DNA from: Scyliorhinus canicula
Taxonomy: Eukaryota
Assembly: GCF_902713615.1 (NCBI RefSeq)
Contig: NC_052162.1
Span: 81,817,240-81,881,239, forward strand
Direction of reading: 5' to 3'
DNA length: 64,000 bases
The notes under the pieces are model-generated. The model did no database searches and was not told the origin of the DNA. It saw nothing but the letters and a program-made list of their open reading frames with translations. The first letter of the stretch is position 1. Each line of letters opens with the position of its first letter. This document shows, piece by piece, positions 1 to 64,000 of this stretch. Position numbers and translations under genes: made by a program.

Positions 1-99
1 CCACATGCAGTGCATCAATCGCGTTGGCACACAATCCAATAATTTATTTGTAAGACTGGAATCATGAGAAAGAAACTTGATATCCAATTTCCCTCAACC

Positions 100-1040
100 C
101 GACCTTCGCTCTTCCCACAAGAAAAGTTAAGGCACAGCAGGGAAGAGAGAGAGAAGGTGGTAGGGGTCAGCCTGACTAAGGTTCTCGCTGAGCTTTGCGG
201 AACAGGCAACTCAGCTGGCAGGAGAGTAATCGGACAGATCTTGAGTGGACAGAGACGTCGGCAGGCAGCCTGCATCCAGTGAGGAGCGATGAATAACATG
301 GAAACCTGAGGGTCAAGCATTCCTCCATGTTGGAGGCAGCTCATGCAGTCGCTCACTTCCTCCTCTCTCACTCACAGCAGGAAATAATAAAAATAGAATT
401 CAGAATTCTCAGCTGGTACGGGAATTGAACCTGCACTGCTAGCCTTGTTCTGCATCACAAACCAGCTGTCTAGCCCAAAGGCTAAACCAAGAGGACAAAG
501 TCTTGACCAGTGGTCACAGCAGCCCTCAAATAACTGAGAGCTTTGGGAAGGAGGAAGAAAGTGCACCTGTAAAGGTGTTACAACAGTCATTTGCACCCAT
601 TGCCAACACAGAGACACACAGCTCAGTGAGTACTAGATCTAGTTCATATTCTGGTGGTCACTGCACAGGCACATGTCAGCAATAGGAGGAGGGCCAGCCA
701 AACTCACCGACACTTAGAGGACTGCAGGGGAAGTGGTATATGCAACGTCCAAGTCAGATGATAAGCCTCTGATGGGCCCTGCATGGGGTGCTGGGGAATT
801 TGCAAGAGGCGGGGAAATATCAGGCTGAGGTGTCGGAGGCCCTCAACAGAGTGGCATGTGAGTTGGAGGAGTCTGTGCATGCATTGAGACCTCCATGGGG
901 AGAGTGCCAGACAAGTTGGAAAACCAGTTTCTGCTCGAGATGCTTGCAGACCTGCAGCCAATTGCTGTATCCATGGGCAAGCTTTGGCAGTATCTACACA
1001 AGAGGGGTACCTTGGACCACCCTCCAGGTGCCCCTTCTCA
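100..1040 (+). mobile_element. Decayed Harbinger Myb/SANT-coiled-coil gene fragment
   Basis: EKLRHSREEREKVVG (ORF 64..282) resembles the second exon of the Myb-like genes in this window (EKAAHNHRQQGKTGEG, EMLSHNHQERAQIGG). Coiled-coil-like remnant at 790-1000. Confidence 0.45.
375..489 (-). mobile_element. Short tRNA-derived SINE (family B head)
   Basis: Minus strand TGGTTTAGC...GGTTCAATTCCCGTACCAGC matches the head of the SINE at 8846 and includes a B-box-like motif. Confidence 0.7.
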
Positions 1041-1044
1041 AGGA

Positions 1045-1258
1045 GTTAGACAGGCACTGCAGCCTCAAGGCGCCGAGGTCCCAGGTTCGATCCCGGCTCC
1101 GGGGCACTGTCCATGTGGAGTTTGTACATTCACCCCGTGTTTGCATGGGTTTCACGCCCACAACCTAAAAGATGAGCAGACTAGGTGGATTGGCCATGCT
1201 AAATTGCACCTTAATTGGAAAAATGAATTGTGTTATCTAAATTAATAAAAAAGAAAAT
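1045..1258 (+). mobile_element. V-SINE, A-rich tail subfamily (5' damaged)
   Basis: GGTTCGATCCC B-box, V-domain-like body, then AATTGGAAAAATGAATT...AAAAAAGAAAA tail. Confidence 0.85.
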
Positions 1259-1340
1259 CATAACTTACATCAATCGTAATTCACCAGCACAACCACATGT
1301 GAAATCAAAACTTTTTAATTTTACGTATCCAAAGACTTCT

Positions 1341-1737
1341 TGTGGGTTCTCCAGTGAAATCTACAGCGGGAGTGGAGGCAGCCTGCTGACCAGTTTGACA
1401 ATGTCTTGGATGATATTGGTGGGTGTCGTTAGGAGACCTGACGCTGGGAGAGCCCTGCCTTACTTTGACTGCCATGAGGCAGCTGCACACTCTGTAGTCA
1501 CAGAGGATGAAGTTGAAGGGGTCACAGACAAGGGGGATGCCAAGAGGCTGGACACCCTCAGGGAGCCCTGAGTGCATGTCGCAGGGGTATCCAACAGCTA
1601 CTTCTCCTCTCTTTGAGGGCCCCAGTGTGGTACCGGTTAGAGCAGGAAATACATATTGCTGTGTACATATTGTTGTAAATAAAGTTACTTCCTGTTTGAC
1701 TCTTCAAGCTCGTGCTGGATTCTTCGTGTCCCTCACA
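1341..1737 (+). mobile_element. Possible solo LTR
   Basis: TGTGGG...CTCACA ends and AATAAA at about 1678. No TSD found. Confidence 0.3.
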
Positions 1738-2036
1738 AAAGCCTCCTTCTGCACAGTTCGGGTTTTATGATTCTCTCAGCAGCCTGGAATTCATGCCATC
1801 AGGGCCTGATGATTTACTTTCAAAGATGCTGCAACTTTGGTTTCCTGTCTTAACTGTGCTTATCAGCTCATCTGCTTCCTTAACTTCTACAATGTTCTTT
1901 CTCTTTTACGATAATAGGATATTCATTCAAAATCGTGCGTATGTTTTCTGTCTGCGTACACACACACTGGTTCTCTTTTTGGTCTGTAACAGGACCTGAT
2001 CTTCCCTCAGTCATCTTGTTATACTTTATGTATCTA

Positions 2037-2373
2037 GGGGCAGCATGGTAGCACAGTGGTTAGCACTGTTGCTTCGCAACGCCAGGTCCCAGGTTCAATT
2101 CCTGGCTTGGGGCACTGTCTGGACGGAGTATGCACATTCTCCCGTGTCTGCGTGGGTTTCCTCCGGGTGCTCCGGTTTCCTCCCACAGTCCAAAGAGGTG
2201 CAGGTTAGGTGAATTGGTCACGCTAAACTGCCCCGTAGTGTCCAAAGGTTAGTTGGGGTTGCTGAGTTACAGGGATAGGGTGGAGGTGTGGGCTCAGGTA
2301 GGGTGCTCTTTCAGGGGCCAGTGTAGATTCGGTGGGCCAAATGGCCTCCTGTACTGTAAATTCTATGATTCTA
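2037..2373 (+). mobile_element. HE1-type V-SINE with CR1-like tail
   Basis: tRNA head with A/B boxes, GTGGGTTTCCTCCGGGTGCTCCGGTTTCCTCCCACAGTCC V-domain, TTCTATGATTCTA end. Confidence 0.95.
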
Positions 2374-2735
2374 AACATCTCTCCACTTTCTTTGATTTGA
2401 CGTGTCACATTTTTTTCATGCTTTCTCTTTGCTTTCCTACTTTTTTTAATCGCACCGCTGTACTTTCTACACTCCTCTAGGCTTACTGCTCTCTAGATTT
2501 GGGAGATCCACCCTTTTGTATTGTCAGAATTTATTTGTCCTGAACCCTATTCATCTACTCCTTGAATGCCTCCCACTGCTTTGACACATTTTTAACTTCA
2601 AGTCATTTTTTTCCAGTCCCCTTTTGCCAACTCATCTCAGTTCAATAAAATTGGGCCTTCCCCAATTAAAAACACTCACAGCTGGTCTACCTTTGACCTT
2701 TTCCATAATTACACTAAATTGAACTGAGATATCAT

Positions 2736-3368
2736 AGCTGGTATTCTCCGCTCCTCACGCCGGGTGGGAGGACCGCTCTCGCACCTTCCGCGATTCTTCC
2801 CCCCTGCCCCCCCCAAAATGGCGTGTCACATTTTGCAACACGCCGCTCGGAGAATCGCGGGCCGCCGTGAAAAACCTCCGACCCGGATGGGCCGAGCGGC
2901 CTGCCGTTCGCGACCGTTTCACGACGGCGGCAACCACACCTGGTCGCTGCCGTCATGACCATGGCGTGAGATGCCCGTTTGGGGCTTGTGGGAGGCCTAG
3001 AGGGGACTGAGGACCACGACCATGCTCGGGAGGGGACACGCCCGCAATCGGTGCCCACCGATCGTCAGGCCGGCGACTCAATGGGACGCACTCTTTCCCC
3101 TCCGCCGCCCCGCAAGATCAAGCCGCCACATCTTGTGGGGCGGCGGAGGGGAAGACGACAACCGCGCATGCGCGGGTTGGAGCCGGTCAACCTGCGCATG
3201 CACGGCTGACGTCATTAGGCGCGTCGGCCGCATCATTCTCGGCACGCCGGGCCTTGACCTCCTAGCCCCCCGGCGGGGGGAGAATAGGGGGCCAGGAGAG
3301 GCCTCCGACGCTGCCATGAACCTCTCCAGGTTTCACGACGGCGTCGGGCCTTTGGGAGAATTCCGCCC
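2736..3368. mobile_element. Harbinger-type MITE
   Basis: TIRs AGCTGGTATTCTCC / GGAGAATTCCGCCC, CAT TSD on both sides, CpG-rich. Confidence 0.85.
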
Positions 3369-3581
3369 CATCACTGCCAACAAAATGCTTGCCATTGATA
3401 CCATTTTCATCTTTCCAGCTTTTTTCGCTAAATTAAACTCCCTTTTCTTGCTGGCTTGCTGTGCACGTAATAAAGTTCTTCCGAATACATTTTTAAAATT
3501 CTGTATCCTTATGCTTATTGTGCTGAACTTATTTATACTTACAATGCTAAAAGTACTCCGTTAGTGGTCCCTCCCTGCAGT

Positions 3582-3887
3582 CCACCAGCGCGAGAACCTA
3601 AAATCTAGCCAGGACAGTAGGGATTTCAAACATCCTAATACTGAAAATGAAAGTAGGCTTCAATGAAGTTACTGTGAAAAGCCCCTAGTCGCTACATTCC
3701 AGCGCCTGTTCCTGTAACAGCCTTCCCAAACAGGTGCCGGAATGTGGCGACTAGGGGCCTTTCACAGTAACTTCATTGAAGCCTACTCATGACAATAAGC
3801 GATTTTCATTTCATTTTTTCATTTTCAGTATTAGGATGTTTGAAATCCCTACTGTCCTGGCTGAATTTTAGGTTCTCGCGCTGGTGG
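3582..3887. repeat. Foldback inverted duplication of a SINE tail plus its flank
   Basis: Left arm 3582-3710 is the reverse complement of 3729-3887, apart from a few mismatches and a ~30-nt gap. Confidence 0.95.
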
Positions 3888-4224
3888 GTTTGCAGACATG
3901 GAGGGCCCATAAAGATTCCAAGGTGACCTTTTCACCACCCTTCCATCCACCCTGACCACTCCACAATTGTACAGCAGAACACGCGAGGCTCCCCGTCAAG
4001 CCCCCCACACCCCTTTCCTCACCACCCATGGACCTTTCCTCCCTGCAGTCAGAAACCTCACACTTACCTGGTCCTGGAGTCCAGGACTTAGAATCTGGGA
4101 GTGCTTGTTGCCCCAATCTCGGCCACTGGGACTACTGAGCTGTCGACCAGTCAGATTGGCTGGCAGATGCTTGGAGGGATGCATCCCTCAAAGCTGGTAC
4201 AACAGAGGGAAAAACATTCAAATA

Positions 4225-4560
4225 ATCCATTCACATCCTGCATCATGCATATTCATCCATTCCATGCTCTCTAACCTGAGAGACACCACCCGAACATATG
4301 ATAGGAAGTAGCTTTTGTGTAGAACTGGCCATTTTAAGCCAGCACCACCAGTTAAAAGTATATTAGAGTGAAAACAAATGAAAATTGCAGAGCGACAAGG
4401 CAGAACAACTTTGACCAATAAACATATGCAAAGGAACCACAATTTGAGGTTGGAGATTGTGTTTGGATCAAATAGCCAAATTGTGACCACAAACCTGTAT
4501 CATGTCCAACAGGTCCAAAACAGCTGTGGTGCTCAGTACCAATGCTTATCCTTTGGTAGG
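4225..4560 (+). mobile_element. Gypsy integrase C-terminal remnant
   Basis: AKEPQFEVGDCVWIK motif typical of post-integrase (GPY/F-region) sequence. Frameshifted. Confidence 0.4.
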
Positions 4561-4729
4561 GGTACATTCCTGTTGACTGGGCAGGAAACCCCACCCGCTG
4601 AAAAATCCAGCTGCCCAATGTTTCTGTGCTTTTCAGCCTTTGTTTTATTTGTTCATGAGCTGTGAGCATTGCTGGCAAGGACAGCAGGTATTGCCCATCC
4701 CTAATTGACTTTGAGAAGGAGGTGGTGAA

Positions 4730-5346
4730 TGTGAAGGGGAATGTGTTTATCAGACTGCTAATGCACTGTGGTTTGGCTAGAGGAAGCCCCTGGGTAATTA
4801 ATGCATTTTCAGCTAGGAGAGGTAATTTATTTTTTCAGCTTGGGGAGATGATGTCATTGCTCGGTGGAGCCAATTGATTCAGAGAGATTTTGGGAAAGAT
4901 TTGGGTAGGAATTGAAGTGTGATCTGTCTGACTGAGTCCACAATTCACTCACAGTAGGATAGCTGTAAAAATAAAAATAATATTTAAAGCAAAGCAGTCT
5001 TGTCTGAGGACAAGGAAGAAGCTGAAACATGCCAAGTGAACCAGCTTTTTGATGACATCTAGCCAGAGTCTGCAAGGATTCTAACCAGAGCCCAAATCTG
5101 TTCTATAAAGCAATTGTTATTCTATGCCATGCTGATTTTAGGATGGATTGAGAGCTGCCTGTTTCTTTTCTTGGTGTTTAATGAGGAATTGAATAGTAGT
5201 GTTTAAGGGTTGATTGTAAGCTGTTCTTTTCAGATACGAAGTTAAAAGTTTAATATTATATTCAGAATAAAGTTTTGTTTGAAAAATATCAAATCACTAA
5301 TTCTTCATGCAACCCCCACTGTTGGGGTCCAGTCTGGGATCATAGC
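4730..5346 (+). mobile_element. Probable solo LTR
   Basis: Starts with TGTGA, AATAAA at about 5266, U5-like end. Abuts a LINE 3' tail (4650-4728, minus). No clean TSD. Confidence 0.45.
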
Positions 5347-5349
5347 CTG

Positions 5350-8030
5350 GCATAACTGATCGATGTAGAGAATAAGCTTTTTACCATTGAGATACATGTG
5401 CTAATATTCACACTAGTAGATTTAAAATAGTGTTTTCTACTCTGTTCGTGTTCAGTTTGCGACAACAGGCATGACGCATTAGTGGTTGGTCATTCACTCC
5501 TTTTGATGTACTCTATGACAGTACAGCTACAATTGTATTCCCTGATACATCTGTTGTGATATACGTTTCGGCATGTAGGCTGAAATGTGTGAAAACTGAT
5601 GAAGAGGCTGTCTTCGTTTTTAAAGTTCCAAACGCTGCTTGCCGTGTGATTGCCTATTCCTATCATGCATCTTTGTACAGTAGCTTCCAAAGAAGCTCAG
5701 TGATCTCTGTGTACATAGGAATGAATTTGTGATAAATGGTGGTGGTACTGAGGAACAATGCCAACTCTTTCACGATAGTGTTAGAAGCACTAAATGGCTT
5801 TGCCGTTGTCATGTGTTGGCTTTACTTCAGCTGTTGTCACTCTGCATCTGAGAAAATAAATCCCCTCCAGGCCACACACCAACTTGGCTTAGAAATATTT
5901 TGCTGTTCCTTCACTGTCCGTGGATTAAAATCATGAAACACCTTCCCTAACAGAACTGCGGGTGTACCTACACCACATGGACTGCAGCAGTTCCAGAAGG
6001 TAGTTCATCGCCAACTTCTCAAGGGCAATTAGGGATGGGCAATAGCCAGTGAGGCCTACACTTTGTAAATTAATTTTTTAAAATAGTATCTGAAGATAGC
6101 TCAGTTGCATATTGAGCTTTGTCAAGGCTTTGGAGTCATGAACAGTGTGACCGACCATGCCAACTGTCCCATGTCCTGGCTAGCACGCATCCAGGATGCT
6201 GTTTTTCCACATAATTTGGGCCTTCAAATCTCAGATGCACAGTAACCGCTCTCCTCCAATTTTCACCCTCACACGGTGTGAAATAACGCTGTCACATCTT
6301 GGATTGTAGGAAATTGTCATATATCAGAGAATACATCCCTGCTGGTGAAGCATCACATGACCTGTAGTGACATCAGCAGAGAGTGTTGTGCAGGCTTGAG
6401 TATGCCATCTTAGATTTTACAAGCAAGATCCCTAATAAAACATCTCATTGTGTTTTTAAGAATCCAAGTGTATGGCACCTCCATGCCTTTTCTCTTTGCG
6501 ATAAACTCAGAGATATAACAGAAGTGGATACATGTCTGGAATTATTACTTTATTGATTGCCGAAAAGTCAATGCATAGTCTAGGTTCACCATTTTTATGT
6601 TGTTTATGACTAGATTTGAAACCCATGAGAATGAGTCAATTTGCTCAGTTTTATTGTCTGCCTCCAAGTATTTCAGCTCCTGTAACAATTAAGCATGGAT
6701 TGTAAACAGCAACTATCTCAAATTTTGTGAAACTGGTGGAACTGATGTATCAATGCAAGGAGCATAACAATACCTGTCTTATCGCCAAATAGATAAGGAA
6801 GGATACTACGGTGCAATGTCAACACCATTAGTCACATTAATGGGCTCTGGTGGGATCCTTCTGTTTGAATCCAAACCTAGTGAAAACACATAGAAACCTT
6901 TAGGGTGACATTTTGTAGTTGACCTAAAATTGGAACGATCAAGACACCATAAGCTTGAAGAATGTCTGTTGCAGGAATGGGAGAGAATTATGAAAAATAT
7001 GATGGTCGGGTTTGCCATTCAGTATAGATACCAAGTGACACTGACGTATCGCAATCTCAACTGAGTACTCCCTAAAGTGACCTTTTCTGATGGTATATAC
7101 ATGTCATTTCTCACTCACAAGGAGCCTACCATGTGTCTTTGTCTGTATTAATAGCCTGCACATCTTTACAGAATATTTCCCCTTCAAACATTAATTGCCT
7201 TTTTCCCTTGAGCTGAGCACGGCATTGTGACTCGATGAGCATTTCCACAGTTTGGGCACTGCTTTGAAGATATGTGATCGTGATGGGGCATGTGTCAATG
7301 AGATTGCTGAGACTTCCTTGTCCATAACTATTGTACTTGAACTGGTTGGGCACGTTGCAGCTGCAACCTTAAGTCTGAGAGAACACTGATGTGTAACTTA
7401 TTCAAATCTAACATGGCAGATTCAATTTGGACTGCCAATATTGTGTTTTTTTTCCCAACATTCAATTATTATCTCGATGAGATGTTCCCTAATTCATGGA
7501 ATTAAAGTCTTTTCAATTAATTAGTGCTAAGTTAGATCATTGGTTGGTATATCGAATTTAGTAATAGCCAATTTGCACAATGCTGCCATATATTGTTTGA
7601 TGTGCTCGCCATTTCCCTGACATCCCTGATGGAATGCGTATTGTTTGATCATCACATTTTTCTTTGACCTGAAGTATTTTTGAGAGCACTTACTGTCATA
7701 TCAAATGTAAACATATCTCCTGAGATGCTTGAATATTAACTGGCATCCTGTTCTGAGGTAATGTACAAGTATTGCATGCTTACAAATCAATGTTATATTC
7801 GCACTATCCATCCCTATAGCAATGAAGTCGGTCTTGAACCCAAAAGTCCACCATAACATGGGAGGATCTCCCCGTGATGAAAGAAATAGTTCTGCAGATG
7901 GTAAAATTAATTCAACTTTTCTCAACAATTCTTGTCACCAAGGTTTTTACGTATTTGCTGAGTACTGTATATTTTATGTGTCCAGTGTATCTCAGAGTAA
8001 TGTAGATTTTTATCCTCGAATTTAGTAGTA
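5350..8030 (-). mobile_element. Old Mag-like Gypsy LTR retrotransposon (gag, RT, RNase H), heavily decayed
   Basis: Minus strand: PBS-like TGGTGACAAGAA (7940-7929); gag-like RGDPPMLWW...KHAILVHYL and YAFHQGCQGNGEHIKQYMAALCKLA; RT SWVSNLV...KNGEPRLCIDFSAINKVIIPDMYP; RNase H KFIPMYTEITE...AAFGTLK...TTDVSGNTIVAVLS. Confidence 0.8.
5905..6075 (+). mobile_element. 3' end of the single-ORF APE-RT LINE family
   Basis: CTCAAGGGCAATTAGGGATGGGCAAT tail, also seen at 4650-4728 and in the SINE at 11490-11680. Confidence 0.7.
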
Positions 8031-8035
8031 GCCAA

Positions 8036-8160
8036 TTTTTATTAGTGTCACAAATAGGCTTACATTAGCACTCCAATGAAGTTACCGTGAAAATCCCCTA
8101 GTCACCACACTACGGCACCTGTTTGGGTTTACTGTACTTTAAAATGTCCCAGAATGTCCA
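8036..8160 (-). mobile_element. SINE 3' tail fragment (GACTAGGGG...GCCTACTTGTGACA type)
   Basis: Homologous to the tails at 8930-9030 and 53752-53880. Confidence 0.75.
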
Positions 8161-8402
8161 TGCACATACATGGGGTGGAATTTTCCTGAAATTCAGCAAA
8201 GGCTGATATTGGGCAGGTAAAGTTGCATTGAAGTCACTGACAGCCACAGTGGCTTGTTCCGCAATATAGTGCTAGTCATAGAAATGAATTTCACGGAGCA
8301 GGTCCCCCAATGTAACACTGGCGAGGTGGCCTCTGATTCACGCACCCCGCCAAAACCCTAGACCCTCGGATTTTTAAAGACAGGGATTTTCTGATGCGGG
8401 GT

Positions 8403-8435
<33 letters not shown>

Positions 8436-8845
8436 AGAATGATTCAGTTGCAAAGGCCCAATAATTAAATGTTCTGGTATTCAAATGATGTTTCTGACAT
8501 TGAACCTCAGGAAATGCGCTATGCCACTAATGCTGGAGGGAACAGTCGCATTACACGTTTACATGGGCATGAAACACGATTTGGGAGTTACTGCAAGATT
8601 CTCTGCTCCTGTTGCCGAACCTGCCCAACAAAAAGCGGGATCGGAAAATCCTGGCCATGCTGTCAGCCAGAGCCCAGGTGCTTTTTGGAATCTTCTCAGT
8701 TTGCTTGGCTCCCTAGCTCCTCCCACAGGCCGAAGCAGGAACAGTTACATCGATCAGAATACCAACCAACACAATCAAACACAGATCAATCAAACTATTG
8801 AATCATGAGCTGATTGGCCTCAAATAGCAACATCCATCTTCCATT

Positions 8846-9032
8846 GCTGGTTTAGCACAGGGCTAAAGAGCTGGCTTTTGAAGCAGACCAAGACAGGCCA
8901 GCAGCATGGTTCAATTCCCGTACCAGCCTCCCCGAACAGGCGCCGGAATGTGGTGACTAGGGGCTTTTCACAGTAACTTTATGTGAAGCCTACTTGTGAC
9001 AATAAGCGATTTTCATTTCATTTCATTTCATT
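8846..9032 (+). mobile_element. tRNA-derived SINE family B, full length
   Basis: GGTTCAATTCCC B-box, GACTAGGGGCTTTTCACAGTAAC tail, (TTTCA)n end, possible CATTG TSD. Confidence 0.9.
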
Positions 9033-10718
9033 GTGCTAGGTCTGACTTCACCCACTGGAGACCTATCCACCAATTTCCATTGACCAATTTTGCTAGGATT
9101 CTTTGATGCCATCCTTAGTCAAATGGTGTATCAATATCCAGGGCAACACCGTCATCTTTGGAACTCAGCTCTTTTGTTCATGTTTTGACCAAGTTCTGGT
9201 GCTGAGTGTCCCTGACAAAACTCAGACAAAGTATCAATGAATAGGTTGGTGCTTTGCCTGTGCCACTTGATAGCACTCTCAACAATAACGTCCATCACTT
9301 TCTGATGATTGGGATTACACCGATGAAGTGTTTATTGCCAGATTCGATTTATCTTGTTTATTGTGGTCAGGCATGATGGCACAATTTGTTACATCGCCAG
9401 GTCGATGCCATTGTTGTAGCTGTACTTGAACACCTTTGCTAAGGCCGCAATTAGTTCCGGAATACAAGTCTTCAGTGTTGCAGCTGAAATGCTGTTAGAG
9501 TCCATGGCATTTGCTGTGCCTAGTGCCTTCAGCCATTTCTGGATGTCATGTGGAGTGAATTGAATTGTCTGGCATCTGAGATGGTGAGGACCATCGGAGG
9601 AGGCCAAGATGAATCAGCTGCTTGCCACATCTGGCTGTAGATCGTTGAAAATACTTTTGTCTTTTGCACTGACATGATGGGATCTTCCATCATTTAGGAT
9701 GGGCGTGTTTTTAGATCATCCTCCTCTGGTTCGTTGGTTAATTGTCCACCACCATTGTGTATGTCTGCAGAACTTTGTTCTGATCCGTTGATTGCCAGAA
9801 AGGTTAGCTCAACCTATAGCATGCTGCTTCCACTGCTTTGTATGGATACAGTCCTGTGTTAAGCTTTTTCTGATTGACACCTCATTTTTAGGTATGCCTG
9901 CTGTTGCTCATGGCATGCCCTCATGCACCCTTCGTTGAACCAGGGTTGGCACATGGCTTGGTAGTAATGGTAGAGCTAGAGATAAACTGGCCTAAGAGGT
10001 TGCAGGTGGGGTTCAATAAAATTTTGCTGCTCATGATAGCTCAGTGCCTCATAAATACCCTGTGTTGCGTTCTGTGTCTTTTTCATTTTGCTTGGCGCTT
10101 GTTCCACAAAACGCGATAGAGGTTATTCTCAATGCGCAGGCGGGACTTTGTCTCCACAAGCACTGTGAACTGGGAACTCTACAAATAATGCAAATAATAC
10201 TGTTAAGGATGGATGAATCTGTGCGAGGTAGATTGGTGAGGACGAGACCAAGTCGGTTCTTCTTTCTTGTTGATTCTTTCACCACCTGCCACAGGCCCAA
10301 TCTGATAGTTATGCCCTTCGGGAGTCAAGAGCCGTGCACAGAGTTACACTTGGTGATAAACATTGAGGTCCCAATCTGGAGCAACTTCATCAACACTTCT
10401 TCCAAGTACTGATTCATCAGCTAAGCGAGGGCAGTTGGTTTTAATTAGCAGGAGATTTCCTTGCCCATGTTTACCCTAATGCCATAAGACTCCATGAGCT
10501 CTGGAGTCAATGTTGAAAACCCCCACGGCCGCACTCTCCTGACTGTATATCATGGTATCACCACCTCTGCTGGATCTGTCCTGCCGATGGAAATCTTAAT
10601 TGACATGTCTGGACATTGGCCTTAAGCTGTTGCTTGACTAGCCCATGGGAAACCTTTCGCAATTTTGGCACATGTCTCAAATGTTTGTGCAGTGTCAACT
10701 GGACTTTGTGTGACGTTA

Positions 10719-11052
10719 CGGTACGGTAGCACAGTGGTAGCACAGTTGCTTCACAGCTCCAGGGTCCCAAGTTCGATTCCTGGCTTGGGTCACTGTCTGT
10801 GCAGAGTCTGCACTTTGTCCCCGTGTCTGCGTGGGTTTCCTCCGGGTGCTCCGTTTTCCTCCCACAGTCCAAAGATGTGCAGGTCAGGTAGATTGGCCAT
10901 GCTAAATTGCCCTTAGTGTCCAAAAAGGTTATGTGGGGTCACTGGGTTACGGAGATAGGGTGGAGGAGTGGGGCTTAAGTGGTTGCTCTTTCCAAGGGCC
11001 GTGCAGATCCGATGGCCGAATGGCCTCCTTCTGCACTGTAAATTCTATGATT
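10719..11052 (+). mobile_element. HE1-type V-SINE
   Basis: Same head, V-domain and TTCTATGA tail as 2037-2373. Confidence 0.95.
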
Positions 11053-11489
11053 TATCATTTCCGGTGCCTGGGTGAATGATTGGCGATCTGCCCAATACTA
11101 TTCATACTTGACTTTTCTGGAGTGGGTTGATGCAACTGAATGGCTTGCTAAGCCATAGCAGAGGGCAGTTAAGAGCCAACTATATTGCTGTGGGTTTGGA
11201 GTAACATGTAGTCCAGACCAGGTAAGAGCAGCAAATTTCCTTCCCTGAAAGTAGTTAGTGAATCAGCTGGAGATTTATAACAATCCGGTAATTTCCTGAT
11301 CATTATTACTGAGGCTAGCTTTGCTTTCAGATTTCTTAATTAATTATATTTAAATTCCTCTCCTCCTCCACCATGCCCCCCCCCCCCCCCCCCCCCCCCT
11401 CCATCCCAGCAGTGTGACTGCTTGTTGCTTGTTGCTCAGTTCAATGTATTTGAAGTCATTAGATAATTCTCCTCACAGGGGGAAATCAT

Positions 11490-11680
11490 GATGTTCTGGT
11501 AATGTCATTCGACGAGTAATCCATGGGCCACTGCAATTCAAGTAAATTCAATTAATGAAAATATAGAATTGAACTTCCCTCTGGAATGGCATCGTAAGCC
11601 ACCCAGTTTAAGGGCAATGAGAAATAAGCAACTAACGCTGGCCTTGCCAGCATTGCCACATCCCATGAAGGAACAATCAT
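11490..11680 (+). mobile_element. Internally deleted tRNA-SINE (family M) with LINE-type tail
   Basis: GGTAATGTCA...AGTAATCC head, then AAGCCACCCAGTT joined to AAGGGCAAT...GCTGGCCTTGCCAGC tail. Confidence 0.7.
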
Positions 11681-12000
11681 TTTTTTAAATCATCCCTCCT
11701 CGCCGCTGTAATTATTTCTTCACAATCCAGCTACATCCTGCACAGCCTCATGCCACTTAGGGACCGCTTTGCCAGTGTATTAGTAATTAAAGTTAGCTGG
11801 CACAAACCATCATCACTGTATTTGCAACTAACTGTTGGAAAAGATCATTATTTTGGCCCTTCTTTTTGTTCAAAGTAATGACGAGTATGATCTCAGTTCT
11901 GAATTAATTTCTGCCGCTGGTTTAACTTTTTTGGAAGCAAATTATGGTCGGAGAAATTGCCCCTGTCCTTGACAAAATGATCAGAAAGTGAGGATCTTTG

Positions 12001-12338
12001 TAGAATCAGAGAATTTACAGTGCAGAAGAAGGCCATTTGGCCCATCGAGTCTGCACCGGCTCTTGGAAAGAGCACCCTACCCAAGCCCACATCTCCTCCC
12101 TATCCCCATAACCCAGTTACCCCACCCAACACTAAGGGCAATTTTGAACACTGAGGACAATTTAGCCAATCCACCTAACCTGCACATCTTTGGACTGTGG
12201 GAGGAAACCGGAGCACCCGGAGGAAACACACGCACACACGGGGAGAACGTGCAGACTCTGCACAGACAGTGACCCAAGCCGGGAATCGAACCTGGGACCC
12301 TGGAGCAATTATGCTAACCACTATGCTACCGTGCTGCC
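12001..12338 (-). mobile_element. HE1-type V-SINE (subfamily with internal ~20-bp duplication)
   Basis: Reverse complement of HE1, CTTTGTA TSD, duplicated AAATTGCCCTTAGTGT segment as in 17913-18260. Confidence 0.95.
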
Positions 12339-12889
12339 TTTGTAAAGTCATGTGGACAGAAAACAGACACGTGTGAAGGGATTTTAGGAGTCAATCTTAA
12401 TTTACTAAAAACTCTGGACCACCAGCGCATTCTGCTTACTCTAACTGTTGGCTGTCCTGATCCATTTGCATAGAGAAGCTGTATCTGTACTCACAAAGTC
12501 CCTTACACTTTTGTATGCAAGTTTCCCTTTGCAGTTTCGTCTTTGTGTACCAGTCTTCGACTTCTCTCTCCGGATCCATTAAACCCTTGGCATAATGCCA
12601 TAGATTGCGAAAAGGTGACAGGGATTTGGAATGAGAAGTGAGATCTTCAAATATTAGCTAAAATGCTCTGATCCAGCTGCTGCATTAACCTCATTATCTC
12701 AATAATCAGCATTGCAAATTCTGTATTCACTGAGTGTAAATTCTTCGAATATTTTGACCATAAATGGAGCATACATTCTCCTTTGAAGTGATACAGCAGA
12801 TATCATTTGTAATAATTATTCACACTTGAGCTAAATAGAAGTCATGCCACATCTCCTAATTTAAGTGTGGATGTAATTTTTGTGCCAAT

Positions 12890-13843
12890 TATGAGGCTAA
12901 TAAGATTGTTTTGGTTTGGGACTGTCTTTAATTTAACGTAAAATGAATGGCGTCATGTGACCTGTTCTGCCATCTGCCTGACAACAAGACAGGGTGGCTT
13001 GATTGTTAGAGATTAAAGGCGTCCAGATTGTTTTACTAGGTGTTTGTGCTTGGAGGCAATGGCAGCAGCTTGTATGCTAATGATACATCGACTGAGGGCC
13101 TCCAAAGTCTTAGGGGAGTGTTGAGAATGTTAGGTTATAAACAAGTGTGCTTTAAACTATCCATCTATTTCTCAAAATTAAAGAAAGTTGGCCTCTCAAT
13201 GATTGTGGATCAGTATTTGTACCTGAATACGAGGCTTATGTGATTCATGGTGCCGGGCTTTGGGAGGGGTTTCTAAGATATTCCTGAAAATTCAGACACA
13301 GCTAGCCTGCCCGGGTCCAGGGAAGAGCAGCTGGAAAAACAAATTCTCGATGGTTCACTGTGCTGGGACGTGGGTGGTAACTATGCTAGAATTGAAAAGA
13401 CCAGAATCGTCAGTAGTTAGAATAAAGTAGAAAATGTCACCTAGCTTGCGCTAGTGGAATGGTCTCCAGTAATACTCTCACTCTGAAGGACATTTCTTGG
13501 AAAATGGGAGCATTTCCAGGCAGAAAAGGGAAACAAACAGAAATAAGCCCTTGGGAGCTAAGCAATCATTTTGGATGATATAAGTGTGAAATGCCCTCAA
13601 ACATGTGTGAATGAAGTGTATTTTTTTTCAGTTGTGCTAAAAGTAAAAATGAAAATTTTCTGTTCTGTGGATTGATATATAAATTGTTTAGCGAAATTGT
13701 GTTTAGTTAGTAATGCTTTTAGTCTGGTGCTGCAGTAAAAGTCTTAAAACGTGAAATCTCGCCATGTCATCCTTTCAGCTATGAACTGCGAGTTCACATT
13801 TCTTCTTTTTTAAAGCTTTTTATTCTCCAAGGGGATCAGAACA
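12890..13843 (+). mobile_element. Possible solo LTR
   Basis: LTR-like composition, AGTAAA signal at about 13735, ends GGGGATCAGAACA. 5' boundary uncertain. Confidence 0.35.
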
Positions 13844-14043
13844 AAATTGGGGATTCTTGGATAATCTCAAATCCAGAGATTGAGATGAATACACTGGGTT
13901 TGACCAGAGTTTAAACTCACAAGATTTTACAGTGACTTATGCTGAAGTTATTGGAAAGTTAAAGTAGCTATGTCTGTTTCCTCGAATGAAAACACTTGCC
14001 TGTGAGTACCTTGCAACAGTTAACAAAAGTTACCGTTACAAAA

Positions 14044-14386
14044 GCAGCACGGTAGCACTGTGGTTAGCACAGTTGCTTCACAGTTCCAGGGTACCAGGTT
14101 CAATTCCCGGCTGGGTCACTGTCTGTGTGGAGTCTGCACGTTCTCCCCCTGTCTGCGTGGGTTTCCTCCAGTTGCTCCGGTTTCCTCCCACAGTCCAAAG
14201 ATGTGCAGGTTAGGTGGATTGGCCATGCTAAATTGCCCTCAGTGTCCAAAAAGGTTAGGTGGGGTGACTGGATTACGGGGATAGGGTGGAAGTGTGGGCT
14301 GAAGTAGGGTGCTGTTTCCAAGAGCCGGTGCAGACTCGATGGGTTGAATGGCCTCCTTCTGCCCTGTAAATGCTATGATTCTATGA
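14044..14386 (+). mobile_element. HE1-type V-SINE
   Basis: Full head, V-domain and CTATGATTCTATGA tail. Confidence 0.95.
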
Positions 14387-14889
14387 AAGAGAAATGAAAA
14401 AGCATAGCTCTACGTTTTTTGCGTATTGGGCATGCGCACTCCGGTCACAGCTGGACAATTAACGGTCAGCCAGTGTGAAACACACAGCGAAGATCTGGGA
14501 GGGAAGAGATCTGGCACTGGAAAAGCAAGGCTGCGGGCTGGCGTTTTCCAGTGTGCTACCTGATTATTAGTTTTATTTGAGCCTTGACCTTTCATCCGAC
14601 CCTGGATTAAGGCAGCAATTTAAATGTAAAGGCCGCCTTGCCAATCAGCCCTCCCGCCAACCGTGAAATCGGTCAATTGGTGTTTGATTAATATGAATTA
14701 CCTTCTTGACTGTGGGAGGATTACTTGCCCCGGCAACCAAAATATCAAGTGAGTGTGCAATGACGTGGGGACGTGCACCTGACATCTTCTCGAACAACAT
14801 CATGCACCTCCAGGTCAGGCACGTGCCCGAACGTTATACGCAAAATCCTGCCCATAAACCTGGAAGAGATGGCGAAAAGCACAGGACTT

Positions 14890-15260
14890 GAGCTCGAAAG
14901 GGAAGAGTAAATGAAAGGGAAAAGTGAAACGTTGAATTAGAAATAGAGAAAGGGAAAATCTTGAACAGAAAAGAGGGGGACGGGAGCCAGGAAACCTGGA
15001 TTTAACCGAGAAACATGAGCAGAAGGTCGCCGGCAGGTTTGACAATGGATTAAATTTCCCTCTGGTTTTTGATTTGGCAAGATGTATGCAGCTGCTCCCC
15101 CAATTCAGAGAGAAAGTTGAAATATATTTTGTTCCATTTAAGAAAATTGCTATAATGTCACAATGGCCAAAAGAAATGTAGATGATATTATTACAGCCTT
15201 TTGGCAGGAGAATCATTGGGGGTATATTCAGCCCTTTCAGAGCAACAGTCTGCACATTAT
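14890..15260 (+). mobile_element. Gypsy (Gmr1-like) gag remnant
   Basis: DLARCMQLLPQFREKVEIYFVPFKKIAIMSQWPKEM*MILLQ from 15071 matches the remembered F.E..V..YF..FEK.A....WP...W..LLQ gag pattern. Confidence 0.55.
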
Positions 15261-15274
15261 AGTCTGGTTAGGAC

Positions 15275-16085
15275 TATAATGAAAATGACAATTTATACCA
15301 TATGAGAAGAGAAAGCTGATTGGTTGGTAAGTGAACTCTGGTTTGTAGAGACGTTGTCAGGGAGAATGAACCAGGTGACTGACAGCTAAAAAAAGAACAA
15401 AGAAAATAACAGCACAGGAACAGGCCTTTCGGCCCTCCCAGCCTGTGCCGATCTAGATCCTTCATCAAAACCTGTCACCTATTTTCCAAGGATCTACTTC
15501 CCTGTGTTCCCCGCCCGTTCATATATCTGTCCAGATGCATCTTAGATGATGCTTACGTGCCAGCTTCTACCACCTCCGCTGGCAAAACGTTCCAGGCACC
15601 TACCACCCTCTGCGTAAAAAACTTTCCACGCACATCTCCCTTAAACTTTCCCCCTCTCACCTTGAAATTGTGACCCCTTGTAATTGACACCCCCACTCTT
15701 GGAAAAAACTTGTTGCTATACACCCTGCCCATACCTCTCATAATTTTGTAGACCTCAATCAGGACCCCCCTCCAACGAAAACAATCCTAATCTACTCCAA
15801 GCATTGTTTGTAATTTTAAACCAGGCAATTTGACCCTGGTCAAGGCATTGCTCTGAAGAATGAGTCAGCAAATGGCTGTCACTTACTTTGTTTTGCTGAA
15901 CAGGTGCAATGTGTATCCATGTTATTTTTGTCTGTAAAGATTAGGGCCCTGTGCATTCACATATGTTGCACTCTCTTCTCATGCAGTATAAACTGTTGTT
16001 TTCCCCTTATATCGACATTCTTGCGAAGTGTACCGGTGAATGCAAGATGAAAAGTTTTGACATGTCTCTTTTTCAGTCAATTTCT
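15275..16085 (-). mobile_element. Penelope-like element 3' remnant with inverted pLTR copy (hammerhead family 2)
   Basis: Collinear with 42985-43740. GAGAAGAGA...GATTGGTTGG on the left is inverted at 15970-16080, which carries a degenerate hammerhead at 16027-16062. Confidence 0.65.
15388..15800 (-). mobile_element. CR1 LINE 3' end
   Basis: ORF 15553..15741 TRGHNFKVRGGKFKGDVRGKFFTQRVVGAWNVLP is a CR1 ORF2 C-terminus. GGGCCGAAAGGCC stem-loop and repeat tail. Confidence 0.95.
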
Positions 16086-17084
16086 TTGGTGAAGCCAGGC
16101 CCTTGCTACCAAGCCATAGTGATTGGGGCAGAGGGAGATCATTGAGCACCAACAGCACTGTTACTGTCAGCTCAGTCATTATCACCAGGTAGCCTCCCCC
16201 ACATACATGGAGTACCCACAAAGGGGGGTTCCCCCCCCCCCCCCACCTCCCCCCACTGGAACCTGATTGGCGGTCACCAGATAGCGCTCTCAGGGGTGTT
16301 GGAGACTGCTGACATGGCCAAAATGCCCAAGGAGGCAGGAAATTGCTCTTAATTGTTTCAATTGGCATCTGTTGGGCAGCCGACCTGACAGCTTTCCCGC
16401 TGTGGCGGAAACACACTGATCTGCCCCCCTCCCCCCACCACACCCCATACTCGATGCCTCACCCTGCCATTTTACTGGCCTTCCTGCCTCCCAGCACAGC
16501 GGCAATGGGCTGGAAAAATCAAGAACCCTCTTTTTGTGGGTAAAGGCACAAGGTGTCGGGTAAACATTGGCAATATTTGCTTCAGAAATAACTAGCAACC
16601 TGGACAGGTAGTAGTAGTGTTTCTTTCCAACTGCATTTCAAGCAAATCACACTCGGGCACTACCAACAAATACACAAGTGGGCAGGATTCTCCGTCAGCC
16701 AACAGCAAAAGCAAAAAGGACGATTGGGTGGAGAATCAATCTTGACGCCGAAATGGTGGTGGGCGCCGGGGTTCATGTCAAATCGCAATTCTCCAGTGCC
16801 TCAACAGTGACGAAAATGCATTCCACAGTGCGCGTACAGCGGGGCAGCACATGGCCCACCCAAAGGCAACATCTAATCTGCCAAATCGTGGCACCGCGGG
16901 GGAGGACACCCTCTCCCAGTGGCCTTCAATGTAATGGTTCCCCTGAATTTCTACGCCACAGGGTCCTTTCAAGCGCCAAGTAGGGATCGATCCCCGCTCT
17001 CACAGAGCACGGTGCACTGGTGTATAGAGGCCCTATACACAATACACTCATTTTAATGTGGTGAGAGCCCACCCGGGTGCCTGG

Positions 17085-17600
17085 GCAGCGGAGTTCGCAG
17101 TCATCACCGAGATGCCACAGGTCCAGAGGGCGATCGACGGGGTGCATGTCACCTTATGAGCATCTGCTGATCACAGGCCAATCTTCACAAACTGAACGGG
17201 GTTCCACTCGTGCACGTTCAGCTGGTGTGTGACCATCAGCTGCGCATCATGCACGTCTGCCCCTGATATCCTGGAAGTGTGCAGGACACCTTCATCCTGG
17301 TACATTCGACGATTTTAGGCCTCTTCGCGGTACCCGCTCTCCCCAACCGCTGGGGGGTTGGCTCCTGGGCGACAGGGATTATCCACTGTGGTCGCAGCTG
17401 ATGACACCTATCCGAAGGCCTCACACCTCAGATCGATGCAGAGATCCCACCAATGCCGTGACCAGGGGTGTGATCGAGCAGTGTATCGACATCCTGAAGT
17501 TGAGGTGCCTGGACTGCTCTGGAGGGGCCTTCCTGTATAGCGCTACAGAGTCTCCCACATCGTGGTGGTCTGCTGCGTCATCCACAAAATTGCCCATTCA
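17085..17600 (+). pseudogene. Harbinger DDE transposase (HARBI1-like) fragment
   Basis: MPQVQRAIDGVHV, VQLVCDHQLRIMHVC..YPGSVQDTFIL, GWLLGDRDYPLWSQLMTP, TRGVIEQCIDILKLRCLD. Stops and frameshifts present. Confidence 0.9.
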
Positions 17601-17912
17601 GGCCAGGTCACCCGAGATGATGGCTGCCAAAGGGGAGCCAGGTCACAGGCTGGGAATCACTGTGGTCGCCTCCACTTCCCTGGCCTTACGGGCATCAGGA
17701 GTGGAGGGAACCTGCTGTGATTCCCGACTGGTGACCTGGGTTCCTTGTAGTGGTCTTCCGGGGCGATCGGACCTGAATGGGCCCAGCTGCAGCTCGTGTG
17801 TCCCAGGTGACCCTCTGCCCATGTGATGCTCCAGGGACAGGAGGGGGAGTGCCAGAGGTGCTGCGGCGTTCTGGCACCTCCCCTGCAGGAGTCACCAGCA
17901 AGGGCCCCATCA

Positions 17913-18260
17913 GGGTAGCACGGTAGCATTGTGGATAGCATAATTGCTTCACAGCTCCAGGGTCCCAGGTTCGATTCCGGCTTGGGTCACTGTCTGTGCG
18001 GTGTCAGCACATTCTCCCCGTGTGTGCGTGGGTTTCCTCCGGGTGCTCCGGTTTCCTCCCACAGTCCAAAGATGTGCAGGTTAGGTGGATTGACCATGAT
18101 AAATTGCCCTTAGTGTCCAAAATTGCCCTTAGTGTTAGGTGGGGTTACTGGGTTATGGGGATAGAGTGGAGGTGATGACCTTGGGTAGGGTGCTCTTTCC
18201 AAGAGCTGGTGCAGACTCGATGGGCCGAATGGCCTCCTTCTGCACTGTAAATTCTATGTA
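17913..18260 (+). mobile_element. HE1-type V-SINE nested in Harbinger 1
   Basis: Full head, V-domain and tail; internal duplication at 18101-18136. Confidence 0.95.
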
Positions 18261-20070
18261 AAACTCTCCCTCCCTCAGGGTGCCCGATGGCCCCCGGGCT
18301 ACTCTATGGGATGGGGGTATGAGCAGACCTAACTCTTGAGGCTCCTCTGCCACCTGCTGTTGCCAATCCTGGAGGCCCGCTCTCATCTCGACTAGGATCT
18401 GCATGCTCGCAGCCATGGAGCACAGGGAGTGAACAACCTTCCTCTGGGACTGCGCCACATCATGCTGTGATTGTGCCACCGTCTTCTGTGACTGGGCCTC
18501 CTCCCTCTGGATCTGTGCCACATCAGCCAGCAATGCCACTTACGCTCTCAGCCATGGCCCGCTGTGACTGCGCCACGCTCTGGAGCGCCGCTCCGATGTC
18601 CAGGTGACTGTGGTACATGGCTGCCAGTGATAGGGCAGCTTTGTCCTGGGCCTCGGCCAGCAGCTGCACAGGGTGCCCCAGGCATTGGACATCTTGACCA
18701 ATGGCTGAAACCTTAGTTCCCAAGACCTCCACAACGGACGCCAACCCTGCATTGTTGGCTCAGGGTGGCATGTATGGTCGGCACCACCTTCTGCTCCTGC
18801 ACATGGTTGGACTCCTCCAACTGCACCTGCAGGTGCTGAATGCTCACCGACAACCCCTCATGCAGTCCCTGGCTTTCCACAATCGATGGGACCGTCCGTT
18901 CTCGAAGCCTGAAGGCAGCTAGTCCCTGGGGTTGGCCCGCCCTCTGACCGTCCGCCGGCTCAGGGGTTCCTAACTCCACCTTTTGGACCATAATACGTGT
19001 ATGGTGCGCACCAGATAGTGCCCCAGGAGCCTCTTCCATAAAATGCGCAACCGAGGTGAGTGTATCTGGGATGGTAGAGGGTGTTGGAGACAGCTGTGAC
19101 GGGTAGTCGGTGTCTTCCCCGGACTTGAGCTCCGGGGTGTCACGGCTTGCTTGTCGAGGGCTCCCATCCATGTCCGTATCTCGCCATCGCCAGTAGACAC
19201 TTGGGGTACTGGTTGTGGATGGGGTCAGAGGCGGGGACACCAGAAGGGACCAGTCCATCACCAGCAGCTCCTGAAGAACACAAGACAAGCCGCATGATTG
19301 CATCGCGGGCCGGGGGTAGTGTGGTGGAAGCAGTATGTGGGGGGAAGGATGTGTGTAGGGAGGGGGTGCTGGAAAGCGCATAGTGGGGTGGTGGTAGGTG
19401 TAGGGGGGGTTGACGAGGGGATGATACACAGGCCTTGGGGGACCTCAGCTCAGTGGGGTCTCACTTTCTCGCCCGATGCCTTCCTCTGTCCGGACCGCTG
19501 GCCTTTCTTCATGCCCACCAACCAGTGCTCTCTGTTCCGCGGGGGTGAGGGGTGGCAGGTCCGGCAGTCCGTCCCCTCAGTCTTCTTCTCTCGGCGATTG
19601 TGTAGGGCCCTTCCCTGGAGGGGAGAAACACAACACGCAGTGTTAGACAGTCCTACGCATGCAGCATAGGGGTGGGTAGCTGGTGGCTTCAGTGGCAAGG
19701 GCACCCGGCCATGGCGGCCGATATGGGTGCTGGCATGTGGTGCAGGGTGGAGGTTCAGCCAACCTCTGGATGTGGGGGGGGGGGGGGAGTGGTTATGGGT
19801 GTATGGGACGGAGTTAGTGTTAGAGGCACAGGATTGCCTATTCACCCTGAGGAGATCGTGCAGTTTTCTTTGGCGCTGGTGGCCAGTGCTTGCGGTGTTG
19901 TCCACGGCGCTGACGACCTCTGCCAGCTCCATCCAGGCCAGGCAAACGGTGGCAGTGGACAGCCTCCTTCCCATCCCGAGGTACAGGGTGGCCTGCCTCT
20001 CCTCCACGGTGTCCAGCAGGGTCTCCAGTTCAGTAACAGTGAACCGGGATGCCACTTGTCTTGCTATCCT
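18261..20070 (-). pseudogene. Harbinger Myb/SANT-like protein with heptad-repeat C-terminus
   Basis: ASRFTVTELETLLDTVEERQATLY...AWMELAEVVSAV...QRQRKLHDLLR (Myb-like); C-terminal VAQIQREEAQSQKTVAQSQHDVAQSQRKVV. Confidence 0.85.
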
Positions 20071-20839
20071 TGTTGGCTGGGATGGTTTTTGAGGGGAGTG
20101 GAGTGCCCACATGCGGCTGTAGCTTGCCAGCCTCCCGAGTGCCGATCCCGAATCTGGCGAATCAGCCACCGTTTTTCATTGGAATCGGTCTTGTTCCATG
20201 TGACGGCGGTGCTAGCCCCTTAGCGCTCGGTGAATTGTTCCTGGTGCGGCGCCAATTTTGCTGTCGTAGAAGTCCACGAATCCTGCTGCGGCGTTAATAC
20301 TTAGTCTCGGGAACGAAGAAGCTGGCCCGGCCCTTGTTAGTCCTGCAAACTGATATCAGAGATGGTAATCATTCCACTGAGAGAAGTTTAAATTACAAAA
20401 ACACACAGCAAAATGTTGTTGATTTCAGCTTGCCCGGGACAACATCTCATTTGCAAGTGGACATAGTCTGAAGAATAAAAAGCTGTGCTTATCATAGACA
20501 GGGTGCCCTGGTGCGTTACACAAATGCTGTTCTCATTAACATCAGTTCAGAAGCATAAATAGCAGCAATCGTAGTCTTGGCAACAATCCCAGATGCTGCA
20601 GTGTTTGTAGCTGAGTTAGAATCGCTGGAATGGCGCACTGGCATGTCATAACACACAGAATCTTCTACTTTTAATGTGAGTATGTTTCTCCCACCCAGCA
20701 AGGATTGGTAGAAACTGTTTAACCGTACAAGAGTCAAGTCATGACTAAAAGGCTAAAGGAATTGTTAGACCATATCTTATTCGCCATCTCAGTTAACAGG
20801 TTGTCCCTGTTGGGGAATCTTGATGGTGCAGAAGATCGG

Positions 20840-21287
20840 GGGCGGGATTCTCCGCTGCCCTATGCCAATATCGTAATGAGCGATCGGGCGGAGAATCTAT
20901 TCCGACGCCCAAATCGGGGGCGGCGCAGGTTTGATGCCAGTTTTCGAGTCTCCACCCCCTCTGAAATGGCATCATCACCCGCTGCACGCCGTTGCAACGG
21001 CGTTGGTGCCTCATCAGCAGGCCCTCCCGCGATGCTCCACCCCAATCGGCCGCGATCCCTACCGCGGGGGTCCTGTGGAGTCACTAATGGCAGATCCACG
21101 CACGGCCGGTGCCATGTTGTGCGGCACTACGGCTGCAGTTCGTCGCCATGTGCATGCGCGGACAGGGACCTGGCCATTCTCACCGGTCCCGGAATCGGTG
21201 AAGGTTCAGCACCGATTCTGTCGTCGTAAAACGCCCCCAAATTCTCCATTTCAGCTGGCACAGCCGCTGATGCGGAGAATCCAGACC
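20840..21287. mobile_element. Harbinger-type MITE
   Basis: TIRs GGGCGGGATTCTCC / GGAGAATCCAGACC, TSD CGG/CAG. Same family as 28846-29477 in the opposite orientation. Confidence 0.85.
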
Positions 21288-21294
21288 CAGAGAC

Positions 21295-21410
21295 CTGAGG
21301 ATTCTCCGGCCGCCAGCCGGGCAATGGGGTTTCCCATTGTGAGAAGCCCCACGCCATCGGGAAATCCCCGGGCTGCCGGCACAACGGAGAATCCCAACAG
21401 TGGATAATCC
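21295..21410. mobile_element. Short Harbinger-type MITE
   Basis: Reverse-complement homolog of 27399-27568. Confidence 0.7.
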
Positions 21411-21539
21411 TAATATTAATGTGAAGGTAACTCAGAACAGTAGGGTTGGAGAATCAATAGTATGGGGAAAGTTGCAAGTCAAGTCAACACGTTACATTCT
21501 CCACTCTCAGACTTGAGGTTGAGGCAAGAGACTTTCCTG

Positions 21540-21870
21540 TCTGTGGGCTTCTGCCAGGACTGGGGGGGATAGCTGGGGGTGGCCAGGAGTTGGGCTTTGG
21601 GGTCGGGTGGATGAGCTGGAACACCATTGCCGCAGCCGGCAAGGCTACCCTGCAGCTGCGCACACCGCTGACAGCCCACTGTGAACGTAGGGCCGCGGGT
21701 CGTATGGGTATCCCCGCAAGGCACCCCCCTAAATGTCCTTTGGCCGCAGCCAATCCAGCAGTGGGATGGGTGCGCTCCAGCACAACTCATGCCATCTTGT
21801 TGGCTAGGATGAGTGTGTGAGGGGAGTGGAATGTGAATATGCTGCTGCAACTTGTCAGCCGCCCGACCTC
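21540..21870 (-). mobile_element. Harbinger internal fragment (Myb gene 5' region)
   Basis: GCCATCTTGTTGGCT...GGGAGTG...CAGCC matches 27162-27235. Confidence 0.65.
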
Positions 21871-21983
21871 TCCAAGTACTGCTCAGCTGGACAAAGATAC
21901 TGAACCCTGGGGCCATCTTGGACAATGAGAATGCTGGAGGTGCATCAATTACTTAGCCAGGGACCAATCACTCATACACATTA

Positions 21984-22265
21984 GGGGATGGTGGCAGAGC
22001 AGTAATATTGCTGACTTGTCGCCCAGAAGCCCAGGGTACAAGGGTTCAAATCCCATCATGGCAGCTGGTGCAATTTAAATGCAATAATAGAATCCGGAAT
22101 TGAAAGTTTCAGTGATGGCGACCATGAAACTATCATTAATTGTCGTCAAAGCCCCACCTGGTTCACTGATGCTCTTTAGAGAAAGAAATCTGCCATCCTT
22201 ACCTGATCTGGCCCACAGAAGTGTGGTTGACTGCTTTCTGAAATGGCTTAGCAAGTCATTCAATC
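21984..22265 (+). mobile_element. tRNA-derived SINE (family M)
   Basis: GGGTTCAAATCCC B-box. Body GGTTCACTGATGCTCTTTAGAGAAAGAAATCTGCCATCCTTACCTG is shared with the LINE 5' region at 11125-11360. Confidence 0.8.
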
Positions 22266-22304
22266 AAATAGCACTTTGAAGAGTTCAAAAAATGGCATGG
22301 AAAC

Positions 22305-22951
22305 TGTGGTGATATGCATCACTGTAGATACACAAGGGGTTAATGTAAGTACACGTAGACAAGCTAGACACTAGAGGGAGCACCAGAGACATGACACACA
22401 GACACTCAACCAATAGGTCAGTAAGATAGGACACGACCAATGGGCATTCACGATACACACAGAGGTGACACAACCACGGGAGGGCATTACACCAACTCAT
22501 ATATAAAGGACACAGTACACATGATCTTCCTCTTTCCAGTGGAGACACTCAGTGAGTAGAGACACAGGGTTGATTCAATATCACACCCACCACGTGGATT
22601 GTAGCAGACTGGTTTGTCAATCTGAGTAGCTATAAGAACATAGGACATGGAACATTACAGCGCAGTACGGGCCCTTCGGCCCTCGATGTTGCGCTGACCC
22701 GTGAAACCATCTGAAGCCTATCTGACCTACACTATTCCATTTTCATCCATATGTCTATCCAGTGACCACTTAAATGCCCTTAAATTTGGCGAGTCTACTA
22801 TAGATTTGGATTAACAGTCGTGGCGAACCCGAGTAGGAGGATTGTAAATAGTTCAATAATCATGTTGAAGTTATCTCCACGTCTGAACGTTACTTTGTCA
22901 GAGTGCACATCAAGGAAGCCGCTTATGCCATGCCAAGAGCAGAACAAGCCA
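22305..22951 (+). mobile_element. Solo LTR with nested CR1 3' fragment (22635-22797, minus)
   Basis: TG...CA termini, 5-bp TSD GAAAC (22300-22304 and 22952-22956), TATATAAA at about 22500. Nested fragment flanked by CTATA. Confidence 0.85.
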
Positions 22952-24382
22952 GAAACTGGAGGCAGATGTTTAAATTCCTCACAATAACCGAAGACTCCAT
23001 TGAATTCTGCCAAAGCCAAGCTTCAATTGCCAGAGTACAGAGGTCAGTAGACCCAGCAGGGGTAAGTTAAATTCCAGTGTCAAATAAAGCCTGAGAAACC
23101 TTTAACTAGTTCAGTGGTCAGAAATTGCCATCTAAAACTCAATTGGAAAAGTCAGATTCCGGAGCTGGCGTGAAGCACGTGGCTCATGCTCACTCTGAAA
23201 AGGGAATTGAAAGCTTATTTCAATCTTTCGGAAGAGTTGCAATTAAAGAATCAGCTTTCAAAACCAGCAAATTCAGAAAGCTCGACTTATATTTTAACAT
23301 TTTTAACCATCGATCAAAAATTCAACTTGCCAAACCAAATGGAAAATTGGGGGCGGGATTCTCCAACGCCATGAAAGGAGATCGGGAGGAGAATCACGCC
23401 AAAATCATGGCGGGTTCCAGATTAACTCCAAATCTCAAGTCTCCAGTACCTCGCCAGCGGCGTCAATGCATTCCACTCCGCATGTCAGTAAACGCCTTTT
23501 GCATATCATTAGCGGGGCTGACCTGGTATTCTCTGGGGCCTCTGCGACTCTCCATCTCCACTGGGGGTATTCCCGATGGCGAGGTTCACTTGTGCTTTTA
23601 AAACTCAAGAAACAGGCGTTGTGGCTGATGAGGGGGGGAGAGGAGGTAGCACATGTAAAGGCACAACCGTGGGCTGCAGATCTTGACATAGGCAGGCTGT
23701 CTGGTGGGGGGGAGGGAGGGGGGTGACAGGAAGGGCCTTGAGCTGGGGTGACGCCTCCCGCGGGACTGGGCGTCAAGGCACAGGCCATCTTGCTGCAACC
23801 CCACTGACCATTCACCTTGGCCCCTGGTTCTGCAGAGTGCCACCAGCCACAGGGTGTCCCCACACGCCAACCCCGCACCCGAGCCCACAACTACCTGCAA
23901 GCAAGCCCCCATCCCCACACCCACCATTCGCCATGAACCACCCCCACCCTCAACTGGCCGTCACCCGCCAGCGAGGCATCATGCGGCCTGCCCAAGAGCA
24001 ACGCCCACAGTAGCCTCTAAAGGGGGCACCAGATGGGGCCACAGAGGGTACAACTGACAGTACCCTTGATAGCAGGGGCGGGCGCCAGGACCAGAGGCCC
24101 GCACGGTACCGTGCACCGATAGGGCTAGGGATGCGGGGATGGAGGAGGGAACATGCGGGAGCAGAGTCTGCAGTGCCAACGGGGTCACCGTGTGGACCTA
24201 GTTGGGTACGAGGGTACGCACTATGCTAACATGTCAGCCTTTCACCCCCTGCAGACATGTTGGCCTCCCTACTAGTTGCCGCAGCTCTGGAAGGAGGGGG
24301 AAGCTGCAGCAGCGGAGCATTCCCGGAGGAACAGGAGGCAGCCGCGAAGGATGGAGAACCTGCCTCTCAACAGGCCAAAGAG

Positions 24383-24557
24383 GAAATGAAATGTGAAATG
24401 AAAATCGCTTATTGTCACAAGTAGGCTTTAAATGAAGTTAATGTGAAAAGCCCCTAGTCGCCACATTCCGGCGCCTGTTTGGGGAGGCTGGTATGGAATT
24501 GAACCCACGCTGCTGGCTGCCATGGTCTGCTTTAAAAGCCAACTATTTAGCCACAGG
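24383..24557 (-). mobile_element. SINE family B
   Basis: Reverse complement of 8846-9032. Confidence 0.9.
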
Positions 24558-27398
24558 ATGCGCAAAGGAGGCGCCGCATGAGGCCTCGCGTGTGCCGGCA
24601 GCACCTGCCATTCGAGGATTTGCTGGACTGGGTACGCCATTGAAGACTCCGGCTGAGCCAGGGGACAGTGCGAACATATCTGTCAGATCACCGCAGGGGA
24701 ATGGGAGAGGACGCCCACTCACGGTGGCCGTTATGGTGATGGTCGCCTTGAGCTTCTATGCCACGGGGTCCTTACGCCGAGTGGGGACCTGTCCTGGATC
24801 TCACAGAGCTCAGTGCACAGGTGCATCAATGCCATCATGGAGGCCCTGTATGCCCAGTCGACACAATACATCCACTTCAATACAAGTATGGTCCATGGGA
24901 TGATGACAACCCACTCCGCGATGAGCTCTGGTGCTCCGTATCCTTTGTCAGTGTCTGACTCCCGCCCAGGAGAGCACTTTCCACTATCCACCCGGGTGAT
25001 CCCTGCATGCGAGCTGGCCATGCGGTCACAGGGTGCCATCGGATCCCTGGGGTGGCGGAGGTGGTGGTGGTGAGGGGTGGGGGGTGGGGAAGGGGGTTGG
25101 GGGTGGAGACACCCGGAGTGGTTAGCGCTGGCTGAAGTGTGGTCCCTCAGCCATGCCCACCTCCAATATCTGCCCATTTCCCCTCACTGCCCCTGCACCC
25201 ACTCTGCGGCCAGCTCAGACCAGACGAGCCCACCCTACACTCCCTTCTGTCAGAGCATCGAGGCAGGTTGTAACATTGTGCACAGGTGTTTAATGTGAAA
25301 ACATATGTACAGATTTGTGCCCTAGCCCCTATCGCTAAACTGTGCCCTGTCCCCGTGCAAACTTAACTAGTATCTAGTTTTGTGGCCTTACGGGCCCGAA
25401 CGCCACGCTTAGGCGTATCCCACACGGTATATCGGGGTGGAGGCGGCCTGCTGTGATTCACACCCTGTCACCTGGGTCCCCTTTGGCGGCCATTTTCTGG
25501 GGCAACCAGGCCTGGCTGGGCACAGCTGCTGCTGGGCATCCCGGGTGGTGTGGTGCCACCCTGTTCTGCCCGCTGCCCATGTGATGCGGCAGGGACAGGA
25601 GATGGGGAGTCCAAGGTACTGCGCTGTTCCAGCACCTCCCCTGCGAGAGTCACCGGCACAGGGCCCATCACCTCATCCTACCTTGGGTTGCCTGATGGCC
25701 ACTGGGCTACTCAATGGGATGGGAGTGCCCGTCCTGAAGGCCACTGCTGCCTCGGCCAGGGTCTGCATACTGGTGGCCAAGGAGCACAGATAGTAGACCA
25801 CCTCCGTCTGGGACTGCGCCACATCACGCTGTGGCTATGCCACCTCTACCTGCGTCTGTGCGACGTTGGCCAGTGCCTGGGTAATTCCGCCGATGCTCTC
25901 AGCCATGGCCAGCTGTGACTGGATCATGCTGTGAGAGGGCAGCCGTGTACTGGGCCTCGCCCACTGCCTGCACAAAGTTCCCCAGGCCGAAACTCTCGCA
26001 CTCAAGGCGTCCACCCTTACGGTGTTGACCTGGGTGGCACACACGGCCGGCACCACCTCCTGCATGCAATTTGACTCCTTCAACTGCTCCAGGAGGTGTT
26101 GGACGCTTGCCAAAAATCCCTCATATAGTCCATGGCTCTGTGACTGCATATTCACAATCGATGGGACCATCCGTTCCAGAGCCTGAAATCCCTCTGGACG
26201 CTAGCTAGCCCCTGGGGTCGACCTCCCCTCCAACCGTCCGCCTTCTCGGGAGTTCCTCCCTGCACCTGCTGTACCGGGGCATGTGTGTGGCGCGCAGGGA
26301 GCGTCTTCACTAAAGTGCCCAACCGAGGTGAGTGTATCTGGGTTGGTGGAGGGTGTTGGAGACAGCTGTGATGGGAAATCAGTGTCATCCTCGGACTCAA
26401 GCTCCAGGGTGTCCTGGGATTTGGGTGGATGGCTCTCTCCGTGTCGGTGTCGTCCTCATTGCTGGTCAGCATCTGGTGGGTGCGAGGGTGGTGTCGAGGT
26501 GCTGATGGGTCTGAGAATGGTATGGGGGTGTTGTTGGGGGAGGTGACACACATGTCACCGCAACTTAGCGGGTCTCGCTTTCTCGTCTGAAGCGATCTCC
26601 ACGTCGGGACTGCCCTTTCCTCGGGCTCGCCGACCACGTTCAGGGCCCTTTGCTCCACTACAATGAGGGGCCTCAGGTCTGACAGTCCCTCTCCAGTCTT
26701 TCCCTGCTGCCTGTGGTTATGGGCAGCCTTCTCCTGAGGGTGAAAGTGGTGGGGGATGGGGAGGACATACACACAGAAAGTGCAGTGTGAGACCATCCGA
26801 CGCATGCAGGCCAGCGGGTGGGTAGCTGGAAAGGCACCTGGTCGCGACGTGGGTGCCAGCATATGGTGTAGGTTGGGAATTCGGCTGCTCTCTGGGTGAG
26901 GGGGAGGAGTGGGATTGCGGATGTGTGGGGAGAGGGTTGGTGTCAGGGGCACGGTGCTGCCTACTCACCCTGGCTGTCCTGAGGAGGTTGTGTAGTTTCT
27001 TTCAGCACTGCTGGCTGGTCTGGTCAATATTGCTCACAGCGCTGACCACCTCTGCCACCTGCGTCCAGGCACGATGAACAGTGGTGGCTGGCAGTCTCCT
27101 CCATGGCTCTAGCAGGTTCTTGAGGTCGGCGTCCGTGAAACAGGGTGCCCCTTTCCTCGCTGCCATCTTGTTGGCTTGGATGGTGAGTGCGGGAGTGAAG
27201 TGTGTATATGCAGCTGGAGCTTATCAGCCTCCTGCATGCCAATCGCGAATCTGCAAAATCCCGCACCGTTTACCATTGGAATCGATTGTGTTCCACGTGG
27301 CTCCGGTGCTAGCCCCTTAACGGTTATTGAATTGGTCCAGGTGCGGCACCAGTTTTGCTGTCATAGAAGTCCACGAATCCTTCCCCAGCACAAACAAT

Positions 27399-27568
27399 GG
27401 ACGGGATTCTCCGCCAGTGTGATTCTCCGTTATGCCGGCCCTCGGGGATTTCCTGACGGCGTGGGGCTGCCCCACAATGGGAAACCCCATTGACCGGCCG
27501 GTGTTACGGAGAATCCCGCCGGCCGGTCGAGGCAGAAATATGGCGTGGCGGGGTGGAGAATCCAGCCC
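27399..27568. mobile_element. Short MITE nested in the right end of Harbinger 2
   Basis: TIRs GGACGGGATTCTCC / GGAGAATCCAGCCC, AAT TSD. Confidence 0.9.
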
Positions 27569-27855
27569 AATTAGTCTCAGGAATGGAGAATTCTGCTGCG
27601 GGGTCCTGGAGAAGAGATGTTTTTAACTATTAGACTGTCAGATCTAAGTCGAACGTCAGTAAAAATCCAGATTAATACCTTTTGACACTAGTTTGACAAA
27701 TTTGCTAATTAAATAATCCTAATATAGTGCATTGATGAATCTGTAACTAACTTTAATGAAATATTGAAATCCCTTGCTCAATATTTTAATTTCAATTTGT
27801 GGAGCACGTTAAAAAGCAGCACAGAAAGCCCCCAGCATCTTCTGGAGGCCATATT

Positions 27856-28288
27856 TGGGGTGTCGGATCAGCTGGGGTTGGCGCTCCGCCGGCCTTTGGC
27901 GCCACGCCAGCCGGGGCCGAAGGGACTTCGTCGGCCGGCGTAAGTCTGCGCATGCGCCGGTGAGTCAGCGGCTGCTGACGTCATCCCGGCGCATGTGCAG
28001 GGGAGGGGGTCACTTCCGCATCCGCCATGGTGAAGACCATGGCGAAGGCGGAAGGAAAAGAGTGCCCCCACGGCACAGGCACTCCCCGAGGCCAGATCGC
28101 CCCCCACAGGATCCCGGAGCCTGCCCACGCCGCCTGCTCCCGCAAGTTAGGTAGGTGGTGTGATTCCCGCCAGCGGGAGAGGCTCGACAGCGGTGGGACT
28201 TTGGCCCATCTCGGGCCGGAGAATCGCTGGGGGGGGGGGGGGGGGGGGGGGGTGGGGCGGCCCGGCGGGGGGTCGGAGAATCCCACCC
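27856..28288. mobile_element. Harbinger-type MITE (left TIR missing)
   Basis: Right TIR GGAGAATCCCACCC, CpG-rich body. Confidence 0.7.
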
Positions 28289-28559
28289 ATTGTATTTGTT
28301 GCCATTGTTGATGTTGTTTGCTGGTGGGTGTAAATTTGGATGAAAGTGTGAAAAAGGAGGAGAATAAAAATATTTATAAAAAAAAAGAAAGCCCCCAGCA
28401 AAGCATTGAAAGGGAAAAAAAAACAATACTTAAATAAACATGAGGGCAGCAGAGACGCAGGGAACTTTCTGGAAATCTCAAATATATATACTTTTGGAAA
28501 TGCTGACACATTACCTGAATTGCAACAGCAGGCGACTGGGCAGAGCAACTAGCTAGCTA

Positions 28560-30310
28560 TGAATGAAGGAAAACAATCAAATAAAACCTAAATAAACAAA
28601 ACCTGCAAAAGGAAAATGAAATAGGATTGGATAACGTTCATATCAGATTTGAATAAAAGATTTAATACTCAAGGTTCAAGCTGAATATATACCTTGAAGA
28701 TGCATGATGCACTAATGTCGACAATAAAACAAACTTTTCACGATCAGAACAAACATAATTTTGAAGTGTCACAGAGGTACGAGAAAGAGACGACAGAGTT
28801 GAAGAAAATGGTTGGACATTTGGAAGAAAACTTAGAAAAAACATTAGGCTGGATTCTTTGTTTCAGTGGCCAAGTGCCAGCTCAAATGAAGAATTTGCGG
28901 GCGTTTTACAATGCCAAAATCGGCACCGAATCCTCACCGATTCCAGGACCAGTGAGGGGCTAACTCCTCGCGCTCCCGGCTTCCGCACTGAAAATGGCTG
29001 GAGAAATGCCGGGTCCCTGGCCGTGCATGCGAATGCCGATGACCTACAGCCTTACAACATGGACCCGACTCGCCATCCGTGGCTCCACAGGCAATTCCCT
29101 TGCCATCCCCTGGCCAGCCCCCACCAGTCCCCCCAGCCCTCGTAGAAGCCAACACGGCCAGCAGCATGGATCCTGGTCAAGTGTGGTGGAACTGGACACA
29201 GTTCGCAGCCGCCACACCAGATTCCCGACCGCCAAGGCCAAAAATCAACCGCAGACAGGAACTCAGCCTATCAGGGGGTGGAGCATCCCAAGAAAGATTG
29301 CCGATGACGCGCTAACGACGTTGCAACGGCATGGGGCGCATGACACGATTACACCACTTCCGAGGGGGGCGGAGCATGGCAGACGGGCATCAAACTGGCG
29401 CCGGCGATTTGGGTGTCGGAGTGGATTCTCCGCCCGATCGCCAATTATGATATCGGCGATAATGGAGAATCCCGCCCATTGCATTTCCAAGCAGCTGTAT
29501 TAAGAGATGCAATTACGAACCTGGAATGGCAAGAGAAAGTAGACATTGTCACAAAAAAGCGTGAGGAGTCTCAAAAACAATTAGCAGAAGCATAATTACA
29601 GAACGTAAGCTTGAACAATAGCACAGAGGAATTACACCTTGTCAAGGAGAAAGTGATCGGTGTTGAGAATGCACTTTTCCGTATGAAGGATGCATTTGAT
29701 AAGGAAAAATTAGAACTAATGAGAACATTGGAATGCCATTAACAGGAAGTAGAACACTTGACAGAGGGCCTGAAACACAACTGATGAACTTGCAGTACAA
29801 ATTCAAGAACATTGGATCTTCAATTAAAACTTGATGTAAGCATCACGCAAGATGCTGGGAACAGGAGAAGGAATTGTTATTTAATTAGAACAGTTGCTTG
29901 AAAGCAGAATTAACAAGCAAAATTGATGAAATTCTTGAAAGACGCTCCGATCTGAACAACATGAAGGATGTGATGTGCATACGGAGGAGCAAATCCATAC
30001 TTTAAAAGCAGAAAAGGTGAATTCTACAGAACAGATTAAAGGTCTAATGAACAGTCAGTAACCATGGAAGTGAGATTCCAAAGAGAAATGAAGTTGTTAA
30101 ATGTATACAAGAGTCCCACAGTAAGGCTGAAGCAGAAACAACTCAAATTACCATAGTCGTTGCTGAGCTGGATGAAAAATTCAGCTCAAAAAAGATGCAA
30201 GTCATTAAATATTTAGCTAAAATTCTGAAATAAGTGGGAATGAAGGTTTTATTGTTGAAATATGAACTTTCATATGCATCGTAACAAGCTGCAGGATAAA
30301 CGAAGAAAGA
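28560..30310 (+). pseudogene. Intronless decayed coiled-coil ORF, CCDC158-like, split by a MITE
   Basis: Removing MITE 28846-29477 plus one ATT joins ...HLEENLEKT to LHFQAAVLRDAITNLEWQEK... in frame. Helical E/K/L-rich frames continue to about 30300 with stops and frameshifts. Family assignment is from memory only. Confidence 0.6.
28846..29477. mobile_element. Harbinger-type MITE
   Basis: TIRs AGGCTGGATTCTTT / GGAGAATCCCGCCC, ATT TSD. Confidence 0.9.
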
Positions 30311-30334
30311 GGGAAAAACACTATGGGGATGAGT

Positions 30335-31038
30335 GGGCGCGATTCTCCCAAACAGGGAGAAATCGTAAGGCTGGCGTCAAAAACGGGCGAGTTTGACGCC
30401 AGCCTCCCCCTCCCCGACCGGGAACCGATTCTGGTCCCCGGTCGGGGCTAGCATGCCGCGGCCGTGAACTCCGGCATCGCGGGCTTCACGAATTTCGTTA
30501 AGCCCGCTTGCCAGAGTTTGCGACGGCTGACGCGTCACATGACGTCAGCCTTGCATGCGCGGATGACGTCATCGCGCATTTGCGCGAAACCCGCGCATGC
30601 GCAGGCCGGGATGCCCCTCAGCCGCCCCACGAATTGATACAGCGGGGCGGCGGAAGGACAAAGAGTGCGCAGGAATCGGACCCGCTGCCCGCGATCGGTG
30701 CCCACCGATCGAGGGCCCATGGCACCTTTGGCACGGCCGTGGTACTGCCGTGCCAATCGGTGCCATGGTTGCCAAGATCCGAACTTTACGGCCGATTTTA
30801 CAAACGGCCAGACCAGGTGTGTTTGCCGTTCGTAAAAACGGCCGTAAAGGGCTTGGACTTCGGCCCATCGGCTAGCTGAGAATCGCTGCTCGCCGTAAAA
30901 AAACGGCGGCAGCGATTCGTGTCGGGAGTCGGACGTGGGGGAGGGGAGAATAGCGGGAGGGCGTCAGACTAGCGTGGCCGTAAAAATTTACGACCCCCGC
31001 TATTCTCCGCACCGTCGTGAGTGCGGAGAATTTCGCCC
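30335..31038. mobile_element. Young CpG-rich Harbinger-type MITE
   Basis: TIRs GGGCGCGATTCTCC / GGAGAATTTCGCCC, AGT TSD. Confidence 0.92.
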
Positions 31039-31120
31039 AGTGTTTGTGTCCCCTGGAAAAAAATTGATAAATATACAACCACCTATCACTACAACATCCG
31101 AATCAACAAAGTGGATTCTT

Positions 31121-31320
31121 GGGCGGGGAATCCACTCCGACACCCAAATCGGGGCCGGCGCCGGTTTGATGCCGTTCAGCCATGCTCCGCCACCCCCCCC
31201 CCCCCCTCGGAAGTGGTGTAATCATGTCATGCGTCCCATGCCATTGCAACGGCATTGGCACGTCATCGGCAATCTCTCTTGGGATGCTCCACCCCCGAGA
31301 GGCAGAGTTCCTGTCTGCGG
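31121..31320. mobile_element. MITE fragment (20840 family)
   Basis: CCGACACCCAAATCGGGG...GGTTTGATGCC matches 20900-21040. Confidence 0.7.
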
Positions 31321-31321
31321 T

Positions 31322-31720
31322 TGATGTTGGACTAGGTCAAGTCCAAGGAATGGAGAAAGATTCCGAGGTGCCAGACAACCTCGGCTTCAACAGAGTTTAT
31401 CTGAAGCGACAGATAATTGCGATCAAGATATGGAACAGTATAAGACCTACAAACCACCCGTAACTATGAACTCAGAGACTTGAAAGGGGGTAGCAATAAT
31501 GAGGTGCATTAGAATAACTTGAAATACATTGGTAAGTATTTGGGGTAGGCATAGCAAAAGGGTCTGGCACAAATAAGATTACCATGGGATAGTACCACCC
31601 AAACAGTGAAATTTAGAGAACACATGACTGACACCTAGGGGTCAGAGCCGTGTGCACAAGCAAATATGGAGACAGCTCCGAGCTTGAATGATTATTTAAT
31701 TAATACAGTTAACTTACTTA
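31322..31720 (-). mobile_element. Possible LTR fragment
   Basis: Minus strand ends ...CCAACATCA after an AGATAAA signal. No TSD. Confidence 0.3.
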
Positions 31721-31727
31721 AAACTAA

Positions 31728-31928
31728 GGCCTGAATTGTCCACACACGCCTCCCCGTGGCAGATTTTCCAGTGGCGGAGGCAGATTGCCATTGGATCTTC
31801 AAGTCCCACCGAGGCAATGGCCATTTGTGTTCCTTGCTGGCTGTGCCATCGGTGAACCCTAGGTGGGATATTGCCCAGGGCAGAACTGGAAAATCCTCAT
31901 TGGCGAGTTAGGCCAGAAAATCCAAGCC
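31728..31928. mobile_element. Short old MITE
   Basis: GGCCTGAATTGTC / GAAAATCCAAGCC ends, TAA TSD. Confidence 0.7.
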
Positions 31929-32498
31929 TAAGAAGACTTCATTAAGGCATGCCGGATGATATCCAACTCGGAACTCTACCTCTGTGCAACCCACAAAAAA
32001 TGTACCTTGTGGAATCAGTAAGAAGGGTAATGTCAAGAAACATTATAATTCACCTGGGGGGGGACACACCTTGACAAATTGTTATGTTGTTAAGTTCCCT
32101 TTTCTTTGAAAGGCAAACAAATGTATTGTTTAGCACCACTTCCACATCTTGCCCATTAGTGTGTTCAGAGTGTAAACCTACTTGTTACATAATGAATATT
32201 GTAATGAACTCCAATTGGCTTTATTGGTTGGCCAATTGGAGTATGAGCTCCCTCAATGATAGCTCATTGAGGGGACCCATATAATCACCTGTGTAGGCTT
32301 TGTGAGTCAGTCTTAGGTTGACTGGACTGCTAGCAGCACTGTTTGTAGCTGCTACTGTAATATCGTTATTGTTAATAAATATTGGTGTGGTGACGGAACT
32401 CCTGCCTCCCGTGGATTACTACAGTGGCGACGAGGTAAACTACGAATTTTGCGGAGACCAGCTGCCGCACTCGGAGGGTAAGCCTTGCCATTTTAAAA

Positions 32499-33300
32499 AT
32501 GCCGATTTTTGGGAGGTTAGAGGCATTCGACCCGGCTATTGAGGACTGGTCCCAGTATGTGGAGAGAATGTGTTACTTCTTCTGGGCAAATGATATACTG
32601 ACAGATGAAAGGAGACGGCTTATCCTGCTGTCAGCGTGTAGACCCTGCGCTTTCGCCATTATACGTAGTCTGACTTATCCCAATGCGCCGGACACGAAAA
32701 CTTTCCAAGAAGTAACGGAATTGGTGAAAGAGCACTACGACCCAAAACCACCCCTCATTTTGCGTAGGTACAGATTCTACACAGTGAAGCGGGAAGACAG
32801 GGAGTCAGTCACGAATTTCTTGACCCGCCTGAGAAGGCTAGCGGAAAAATGTGAGTTCGGCCCGACGCTAAATGAAATGCTTCGGGACCGGTTAGTGTGT
32901 GGTATAAACGACCTCACAATACACAATTCCGCCTGTTGGCGGAAACGGAGCTAGACTGCAGGCAGGCGTTACAGCTCGCACTGTCCCTAGAAAAGGCAGC
33001 AAGTGGGGCACAGGAACTACAGGGCATGCCAATGGAGGTAGATACCTGTAAGAGGGACTACCACAATGGGTCCTGCTACCAGATAGCCGCTCTCAGGAAA
33101 AACCTGAGGAATGGAGGGAAAAAGGAAAACCCCAGAACTGCCCCCAAGTCTGCCAGGACTAACTGGAGACAGAGGGAAGTACCGGCTGAGGTTCCTCCAA
33201 CAGAGAAGGAGTGTTTCTGGCACCAGACAGAGTGGGGTAACAATGACAGAAACCCTAGAAGGAGGTGGCAAAAGAGGAATAGCAGGTGGGACGCAGGGAA
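32499..33300 (+). pseudogene. gag: gag, frameshifted near 32920
   Basis: FDPAIEDWSQYVERMCYFF...RYRFYTVKREDRESVTNFLTRLRRLAEKCEFG...MLRDRLVCGIND, continuing as RLLAETELD in another frame. Confidence 0.9.
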
Positions 33301-36250
33301 GTACACAACCTAGACGCCCCATCCTCCTCCGAAGAGGAACAATTATATAATATTACAACGAAGAAAGCAGAACCCATTAGGATTACCCCAAGGGTGAACG
33401 GACGGCCAACAATAATGGAAATAGACACGGGTGCGGCCGTATCAGTAATGGGAGTGGCAGCATTTAGAAAAATCAAAGATGGACTCCAGCCACTAACCCT
33501 AACAAAAACATCGACGAAACTTAAAACCTACACAGGGGAACCCCTGGAAGTTCTAGGCACGACTCATGTACCTGTGGAATATGAGAAACAATTGCTCAGA
33601 TTACCGTTGATGATGGTAGAGGGCTCCGGGCCGAGCTTAATTAGACGGAACTGGCTGAAAGACCTAAAATTAGATTGGACAAAAGTTTTCCAGAGTGGAA
33701 GCGGGCAGTTGAGTGGAGTACTCCAAAAATACCCGGGGGTCTTCCAGGAAGGTTTTGTGGAAATCATAAGCGCCAAAGCAACTTTGCACGTGGACCCAGA
33801 AGCCCTTCCGAAATTTTGTAAGACCAGGCCGGTACCTTTTGCATTAAGGAAGAAAGTAGATGACGAAATAGAAAGGTTACGGCACGACGGCATTATCAGA
33901 CCAGTACAATTCTCGGAATGGGCAGCGTTGGTGGTACCAATTTTGAAGCCAGACAGCTCGATACGTCTCTGTGGAGATTTCAAACAGACAGTAAACAAAT
34001 ACGCACTGCTGGACAAATACCCAATCCCGAAAATAGATGACCTATATGCCAAATTGGCAGGTGGGCTTTTATTCACGAAACTAGACATGAGCCACGCCTA
34101 CCTGCAGTTAAAACTGGACAAGGGCTCCCAGAAGTTCGCAACGATCAACACCCTGAAGGGCCTTTTTCGTTATACTAGGCTACCTTTTGGAGTGTCATCA
34201 GCCTGCGCTATATTCCAGCGTACAATGGAAAATATTCTGCAGGGACTACCGCACGTGGCGATTTATTTGGACGATGCCTTAATCACGGGTAGGACAAACA
34301 GGGAACACCGAGCATTTGGGGACATTAAGGAACAGCTGTCATCCGAAAATGTCCTAGAGCATTATGACCCAAGGAAGGAGTTGGTGGTCACTTGTGACGC
34401 ATCCCCCTATGGGGTAGGAGCTGTCTTAGCCCATAGAGGAAGGAATGGGGAAGAACGGCCAATAGCCTATGCTTCGAGGACCTTGGCGATGGCTGAGAGG
34501 AAGTACGCCCAAATCGAGAAGGAAGGACTGGCGGTGATATTCGCAGTAAAAAGATTTCACCAGTATCTGTACGAGCGGAAATTCACCATAGTGACGGACC
34601 ATAAGCCGTTATTAGGGTTATTAAAAGAAGACAAGTCAATACCCCCAATTGCATCAGCTAAAATCCAACGCTGGGCGTTGCTACTGGCGGCATATAGATA
34701 CGTTCTGGAGCACAGACCGGGAACGTGAGTAGCACATGCAGATGCTTTGAGCAGACTTCCCCTCCCGGACACTCCGCCGCAAATACCAAAAGTAGAGGAG
34801 ACAGTAATGACTCTAAATGTTTTGGACACCCTACCAGTGGACGCACAACATATTCGGTTGTGGACTCAAAAAGACCCAGTTTTAGCCAAGATGAAGCATT
34901 TATTGCTAACAGGGGAACTGGAAAGACCAGTGGAGCCCCAGATCACCCATGCTGGAGCAGAAGGGACCAAATAACCATAGAAGACGGTATCCTATTATGG
35001 GGAGCCCGGTTAATCGTCCCAGCTCAGGGCCGTCAAGCAATCTTAACTGAGTTACATCACGGACACCCAGGGGTATCTAAAATGAAGATGCTAGTTCAAA
35101 GCTACATTTGGTGGCCAGGTTTGGACACAGACATAGCAGCCTTGGTATGTCGGTGCCAGGAGTGCCAACAGGGGCAAAGAGTGCCACCAGCGGCACCATT
35201 GCACCCGTGGGAATGGCCAGGCAGACCGTGGACCCGCCTGCATATTGACCACGCCGGCCCTTTCATGGGCTCAATGTTTTTGGTGATAGTGGACGCCCAC
35301 TCCAAATGGTTGGACGTCCACCGGGTAAACACGGCAAGCACAGCATCGACAATTGAAACACTCAGGGCCTCGTTTGCAACACATGGACTGCCGGAGGTAT
35401 TGGTGTCGGACAACGGAACGGGATTCACAAGTGGGGAATTTGGAAAATTCCTGAAGGAAAATGGAGTCCGTCACATCAAAACGGCCACTTACCATCCAGC
35501 GACCAACGCTCTGGCAGAGAGAGCGGTCCAGACACTTAAAGCGGGACTCAAGAAGCAGCCGGCAGCGTCAATAGATGCAAAGCTCTCCTGCTGGCTGTTT
35601 GATTACAGGACCACACCGCATTCCACAACGGGCATACCGCCAGCTGAACTCTTAATGGGAAGGTGGCCGCGAACGAGGCTGTCTCCTTTTCCAAAATTTA
35701 ACGGGGAAAGTGGAGAAACAGCAGGAGGCCCAATGCAGGGGGCATGATAATAGTTGGCAGCAGAGACATTTCCAGGTGGGGGCACCGGTTTGGGTCAAGA
35801 ATTATGGGAATGGACCAACGTGGGTCAAAGGCACGGTAGAGTCCCAAACAGGGCCCATATCCTATGAGGTTTCAATTGGAGGTAAGGTACTGAAGAAACA
35901 CCTAGACCAAATAAGGGCAGCGGAACCACACCTGGAGGCAGGCGAAGCAGGACCGCCTCAAGGTGGGATAGCCCAGACGGAAAGGATACCCACACCCCAA
36001 CCCCGAGCAATTTCTCCAGACCCCGTCATCCAGTCATCAGAGTCAGAGATGGACACACTCGACGAGGCCGCAGCAACACCTCTCCCCGAGGAGGAGGACG
36101 AACAACTTCCAAGGAGGTCGTTAAGGTACATCCCGCCCACTTCGGAGAACGACCCGGCGGACGACACAGAGGTGACAGACCCAGACATGAGGAGCAGGAA
36201 GAAGCTCAGAGGAATGCCAACTGGCAGGAATTCCTCGGACTTTGGGGGGG
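33286..36250 (+). pseudogene. pol: pol (PR-RT-RNase H-IN), disabled
   Basis: PR EIDTGA; RT LPFG and YLDD; RNase H CDAS, EKEGLA, TDHKPL; IN HHGHPG...CQECQ, HIDHAGP, VSDNG, AERAVQT. Stop at 34726, frameshifts, internal RT deletion. Confidence 0.95.
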
Positions 36251-36527
36251 AGGGGTGTAATGAACTCCAATTGGCTTTATTGTTTGGCCAATTGGAGTAT
36301 GAGCTCCCTCAATGAGCTATCATTGAGGGGCCCATATGATCACCTGTGTAGGCTTTGTGAGTCAGTCTTAAGTTGACTGGACTGCTAGCAGGACTGTTTG
36401 TAGCTGCTCCTGTAATATCGTTATTGTTAATAAATATTGGTGTGGTGACGGAACTCCTGCCTCCTGTGGATTACTACAAATATCAATCCATGACAGGGCA
36501 GATATGCAATGGGTAAATGGATGGCTG

Positions 36528-36955
36528 AAAAGAAAGAAGGGTTTGCATTTCTATTGACAGTTTTAATAATACATTACAGCCACATATGTAGTTTAAAGCG
36601 TAGTCACTGTTGTAATGTAAGAGGTTCAGCAGTATATTTCTGCAGAGAAAACTCCCACAAACAGGAATGCGATAATGACCAAATAACTTGTTTTTGGTCA
36701 TTGTGATTGAGGATAAATGTTGACCAGGACACCAGGGAATATTCCCCTGCCCGTCCTCAAAATAGTTCTGTGGGATTTTACATCTACCTGAGAGTATAGG
36801 TGGCTTAGATTAAGTACTCAAGCAAAAGACATTGCAGCCATCCGTCATACTATCCTGGAATGTCAGTCTCGATGTTAATGCTGAAATCAATGGAGTGGGA
36901 CTTGAACCCAAAGCCTTCTGGCTTCGAGCTGGGAGAGCTACCCACCTGGCCATAG
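36528..36955 (-). mobile_element. DeuSINE (SacSINE1/AmnSINE1-like)
   Basis: Minus strand GGGTTCAAGTCCCACTCC head, GGTGTCCTGGTCAACATTTATCCTCAA Deu-like core, TTACAACAGTGACTAC, L2-like tail. Confidence 0.8.
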
Positions 36956-37440
36956 TTGATTAGTCCAAAGTACTGTGTCGTATAAAGTGAAAGAGGGGTT
37001 GTTGATGGTGGGAGTGGATCATAGGATCATTTTTGATGTGTTCCTGTGTGAGTCGCCAATAGTTAAATCTTTGAGCAAAGAAGGGATTTTGGGTGGCAAT
37101 GTATGAGCTGTTCTGGTGATGGGTACCCCATCTTCACGTACCTCCTCTTCATCCTCTTCAATGTTTTCCTCATCCAAAGATGCTTGATGGAGCTGACGAC
37201 CTTCCACCTCCAATCCCCTCCGTTGTGCAATGTTGTAAAACACAATGTTGTAAAACATCATTAATCTGCCAACTCTCTGGCAAATTCCAAGAGAATTGGT
37301 ACCTCCTGGATTGTCGATTATGTATTCACATTTTCAACATTCCAGTGGTTTGCTCCATAACACACCTGATGTTCATATAGATCTCATTGTAGCGCTCCTG
37401 AGTTTCATTGCAAGGGTTCCAAGTCTCATGAGCGAAACTT

Positions 37441-37568
37441 TTTTTTTAATAAATTTTGAGTACCCTATTTATTTTTTTTTCCAATCAAGGGCCAATCCAC
37501 CTAACCTGCACATCTTTGGGTTGTGGGGGCGAAACCCACGCAGACATGAGGAGAATGTGCAAACACCA
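37441..37568 (-). mobile_element. V-SINE, A-tail subfamily, 5' truncated
   Basis: Poly(T) end on plus strand; 16-bp TSD CTCATGAGCGAAACTT / CTCGTGAGCCAAACTT. Confidence 0.9.
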
Positions 37569-37934
37569 CTCGTGAGCCAAACTTGAACAGATCTCTGTGG
37601 ACCAGTCCTTAAGTTGCTCCCAGGAATGTTGAAAAGCTGTAGCATGGTGGCGTCATGACATCTCGCAGAGGATCAGACACACAGCTGAATAACCGTCTTG
37701 TGGATGTACAGCAACCACACAGTTGAATGAACCTCACCATGTGAACATCAATGGAATAGTACCTCTTGTGGTTTATAAAATCCCTTGGTTGCGATGTTGA
37801 TGCTCAGATTGCCAAATGTTTGCCGTTGATGGCAGCCTGTCCTAGCTAGAGAGGCTGCCCGCTGATTCTGCCTATTTGCATCACGGAGTAAACTTTAATT
37901 GTAAACTATGGAAAACAATCCATCCATCACCTTT

Positions 37935-38039
37935 TAGAAACATACATAGAAAGCAGGAGGAGGCTATTCGGCCCTTCGAGCTGCTCCGCCATTCATTATG
38001 ATCATGGCTGATTATCAAGTTCAATACCCTGATCCTGCC

Positions 38040-38071
<32 letters not shown>

Positions 38072-38124
38072 CTATCACTTAATCCCTTTTGCCCCAACAG
38101 CCAAATCTAATTTCCTCTTGAAAT
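37935..38124 (-). mobile_element. CR1 3' end
   Basis: GGGCCGAATAGCCTCCTCCTGCT...CTATGT tail; same family as 63509-63663. Confidence 0.85.
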
Positions 38125-38525
38125 CTATGTGCAGTGGACTGGGAGGTCCTTCAGATGTCTCTGGTAGCACCCTGGTAGGAAAAGGAAGCAAAAGAAAGTA
38201 GAGGGCATCGGTGAACCTTCACAAGCACAGGTAACATATGGCTGCCAAGCCCAGAGGTGAGCGGGTCTTCTTCGAGGAGGCAGCAAATGTCTAGTCACTT
38301 CACATGACGATCTCAACTCTATCGATCTCTGGGTCTCCCATCAGGTAATGGAAGCTTTACCTCTGACTGTAAACCCTGTACTGCACACTGTTCCTGGGAT
38401 GTCAGCCTCTCCTTTGTGCCTCTCCCCTGTCCAGTTGTTGCTCTCCCCATCGCACATCAGCACTTCTATGGATGGCAACGATCTGCTGATGTTACTGCTA
38501 AAAACATCCAAGAAGGTGTTTTTAA

Positions 38526-38864
38526 GGGGCCTCACGGTAGCATGGTGGTTAGTATCAATGCTTCACAGCTCCAGGGTCCCAGGTTCGATTCCCGGCTGGG
38601 TCACTGTCTGTGTGGAGTCTGCACGTCCTCCCTGTGTGTGAGTGGGTTTCCTCCGGGTGCTCCGGTTTCCTCCCACAGTCCAAAGATGTGCGGGTTAGGT
38701 GGATTGGCCATGCTAAATTGCCCGTAGTGTAAGGTTAATGGGGGGATTGTTGGGTTACGGGTATACAGGTTACGTGGGTTTAAGTAGGGTGATCATTGCT
38801 CGGCACAACATCGAGGGCCGAAGGGCCTGTTCTGTGTTGTACTGTTCTACTGTTCTATGTTCTA
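38526..38864 (+). mobile_element. V-SINE with alternative CR1 tail
   Basis: Tail GGCACAACATCGAGGGCCGAAGGGCCTGTTCTG...(TTCTATG)n; AAGGTGT TSD. Confidence 0.95.
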
Positions 38865-39019
38865 AGGTGTCTGATATCTTGCAGTTCGTTGTTTGGAAAA
38901 TTCTAAATCTGAATATTGAAAAGGACTCAGTACTAAACTACTAAAACTACAGCAAAACTGGCAAAGGAGTTGAAATGGCAATGGTAAGTTGATAGGCTCC
39001 AAAGAAAACAGCTGAATTT

Positions 39020-39122
39020 TCCTCCATTGACAAAGAGTCATCCAGACTGGAAACATTATCTCCGTTTTCTCTCTCCACAGATGCTGTCAGACCTGTCCAG
39101 CAGTTTCTGCTTTTGTTTCCCC
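39020..39122 (+). mobile_element. Penelope pLTR fragment with degenerate hammerhead
   Basis: TGACAAAGAGTCATCCAGACTGGAAAC...CTCTCTCCACAGATGCTG; homologous to 52585-52676. Confidence 0.7.
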
Positions 39123-39225
39123 CATTTCACTGGCCAGTTTCCTGAGCCAGGAAAGCTAAGCTGCTGGTGTTGAATCAGGACAGTGACATTATTTTGAAAA
39201 GATTTTCATCTGCATCTGAGATAAT

Positions 39226-42037
39226 GGACACGATTCTCCAGAAAGATTTCTGAGTGTTGTAGTGAGCGGGAACTGCCGCGAGCTTCCCGGCGCTCAGCCC
39301 AGCAAGGCCGGCAATGCTATTCAACGTTAATTGGACCAACTTAACAAGGCCTCACGGGCTCCTCACCGCAAATGAAGGCTCGCCAGCTGATTCGCCGGCA
39401 CCGTGCTCACCAGCTAACACTTAAGCTGCACTTGCTCAGCCAACCCCAGCCAGCTGGCAATAATGACGCCCAGGAGACCGACCCAAGATTCGCGGTTGCA
39501 GATCTGGGGCGGCGTTTAGATTCAGTGGAGGCCGGGAGGGATGACCTGTTCCCCAAGGGGCCTGAAGGGTTAGCCACAGGGCAGCCAGTGCTGCCTGTGA
39601 TGAGGCTGTGAGTGCTGGGAGTGTGACCAGGAGGACTGGCATTCAGAAAAAGATCAGCGGCCTGCACCAGACAGCACGAGTAAGTAGGCATTGTCCCTCC
39701 CCATTCCCCCCCCCTCCCCCACCCACAAAGACCTTTCTGCCCTCACGTGAATTTCCACCCCCCGACTCTCCATGCGACCCCAAACCTTCCCTCGATCCCC
39801 TCTTCTCCCTTCAACCCCACCAACCTTGCCTTCACACACCTCCATCACTGTGAACTACGCATGTGTCTAATGATGCTCTCTCTGTGCCTCCTCAGGAAAT
39901 GCTCTCCCACAATCACCAGGAGAGGGCCCAGATTGGCGGTGATGTGCCGGACATTAGAATCTTCACCACCTCTGAGGAGTGTGCCCTGGAGGTGACTGTG
40001 GGGGCCGAGGACAGAGCAGCCACCAACGCAGAGGCTGGTGGACGCCACAGAGGTGAGAAACCACTGTGCCCCAGCCAAACGACCTGTCAAACGTGAGCTG
40101 TTATTGCCTTACCCATCCCTCCCACTGACCACATGTCCATTCTCCCGCAGGTCCTCCAGCTGACCCATCCCAGGGGACACCCTCTCCACCCTCCCGGAGA
40201 ATACCTCGGAGGAGAGCTCTGAAGATGCCACAATCGAGGTATCACAGCAGTCATCCCCACCCTCCACCAGCAGAGATACAATGAGATCGAAATTAATATC
40301 GCGACATTCAGAGGGAGAATTCAATGACACTGCGCCAGGCCAATGGCCATTTGGAGGAGTCCCTGCGGTTACGGGCGCAGCCGATGTCGCCGGCAATGCG
40401 TGTCACCGAGACCAACACTGCTAGTGTGGCAACCGCTGTGGAGAGCCTAGTGTATTATGTCGGCGCACTTAGTGAAGGTGCCAAGGCGTCATTCAGTCGG
40501 TGATGTCTATGGCTGAGGGTGACGGCAGAATGTCTGACTCGATGGGGGATATGACCCAGTAGCAGGCTGACCTTGATGAGGTGCTGCGGGACATGTCCCG
40601 CTCTCAGACGGGCATGGTCGAGGCGCTGCGGAGCTTGTCCCCCTTGCAGGTGGGCATTGCCAAGGCACTGCAGACAGACCCAGTCACTGAGGAGCATTGC
40701 TGAGGGAATTAACACTTTGGTGCAGACCAAGGGGAACCGCCAAGGCTGGTAGAGCCAGATGACGCAGGGGAACCGAGGCTCGAACTAGCTGCCCCTCTGT
40801 GAACCACAGGTCTCGCAGCCAGCAACCAGAACAGAATGGCACGGCTGTGCATGTGCCGCTGACAAATGAGCCGGGGCCCTCCAGCCCCAGAGCCCACAGT
40901 GGCACACTGCCAGGGGCATCGAAGGTTACAGGATGATACAGGCAGCTGGCTGCGTGCACCTCTGATGTGCATCCTGGGTACACACCTGGATGTAGTAATA
41001 GAGCTAGGAGGACCAAGCACATCGAAGGTCCCTGAGGGCACTGGGGTGGGGGGGAGGGGTGTAGGTAGGGGGTGGGGTGAGTGGGGTGGGGGAGAGGGGA
41101 TGGCACCATCGGGAGAGTGGGGAATTGCTACATACAATAAACAGCTTTGTGCACAACCAGTATGACACCTCTTCTGCAAAGCGGGCGACCTCCAAACCCT
41201 TGGCCCATCTCTGCAGGCATCTCCCCCCTCCACGTGTCACTCACTCACCCTCCGGCCGTGGACATGTCCCCAGAGCTGTGCCCCATCCCCTGGGTGTTCA
41301 GATGTTGGCTGCAGTGTGTGTGTGTGTGATGTTCTAGCACAGTGTCCAGGCATCAAAATGTGATTGGGCTGCTAGACAATGAGCTGCACATGTTTCATGC
41401 CCCACCCACCCACGGAAATCTAGTTGGGTTGTGTGACGTGCTCACGTAACCACGATTGTCCATTCCCTATTAGCAATAGCCTCCAGCTGCACGGCCAGAG
41501 GCTTCAGAAGTCTGTGGGGGTTATGGGTAGTTGATGGGAAGACCGGTAGAGACAAGGGTTGCCCCCGGTACACATGATCCAGTGTTTGGCGTACTGGTGC
41601 CACGCATGGTTGACCCCCCCAGCGCCCCCCACATCTCTCATGGCGGCCCACCTCTGCAGGGGGTCCCCAACCCTGCCAAACACTGGGGTGGCAAGCCCAG
41701 CACTCCCGGGCTCTTTGCCTCTGAGCAAAGATGGCTACTCATCTCCTCGGCTCCCCACAGAAGCCCTTCTGCCAGGTTTCAAAACGAATACTAAACATCG
41801 TCAACATGACCACTTGTTGGAGAGGCCGCTGAATGTCGGGAGGACGTGTGATATGGGGTGATTCTCATTAATTGTGTAGAAAAGGGCTTAAGTGGTGATA
41901 ATCGGCTTCTCGCCACACTACGGCGAGATCCCGATTTCGTCTACCGGAGCGGACCGATTGCATCGTAAACTGTTAGGCACCTGGCAATGCCTCATTTCGC
42001 TCGAGCAAGAGCGCAACGCAGTTGGAGAATCACGCCC
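39226..42037. mobile_element. Harbinger/PIF transposon 3 (Myb gene only; no transposase recognised)
   Basis: TIRs GGACACGATTCTCC / GGAGAATCACGCCC, TSD AAT/GAT. Myb gene (+) from ATG 39463 (PRFAVADLGRRLDSVEAGRDDLFP); apparent introns 39680-39895 and 40053-40150 (GT-AG). Confidence 0.85.
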
Positions 42038-43293
42038 GATACCATCATTGTCCAAACACCTGCATAATGAGCGCTCCAACTCCAGTGAGCAGGTTCCTCA
42101 CATACATACCAAATTGTATCGGGAACAACAATTTATACTGCACAAGAAGAGTGTTGGTTGGTTGGCCAAGCAGAGGTGAAACCTCAATAGTTAGCACTTT
42201 AGAGTAGGGTTGTGATCAGAACTATTTTCCCCTCAATGTACTCATTCAGCCATTCCAAATGCACACCTCCTTGTTAAAATTACCTCAGCTCTTCTTGGAT
42301 AGTTTGGAGCTTTCTCATTTGAGATCACAGCTAGAGAAGATACTGTGGTCAATGTTTTAATGAAGCCATTCACATTTTGAGATAAACCCTCATCGCCAAA
42401 GGCTGAGCAATGACTTAGTTTCTTTTTCAAGAAATCAATTTGGGGACGCTTGTCAATCTTTGACCGTGTTGATGGGATGAATCACCAATCTAGCTTCTAT
42501 TACCCATCAATTGACATTCCAAACTATGTGAGCACTGTAGGTGACCACACCACAAGAAAGAATGAACTGTCATAAAGTAGAGTACCCGCTGTAAGACTTC
42601 AATTGTAAAGGAAATCTTAAGATCTCCTTTCAAGACTTGCTGAAATGTATCTAGTTTCCAGAGACTACTCACTTTCAAATGAGTATTGATTTGTCTTTAT
42701 CTATGCACAAAGCTTCCCATTTCCTAGTGAAAAGGACTGATGAGTCCTATCGTACCTGAGTTGGCATGCACTTGAAGAAATCTACTCCAAACAAATATAC
42801 AAACAAGTATTAACTTTCAAGCAATTTCTTCAGATCAACGACGTGAACTATCAAAAAAGTCATTCGAACACATGATTTTCTCCTACTCGGGACTCTTAAG
42901 GTACGAAAGGAGTTCGATAAGTTAAAAGGGGAGATGAGTCGCAAATAAATCTAATGAATTTACAAATTCCAAGAATTACTATTATTGTGTACTACCGAAA
43001 AAAGGCACGCGTTGTTGAAGCTTTCCATCTTGCACTCATGGGGACGTTCACAAGAATGTCACATTGTAAAGGGAAAAATAATTAATACTGCTTGAGAAGA
43101 GAGTACTGATTGGTTGGCCAAGTAGACTCTGATTCGTAGAGGTGTTTCCATACTCCTGTTCCAGACTACCAATTGCCTATTTAAATACTATTCTGGGAAA
43201 TGCCTACATGCAAATAGGTGGACAAAGGAATGTAGAAAGCGCCAGTTAACTAATAACTGACAGTGACCTGCCAAGCTTTGTTTAAATTCAAAC

Positions 43294-43476
43294 ATGGCTG
43301 AGTGGTTAGCATTGTTGCCTCATGGTGCCAAAGACCCGGGTTTGATCCCAACACCGGGTCACAATCCATGTGGAGTTTGCACATTATCCCCATGTCTGTG
43401 TGGGTCCCACCCCCACAACTCGAAGATGTGCAGGGTAGGTGCCACACTAAATTGCCCCCTAATTGGATTTTTTATT
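43294..43476 (+). mobile_element. V-SINE, A-tail subfamily
   Basis: 13-bp TSD TTTAAATTCAAAC (43281-43293 and 43477-43489). Confidence 0.9.
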
Positions 43477-43666
43477 TTTAAATTCAAACTAGGCAGGTTG
43501 ACTCTGATTGATCAAGGCATTGCCCTGGGATAACTCAGTTATTAGTTATCCAGTGCATTCTTCATGACAACACCTGTACCAATCAGCATCTGCTTGGCCA
43601 ACCAACCAACACTCTTCTTGTGCAGTATAAATTGTTGTTCCCGATACAATTTGGTATTCTTGCGAA

Positions 43667-43702
43667 TTGTCCTGATGAGTGCAAGACAAAAAGCTTCGAC
43701 AA
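43667..43702 (+). ncRNA. Minimal type I hammerhead ribozyme motif (this copy has G12 changed to A)
   Basis: TTGTC-CTGATGA-GT-GCAAG-AC-AAAA-AGCT-TC-GACAA: stem I TTGTC/GACAA, 2-bp stem II, palindromic stem III. Confidence 0.65.
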
Positions 43703-44023
43703 CGTGTCTTTTCTCAGTAATACTCACATTCGGTACTACCAAGTACTACCAAATGACTGTTTTAATACGATTCTGGGAAACTCGTACATGCAAATAGATT
43801 AACAAAGAAATGTAGAACAAAAGCAAAATACTGTAAATAATAGAAATCTGGCGTAAACCATAAAATGCTGGAAAGTCTCAGGCAGTCAGATAGACCAAAG
43901 AAAAACAGAGTTAATAATTCAGGTCAACAACGTTTCGTTAGAACTGGCAGATGTTAACAATAAACAGTGTTTAAATAGTTCAAAGCCAGAGGAAAAGGAT
44001 TTAAGGAAAGTGAAAAAGGCAAG

Positions 44024-44673
44024 GGGTTAGATTCTCCGTTATTGGGACTGTGTCCCCACGCTGGGGTCAAAACTGTGGAGTTTCATGCCACAAAAACTGG
44101 CATGAAAGGGCCACATATTTCTAGCCTGCAAGGGGCTAGCAGGGACCCGGCGTAGATCCAGCAGCTTTTGCTGCAGATACGGGCCCCCGCACTTCCGGGT
44201 CGGAGGCCGCACACGTGCACAGCAGCGGCCGCGCCGTGCTCCACGGCGGACTCAGACCTTGGAGCTGGACCCTTAAAATAAAGTGCCCTATCAGCCTCGC
44301 GCTCGACCCTCAATGCCCGCATAAACATTTCCCGGCCGCCTAAAGGCCCCCCTGCCCTCCCATCAACCCCGTCCCCGACCAGTGCGGCCGCGTACTGAGT
44401 CCGCAGCCGCCATTCGAGTATCCCGACCGAGTGGACCACATTAGATCCACACCATCGGGATTTCGGCCGGTCGGGGGCGGAGGATGGCGGAGCGGGCTTC
44501 TGGTAATGGCCCTTGGTACATCCTCGGTGGCACGGGGTCCTCTCCGAGAACACCACTTTTTGGGGCCCGCAGAATAGGGGAAGCGACGCCGTTCCCGATT
44601 CTGTGCGGGAAAATGGATTCTACTCCCCCACGCTGGCCACGGTTTTGGCTTCGGGGTGCGGAGAATCCAGCCC
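44024..44673. mobile_element. Harbinger-type MITE
   Basis: TIRs GGGTTAGATTCTCC / GGAGAATCCAGCCC, TSD AAG/AAA. Confidence 0.85.
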
Positions 44674-44973
44674 AAAGTCTCTGATCGCATGGAGGCAAGG
44701 GCTGGAACTTTCCACCAGCTCCCTCGTCAGGGCCTGCGAGCCATTGAAATCTCCAGTCACATCAAAGAGACTGGAAGATCCGGGCGGCGTGAGGAGCTGG
44801 AAAACCCCGGCCCAGTAGTGATTAAGTAGCAAAAGGGAGAAAGACACATGCAAAAGGGGCAAGTAAAGAAACAAAAAATGTGTTAAAAAGAAGTTGCCAT
44901 GGCAACAGAAGAGAAGCAGAAAAGGGAAACACAGAAAATCCTGGCCTGGAATTGTGGCAGCAGAAAAGCAGGT

Positions 44974-47220
44974 TGATGCATTATCAATTACGACGAGATG
45001 AGAGTAGAGTGTAATTGAGGCTTTATTACGCAGAGATGTGTAGCCTCCCGCAGCTGCTGCCAAAATGGCTGCTGTTCGGAGAGCCCACACATTTATACTC
45101 AGCCTACTGGGCGGAACCAGCAGGCAGGGATCTACCCCCATACCTGTATGACAGGGGTCTTACCGTAATACACCTCATATGCCGTACATACAGTACAACA
45201 GTGGTGACTACCACGTTCACCTCCTGTTAAAAAAGAGTCCGGCGGGGGTGGTGGAATGCTATCTACATGTCGCCGTTTAACATTTTAGGAACAGTTCCTA
45301 AATTCAGATGATTGGGCGCCTTGATCCGTCGTTGCGAGCGCCGCTGTCTCAGTGATGATTCAGGCATCGGCTCGGTCGTCGGTGATACCGAGAGCGTGTC
45401 GACCTCATCCTCATCCACGGGTGGGACCAAGGGCAGAACGGATCGTCCTGGAGGGGGGGCTGTGGTGGGGTGCGCTGGGGGAAGGGAGGGTGGGGCAGAC
45501 GGGGGGGGGGGGGGGTGTATGTGGGGACCCAGCTGGTGCCAGATCCCTAAGGGAGACAGTGTCTTGGCGGCCGTCGGGGTACGCTACGTAGGCATACTGC
45601 GGGTTTGCGTGAAGAAGCTGTATCCTCTCAACCAACGGGTCCGCCTTGTGAAGCCACACGTGCTTGCGGAGGAGAACGGGTCCTGGAGCTGCCAGCCACG
45701 TTGGGAGCGAAACCCCGGAAGTGGACTTCCTGGGGAAGGCAAAGAGACGTTCATGGGGAGTTTTTTTAGTTGCCGTGCAAAGGAGCGATCGAATGGAGTG
45801 AAGGGCATCAGGGAGGACCTCCTGCCAGCGGGAGGCCAGGAGATTTCTGGACCGTAGGGCCAGCTGGACGGCCTTCCAGACCGTCCCATTCTCCCTCTCC
45901 ACCTGCCCATTTCCCCGGGGGTTGTAGCTGGTCGTTCTGCTCGAGGCAATGCTCCTGCTGAGCAGGTACTGGCGCAGTTCATCGCTCATGAATGAGGATC
46001 CCCGGTCACTGTGGACGTAGGCGGGGAAACCGAACAGAGTAAAGATGGTGTTGAGGGCTTTGATGATGGTGGCAGACGTCATATCGGGGCATGGGACAGC
46101 AAAGGGGAATCTGTAATATTCGTCGACCACGTTAAAAAAGTACGTGTTTTGATTGGTAGAGGGTTGGAGACCCTTTGAAATCCATGCTGAGGCGTTCAAA
46201 GGGGCGGGAGGCCTTCACCAGGTGCGCTTGGTCTGGCCGGTAGAAGTGTGGTTTGCACTCCGTGCAGACCTGGCAGTCTCTGGTGATAGCCCTGACTTCC
46301 TCGATGGAGTTGGGCAGGTTACGGGCCTTTATGGAGTGATAAAAACGGGTGACACCTGGGTGACAGAGATCGTCATGCAGGGTCCGGAGTCGGTCCACAT
46401 GTACCTCGGGATAGGGAATCGGGGGTTCGTTGAGCTTACCGGGGCAATGCAAAATCTCGTAATTATAGGTGGAGAGCTCGATCCTCCACCTCAAGATCTC
46501 ATCATTTTTTATCTTCCCCCGCTGTGTGTTGTTGAAAATGAAGGGAACCGACCGTTGGTCAGTGAGGAGCGTGAACCTCCTGCCGGCCAGGTAATGCCTC
46601 CAATGTCGCACAGCTTCTACAATGGCTTGGGCCTCCTTCTCGACGGAGGAGTGCCAAATTTCGGAGGCGTGGGAGAAGAATGCCACATGTCTGCCTGCCT
46701 GGTTGAGGGTGGAAGCCAGAGCGACGTCTGATGCATCGCTCTCGATTTCAAAGGGGAGCATCTCGTCGACCACGTGCATCGCGGCCTTGGCGATCTTGGC
46801 CTTCATATGGTCGAAGGCCTGGTAGCCTCGGCCGTCAGTGGGAAAACGGTGGAGTGGATGATTGGGCCTTGGGTCCGCATAGTTAGGGACCTACTGGGCG
46901 TAGTACGAGAAGAACCCCAGGATTCGTTTGAGGGCCTTGGGGCAGTGGGGGAGTGGGAGTTCCATGAGGGGGCGCATGCAGTCGGGATCGGGCCCTCGGA
47001 CTCCGTTTTGAATCACATAGCCGAGGATGGCTAATCGGTTTGTGCTGAACACGCACTTCTCCTTGTTGTACGTTAGGTTGAGGAGTTTGGCGGTGTGGAG
47101 GAATTTGGAAAGGATAGCATCGTGGTCCTGCTGATCATGGCCGCAGATGGTGACGTTATCCAGGTATGGGAAAGTGGCCCGCAGTCCGTACCGGTCAACC
47201 ATTCGGTCCATCTCCCGTTG
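44974..47220 (-). mobile_element. 5'-truncated Gypsy element: RT-RNase H-IN remnant plus 3' LTR
   Basis: LTR 44974-45215, PPT at 45216-45225; RT FPYLDNVTICG, RNase H ESDASD and TDQRSV, IN VHSDRGSSF and GNGQVERENG. Frameshifted. Confidence 0.92.
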
Positions 47221-47385
47221 GGGGCAATTCACATATCCTGCAGAATTGTAGGTTGCGGGGGTGAGACATACGCTCCAGACATGGGGAGAATGTGCAAACT
47301 CCACACAAAGAGGGGCCGGGATTGAACCCTGGTCATCTGCGCCATGAGGAAGCAGTGCTAACCACTGCGCCACCATGCCGCCCCC
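47221..47385 (-). mobile_element. V-SINE 5' part abutting the Gypsy truncation
   Basis: GGCGGCATGGTGGCGCAGTGGTTAGCAC head; tail is lost at the junction. Confidence 0.85.
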
Positions 47386-48057
47386 TGATCTCATTACATT
47401 TTGTGCCTTAATTTTTGTCAGCTATAGCAGAATACTGGCTTTACATATTGAAATTAGATGATTCTGATAGGTTTTTTTTGGTTTGGTCTGTCTTAAAAAA
47501 ATATCTTCTGCCAGAGATGGAAGCCTCCAGCTTTCACCTACACAAACCGGTTAATCCAACATATCAAACGATTTAACTTCATCTGAGAGACACAAAGCAA
47601 TTCTGAATTCACTCAGCACCTCACTTCAGGAGATAATTATTTACTTTAGTACATTTCAATCATTTGAGTAGATTTGCTGTAGAATGATTAAATGGCAACC
47701 TTGGTTTGTCTCAAAATTGATGTGCTCAAAAGGAAAACTGTGGCTTGCAGATATGAAGGAATTAATCTGCCGTGGTATTTTACGCAGGGAGTCAGGACCA
47801 TGGACCTTATTCAGTTGAGGTGAGGTTAGAGAGCAAGGTCAGGAGAGGGTGGAGAGGAAGACAAGAAGGAGAGGCACCGAAGTCAGGTGAAGCAGAGGTG
47901 ACCAAGGTGGAAAGAAAGGAGTAAAAGAAGGTATAATATCTTCAGCAGTCCCGAGAAGGTGAGGGTTATTACAGAAAGGGAGATCAGGTGGAGAGTGGAG
48001 ACAGTGTGACGGATAGATAGAAAGAAGGTGGGGAGCAGGATAGAAGAAAGATAGGGG

Positions 48058-48541
48058 TCTGTGGCCACGCATGCGGCTGCACTGTGCAACATGGCGCCGG
48101 CCACACGCGGGCCCGGACTGCAAAATAGTGCCCCCCCCCCCTTTGGCCGACCCGCGAGCACTGGACCACCCCTCGCAACAGTGCCCCCAGCCCCTGCAAA
48201 AGTCCCCTCACGGATCGGCCCTCCCCCGATTATAGCGACGCTGGACTGAATCCGCAGCCGCCACGCCGAGTTCCCGACAATGAATAGAACACGTGACCAA
48301 CGCCGTCGGAAACTCGGCTGGTCGGGGGCAGAGCATCGGGCGGGGGGGGGGGGGGGGGGGAGGGCCTCAGGCAATGGCCCTGAAGCCGTTGATATGGCTT
48401 GTGGCTTACTCCTAGAGTTCCCTGCTTTGGGGGGAGCAGAGCATGGCGAAAGCGGCGCCGCCCCCGATTTCATCAGAAACCGATATTCTCCAGCCGATCG
48501 CCAAACGCAATGTCAGTGTCGGCGATCAGAGAATCCCACCC
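48058..48541. mobile_element. Harbinger-type MITE, right part
   Basis: Right TIR AGAGAATCCCACCC; body similar to 44024-44673. Confidence 0.7.
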
Positions 48542-49084
48542 AGGGTGGTGGAAGAGGTCAAAGGAGAAGGAAAGTAAGAAAGGAAGACACAGGTTATCCT
48601 TGCCACAGGTTGTGGAAAGTGCAGGGGAGGATTGGTGAGCTGCAACCGAGCACTTCATGTAAATATTGAGAGTTTAAAACATATGGGAATGGGAATGGCT
48701 TCAAAGTGTCTACTTGCCTTGCTGATGTTGGCAGAGATGGCTGCTTTCTCTCAAGGTTGAATCAAAGCATTCCTGCCTTCTCTGGGGTGCTTTCTGAGGT
48801 CGAATGGAGGTTGCACGTTACTAATGTGACTGGAAATAGCAGCCAAGAGACACCAGGTGAATAGTGTGTATAAGTAGGGATAACGCATGAAGATTGGTTT
48901 GCAGTATAAAAATCTGCATTCCTGCCACAAGAGGTTTAAAATACAATTGACATCTACACACAGTTAAATCTACAGCTGCATACAGTATTAACATTTCTGC
49001 AATATTCTATTTTCATAGCCAGAGCTCTTTGAAATGCAAAATTGGCCACCATCAGTATTTGTGACATTAATACTTTCATAAAAG

Positions 49085-49480
49085 AGGACTTGTGACGCAG
49101 TGGGTAGCGTCACTTCCTCTGAGCCTGATGCTCCTGGTCTAAATCCCAACACATGACTTGATGGCCAAAGAAAGTCAACATGCAGAATCCTTCCAACGCG
49201 CCAATGGCTGGCGGCAAGCACTGATAGGCCCTCGCCAAAGGTCTCCGAGGTGAAGTGGTTAGATCCCAATGTCACGGGTAGATCAGGCGAGCTGCAAGTT
49301 AGAGTGAGACTAGCTAGTCACTCTAATATGCAGATTTGCCAAATACGGACCCTGCCCACAATGGCCGGGATCCAGATCGCTACGTCTCGCAAGGGGTGGG
49401 AAGCCGAGTCGATCCCAGAAGAGGCCTCTCCCGGCATATACCGTCCGCCCGAACGGGGGCTCGGCCGGTAGATCACACCC
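49085..49480 (+). mobile_element. tRNA-SINE head fragment joined to a MITE fragment
   Basis: GTGACGCAGTGGGTAGCGTC tRNA-like head; ends with TIR-like AGATCACACCC. Confidence 0.45.
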
Positions 49481-50334
49481 TTTATTCTCTTTTCTTATTT
49501 TTGGTTGTAAAAATCAAAAGCTACCAATTCTGAGGTTATTTGACATCTGGCGTGGCTTGTGAGTTCTGTGTAAATCCTTGAAAAAGGATAATTTCTTGCA
49601 AGGAATGCAGAAGAATCGTACAGAAACATCTCTTTCGATTTACATAATTCTCCGACCGGAACAAATTGAATTTTGCTTTTAATTATGGAACAGGAATAAC
49701 ACCTCAATCCTCAAAGAGTTCATGTGAACGAATATAAATTATTTTAGTTCTCGTTCTTATTTCTGTTTAATGTAATATATGTGATGTAATAACTTATCAT
49801 GCAAGGCTTCATGGGAGTTTCAAAAAAACATTCAATTTTAATGTGAAGCCCAAAACGATTTGATTGACGGCTACAGAATAACAAGAGCTTTTGGAGATGA
49901 CCTGAGAGCTTTGCAGCTTGAAAAATGAGATGTATTAAGTTCCAGCCAGATTTACCAGGCCTTAGAATTATGCTCCGTGAACATCAGCAGCAAGACTCTA
50001 TTAAAATAGCAGTAACCACAGCGTCCACTAATATTCTAGGAACTGAATTCCAAAGTAGCCGTTTCCTTAAACCATGTGAGCGTCCATTTGTTGTGCTTCA
50101 TTGCACAGATCCTCAAACTGCCCCCCCCCCACCCCCCACCCCCCCGAGCTCTTGAAACCTGACCCCTCGAAGCCTGAGCAGCTCAGTTCTATTTCATTCC
50201 TTTGCTGCTGATTTATCCTGTTTGAAATTTGTGAACCCACAGGATTGAAAAGGTCTGTCCTTGTTGCTGTACTCCTTTGATCCGAACCATGAACATCATG
50301 ATCTGCTGGCATCAATGGTTTGACTTTTATACTG

Positions 50335-52676
50335 AAGAAAAGCAAAATACTGCAGATCCTGGAAATCTGAAATAAAAACAGGAAATGCTGATTAAACAGT
50401 GGGGGGAGAAGCAGAGTTACGGTTACGAGTCCGAATGAGTCTTCTACAGAGCTGAAGAAGGTTAGAAATGTGATGGTCATCTAGTTAGAGAGTGGAGGGC
50501 GGGGGGGAGAAGGTAGAGCAGAATAGAAGGTCAGGGATATGTGGGAGATCAGGAGAAAATACCCCCTAACCTGTTCCTCTCACCCATTCTAACCTGTCCC
50601 CTTCTGAACTTGGTGCTTTCCATTCTCTCAGGTTTTTCTGTTACATCAATGACTGTCTCGGTGCCGCTTCATGCTCTCATCTGGACCTGGAAAGGTTCCT
50701 TTGTCCTGTGTCCATGCCATATTTGTCAATATCTCCTTAGCTCCCACCTATCCCTGGACTTTGCTATTAAACCTGCGAACAAGGGTGGTGCTGTTGTCTG
50801 ATGTACTGACCTTTACCTCACATAGCCTGAGCGGCAATGCTCAGATTCGTCCTCCTACCTCCCCTCTAGACCATGACCCCACCACCAAACATCAAGCCAT
50901 TATTTCCAGGACTGTCACTGACCTCTCCGTCCTCTGGAGATGTTCCCTCCACAGCCTCAAGCCTCATAATCCCCCAAACCCTGCAAAAACTGCTTCTACC
51001 TTTCCCAAAATCCAGAACTGCCCTGGTAGACCCATCATATCAACCTCTTCCTGCCCAATGGAACTCATTTCTTCCTGTCCTGTCCATTCTCTCTCCCCTG
51101 CTTCAGTCCCTTCCCATCTACATTCGCAATTCCTCTGATGTAACCAGCATCACATCCAAAATTTCCGGTTCTCTGGCCCCAATCGCCTCCTCCACAATGG
51201 ATATCTAATCCCTCTACATCTTCATCCCCAACCAGGATAGTCTGAGGGCTCCCCACTTCTTCCTTGAGCAGAGGCCCAAACAGTCCCCATCCACCACCCT
51301 CTTCCTCCGTCTGGCTGAATTTGTTCCCTCACTCAACAATTTCTCCTTTAGTTTGTCTCACTTCCTGAAAATAAAAGGTGTGGCTATGGGTACCCGCTTG
51401 GGCCCAGTTATGCCTGTCTTTTGTGCGGTATGTGGAACATTTCTCTCCCACAACTCTTTTTCTGTTACATCAATGACTGTATCGGTGCTGCTTCATGCTC
51501 TCATCTGAATCTGGAAAGATTTATTGAATTTACTTCCACTTTCTATTCCTCTCTGACCTTCACATGGCCTATCGCCGACACTTCCCTTTCATTCCTTGAC
51601 CACCCTGATTCCAGTTCAGGTGATATACTGACCATCATTATTCATTACAAACTCACCAATTTCCACAGCTACCTCAACTACAGCTTCTCACAAACCGCTT
51701 CCCGTAAGGACTCCATCCCATTCTAAGTTTCCCCTCAACCCCCTTCCCCATCAGCATTCCAGAGGTACCACTCCCTCCATGACGCCCTGGTCCACTCCTT
51801 CATTGCCCCAAACCCTTCACCCCCTTCCCACAGCACCGTCCCATGCAATTTCAAAAGGTGTCACCCCTGTCCCTTTACCTCTCCCCTCCTCATTGACCAA
51901 GGCCCCAAACACTCCTTTCAGGTGAGGATGGGTTTTCACCTCCGTCAATTTGGTTTACCGTATTCGCTGCTCTCAATGCGGTCTCCTCTACTTTGGGGAG
52001 ACTAAACACATACTGGGTGACAGTTTTGTGGAACCTTTGCTCAATCCTCAACTCTGACCCCAACATCCCTGTCGCTTGCCATTTCACTCTTCATCTTACT
52101 CTCATGCCCACATGTCCGTTCTTGGACTGCTGCAATGCTGAAGTGACGGCCAACTCAAACTGGTGGAGCAATACTTCATCTTCCAAATAGGCACGTCACA
52201 GCTTTCTGGACTAACATTGAGTTCAACAGCCTTAGACTGAACTTCTTCCTCTATCTTGAGCCCCAGTTTTGTTGCTTTTCTTTTTGTTTATTCCAATGCA
52301 AACCCACACTCCCTTCCCCACAGGGCCATCTTATTCCCTATTTTTGCTTTCACTCAGCACTACCATTTGTTCCTATTAAAGCATTCTGCGGATTTACCTC
52401 CATACCACTCACATCACCTTCTTTAGTCTTTAATTCTACATTTAACACTTCCTTTGTCCTGTGTCCATGCCATATTTGTCAATATCCCCTTAGCTCCCAC
52501 CTATCCCTGACCTTCAATTCTGCTCCATTTTCTCCTCCCAAATCTCTAACTATATATATATAATCCATCACATTGCTACCCCTTTTCAGCTCTGAGGACA
52601 AGTCATACATTAACCCTGTTTCTCTCTCCACAGATTCTGACAGACCTGCTGTGTTTATCCAGCAATTTCTGATTAA
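50335..52676 (+). mobile_element. Penelope-like retroelement (RT + GIY-YIG), 5' truncated, with inverted pLTR
   Basis: PKIQNCPGRPIIS, IKGVAMGTR, CYINDCIG, SLSFLD; GIY-YIG remnant NLVYRIRCSQCGLLYFGE at about 51950; 3' pLTR 52440-52676 with an inverted copy at 50335-50560. Confidence 0.92.
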
Positions 52677-53112
52677 TATGAATATTGGAAATGAATTTTC
52701 TGTCTGGCCCCTGATGTTCTATATTAGGTGGTTACATAGCCTTCAAAAACAAAGGGCGTGATTCTCCATCTCCAGGATACCAAGTTGCATTCCCCGATGG
52801 GATGGAGAATCGGACATAGACGGCAAAATTAGGATTGGCGCCAGGCACCAATGCGCGTGCTATGTTCCAACCCCTCGCTGGTGGCATGAACGCATTCCCT
52901 GCCGCATGCCAGCGGGAGTATGGAAATAAATGCAAATGAGTTGTATAGGTGCCCTGTATTCCACCCTCTCGTGATTCTACAGTCCCTGTGGCCAGGAAGC
53001 ACGTGGGCGAGGTTCATTTATGGTCTCTACAATTGTAAACGTGACGTGGTGCACCTCGCAGCGAGCCAAGAGTGCAACCATTGTCCCCTTGGCCCATCGC
53101 GAGTACCATCAC

Positions 53113-53238
53113 ACCAGGGCCATGATTCGATTCCCGTAGACAGCCTCCCCGAACAGGCGCCGGAATGTGGCGACTAGGGGCTTTTCACAGTAACTTCATT
53201 TGAAGCCTACTCGTGACAATAAGCGATTTTTATTTCAT
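53113..53238 (+). mobile_element. SINE family B, 5' truncated
   Basis: TTCGATTCCCGTA...GACTAGGGGCTTTTCACAGTAAC...TTTCA. Confidence 0.85.
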
Positions 53239-53751
53239 GGTGGTAGACACCATCCAACGCCATTCCCCCTCCCCCAAATCAGCACTGACCCCCCCCCCCC
53301 CCCCCAGCACCTTACAGCAGTCCCACCCCCCAGGATGCCTGGGCACCCCTCTCCCATCCCCAAGTAAGGAGACGACTTGATCAGCCCGCCTGGACTCTTG
53401 TAATAGAGGGACCCCTACAGGGACCCCTGTATTGGGGGCCCCCAGAGACCCCTAGAGTAAGGGGACTCCCCACAGGGATCCCTGTAATGAGGGGTTCTCC
53501 TATTACAGGGGTGAGAGGCAGGGGTAGGTTGCCCCAGTACTTGGTGGTGAGGGGGGGCACCCAGGTAATCCAGGGGGTGGGGGTTCTGCCGTGGAGTGGG
53601 GCGGGGGGGATGTTGAGATTGATTTGAGGTGGGGGGTGGTGCCAGCCGTGGGACCCTGGTATCGGGCTGCCCGCTCAAGATAGCGACCCGATAGCGGGAT
53701 CCCCTGGGAATCCTATCGTGTTCCACGCCGTGCATAAATTTGCAGACTATA

Positions 53752-54040
53752 ATATAATAATCTTTTATTGTCACAAGTAGGTTTACACTAACACTGCAAT
53801 CAGGTTACTGTGAAAGGTCCCTAGTCGCCACATTCGGCCGCCTGTTCGGGTACACGGAGGGAGAATTCAGAATGTCCAAATTTCCTAACAGCACGTCTTT
53901 CGGGACTTGTGGGAGGAAACTGGAGCACCCGGAGGAAACCAATGCAGGCACAGGGAGAACGTGCAGACTCTGCACGGACAGTGATCCAAGCCGGGAATCG
54001 AACCTGGGACCCTGGCGCTGTGAAGCAACAGTGCTGCCCA
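53752..54040 (-). mobile_element. V-SINE head and body with family B-type tail
   Basis: HE1-like head and V-domain, then GACTAGGG...CCTACTTGTGACAATAAAAGATTATTA. Confidence 0.9.
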
Positions 54041-55414
54041 GCATGGTGTGGAACACTGAATTGCATCCTGCTTTATGACCGCAAGTTGATCGTAAAGCTA
54101 CTGCAATTCAGCTCCAGCGGGGGAACTTCTCCCAAAGGGAGAATCCTCCCCAAAATATTTGGATGTCTCTATATTGCTGGACCATCCGCATTGTTCTTCA
54201 GAAATCATGGAAAATGCCCTGTTGACAAGGTTAAAGGGACAATTTTATGATTCCATGCATATAGTCGAATGCTATGCTCATCTGAAAAAGTAGGCCGAGT
54301 ATCGAGGCTCCAGTGCTTCAATCCTCACTCCAATCCAGGCTGTGAGTTCAGCTATACTGGGAGTGGAGGATTCCAGAATTACATCCTTTCTAAGTTCTGT
54401 TTCCCCATGGTAAATCAATTTTTTTATGCTGCTGGTCCTTTTTACATTTATTTTTCAAAGCCATAAGTCAAATGTGTTATTATGTTCATCTGAGTGCAGC
54501 ATTAAGTCTCACTCTATGTATAACTATCATTATATTTAATCATCAGTCTATTTAGCTGCTTGTTTTAGAATGCCCACAGGAAGCTATTTTCATTTCAGCA
54601 TGCCAAGATAACTGCAATACATTTAAATCATCTCTTCATCTCATCTATATAAATGCTCAATCATAGCTGCAGTGTAAGGACAGGACCCGCACATTATTAT
54701 CAGACCAAGATTCATTCATCTTTAATATCTTTCAACACAAGGTTACAACGTGCTGAATCTAACTATGCAACCAGGAAATAGAAACAGTTACACAAAGAGG
54801 ATTCATCTAAATGTTTGGCAAAATTATTATATGAATTTATGCCTCTTTCTCAAATATGTCCTTTGCATTTGTAAAATTGATTGCAGCGTATGCCAAACTA
54901 AATTAGCAATTTTAATTTTGTCCATGAATTAAAACTATAAATTAAGCCATTTTCTTTTCTATTCAGTCATGGAATTTGGGCATTGCTGGGAAGATAAGCA
55001 TTTATTATCCAATCTTGGCAAGGTGCTGGTGAGCCCCCTTTCTAAACTGCTTTAATCCATGTAAAGGTACCCAGGGCAATTCTAACAGGGCAATTAGGGA
55101 GGGAGTTCAAGGATCTTGTTCCAACGCAATGAAAGAATGGAACTAGATTTCCAAACTGGCATGCGGTTTGACTTGGAGAAGAGGATTCAGGTGGTGGTGT
55201 TCCCATGTGCTTTGCTGCGCTGGTTCTTTAAGGTGGTAGAGGTCACAGGTTTAATAGGTGCTGGTGGAGAAACATTGATGAGTTACTGCTTGTGCATGCT
55301 GTTGATGGTGCACACCATAGCCACTGTGCAATGGTGCCGGATGGAATGAATATTTAAGGTGGTGGATGGGCTCCTGATCAAGCAGGTTGCTCCATCCTGG
55401 AGGGCAATGTGTTC

Positions 55415-56335
55415 TGTTGCTCGTTCTGGGTGAGTGTGCTTAACACTCAATTTGGCTCTGTTTCGTTCCTTAGCTCTAGAGTCGCCAGGTATCGTTAAGA
55501 TACCGTCACAAGTTTCAGGTTCAAGTTCAAATCAATAACTCCACACACCAGATAGTAAGTTCAAACAAGACACGTTTATTATACTACAGTAATCTACTAA
55601 TCATGCATATAAAACTATAAGACTAGGCTAATCCTACCACTAATAGGCCAAATACTTATCTGGATAAGGGGACTGCCGGATCAGGGAACAACGGCCTCTA
55701 GCAGGCTTCCAGTAGTTATGGACTAAAGGGGGTCAGGAGTGTCTACTCTCGTAGCTTGCGTTGTATGACACTTACGTGTTGGCGGCTACTGTCCAGGCCG
55801 CTCCTCCTCAAGGTTCTTCTGTGGCAACGGTTTTCTGCTAGGAGGGCTGGCTGGTCAAGGAGAGGCTGGCAGAGAGAGAGAGCTGGGGTCGGGGTCTCTG
55901 TCTTATACCTCTCTCAGGGTCTCGCGCCCACCTGGGCGGACCCTCTGTACACTCGCAATCGATTGGGTCTCTTCCCAATCGATTGATTTGAATTCCCCAA
56001 TAACGGGGCAGTTCCTCGATCACTGGGCGGTTCTTGGGACTTATTGTTTTAGACTTCTTTTACCGCCGAGAAGTCTGGCCTTCCATTTAATGTATCGATT
56101 TGTGTTAATTTGTTTCCATTGTACTTGGGAATCGCCCGGTATTGCCTCATTAGTATGCTAACTTGTTCTTTTCACAGTGCTGTCTGGTTTCTGCAGCAGT
56201 CAGAACTGGTTTCTGCAGTAGTCAGAATACACAAGCGCTTTTGCAAGCTGCTTGCTTTTGCAACATGTCCATTTTCCCTGCATTCCTTGTAATCTTCCAT
56301 TTTGTGTTGGGCAGTGGTCACCCCAGGTGGCTACA
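55415..56335 (-). mobile_element. Solo LTR (921 bp) inserted in the LINE
   Basis: TG...CA termini, TSD GTTC/GTTT, minus-strand TATAAG at about 55905 and AATAAA at about 55578. Confidence 0.85.
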
Positions 56336-56400
56336 GTTTTAGAGCTGCGACCGCCCTGGCAAGTGGAGAGTAGTCTATCATAGCCTTAACTTGCGTCTTG

Positions 56401-56749
56401 TAGATCATAGATCATAGAATTTACAGTGCAGAAGGAGGCCATTCAGCCCATCGAGTCTGCACTGGCCCTTGAAAAGAGCACCCTACCCAAGCCCCCACCC
56501 CCACCCTATCCCCGTAACCCAGTAACCCCACCTAACCCTTTTGGACGCTAAGGGCAATTTAGCACAGCCAGTGCACCTAACCTGCACATCTTTGGACTGT
56601 GGGAGGAAACCGGAGCACCCGGAGGAAACCCACGCAGACGCAGGGAGAACATGCAGACTCCGTACAGACAGTGTCCCAAGCCAGGAATCGAACCTGGGAC
56701 CCTGGAGCTGTGACGCAACTGTGCTAACCACTGTGCTTCCATGCTGCCC
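56401..56749 (-). mobile_element. HE1-type V-SINE
   Basis: Full length; TGTAGAT TSD with filler at the 5' junction. Confidence 0.95.
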
Positions 56750-58146
56750 GGCAAAATGTAGATGATGGAAAGACGCTGGGAAGTCAGGAGGCAATTTACC
56801 CACTGCAGCATTTGCAGCCTCTGACATGCTCTTCGTGCCACAGGTTTCACATGGCTGGTCCAGTTAAGTTTCTAATCAATGGTAGCCCCAAGATCTTGAG
56901 GTGGTGAGTTCAGCAATGGTAATGTGTTAAAGGTCAATGGGAGGTGTTCAGATTCTCTCTTGTTAATGGTGGTCATTGCCTGAAGCTTGTTTGGCACAAA
57001 TGTTATTTTCCACATTCCAGTCCAAACCTATATGTTGCCCAGGTCTTATTGTATGCTGGCACAGATTGCTCCATTATCTGAGGAGTTGTGAATGGAACTG
57101 AAGATTATGCAATGATCAGCGTAAATCCCCTCTTCTGACTTTACGATGAATTGGTTAAGTAACTGCGGATGGTTGGGTCCAGGACACTTCCCTGAAAAGC
57201 TCCCGTAGCAATGCTCTGGCGCTAAGGTGTTTGGCCTCCAACAACCACATCCATCTTCCTTTGTGCTAGCTATTGGAGAGTTTTCACCCGATTCACATTG
57301 ACTTCACTTTTACGAAGACCCATTTACGTCACTTTTGTTCAAATGCTGTCTTGATATCTAGGGCAATCACTCTCACTTTACCTCTGGAATTCAGCTCCTT
57401 TGCCCAGATTTGTAATGAGGTCTGAAACAGAGTGATTCTGGTGGTAACCAAAGCTGAGTATCAGCGAGGCAGGTTATTGCTGAATAAGCGCTGCTTACCA
57501 ATATTGTCATTCACACCTTCCATCACTTTGCAGATGATTGAGAATAGACTGATGAGTCGATAATTCGCTGGATTGAATTTGTCCAGTCTTTTCTGGCCAC
57601 GACATATATGGGAATTTTCCACTTTCCAGTGGTTAGATTCCACTGTTGTAGCTGTACTAGAACAACGTGGTTACAGAATGAACCCTCTTCTCAAAAAGTA
57701 CAATGAATATTCTGCCACTTATACCTGCAGTTGGTTATGAAGCAAGGATCCATTGTAGAAGATTGTAAATTGCCTGTCCAACTTTTGTTTGGAGGAAGGC
57801 TTTATTTGGCTGGGGTTTTTTTCTGGCCTATATCCATTAGTTTGATACCCCTCACTCCTTGTTCATTTGTATGTGACGTTGTTGAAGAAATATCTTTAAA
57901 TTAATGATTAGACTGCAACCACTAAATTGTCACCTTCTAATCATAATTTGAAAAAGAATTCTTCAGATGAGGTATTAAAGTCAGGGGTCTACTTACCCAT
58001 CTGTTGGGCATTATTGTTTTGCAAAGAGTGAAAGTAAAGGTGAAAAAGATATGAAGGACAAACAGGGAAATAGGATTCAAAAGGAGTATGGTTATTCTTG
58101 TCAAGTATAGCACAGTATATAATGAAATTGCTTTGCGACTGTCAAA

Positions 58147-58255
58147 GGCTAGGATTTTCTGGCCCCGTCACCCTTCTGGTCCCACTGAAAGTCAATGGAC
58201 CTTATGGCATCCCCCATGGCAGGTCTTGCCACGGCATGGCTGGAAAATCGCAGCC
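58147..58255. mobile_element. Very short MITE
   Basis: GGCTAGGATTTTCT / GGAAAATCGCAGCC ends, AAA TSD. Confidence 0.7.
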
Positions 58256-58674
58256 AAAGAATGTACAATTCCATGACTGGAGTATTATACCATGCTTTGA
58301 TGTGTGACCACGGTGGAGCTGGGTTCAACAAGTGTATGAATTTACAATCACAAAGTCTAGCTGCTGTGAATAGGGATTATCCTGAGGTCAGTTAAAAGCT
58401 GATTGTTCACAGGGCGACTCTGAGGTCTTTAGAGAATGACTTTGGAAGTTTCCCTGTCGATTGATGGCTGCCTTTAATCCACATGTGCCCTTGGGTATGC
58501 TGCTTTCTTCTCTCTACTGTGTATCTATTGGATGCACTGCAAGTAAACAATTACTAAATAGTTACAGTTATTAGTTACACCACTTTAAGCGATATGCAAC
58601 CACTATCAACCACTGATGGATCCAACACCATTAATTAGCAGCTCTGTTGTGAATGCATGTGCCCATTATTCCAC

Positions 58675-58975
58675 CAACACTAACAACTTACACTTTTTTT
58701 TAAAGCTTTAACGTATTAAAATATCCCAAGGAGCTTTACTAAAGCATTTATCAGACAAAGTTTGACACTGAGTCACTTGAAGCAATATTAAAACAGATGA
58801 TCGAATGCTTGGCCAAAGGAGGTAGAATTCAAGGAGCATTCTGACGGAGAAGAGAGGGCTAGTATATTGGAGAGGTTTAGGGAAGGAACTCCAGAGTTTG
58901 GGTCCTGGACAACTGAAGGCATAGCCACCAGTGGTGCAGTGAAATAAATCGGGGAATGCACAATTACCACCGACA
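58675..58975 (-). mobile_element. L2 LINE 3' end
   Basis: GGYAFSCPGPKLWSSFPKPL matches the L2 G.RAFS...P.LWNSLP C-terminal motif. Confidence 0.8.
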
Positions 58976-60747
58976 GTTATTTCCAACTTATAAGATTGGA
59001 ATGATATGCAATCACGTTCGTCTTGAATCTGATTGGAAGTACACAACCTGTGTACTTTCCAGAGTCCTGCAGTTGTCTTTAGATTATATAAAATGATGTC
59101 AGTAGTATGTTGATTGAAATAAGTGAACGATAATTACTGCAAACTTTGAACGGATGAAAAACAGAAATTACAATTGCTTCTCTTCTGATTAGAATTCTTG
59201 ATGTAGCCATAACAAATTCCTCTCTGCATTGCTCCAGTGCAATCATTACCTTGCATCGATTAAACATTATGTGCTCTTATAAGAGCACTGCCATTCATAA
59301 TTTCTGCCCTAAAAGCCTTTGTAGGGAGTCCATTTTAATGATGATTGCAGCTGGTGACTCATCATTAGATATTACGAGAGAAAACTTTCTTTGTTTTCTC
59401 TTATAGGTGTAATTGTGTATAAGATCAGATTGAAAAAAAACAAATCTATGATATTGGTACATATCTCAAATGGGGGAAGTTTCCTCTTATATTATAATAG
59501 GCGATGCATGATATTATGTTCTCAATCATAATACATATTTGTCCCCTTCACTGTTCGTTCCCTATAGTGACTGACTTCATTTGACAGTCCTTACCGGCTA
59601 AGTTATGACTTACGACCACTTATTGTGCCCTTAAGTCGCATTAACTGCTTGCTTTTTGGTTTATTACATCAGTCCATTAATGAGGGTGATAAATCTTCAG
59701 AACAGAAAATGAAAATGAAATCCAAGAAATATTTAAATAGGCTGTGATAAGTGACTTGATGTAAGCAGATCACAATTTTACATTGTAACCTAGAGCTCTC
59801 TGAATATTAATGGGGGTGAAAAGGGTTTCTGTTCAGGCATCATTCCCAGTGCATGATTGATTTTTCTCCCTCTTTCACCTGATATAGGGTTTGCACAATA
59901 TACCTAATTGGCATTTAATGATATTTCACAGTTAGTGATGATCAGATAGATTGCTATTTGAAAAACATCGGCACAGACTGGAGATCAAACCTGAAATCTT
60001 CCTGCTCTGCACAGTTCAGCTAATCATTACATCAATGTAATGAGCCATTGGGAAGCTTAATTTATTTAGTATTAACAATTTTATCCTGCAGATTTATATA
60101 CTTATGGAAATGTGTCATGGTTCATCCGCTCAGTATTTTGTGAAGGAATTGCTTTTGTGAGCTGCTTATATTCAAAGCCTATTTGAGTGTATCTTGGATT
60201 TAATTTTCATTTATTCTTCCCGAGATTTATCTTCCTCATTACCACAGTGATCTCACACCACCTTGGCTTTGTACCAATCGCTACAACCAACCTCAAGCTG
60301 TAGCGCTCTGTTCAAGATCTTCATCCTGGTCTGGTCTGTTCAAACTCTGAAATGGCTTTCCCACTCTGAACTGCTCTGCCTGAGAGCTGATGAACAGACC
60401 AGACAGATCAGTTAAGTATCAAGCCAGGAACACTTTCCCTTTCCTCGCATCTGCTTCTCAGACCTATGCTTTTGAAACTGCTGCATTCTGAAGTGTCCAG
60501 AAATCCCACAACATTTGAACAAGCTTGAAATCCCCTGAGATCCTTTGAAATGCAAGCATTCATTCACTTTAGTAATGCAGTGCCTTTAACTTACCTTAAA
60601 TTGACAGCTTAATAGTTTAAACACAGCTGTCAGGAGGTTTGTTGATTTATCTTTCCTTTCAGGCTTGAATGTATCTGCAGTACCCTCCATTGATCCAAAC
60701 AGCACTGTTATGATTGACTGCTGCTAATCACTTCAAAGCAGCTAAGT

Positions 60748-60764
60748 GGTTTCACTTCCTCTTT
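60748..60764 (-). promoter_or_regulatory. Candidate PU.1/IRF composite element (EICE)
   Basis: Minus strand AAAGAGGAAGTGAAACC in apparently non-repetitive DNA. Confidence 0.4.
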
Positions 60765-60897
60765 GCTATCCGCGGAAAACAATGTAAGGCAGAAGAGATT
60801 ATGGTGTAAGTTTTAGGGGGTTTTGAGGAAGAAAACTCTTTATCTAAGATTCATATCAACATTCCAACCCATTCTCACCGATAAGAAGACAATTGAG

Positions 60898-61250
60898 GGG
60901 CAGCAGGGTAGCATGGTGGTTAGCATAAATGCTTCACAGCTCCAGGGTCCCAGGTTCGATTCCCGGCTGGGTCACTGTCTGTGTGGAGTCTGCACGTCCT
61001 CCCCCTGTGTGCGTGGGTTTCCTCCGGGTGCTCCGGTTTCCTCCCACAGTCCAAAGGTGTGCGGGTTAGGTGGATTGGCCATGCTAAATTGCCCGTAGTG
61101 TCCTAATAAAAGTAAGGTTAAGGGGGGGAGGTTGTTGGGTTATGGGTATAGGGTGGATATGTGGGTTTGAGTAGGGTGATCATGGCTCAGCACAACATTG
61201 AGGGCCGAAGGGCCTGTTCTGTGCTGTACTGTTCTATGTTCTATGTTCTA
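60898..61250 (+). mobile_element. V-SINE with alternative CR1 tail
   Basis: Same subfamily as 38526-38864; TATCT TSD (60841-60845 and 61249-61253). Confidence 0.95.
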
Positions 61251-63109
61251 TCTGTAGTTTTTTATTTATAATGGAATCCTCAGTAGAGCCTGACCAACAA
61301 GGTATGAGTAACTAATATTTATAAATCAAGTGCAATTTATTAAGCTACATGTTACAAATACTGAACCAAAAACAGTGAAGACAACCTGAAAGTCACAATC
61401 CTTGGATTCTTCGAAGTTGCCAGCAGAGGTGATGCCTTTCTTCTTCTGTTGAAGTGATGTTACATTGAATTATGTCTCAGAAGAATCATACCAGAAACCA
61501 TGATACAAACCGTGGCAACAAAATCTCTGACTTTCCAACTTTTATCCTTAATTCTGACCCTTTCTCTTCCTTATTTGGAAAAAAGTCCATATGAGCCTCT
61601 TTCGTTGGCTGAGGGTGAGGGCCGGCAGGTGTCACCCCACCTCTGTAACTGTAGTCAAACAAGCCAAACACCATGGAGCTATAGTCCATTTTAAACAAGT
61701 GACACACCCTCGCAGATACAGAGCAGTTGTACAGACAATGTTACATCCTCTCATCGATATCGCAGCCTATTGTAAACGATTCATATCAACATTCCAACCC
61801 ATTCTCACCGATAAGAAGACAATTGAGAGCAATAACTTTTATCATATGTCAGGAAAATAATGTCTTTTTAAAATGTAGGTGTTCTGTTCTACAGAACTGC
61901 TGCCCAGTGCTCGGATATGGGGGTTGGGAAATACCTCAGGGGAGGGATTGGTCTTGGTCGGGACGCTGATACATTCCAGGTCGGGTGGGTTGCCTTTGGG
62001 CCTGGTGTTGGGGGAGGGGGGGGGGCATGGTGGGTGAGGGGCATTTCATCTGTGAGGCCTTAAAGCCATCTTTGAATACTGTGGCTACCCATAACAGGGG
62101 CAACTACATCTGCAGTCTATCTGTCTTACAAAATACTTCCAGGACAGGGCCCAGTTCTTGGTTCTGTGCTGAAGGGCACTTTATCTCCCTTTGACTGTGA
62201 GAAGCCTCTAGTTTCACAGCTGAAAGCTATTGCTGATGAGGAATTGGCCTTGTTCGTTCTGTGAGTAATTCACAGCTGCAGGTTGTTTCTGCTGCTTGCT
62301 CCTGCTGGAGGCTGTAAATGCCTGGAGGCTGCTGTTGCTGTTTCCTTCCTTTTCTGTAGCCAGAAAGAAGGATAATATTTTCTAAGATAGCTGGGTCCTG
62401 GAGCACCGGACTCGGGGAACGGACGAAGGCAATCCAGTTTGAAGCAAGAAGACACTGTAGGACCAGGCGCGGGATATTGTTCCGCACAGGCCACCTGTTA
62501 ACGCCATTGGGAAATGCTTTCACAGATTGTTGATACTTTTGATGTCGGTGTGGTGAGTGCTGCATGTAAAGACCATGACATCCCTGGAATTCAAGGATCT
62601 TCAACTGTTCCTTCAGCATCAGTAGGATAGGTGGACGCCAGGATTCAGTTCGATTGAGCCGTGTGGGTTCCAGGATTGAGAATGGCACTGATAATACGTG
62701 GAACAAGTAACACATTGATGGACAAATCATTTCTGCGACAAGGTTCCGCATATAATCACACATTCTCAGATTTATCCTCCATTTCTGTTAAGGAAGATGC
62801 AAGGAATGAAACCGTGTGTTTTTTTTTGGTGAAAATGAGCTGATATAGCTTTGTATTGGTACCAATATGGGACGGTGACATTTCCTTGTTGTTTAATGGT
62901 TAGTGTGGTATGTGGAATGTTACATAGTTGATTTTCAAATCTTTGTTCCCGTTGACTATTTAATAAACAAAATATTCTCACGTGGATTCTTGTGGGTAAC
63001 CGTGCCATGTCTCAAACGATGATGATTGCATCGCACTTCAATCAAACTTTGAAGTCTGAACAGTTTGCCTGACCTCTAGAAGCATCAGCAACATAGAGGC
63101 AGCAACCAA

Positions 63110-64000
63110 CCATCAAACACTGAAGAGGGCTTCAGCGCTGGGTCCTCGTGACCATCGGGTAAGTGTGTGGCAGGGGAGGGCACCTGAGCACAATCCCCCT
63201 AATGTTCCCGGCAGGGGTCCAGGGGCTACTGCTGTTGTTGGAAGTGAGTGTGCAGAGTGAGGTTTTTCACCACAACTGGTTCGATGGAGGGCACTCTGAG
63301 AGAAGGCACGATACATAAGGGTAGGGGAGGCCTGGGGGATTTGAGTGTCCCAGGGTGTAAACCCTAACTCATTGTTGGTCTCGCTCCTTCCACAATTCCC
63401 TAAAGATACCAAAATGGATGGTGGTGTCAGTCCAGCAGTATATAACCCTCCTGGTGACGGTGGCAGCTCAGGCAGCCAGACACCTGTATCTGGGACAGGT
63501 CAACAACAAATTAGGTATAGCTCTTGGGGCTAAAGGGATCAAGGGATATGGGTGGAAGGTGGGATCAGGGTATTGAACTTGATGATCGCCACAATCATAA
63601 TGAATCGTGGAGCAGGCCCAAAGGGCCGAATAGCCTCCTCCTGCTTCTATTTTGTTTCTATGTCCATCAGCGATTGGGAAATGATGTTGAGACCCTCAGT
63701 CATGGTCATCACACACTGAGCCATGCTTTGGGAACCACCATTCAAGATGCTGACCTCGTGCTGTAGGCTTTCCACAGCGGTTGCCACTCTAGCGGTGTTG
63801 GCCTCAGTGCCACGCATTGTCGGCATCACCTCCCACCCCCCCCCCCCCCCCCCCCCCCCCCCTCCCCCGGCCTTTGGAATTCCTCCAATCAGCTATGGAA
63901 CTCCTGAATCTCACAGCTGTGTCCGAGCATCCGCATCAGCTCTGGGACAACTTTGTCGAGAGGCTCGGCATCTGACTGGGACCCAGTCGACATTGGACAG
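63110..64000 (-). mobile_element. Harbinger Myb-gene C-terminal region, running off the window, with nested CR1 3' end (63509-63663, +)
   Basis: MRGTEANTARVATAVESLQHEV matches 40395-40450 and ATQVNTVRV (about 26030). Confidence 0.75.

What the first reader, a model, noticed from the sequence alone, without database searches (positions are those of the whole stretch)
28560..30310. Intronless, shortened CCDC158-like coiled-coil pseudogene revealed by excising a MITE
Seen: deleting 28846-29477 plus one ATT copy gives an in-frame join: KHNFEVSQRYEKETTELKKMVGHLEENLEKTLHFQAAVLRDAITNLEWQEKVDIVTKKREESQKQLAEA*LQNVSLNNSTEELHLVKEKVIGVENALFRMKDAFDKEKLELMRTLECH*QEVEHLTE. After frameshifts follow RCWEQEKELLF...LKAELTSKIDEI, EQIHTLKAEK and KRNEVVKCIQESHSKAEAETTQITIVVAELDEK. 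From memory, these blocks line up in order with human CCDC158 segments (KEHFERVLEEY...HEK; YLKGRIFPVEDQL; HEVEITGLTE; RLWDRD...LRRELD; HFLKEEK; VALDK), with long stretches skipped. CCDC158 is multi-exon, so this would be a retrocopy or a captured gene that diverged strongly at protein level before dying. That hints at an undescribed compact paralog family, possibly with live copies elsewhere (inference). It is the only host-like coding sequence I recognise in the window.
Basis: partly seen in the sequence, partly recalled or inferred. Interest (0 to 1): 0.72.

Follow-up and report, generated by a model that had tools for sequence, protein, structure and literature searches.

The report
Decayed TPR-like coiled-coil copy, not CCDC158
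This is a dead, intron-free, transposon-interrupted copy of a coiled-coil coding sequence in a probable catshark genome. It looks like the front end of the nuclear-pore basket protein TPR rather than CCDC158, belongs to a family of dozens of copies, and is an ordinary kind of genomic fossil.

Summary
Removing the 632-bp TIR-flanked insert (28846-29477) plus one ATT joins two open stretches in frame. Relatives in sequencing runs have the uninterrupted junction.

The CCDC158 assignment found no support. Six pieces gave no Pfam CCDC158 hit at E<=10. A 1.84-billion-protein phmmer search with the first piece gave one spurious repeat protein. The Atlas gave only generic coiled coils.

The best lead is nucleoprotein TPR:
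- The top PDB hit of piece 29596-29739 is human TPR chain residues 90-131 (E 0.39, weak alone).
This is colinear with the first block.

The sequence is not single-copy. Dozens of contigs at 80% likeness or more exist in a sister species and up to 19 in the same species. One RNA run holds a transcribed relative.

This copy has 8 stops and at least 3 frameshifts. It has no LTR pair around it and no obvious poly(A) tail or flanking duplication of its own.

Two unchecked first-reader notes on other DNA of this genome also describe intronless or captured TPR coiled-coil copies.

Verdict: ordinary pseudogene-like fossil, renamed.

The parts
28640..28774 (+). Possible most N-terminal part of the copy (...DLNKRFNTQGSS*IYTLKMHDAL...KHNFEVSQ), with one stop. 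Few other copies reach the 80% likeness cut-off upstream of about 28765-28776.
   Evidence: Translation. Depth falls from about 230-750 to about 30 upstream of 28737 in run X6. Its resemblance to TPR residues about 14-55 is from memory only.
28775..28845 (+). Block A, RYEKETTELKKMVGHLEENLEKTL. It is the best-kept segment in the family and the only part matched by RNA reads from a relative.
   Evidence: run X14 reads fit 28776-28840 with 7 differences. Between 27 and 36 contigs of run X6 share variant letters here.
28846..29480 (.). MITE-like non-autonomous DNA transposon (28846-29477) plus the second copy of a 3-4-bp target duplication (ATT/CATT, 29477/8-29480).
   Evidence: TIRs. Motif enrichment. 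Related copies. Summed depth reaches thousands in both species, and relatives have empty sites.
29481..29595 (+). Block B, HFQAAVLRDAITNLEWQEKVDIVTKKREESQKQLAEA, ending in stop TAA 29593-29595. It joins block A in frame once the insert is removed.
29596..29742 (+). Block C, 48 codons then stop TAA 29740-29742. It aligns with human TPR chain residues 90-131. A single-sequence model predicts one confident helix.
   Evidence: PDB phmmer top hit 5to5_A, E 0.39. The printed 42-mer searched back on the window gives its best hit at 29608-29733, E 4e-5 (circular, see report). Helix at pLDDT 92.
29743..29835 (+). Blocks D and D2: QEVEHLTEGLKHN, two stops (TGA TGA, 29782-29787), then TCSTNSRTLDLQLKLD.
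   Evidence: Translation. Resemblance to TPR QELEYLTEDVKRLN...LQLKLD with nearly the same spacing is from memory only. Four contigs of run X6 carry one extra base after 29797.
29835..29981 (+). Block E in the next frame: CKHHARCWEQEKELLFN*NSCLKAELTSKIDEIL..., with stop TAG 29886-29888. This segment has the highest copy number of the non-MITE parts.
   Evidence: 52 contigs of run X6 share a variant at 29917.
29978..30061 (+). Block F in the next frame, HTEEQIHTLKAEKVNSTEQIKGLMNSQ, then a stop. The shift fits a 1-nt loss in this copy.
   Evidence: One extra base after 29979 in 5 contigs of run X6 and 1 of run X1.
30063..30233 (+). Block G, a 56-codon open stretch ending in a stop at 30231-30233. 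Copy number is low here, and the likeness to TPR (...DEKF...IK...) is weak.
   Evidence: Depth is 16-32 in run X6, about 2-3 copies. No informative Pfam, PDB or Atlas match.

Best explanation
The stretch 28640-30233 is a dead copy of about 1.0 kb of protein-coding sequence, with no intron-sized gaps. It derives from the N-terminal coiled coil of the nuclear-basket protein TPR, roughly residues 15/90 to 300. That part dimerises TPR and is the part borrowed by oncogenic kinase fusions.

Proposed history:
1. The copy arose from spliced mRNA.
2. It multiplied to tens of copies in the catshark lineage, most likely as a passenger of a retroelement.
3. It decayed neutrally at this locus, gaining 8 stops, at least 3 frameshifts and a deletion of about 25 nt.
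4. It was then split by a MITE insertion.

This copy does nothing today. It is not related to CCDC158 beyond being a coiled coil.

Shown: the translations, the secondary MITE insertion, the multi-copy state in two species, a transcribed relative, and the absence of any CCDC158 signal.

Inferred: TPR as the parent (partly from a remembered sequence), origin from spliced mRNA, and a retroelement as the vehicle.
For: - Frames and in-frame join.
- MITE anatomy, and relatives without the insert.
- No CCDC158 signal: Pfam on 6 pieces at E<=10; phmmer of the first piece against 1.84 billion representatives; Atlas neighbours are TACC, HOOK, CCDC171, GOLGA2 and similar.
- TPR, first block: the best PDB hit of block C is human TPR chain residues 90-131.
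- TPR, second block: a fragment lying 85 residues further along TPR hits 29835-29936 at E 6e-6. The next best hit in the window is 0.3. It lies 227 nt downstream, so it is colinear.
- Reliability of my memory: my recollection of TPR 91-132 matched the PDB print-out in all but one residue.
- Multi-copy state: 13-52 contigs of run X6 and up to 19 of run X1 share variant letters across the non-MITE parts. Contigs about 93% alike in the sister species look orthologous.
- One-base insertions in other copies after 29797 and 29979 are of the size and direction that fit two of the frame changes.
- TPR's N-terminal coiled coil as a dimerisation motif: PMC12751062.
Against: - The only fully tool-based TPR match has E 0.39.
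- Blocks A and B gave no TPR hit in the PDB.
- A 29-residue query reading through the stop between C and D (X at the stop) gave nothing.
- The locus has about 28 more residues than human TPR between block A and block C.
- ORF statistics alone are marginal.
- No obvious poly(A) tail or target duplication of the copy itself was seen by eye, and no LTR pair was found. The mode of copying is therefore not shown here.
- No protein relative could be fetched.
Confidence: 0.68

Rival explanations
1. One reading: a retrocopy or captured copy of CCDC158 that diverged strongly and then died.
For: The sequence is coiled-coil-like and has no intron-sized gaps.
Against: No Pfam CCDC158 (PF15921) hit for any of six pieces at E<=10. 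CCDC158 is absent from the Atlas neighbours. No hit in 1.84 billion representatives for the first piece. Two blocks match TPR colinearly instead.
Confidence: 0.03
2. A retroelement's own coiled-coil ORF (Gag-like or ORF1-like), not derived from a host gene. Its copies are ordinary transposon fragments, and the TPR likeness is convergent heptad composition.
For: Tens of copies in two species, with copy number varying along the stretch. The sense strand is A-rich at 42% A. The neighbourhood is TE-rich. A weak Arc_MA hit for the first piece, E 0.038.
Against: No Pfam hit to L1 ORF1 or Gag families. No LTRs or RT nearby belong to it: the Ty3/gypsy element 32200-36478 has its own LTRs and lies outside. 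The exact strings LQLKLD and EQEKELL, with TPR-like spacing, are hard to get by composition alone.
Confidence: 0.12
3. Not a gene remnant at all: purine-rich, A-rich repetitive DNA whose translations look like K/E-rich coiled coil by composition.
For: The longest open run is only p 0.07 and the run with at most 2 stops p 0.02 against shuffles. All three frames give K/E/R-rich text. The region is a repeat.
Against: Two colinear protein-level matches to one protein. The minus strand shows no such excess. Family indels fall where the frame changes. Block C folds as one confident helix, although single helices are easily predicted.
Confidence: 0.1
4. Same parent (TPR), but the copies arose as ordinary LINE-mediated processed pseudogenes or by segmental duplication, not as cargo of an LTR-type element.
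For: No LTR pair around this copy. A separate retroposed insert lies 300 bp upstream at 27837-28385, with AATAAA, a poly(A) run and a 15-bp target duplication, so LINE machinery was active here.
Against: No obvious poly(A) tail or target duplication at the ends of this copy. Tens of copies of one 5' gene fragment that resemble each other more than they appear to resemble TPR suggest one capture followed by amplification. Unchecked notes from the same genome report a TPR coiled coil inside an LTR-like element.
Confidence: 0.3

Closest known systems
Nucleoprotein TPR (vertebrate nuclear-basket protein; yeast Mlp1/2 family), N-terminal coiled coil
   Same: Block C aligns to human TPR chain residues 90-131. 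Block E aligns to about residues 176-209 at 48% identity (memory fragment). The blocks have the same order, nearly the same spacing and helical character.
   Different: Only about the first 300 of roughly 2,360 residues are present. The copy has 8 stops, at least 3 frameshifts, a deletion of about 25 nt, and about 28 extra residues before block C. It is multi-copy, and the remaining TPR domains are absent.
Processed pseudogenes and retroelement-transduced gene fragments (for example, LTR elements carrying captured host mRNA pieces)
   Same: Coding sequence with no intron-sized gaps, disabling mutations, amplification to many copies, and later TE insertions.
   Different: No poly(A) tail, target duplication or LTRs could be assigned to this copy, so the vehicle is not shown in this window.
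CCDC158 (Pfam PF15921)
   Same: Long alpha-helical coiled coil rich in E, K, L and Q.
   Different: No detectable sequence relationship in any search.
MITEs (non-autonomous TIR DNA transposons)
   Same: The insert is 632 bp with 11-12-nt TIRs, a short target duplication, a very high copy number and no evident coding capacity.
   Different: The superfamily is not assigned. The duplication (ATT or CATT) is not the TWA of PIF/Harbinger.

Membership tests
CCDC158 (Pfam PF15921) | Significant match to the family profile | tested here: not met
   hmmscan of six stop-free pieces at E<=10 listed no CCDC158. Pieces are short (28-54 aa), and a joined query could not be given by reference.
CCDC158 (Pfam PF15921) | CCDC158 among the nearest proteins in large databases | tested here: not met
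   phmmer against 1.84 billion representatives gave one unrelated repeat protein. Atlas neighbours of block C were other coiled-coil families.
Nucleoprotein TPR / Mlp | Significant sequence similarity to the TPR N-terminal coiled coil | tested here: inconclusive
   Top PDB hit but E 0.39. The memory-typed 34-mer gave E 6e-6 on the window. No tool-given TPR sequence beyond residue 142 was available.
Nucleoprotein TPR / Mlp | Colinear order and spacing of several blocks | tested here: met
   Block C at TPR about 91-132 and block E at about 176-209 lie 227 nt apart, against 255 nt expected. The second block rests on a remembered sequence.
Nucleoprotein TPR / Mlp | Rest of the protein (TPR_MLP1_2 domain, acidic C-terminus) | tested here: not met
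   No such Pfam hit. The likeness ends near 30233. This is a fragment, not a TPR gene.
Processed pseudogene / retrocopy | Parental introns absent | not testable with these tools
   The blocks are contiguous, but the catshark TPR gene model could not be fetched. That TPR has about 51 exons is from memory.
Processed pseudogene / retrocopy | 3' poly(A) tail and flanking target-site duplication | tested here: not met
   None seen by eye at 30233-30332 or beyond the next insert.
LTR-retrotransposon cargo | LTR pair enclosing the fragment | tested here: not met
   The only LTR pair (32200-32423 / 36256-36478) encloses a separate Ty3/gypsy pol. There is no similarity between the reconstructed flanks.
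L1-type ORF1 / Gag | Match to Transposase_22 or Gag profiles | tested here: not met
   No such hit.
MITE | TIRs, target duplication, many copies, empty sites | tested here: met

The most novel reading that the evidence does not exclude
Catsharks carry a lineage-specific, amplified family built from the dimerising N-terminal coiled coil of TPR. It is spread by a retroelement that uses it as a Gag-like multimerisation module or as working cargo, and at least one member is still transcribed with an open frame. This would be a host oligomerisation domain recruited by a transposon, or a new TPR-N gene family acting on the nuclear basket.
Probability: 0.12. Interest if true: 0.6.

Novelty: new member of a known kind. 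Interest (0 to 1): 0.3.

Why it matters
For this locus, very little: it is a dead fragment in a transposon-rich region.

The correction of the name matters for the scan, because a 'compact CCDC158 paralog family' should not be pursued.

The family-level observation is mildly interesting. The N-terminal dimerisation coil of TPR appears to have been copied from mRNA and amplified to dozens of copies in two catshark species, with a transcribed member. It would add to other cases noted in this genome of retroelements carrying pieces of host mRNA. It could also be used to date and trace such captures.

Tried and rejected
Searches that gave nothing useful:
- Pfam on six pieces gave only sub-threshold Tup_N, Arc_MA and similar.
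- PDB searches with pieces A and B gave nothing relevant.
- A 29-residue query reading through the stop between C and D, with X at the stop, gave nothing.
- phmmer of piece A against 1.84 billion representatives gave one repeat protein, P0001, judged spurious.
- Three homologous-protein searches found no candidates: block C, the A run using the region option, and the PDB-printed TPR 42-mer. The length filter excludes full-length TPR.
- The Atlas on block G gave nothing.
- AlphaFold of block C gave a single helix, and Foldseek against Swiss-Prot models found no match.
- Searching papers for TPR peptide strings found nothing. The 1994 Tpr paper text holds no sequence.
- There is no second copy in the window by blastn or tblastn.

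Ideas dropped:
- 28770-28774 (cacag) as a splice acceptor, with the locus as an intron-bearing duplicate. DNA copies also lose likeness near 28765-28776, and the RNA relative's upstream letters still translate to a similar F...E.E..Y pattern.
- The coiled coil as Gag of the downstream Ty3/gypsy element. That element's 5' LTR starts at 32200.

Full report
**What is in the sequence**

I divided them into blocks:

| Block | Coordinates | Peptide and break |
|---|---|---|
| A | 28775-28845 | RYEKETTELKKMVGHLEENLEKTL |
| B | 29481-29592 | HFQAAVL...QLAEA, then TAA |
| C | 29596-29739 | 48 codons, then TAA |
| D | 29743-29781 | QEVEHLTEGLKHN, then TGA TGA |
| D2 | 29788-29835 | ...LDLQLKLD |
| E | 29835-29981 | next frame; ...RCWEQEKELLFN*NSCLKAELTSKIDEIL... 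|
| F | 29978-30058 | next frame |
| G | 30063-30230 | another frame; stop at 30231-30233 |

Together these blocks hold 8 stop codons and at least 3 frame changes.

The base composition of the stretch without the insert is 42% A and 14% C. Against dinucleotide-preserving shuffles, the longest open run (91 codons) has p about 0.07. The longest run with at most two stops (160 codons) has p about 0.02. The minus strand shows nothing unusual. By openness alone, the case for a former gene is only marginal.

**The insert**

- 28846-29477 carries terminal inverted repeats GGCTGGATTCT / AGAATCCCGCC.
- The terminal motif occurs 22 times in the window against 3.9 expected.
- Related copies lie at 31121-31328 and 20840-21284.
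- CATT stands on both sides of the insert. Removing the insert and one ATT gives ...EKTLHFQAAV... in frame.
- Laying reads showed that this is the true pre-insertion state:
  - RNA reads of run X14 that fit 28776-28840 continue with CATTACATTTCCAAAG....
  - Contigs of the sister species jump from 28840 to 29517 and beyond, with short GCATTTCC-like or ACATTTCC-like bridges.
  - The insert itself has summed depths in the thousands.

I call it a MITE-like element. Its superfamily is not assigned.

**The CCDC158 reading**

- Six stop-free pieces were scanned against Pfam at E<=10. None listed CCDC158. The only rows were sub-threshold Tup_N, Arc_MA and similar.
- phmmer of piece 28694-28846 against 1.84 billion representatives returned one protein with SYEKESTWLKQWLGELE-type repeats, which I judge spurious.
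- The Atlas placed block C among generic vertebrate coiled coils: TACC, DUF3496, HOOK, CCDC171, GOLGA2, RABEP1 and intermediate filaments.

**What it resembles instead**

The best PDB match of block C is human nucleoprotein TPR, chain residues 90-131. Thirteen of 42 residues are identical in the HMMER alignment; BLAST counts 12. The E-value is 0.39, which is not significant alone.

A first-reader note on another piece of the same genome speaks of a captured TPR coiled coil. That made me take this hit seriously.

My recollection of human TPR agrees with the PDB print-out at all but one position of those 42 residues. I used it only as a lead. The blocks downstream appear to follow TPR in order:

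| Locus | Human TPR (from memory) |
|---|---|
| QEVEHLTEGLKHN | QELEYLTEDVKRLN |
| LQLKLD, 12 residues later | LQLKLD, 12-13 residues later |
| CKHHARCWEQEKELLFN*NSCLKAELTSKIDEIL | [34 protein letters not shown] |

I tested the last pair.
- 16 of 33 residues are identical.
- E is 6e-6, or 3.6e-5 with composition correction.
- The next best hit anywhere in the window has E 0.3.

This block lies 227 nt downstream of the start of the block C match, against 255 nt expected from TPR. The order is right. The locus is about 28 nt shorter, which also accounts for the frame change at 29835.

Searching the PDB-printed 42-mer back against the window gives 29608-29733 at E 4e-5. That is circular, because the 42-mer was picked by block C.

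Weak points:
- Blocks A and B gave no PDB hit.
- An X-bridged 29-mer across the stop between C and D gave none.
- The locus has about 28 more residues than human TPR ahead of block C.
- I could not fetch any TPR protein through the tools.

I put TPR as the parent at roughly three in four.

**The stretch is not single-copy**

Reads and contigs were laid at 80% likeness or more. Four runs were used, with coded names: X1 and X2 (same species, organism A), X6 (a related species, organism B) and X14 (RNA, organism A).

- Run X1 holds the exact locus: records 1, 5 and 8, with 0-1 differences and depth about 3-4.
- Run X6 holds contigs about 93% alike that look orthologous:
  - 28560-28829, with 19 differences and 1 gap;
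  - 29514-29718, with 15 differences;
  - 29698-30305.
- Many more contigs also fit, and they share variant letters against this copy.

| Position | X6 contigs sharing a variant |
|---|---|
| 28624 | 14 |
| 28781 | 27 |
| 28799 | 36 |
| 29762 | 18 |
| 29807 | 13 |
| 29917 | 52 |
| 29949 | 23 |
| 29998 | 27 |

- In run X1 the count reaches up to 19.
- Some contigs share only a sub-segment. For example, a 1,688-nt contig is alike only over 29858-30051.
- Copy number falls to about 2-3 around 30094-30211.
- Other copies carry one extra base after 29797 (4 contigs) and after 29979 (5 contigs in X6, 1 in X1). The change near 29979 is at the site. The first change could also lie at the 25-nt deletion near 29835.

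So this copy has lost bases that some relatives keep. This is independent support for a real reading frame in the family.

**Expression**

- No RNA run was listed as holding the stretch.
- In run X14, about 60 reads fit only 28776-28840. They show seven consistent differences, and their loose ends agree perfectly, so they come from one transcript of a relative and not from this locus.
- They are also open in one antisense frame.
- The relative has one A fewer in the A-run before CATT, so its frame across the junction differs from this copy's.
- Two of the seven differences are synonymous, which shows no clear sign of selection.

**How the copy got here**

I found no obvious poly(A) tail or target duplication at the ends of the copy.

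The only LTR pair nearby (32200-32423 and 36256-36478, 95% alike) encloses a separate Ty3/gypsy element. That element has protease, RT, RNase H and integrase. The reconstructed flanks of the locus show no similarity to each other.

Tens of copies of one 5' gene fragment resemble each other at 80-93%. Judged against human TPR only, they appear much further from the parent. This fits one capture followed by amplification better than many independent retrocopies.

Unchecked notes on this genome report Gypsy-type elements carrying host mRNA pieces, including a TPR coiled coil, and an 'intronless TPR retrocopy' elsewhere. I did not test these, so the vehicle remains an inference.

**Function**

This copy has no function. 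The N-terminal coiled coil of TPR is a dimerisation motif and is the part fused to MET in TPR-MET (PMC12751062). If the family was ever useful to a mobile element, multimerisation is the obvious guess. Nothing here shows it.

**Verdict**

- The name is wrong.
- The object is an ordinary decayed gene-fragment copy, interrupted by a MITE.
- The family behind it is a modest curiosity that can be settled by a whole-genome BLAST and an alignment to the real TPR.

Other agents' notes say the genome is the small-spotted catshark. I did not verify this.

Noticed in passing
window 27822-28400: A retroposed insert of about 550 bp (27837-28385). It ends in AATAAA plus a 9-nt A run and is flanked by a perfect 15-bp target duplication, AGAAAGCCCCCAGCA (27822-27836 and 28386-28400). 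It contains the 3' end of a MITE-like element and a run of about 30 G at 28220-28252.
   Followed up: partly
window 32200-36478: A compact Ty3/gypsy LTR retrotransposon on the + strand. Its LTRs are about 224 bp and 95% alike. Open pol pieces of 480, 340 and 201 aa carry protease, RT, RNase H, integrase zinc finger and integrase core. There are only about 850 bp between the 5' LTR and pol, so little room for Gag.
   Followed up: partly
window 17591-20284 and 25434-27381: Two copies, about 70% alike, of a roughly 2-kb element in the same orientation. The first carries a minus-strand ORF with a borderline Myb/SANT-like (Myb_DNA-bind_5) hit, as in Harbinger-associated Myb proteins.
   Followed up: partly
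window 30333-31040 and 31111-31330: Two further TIR-element insertions directly downstream of the locus. The second is 85% alike to the inner part of the MITE that splits the coiled-coil copy. Parts of this MITE family are present in poly(A) RNA reads of run X14.
   Followed up: no
window 45414-46199 (-): Another integrase-core (rve) ORF, pointing to a second retroelement remnant.
   Followed up: no
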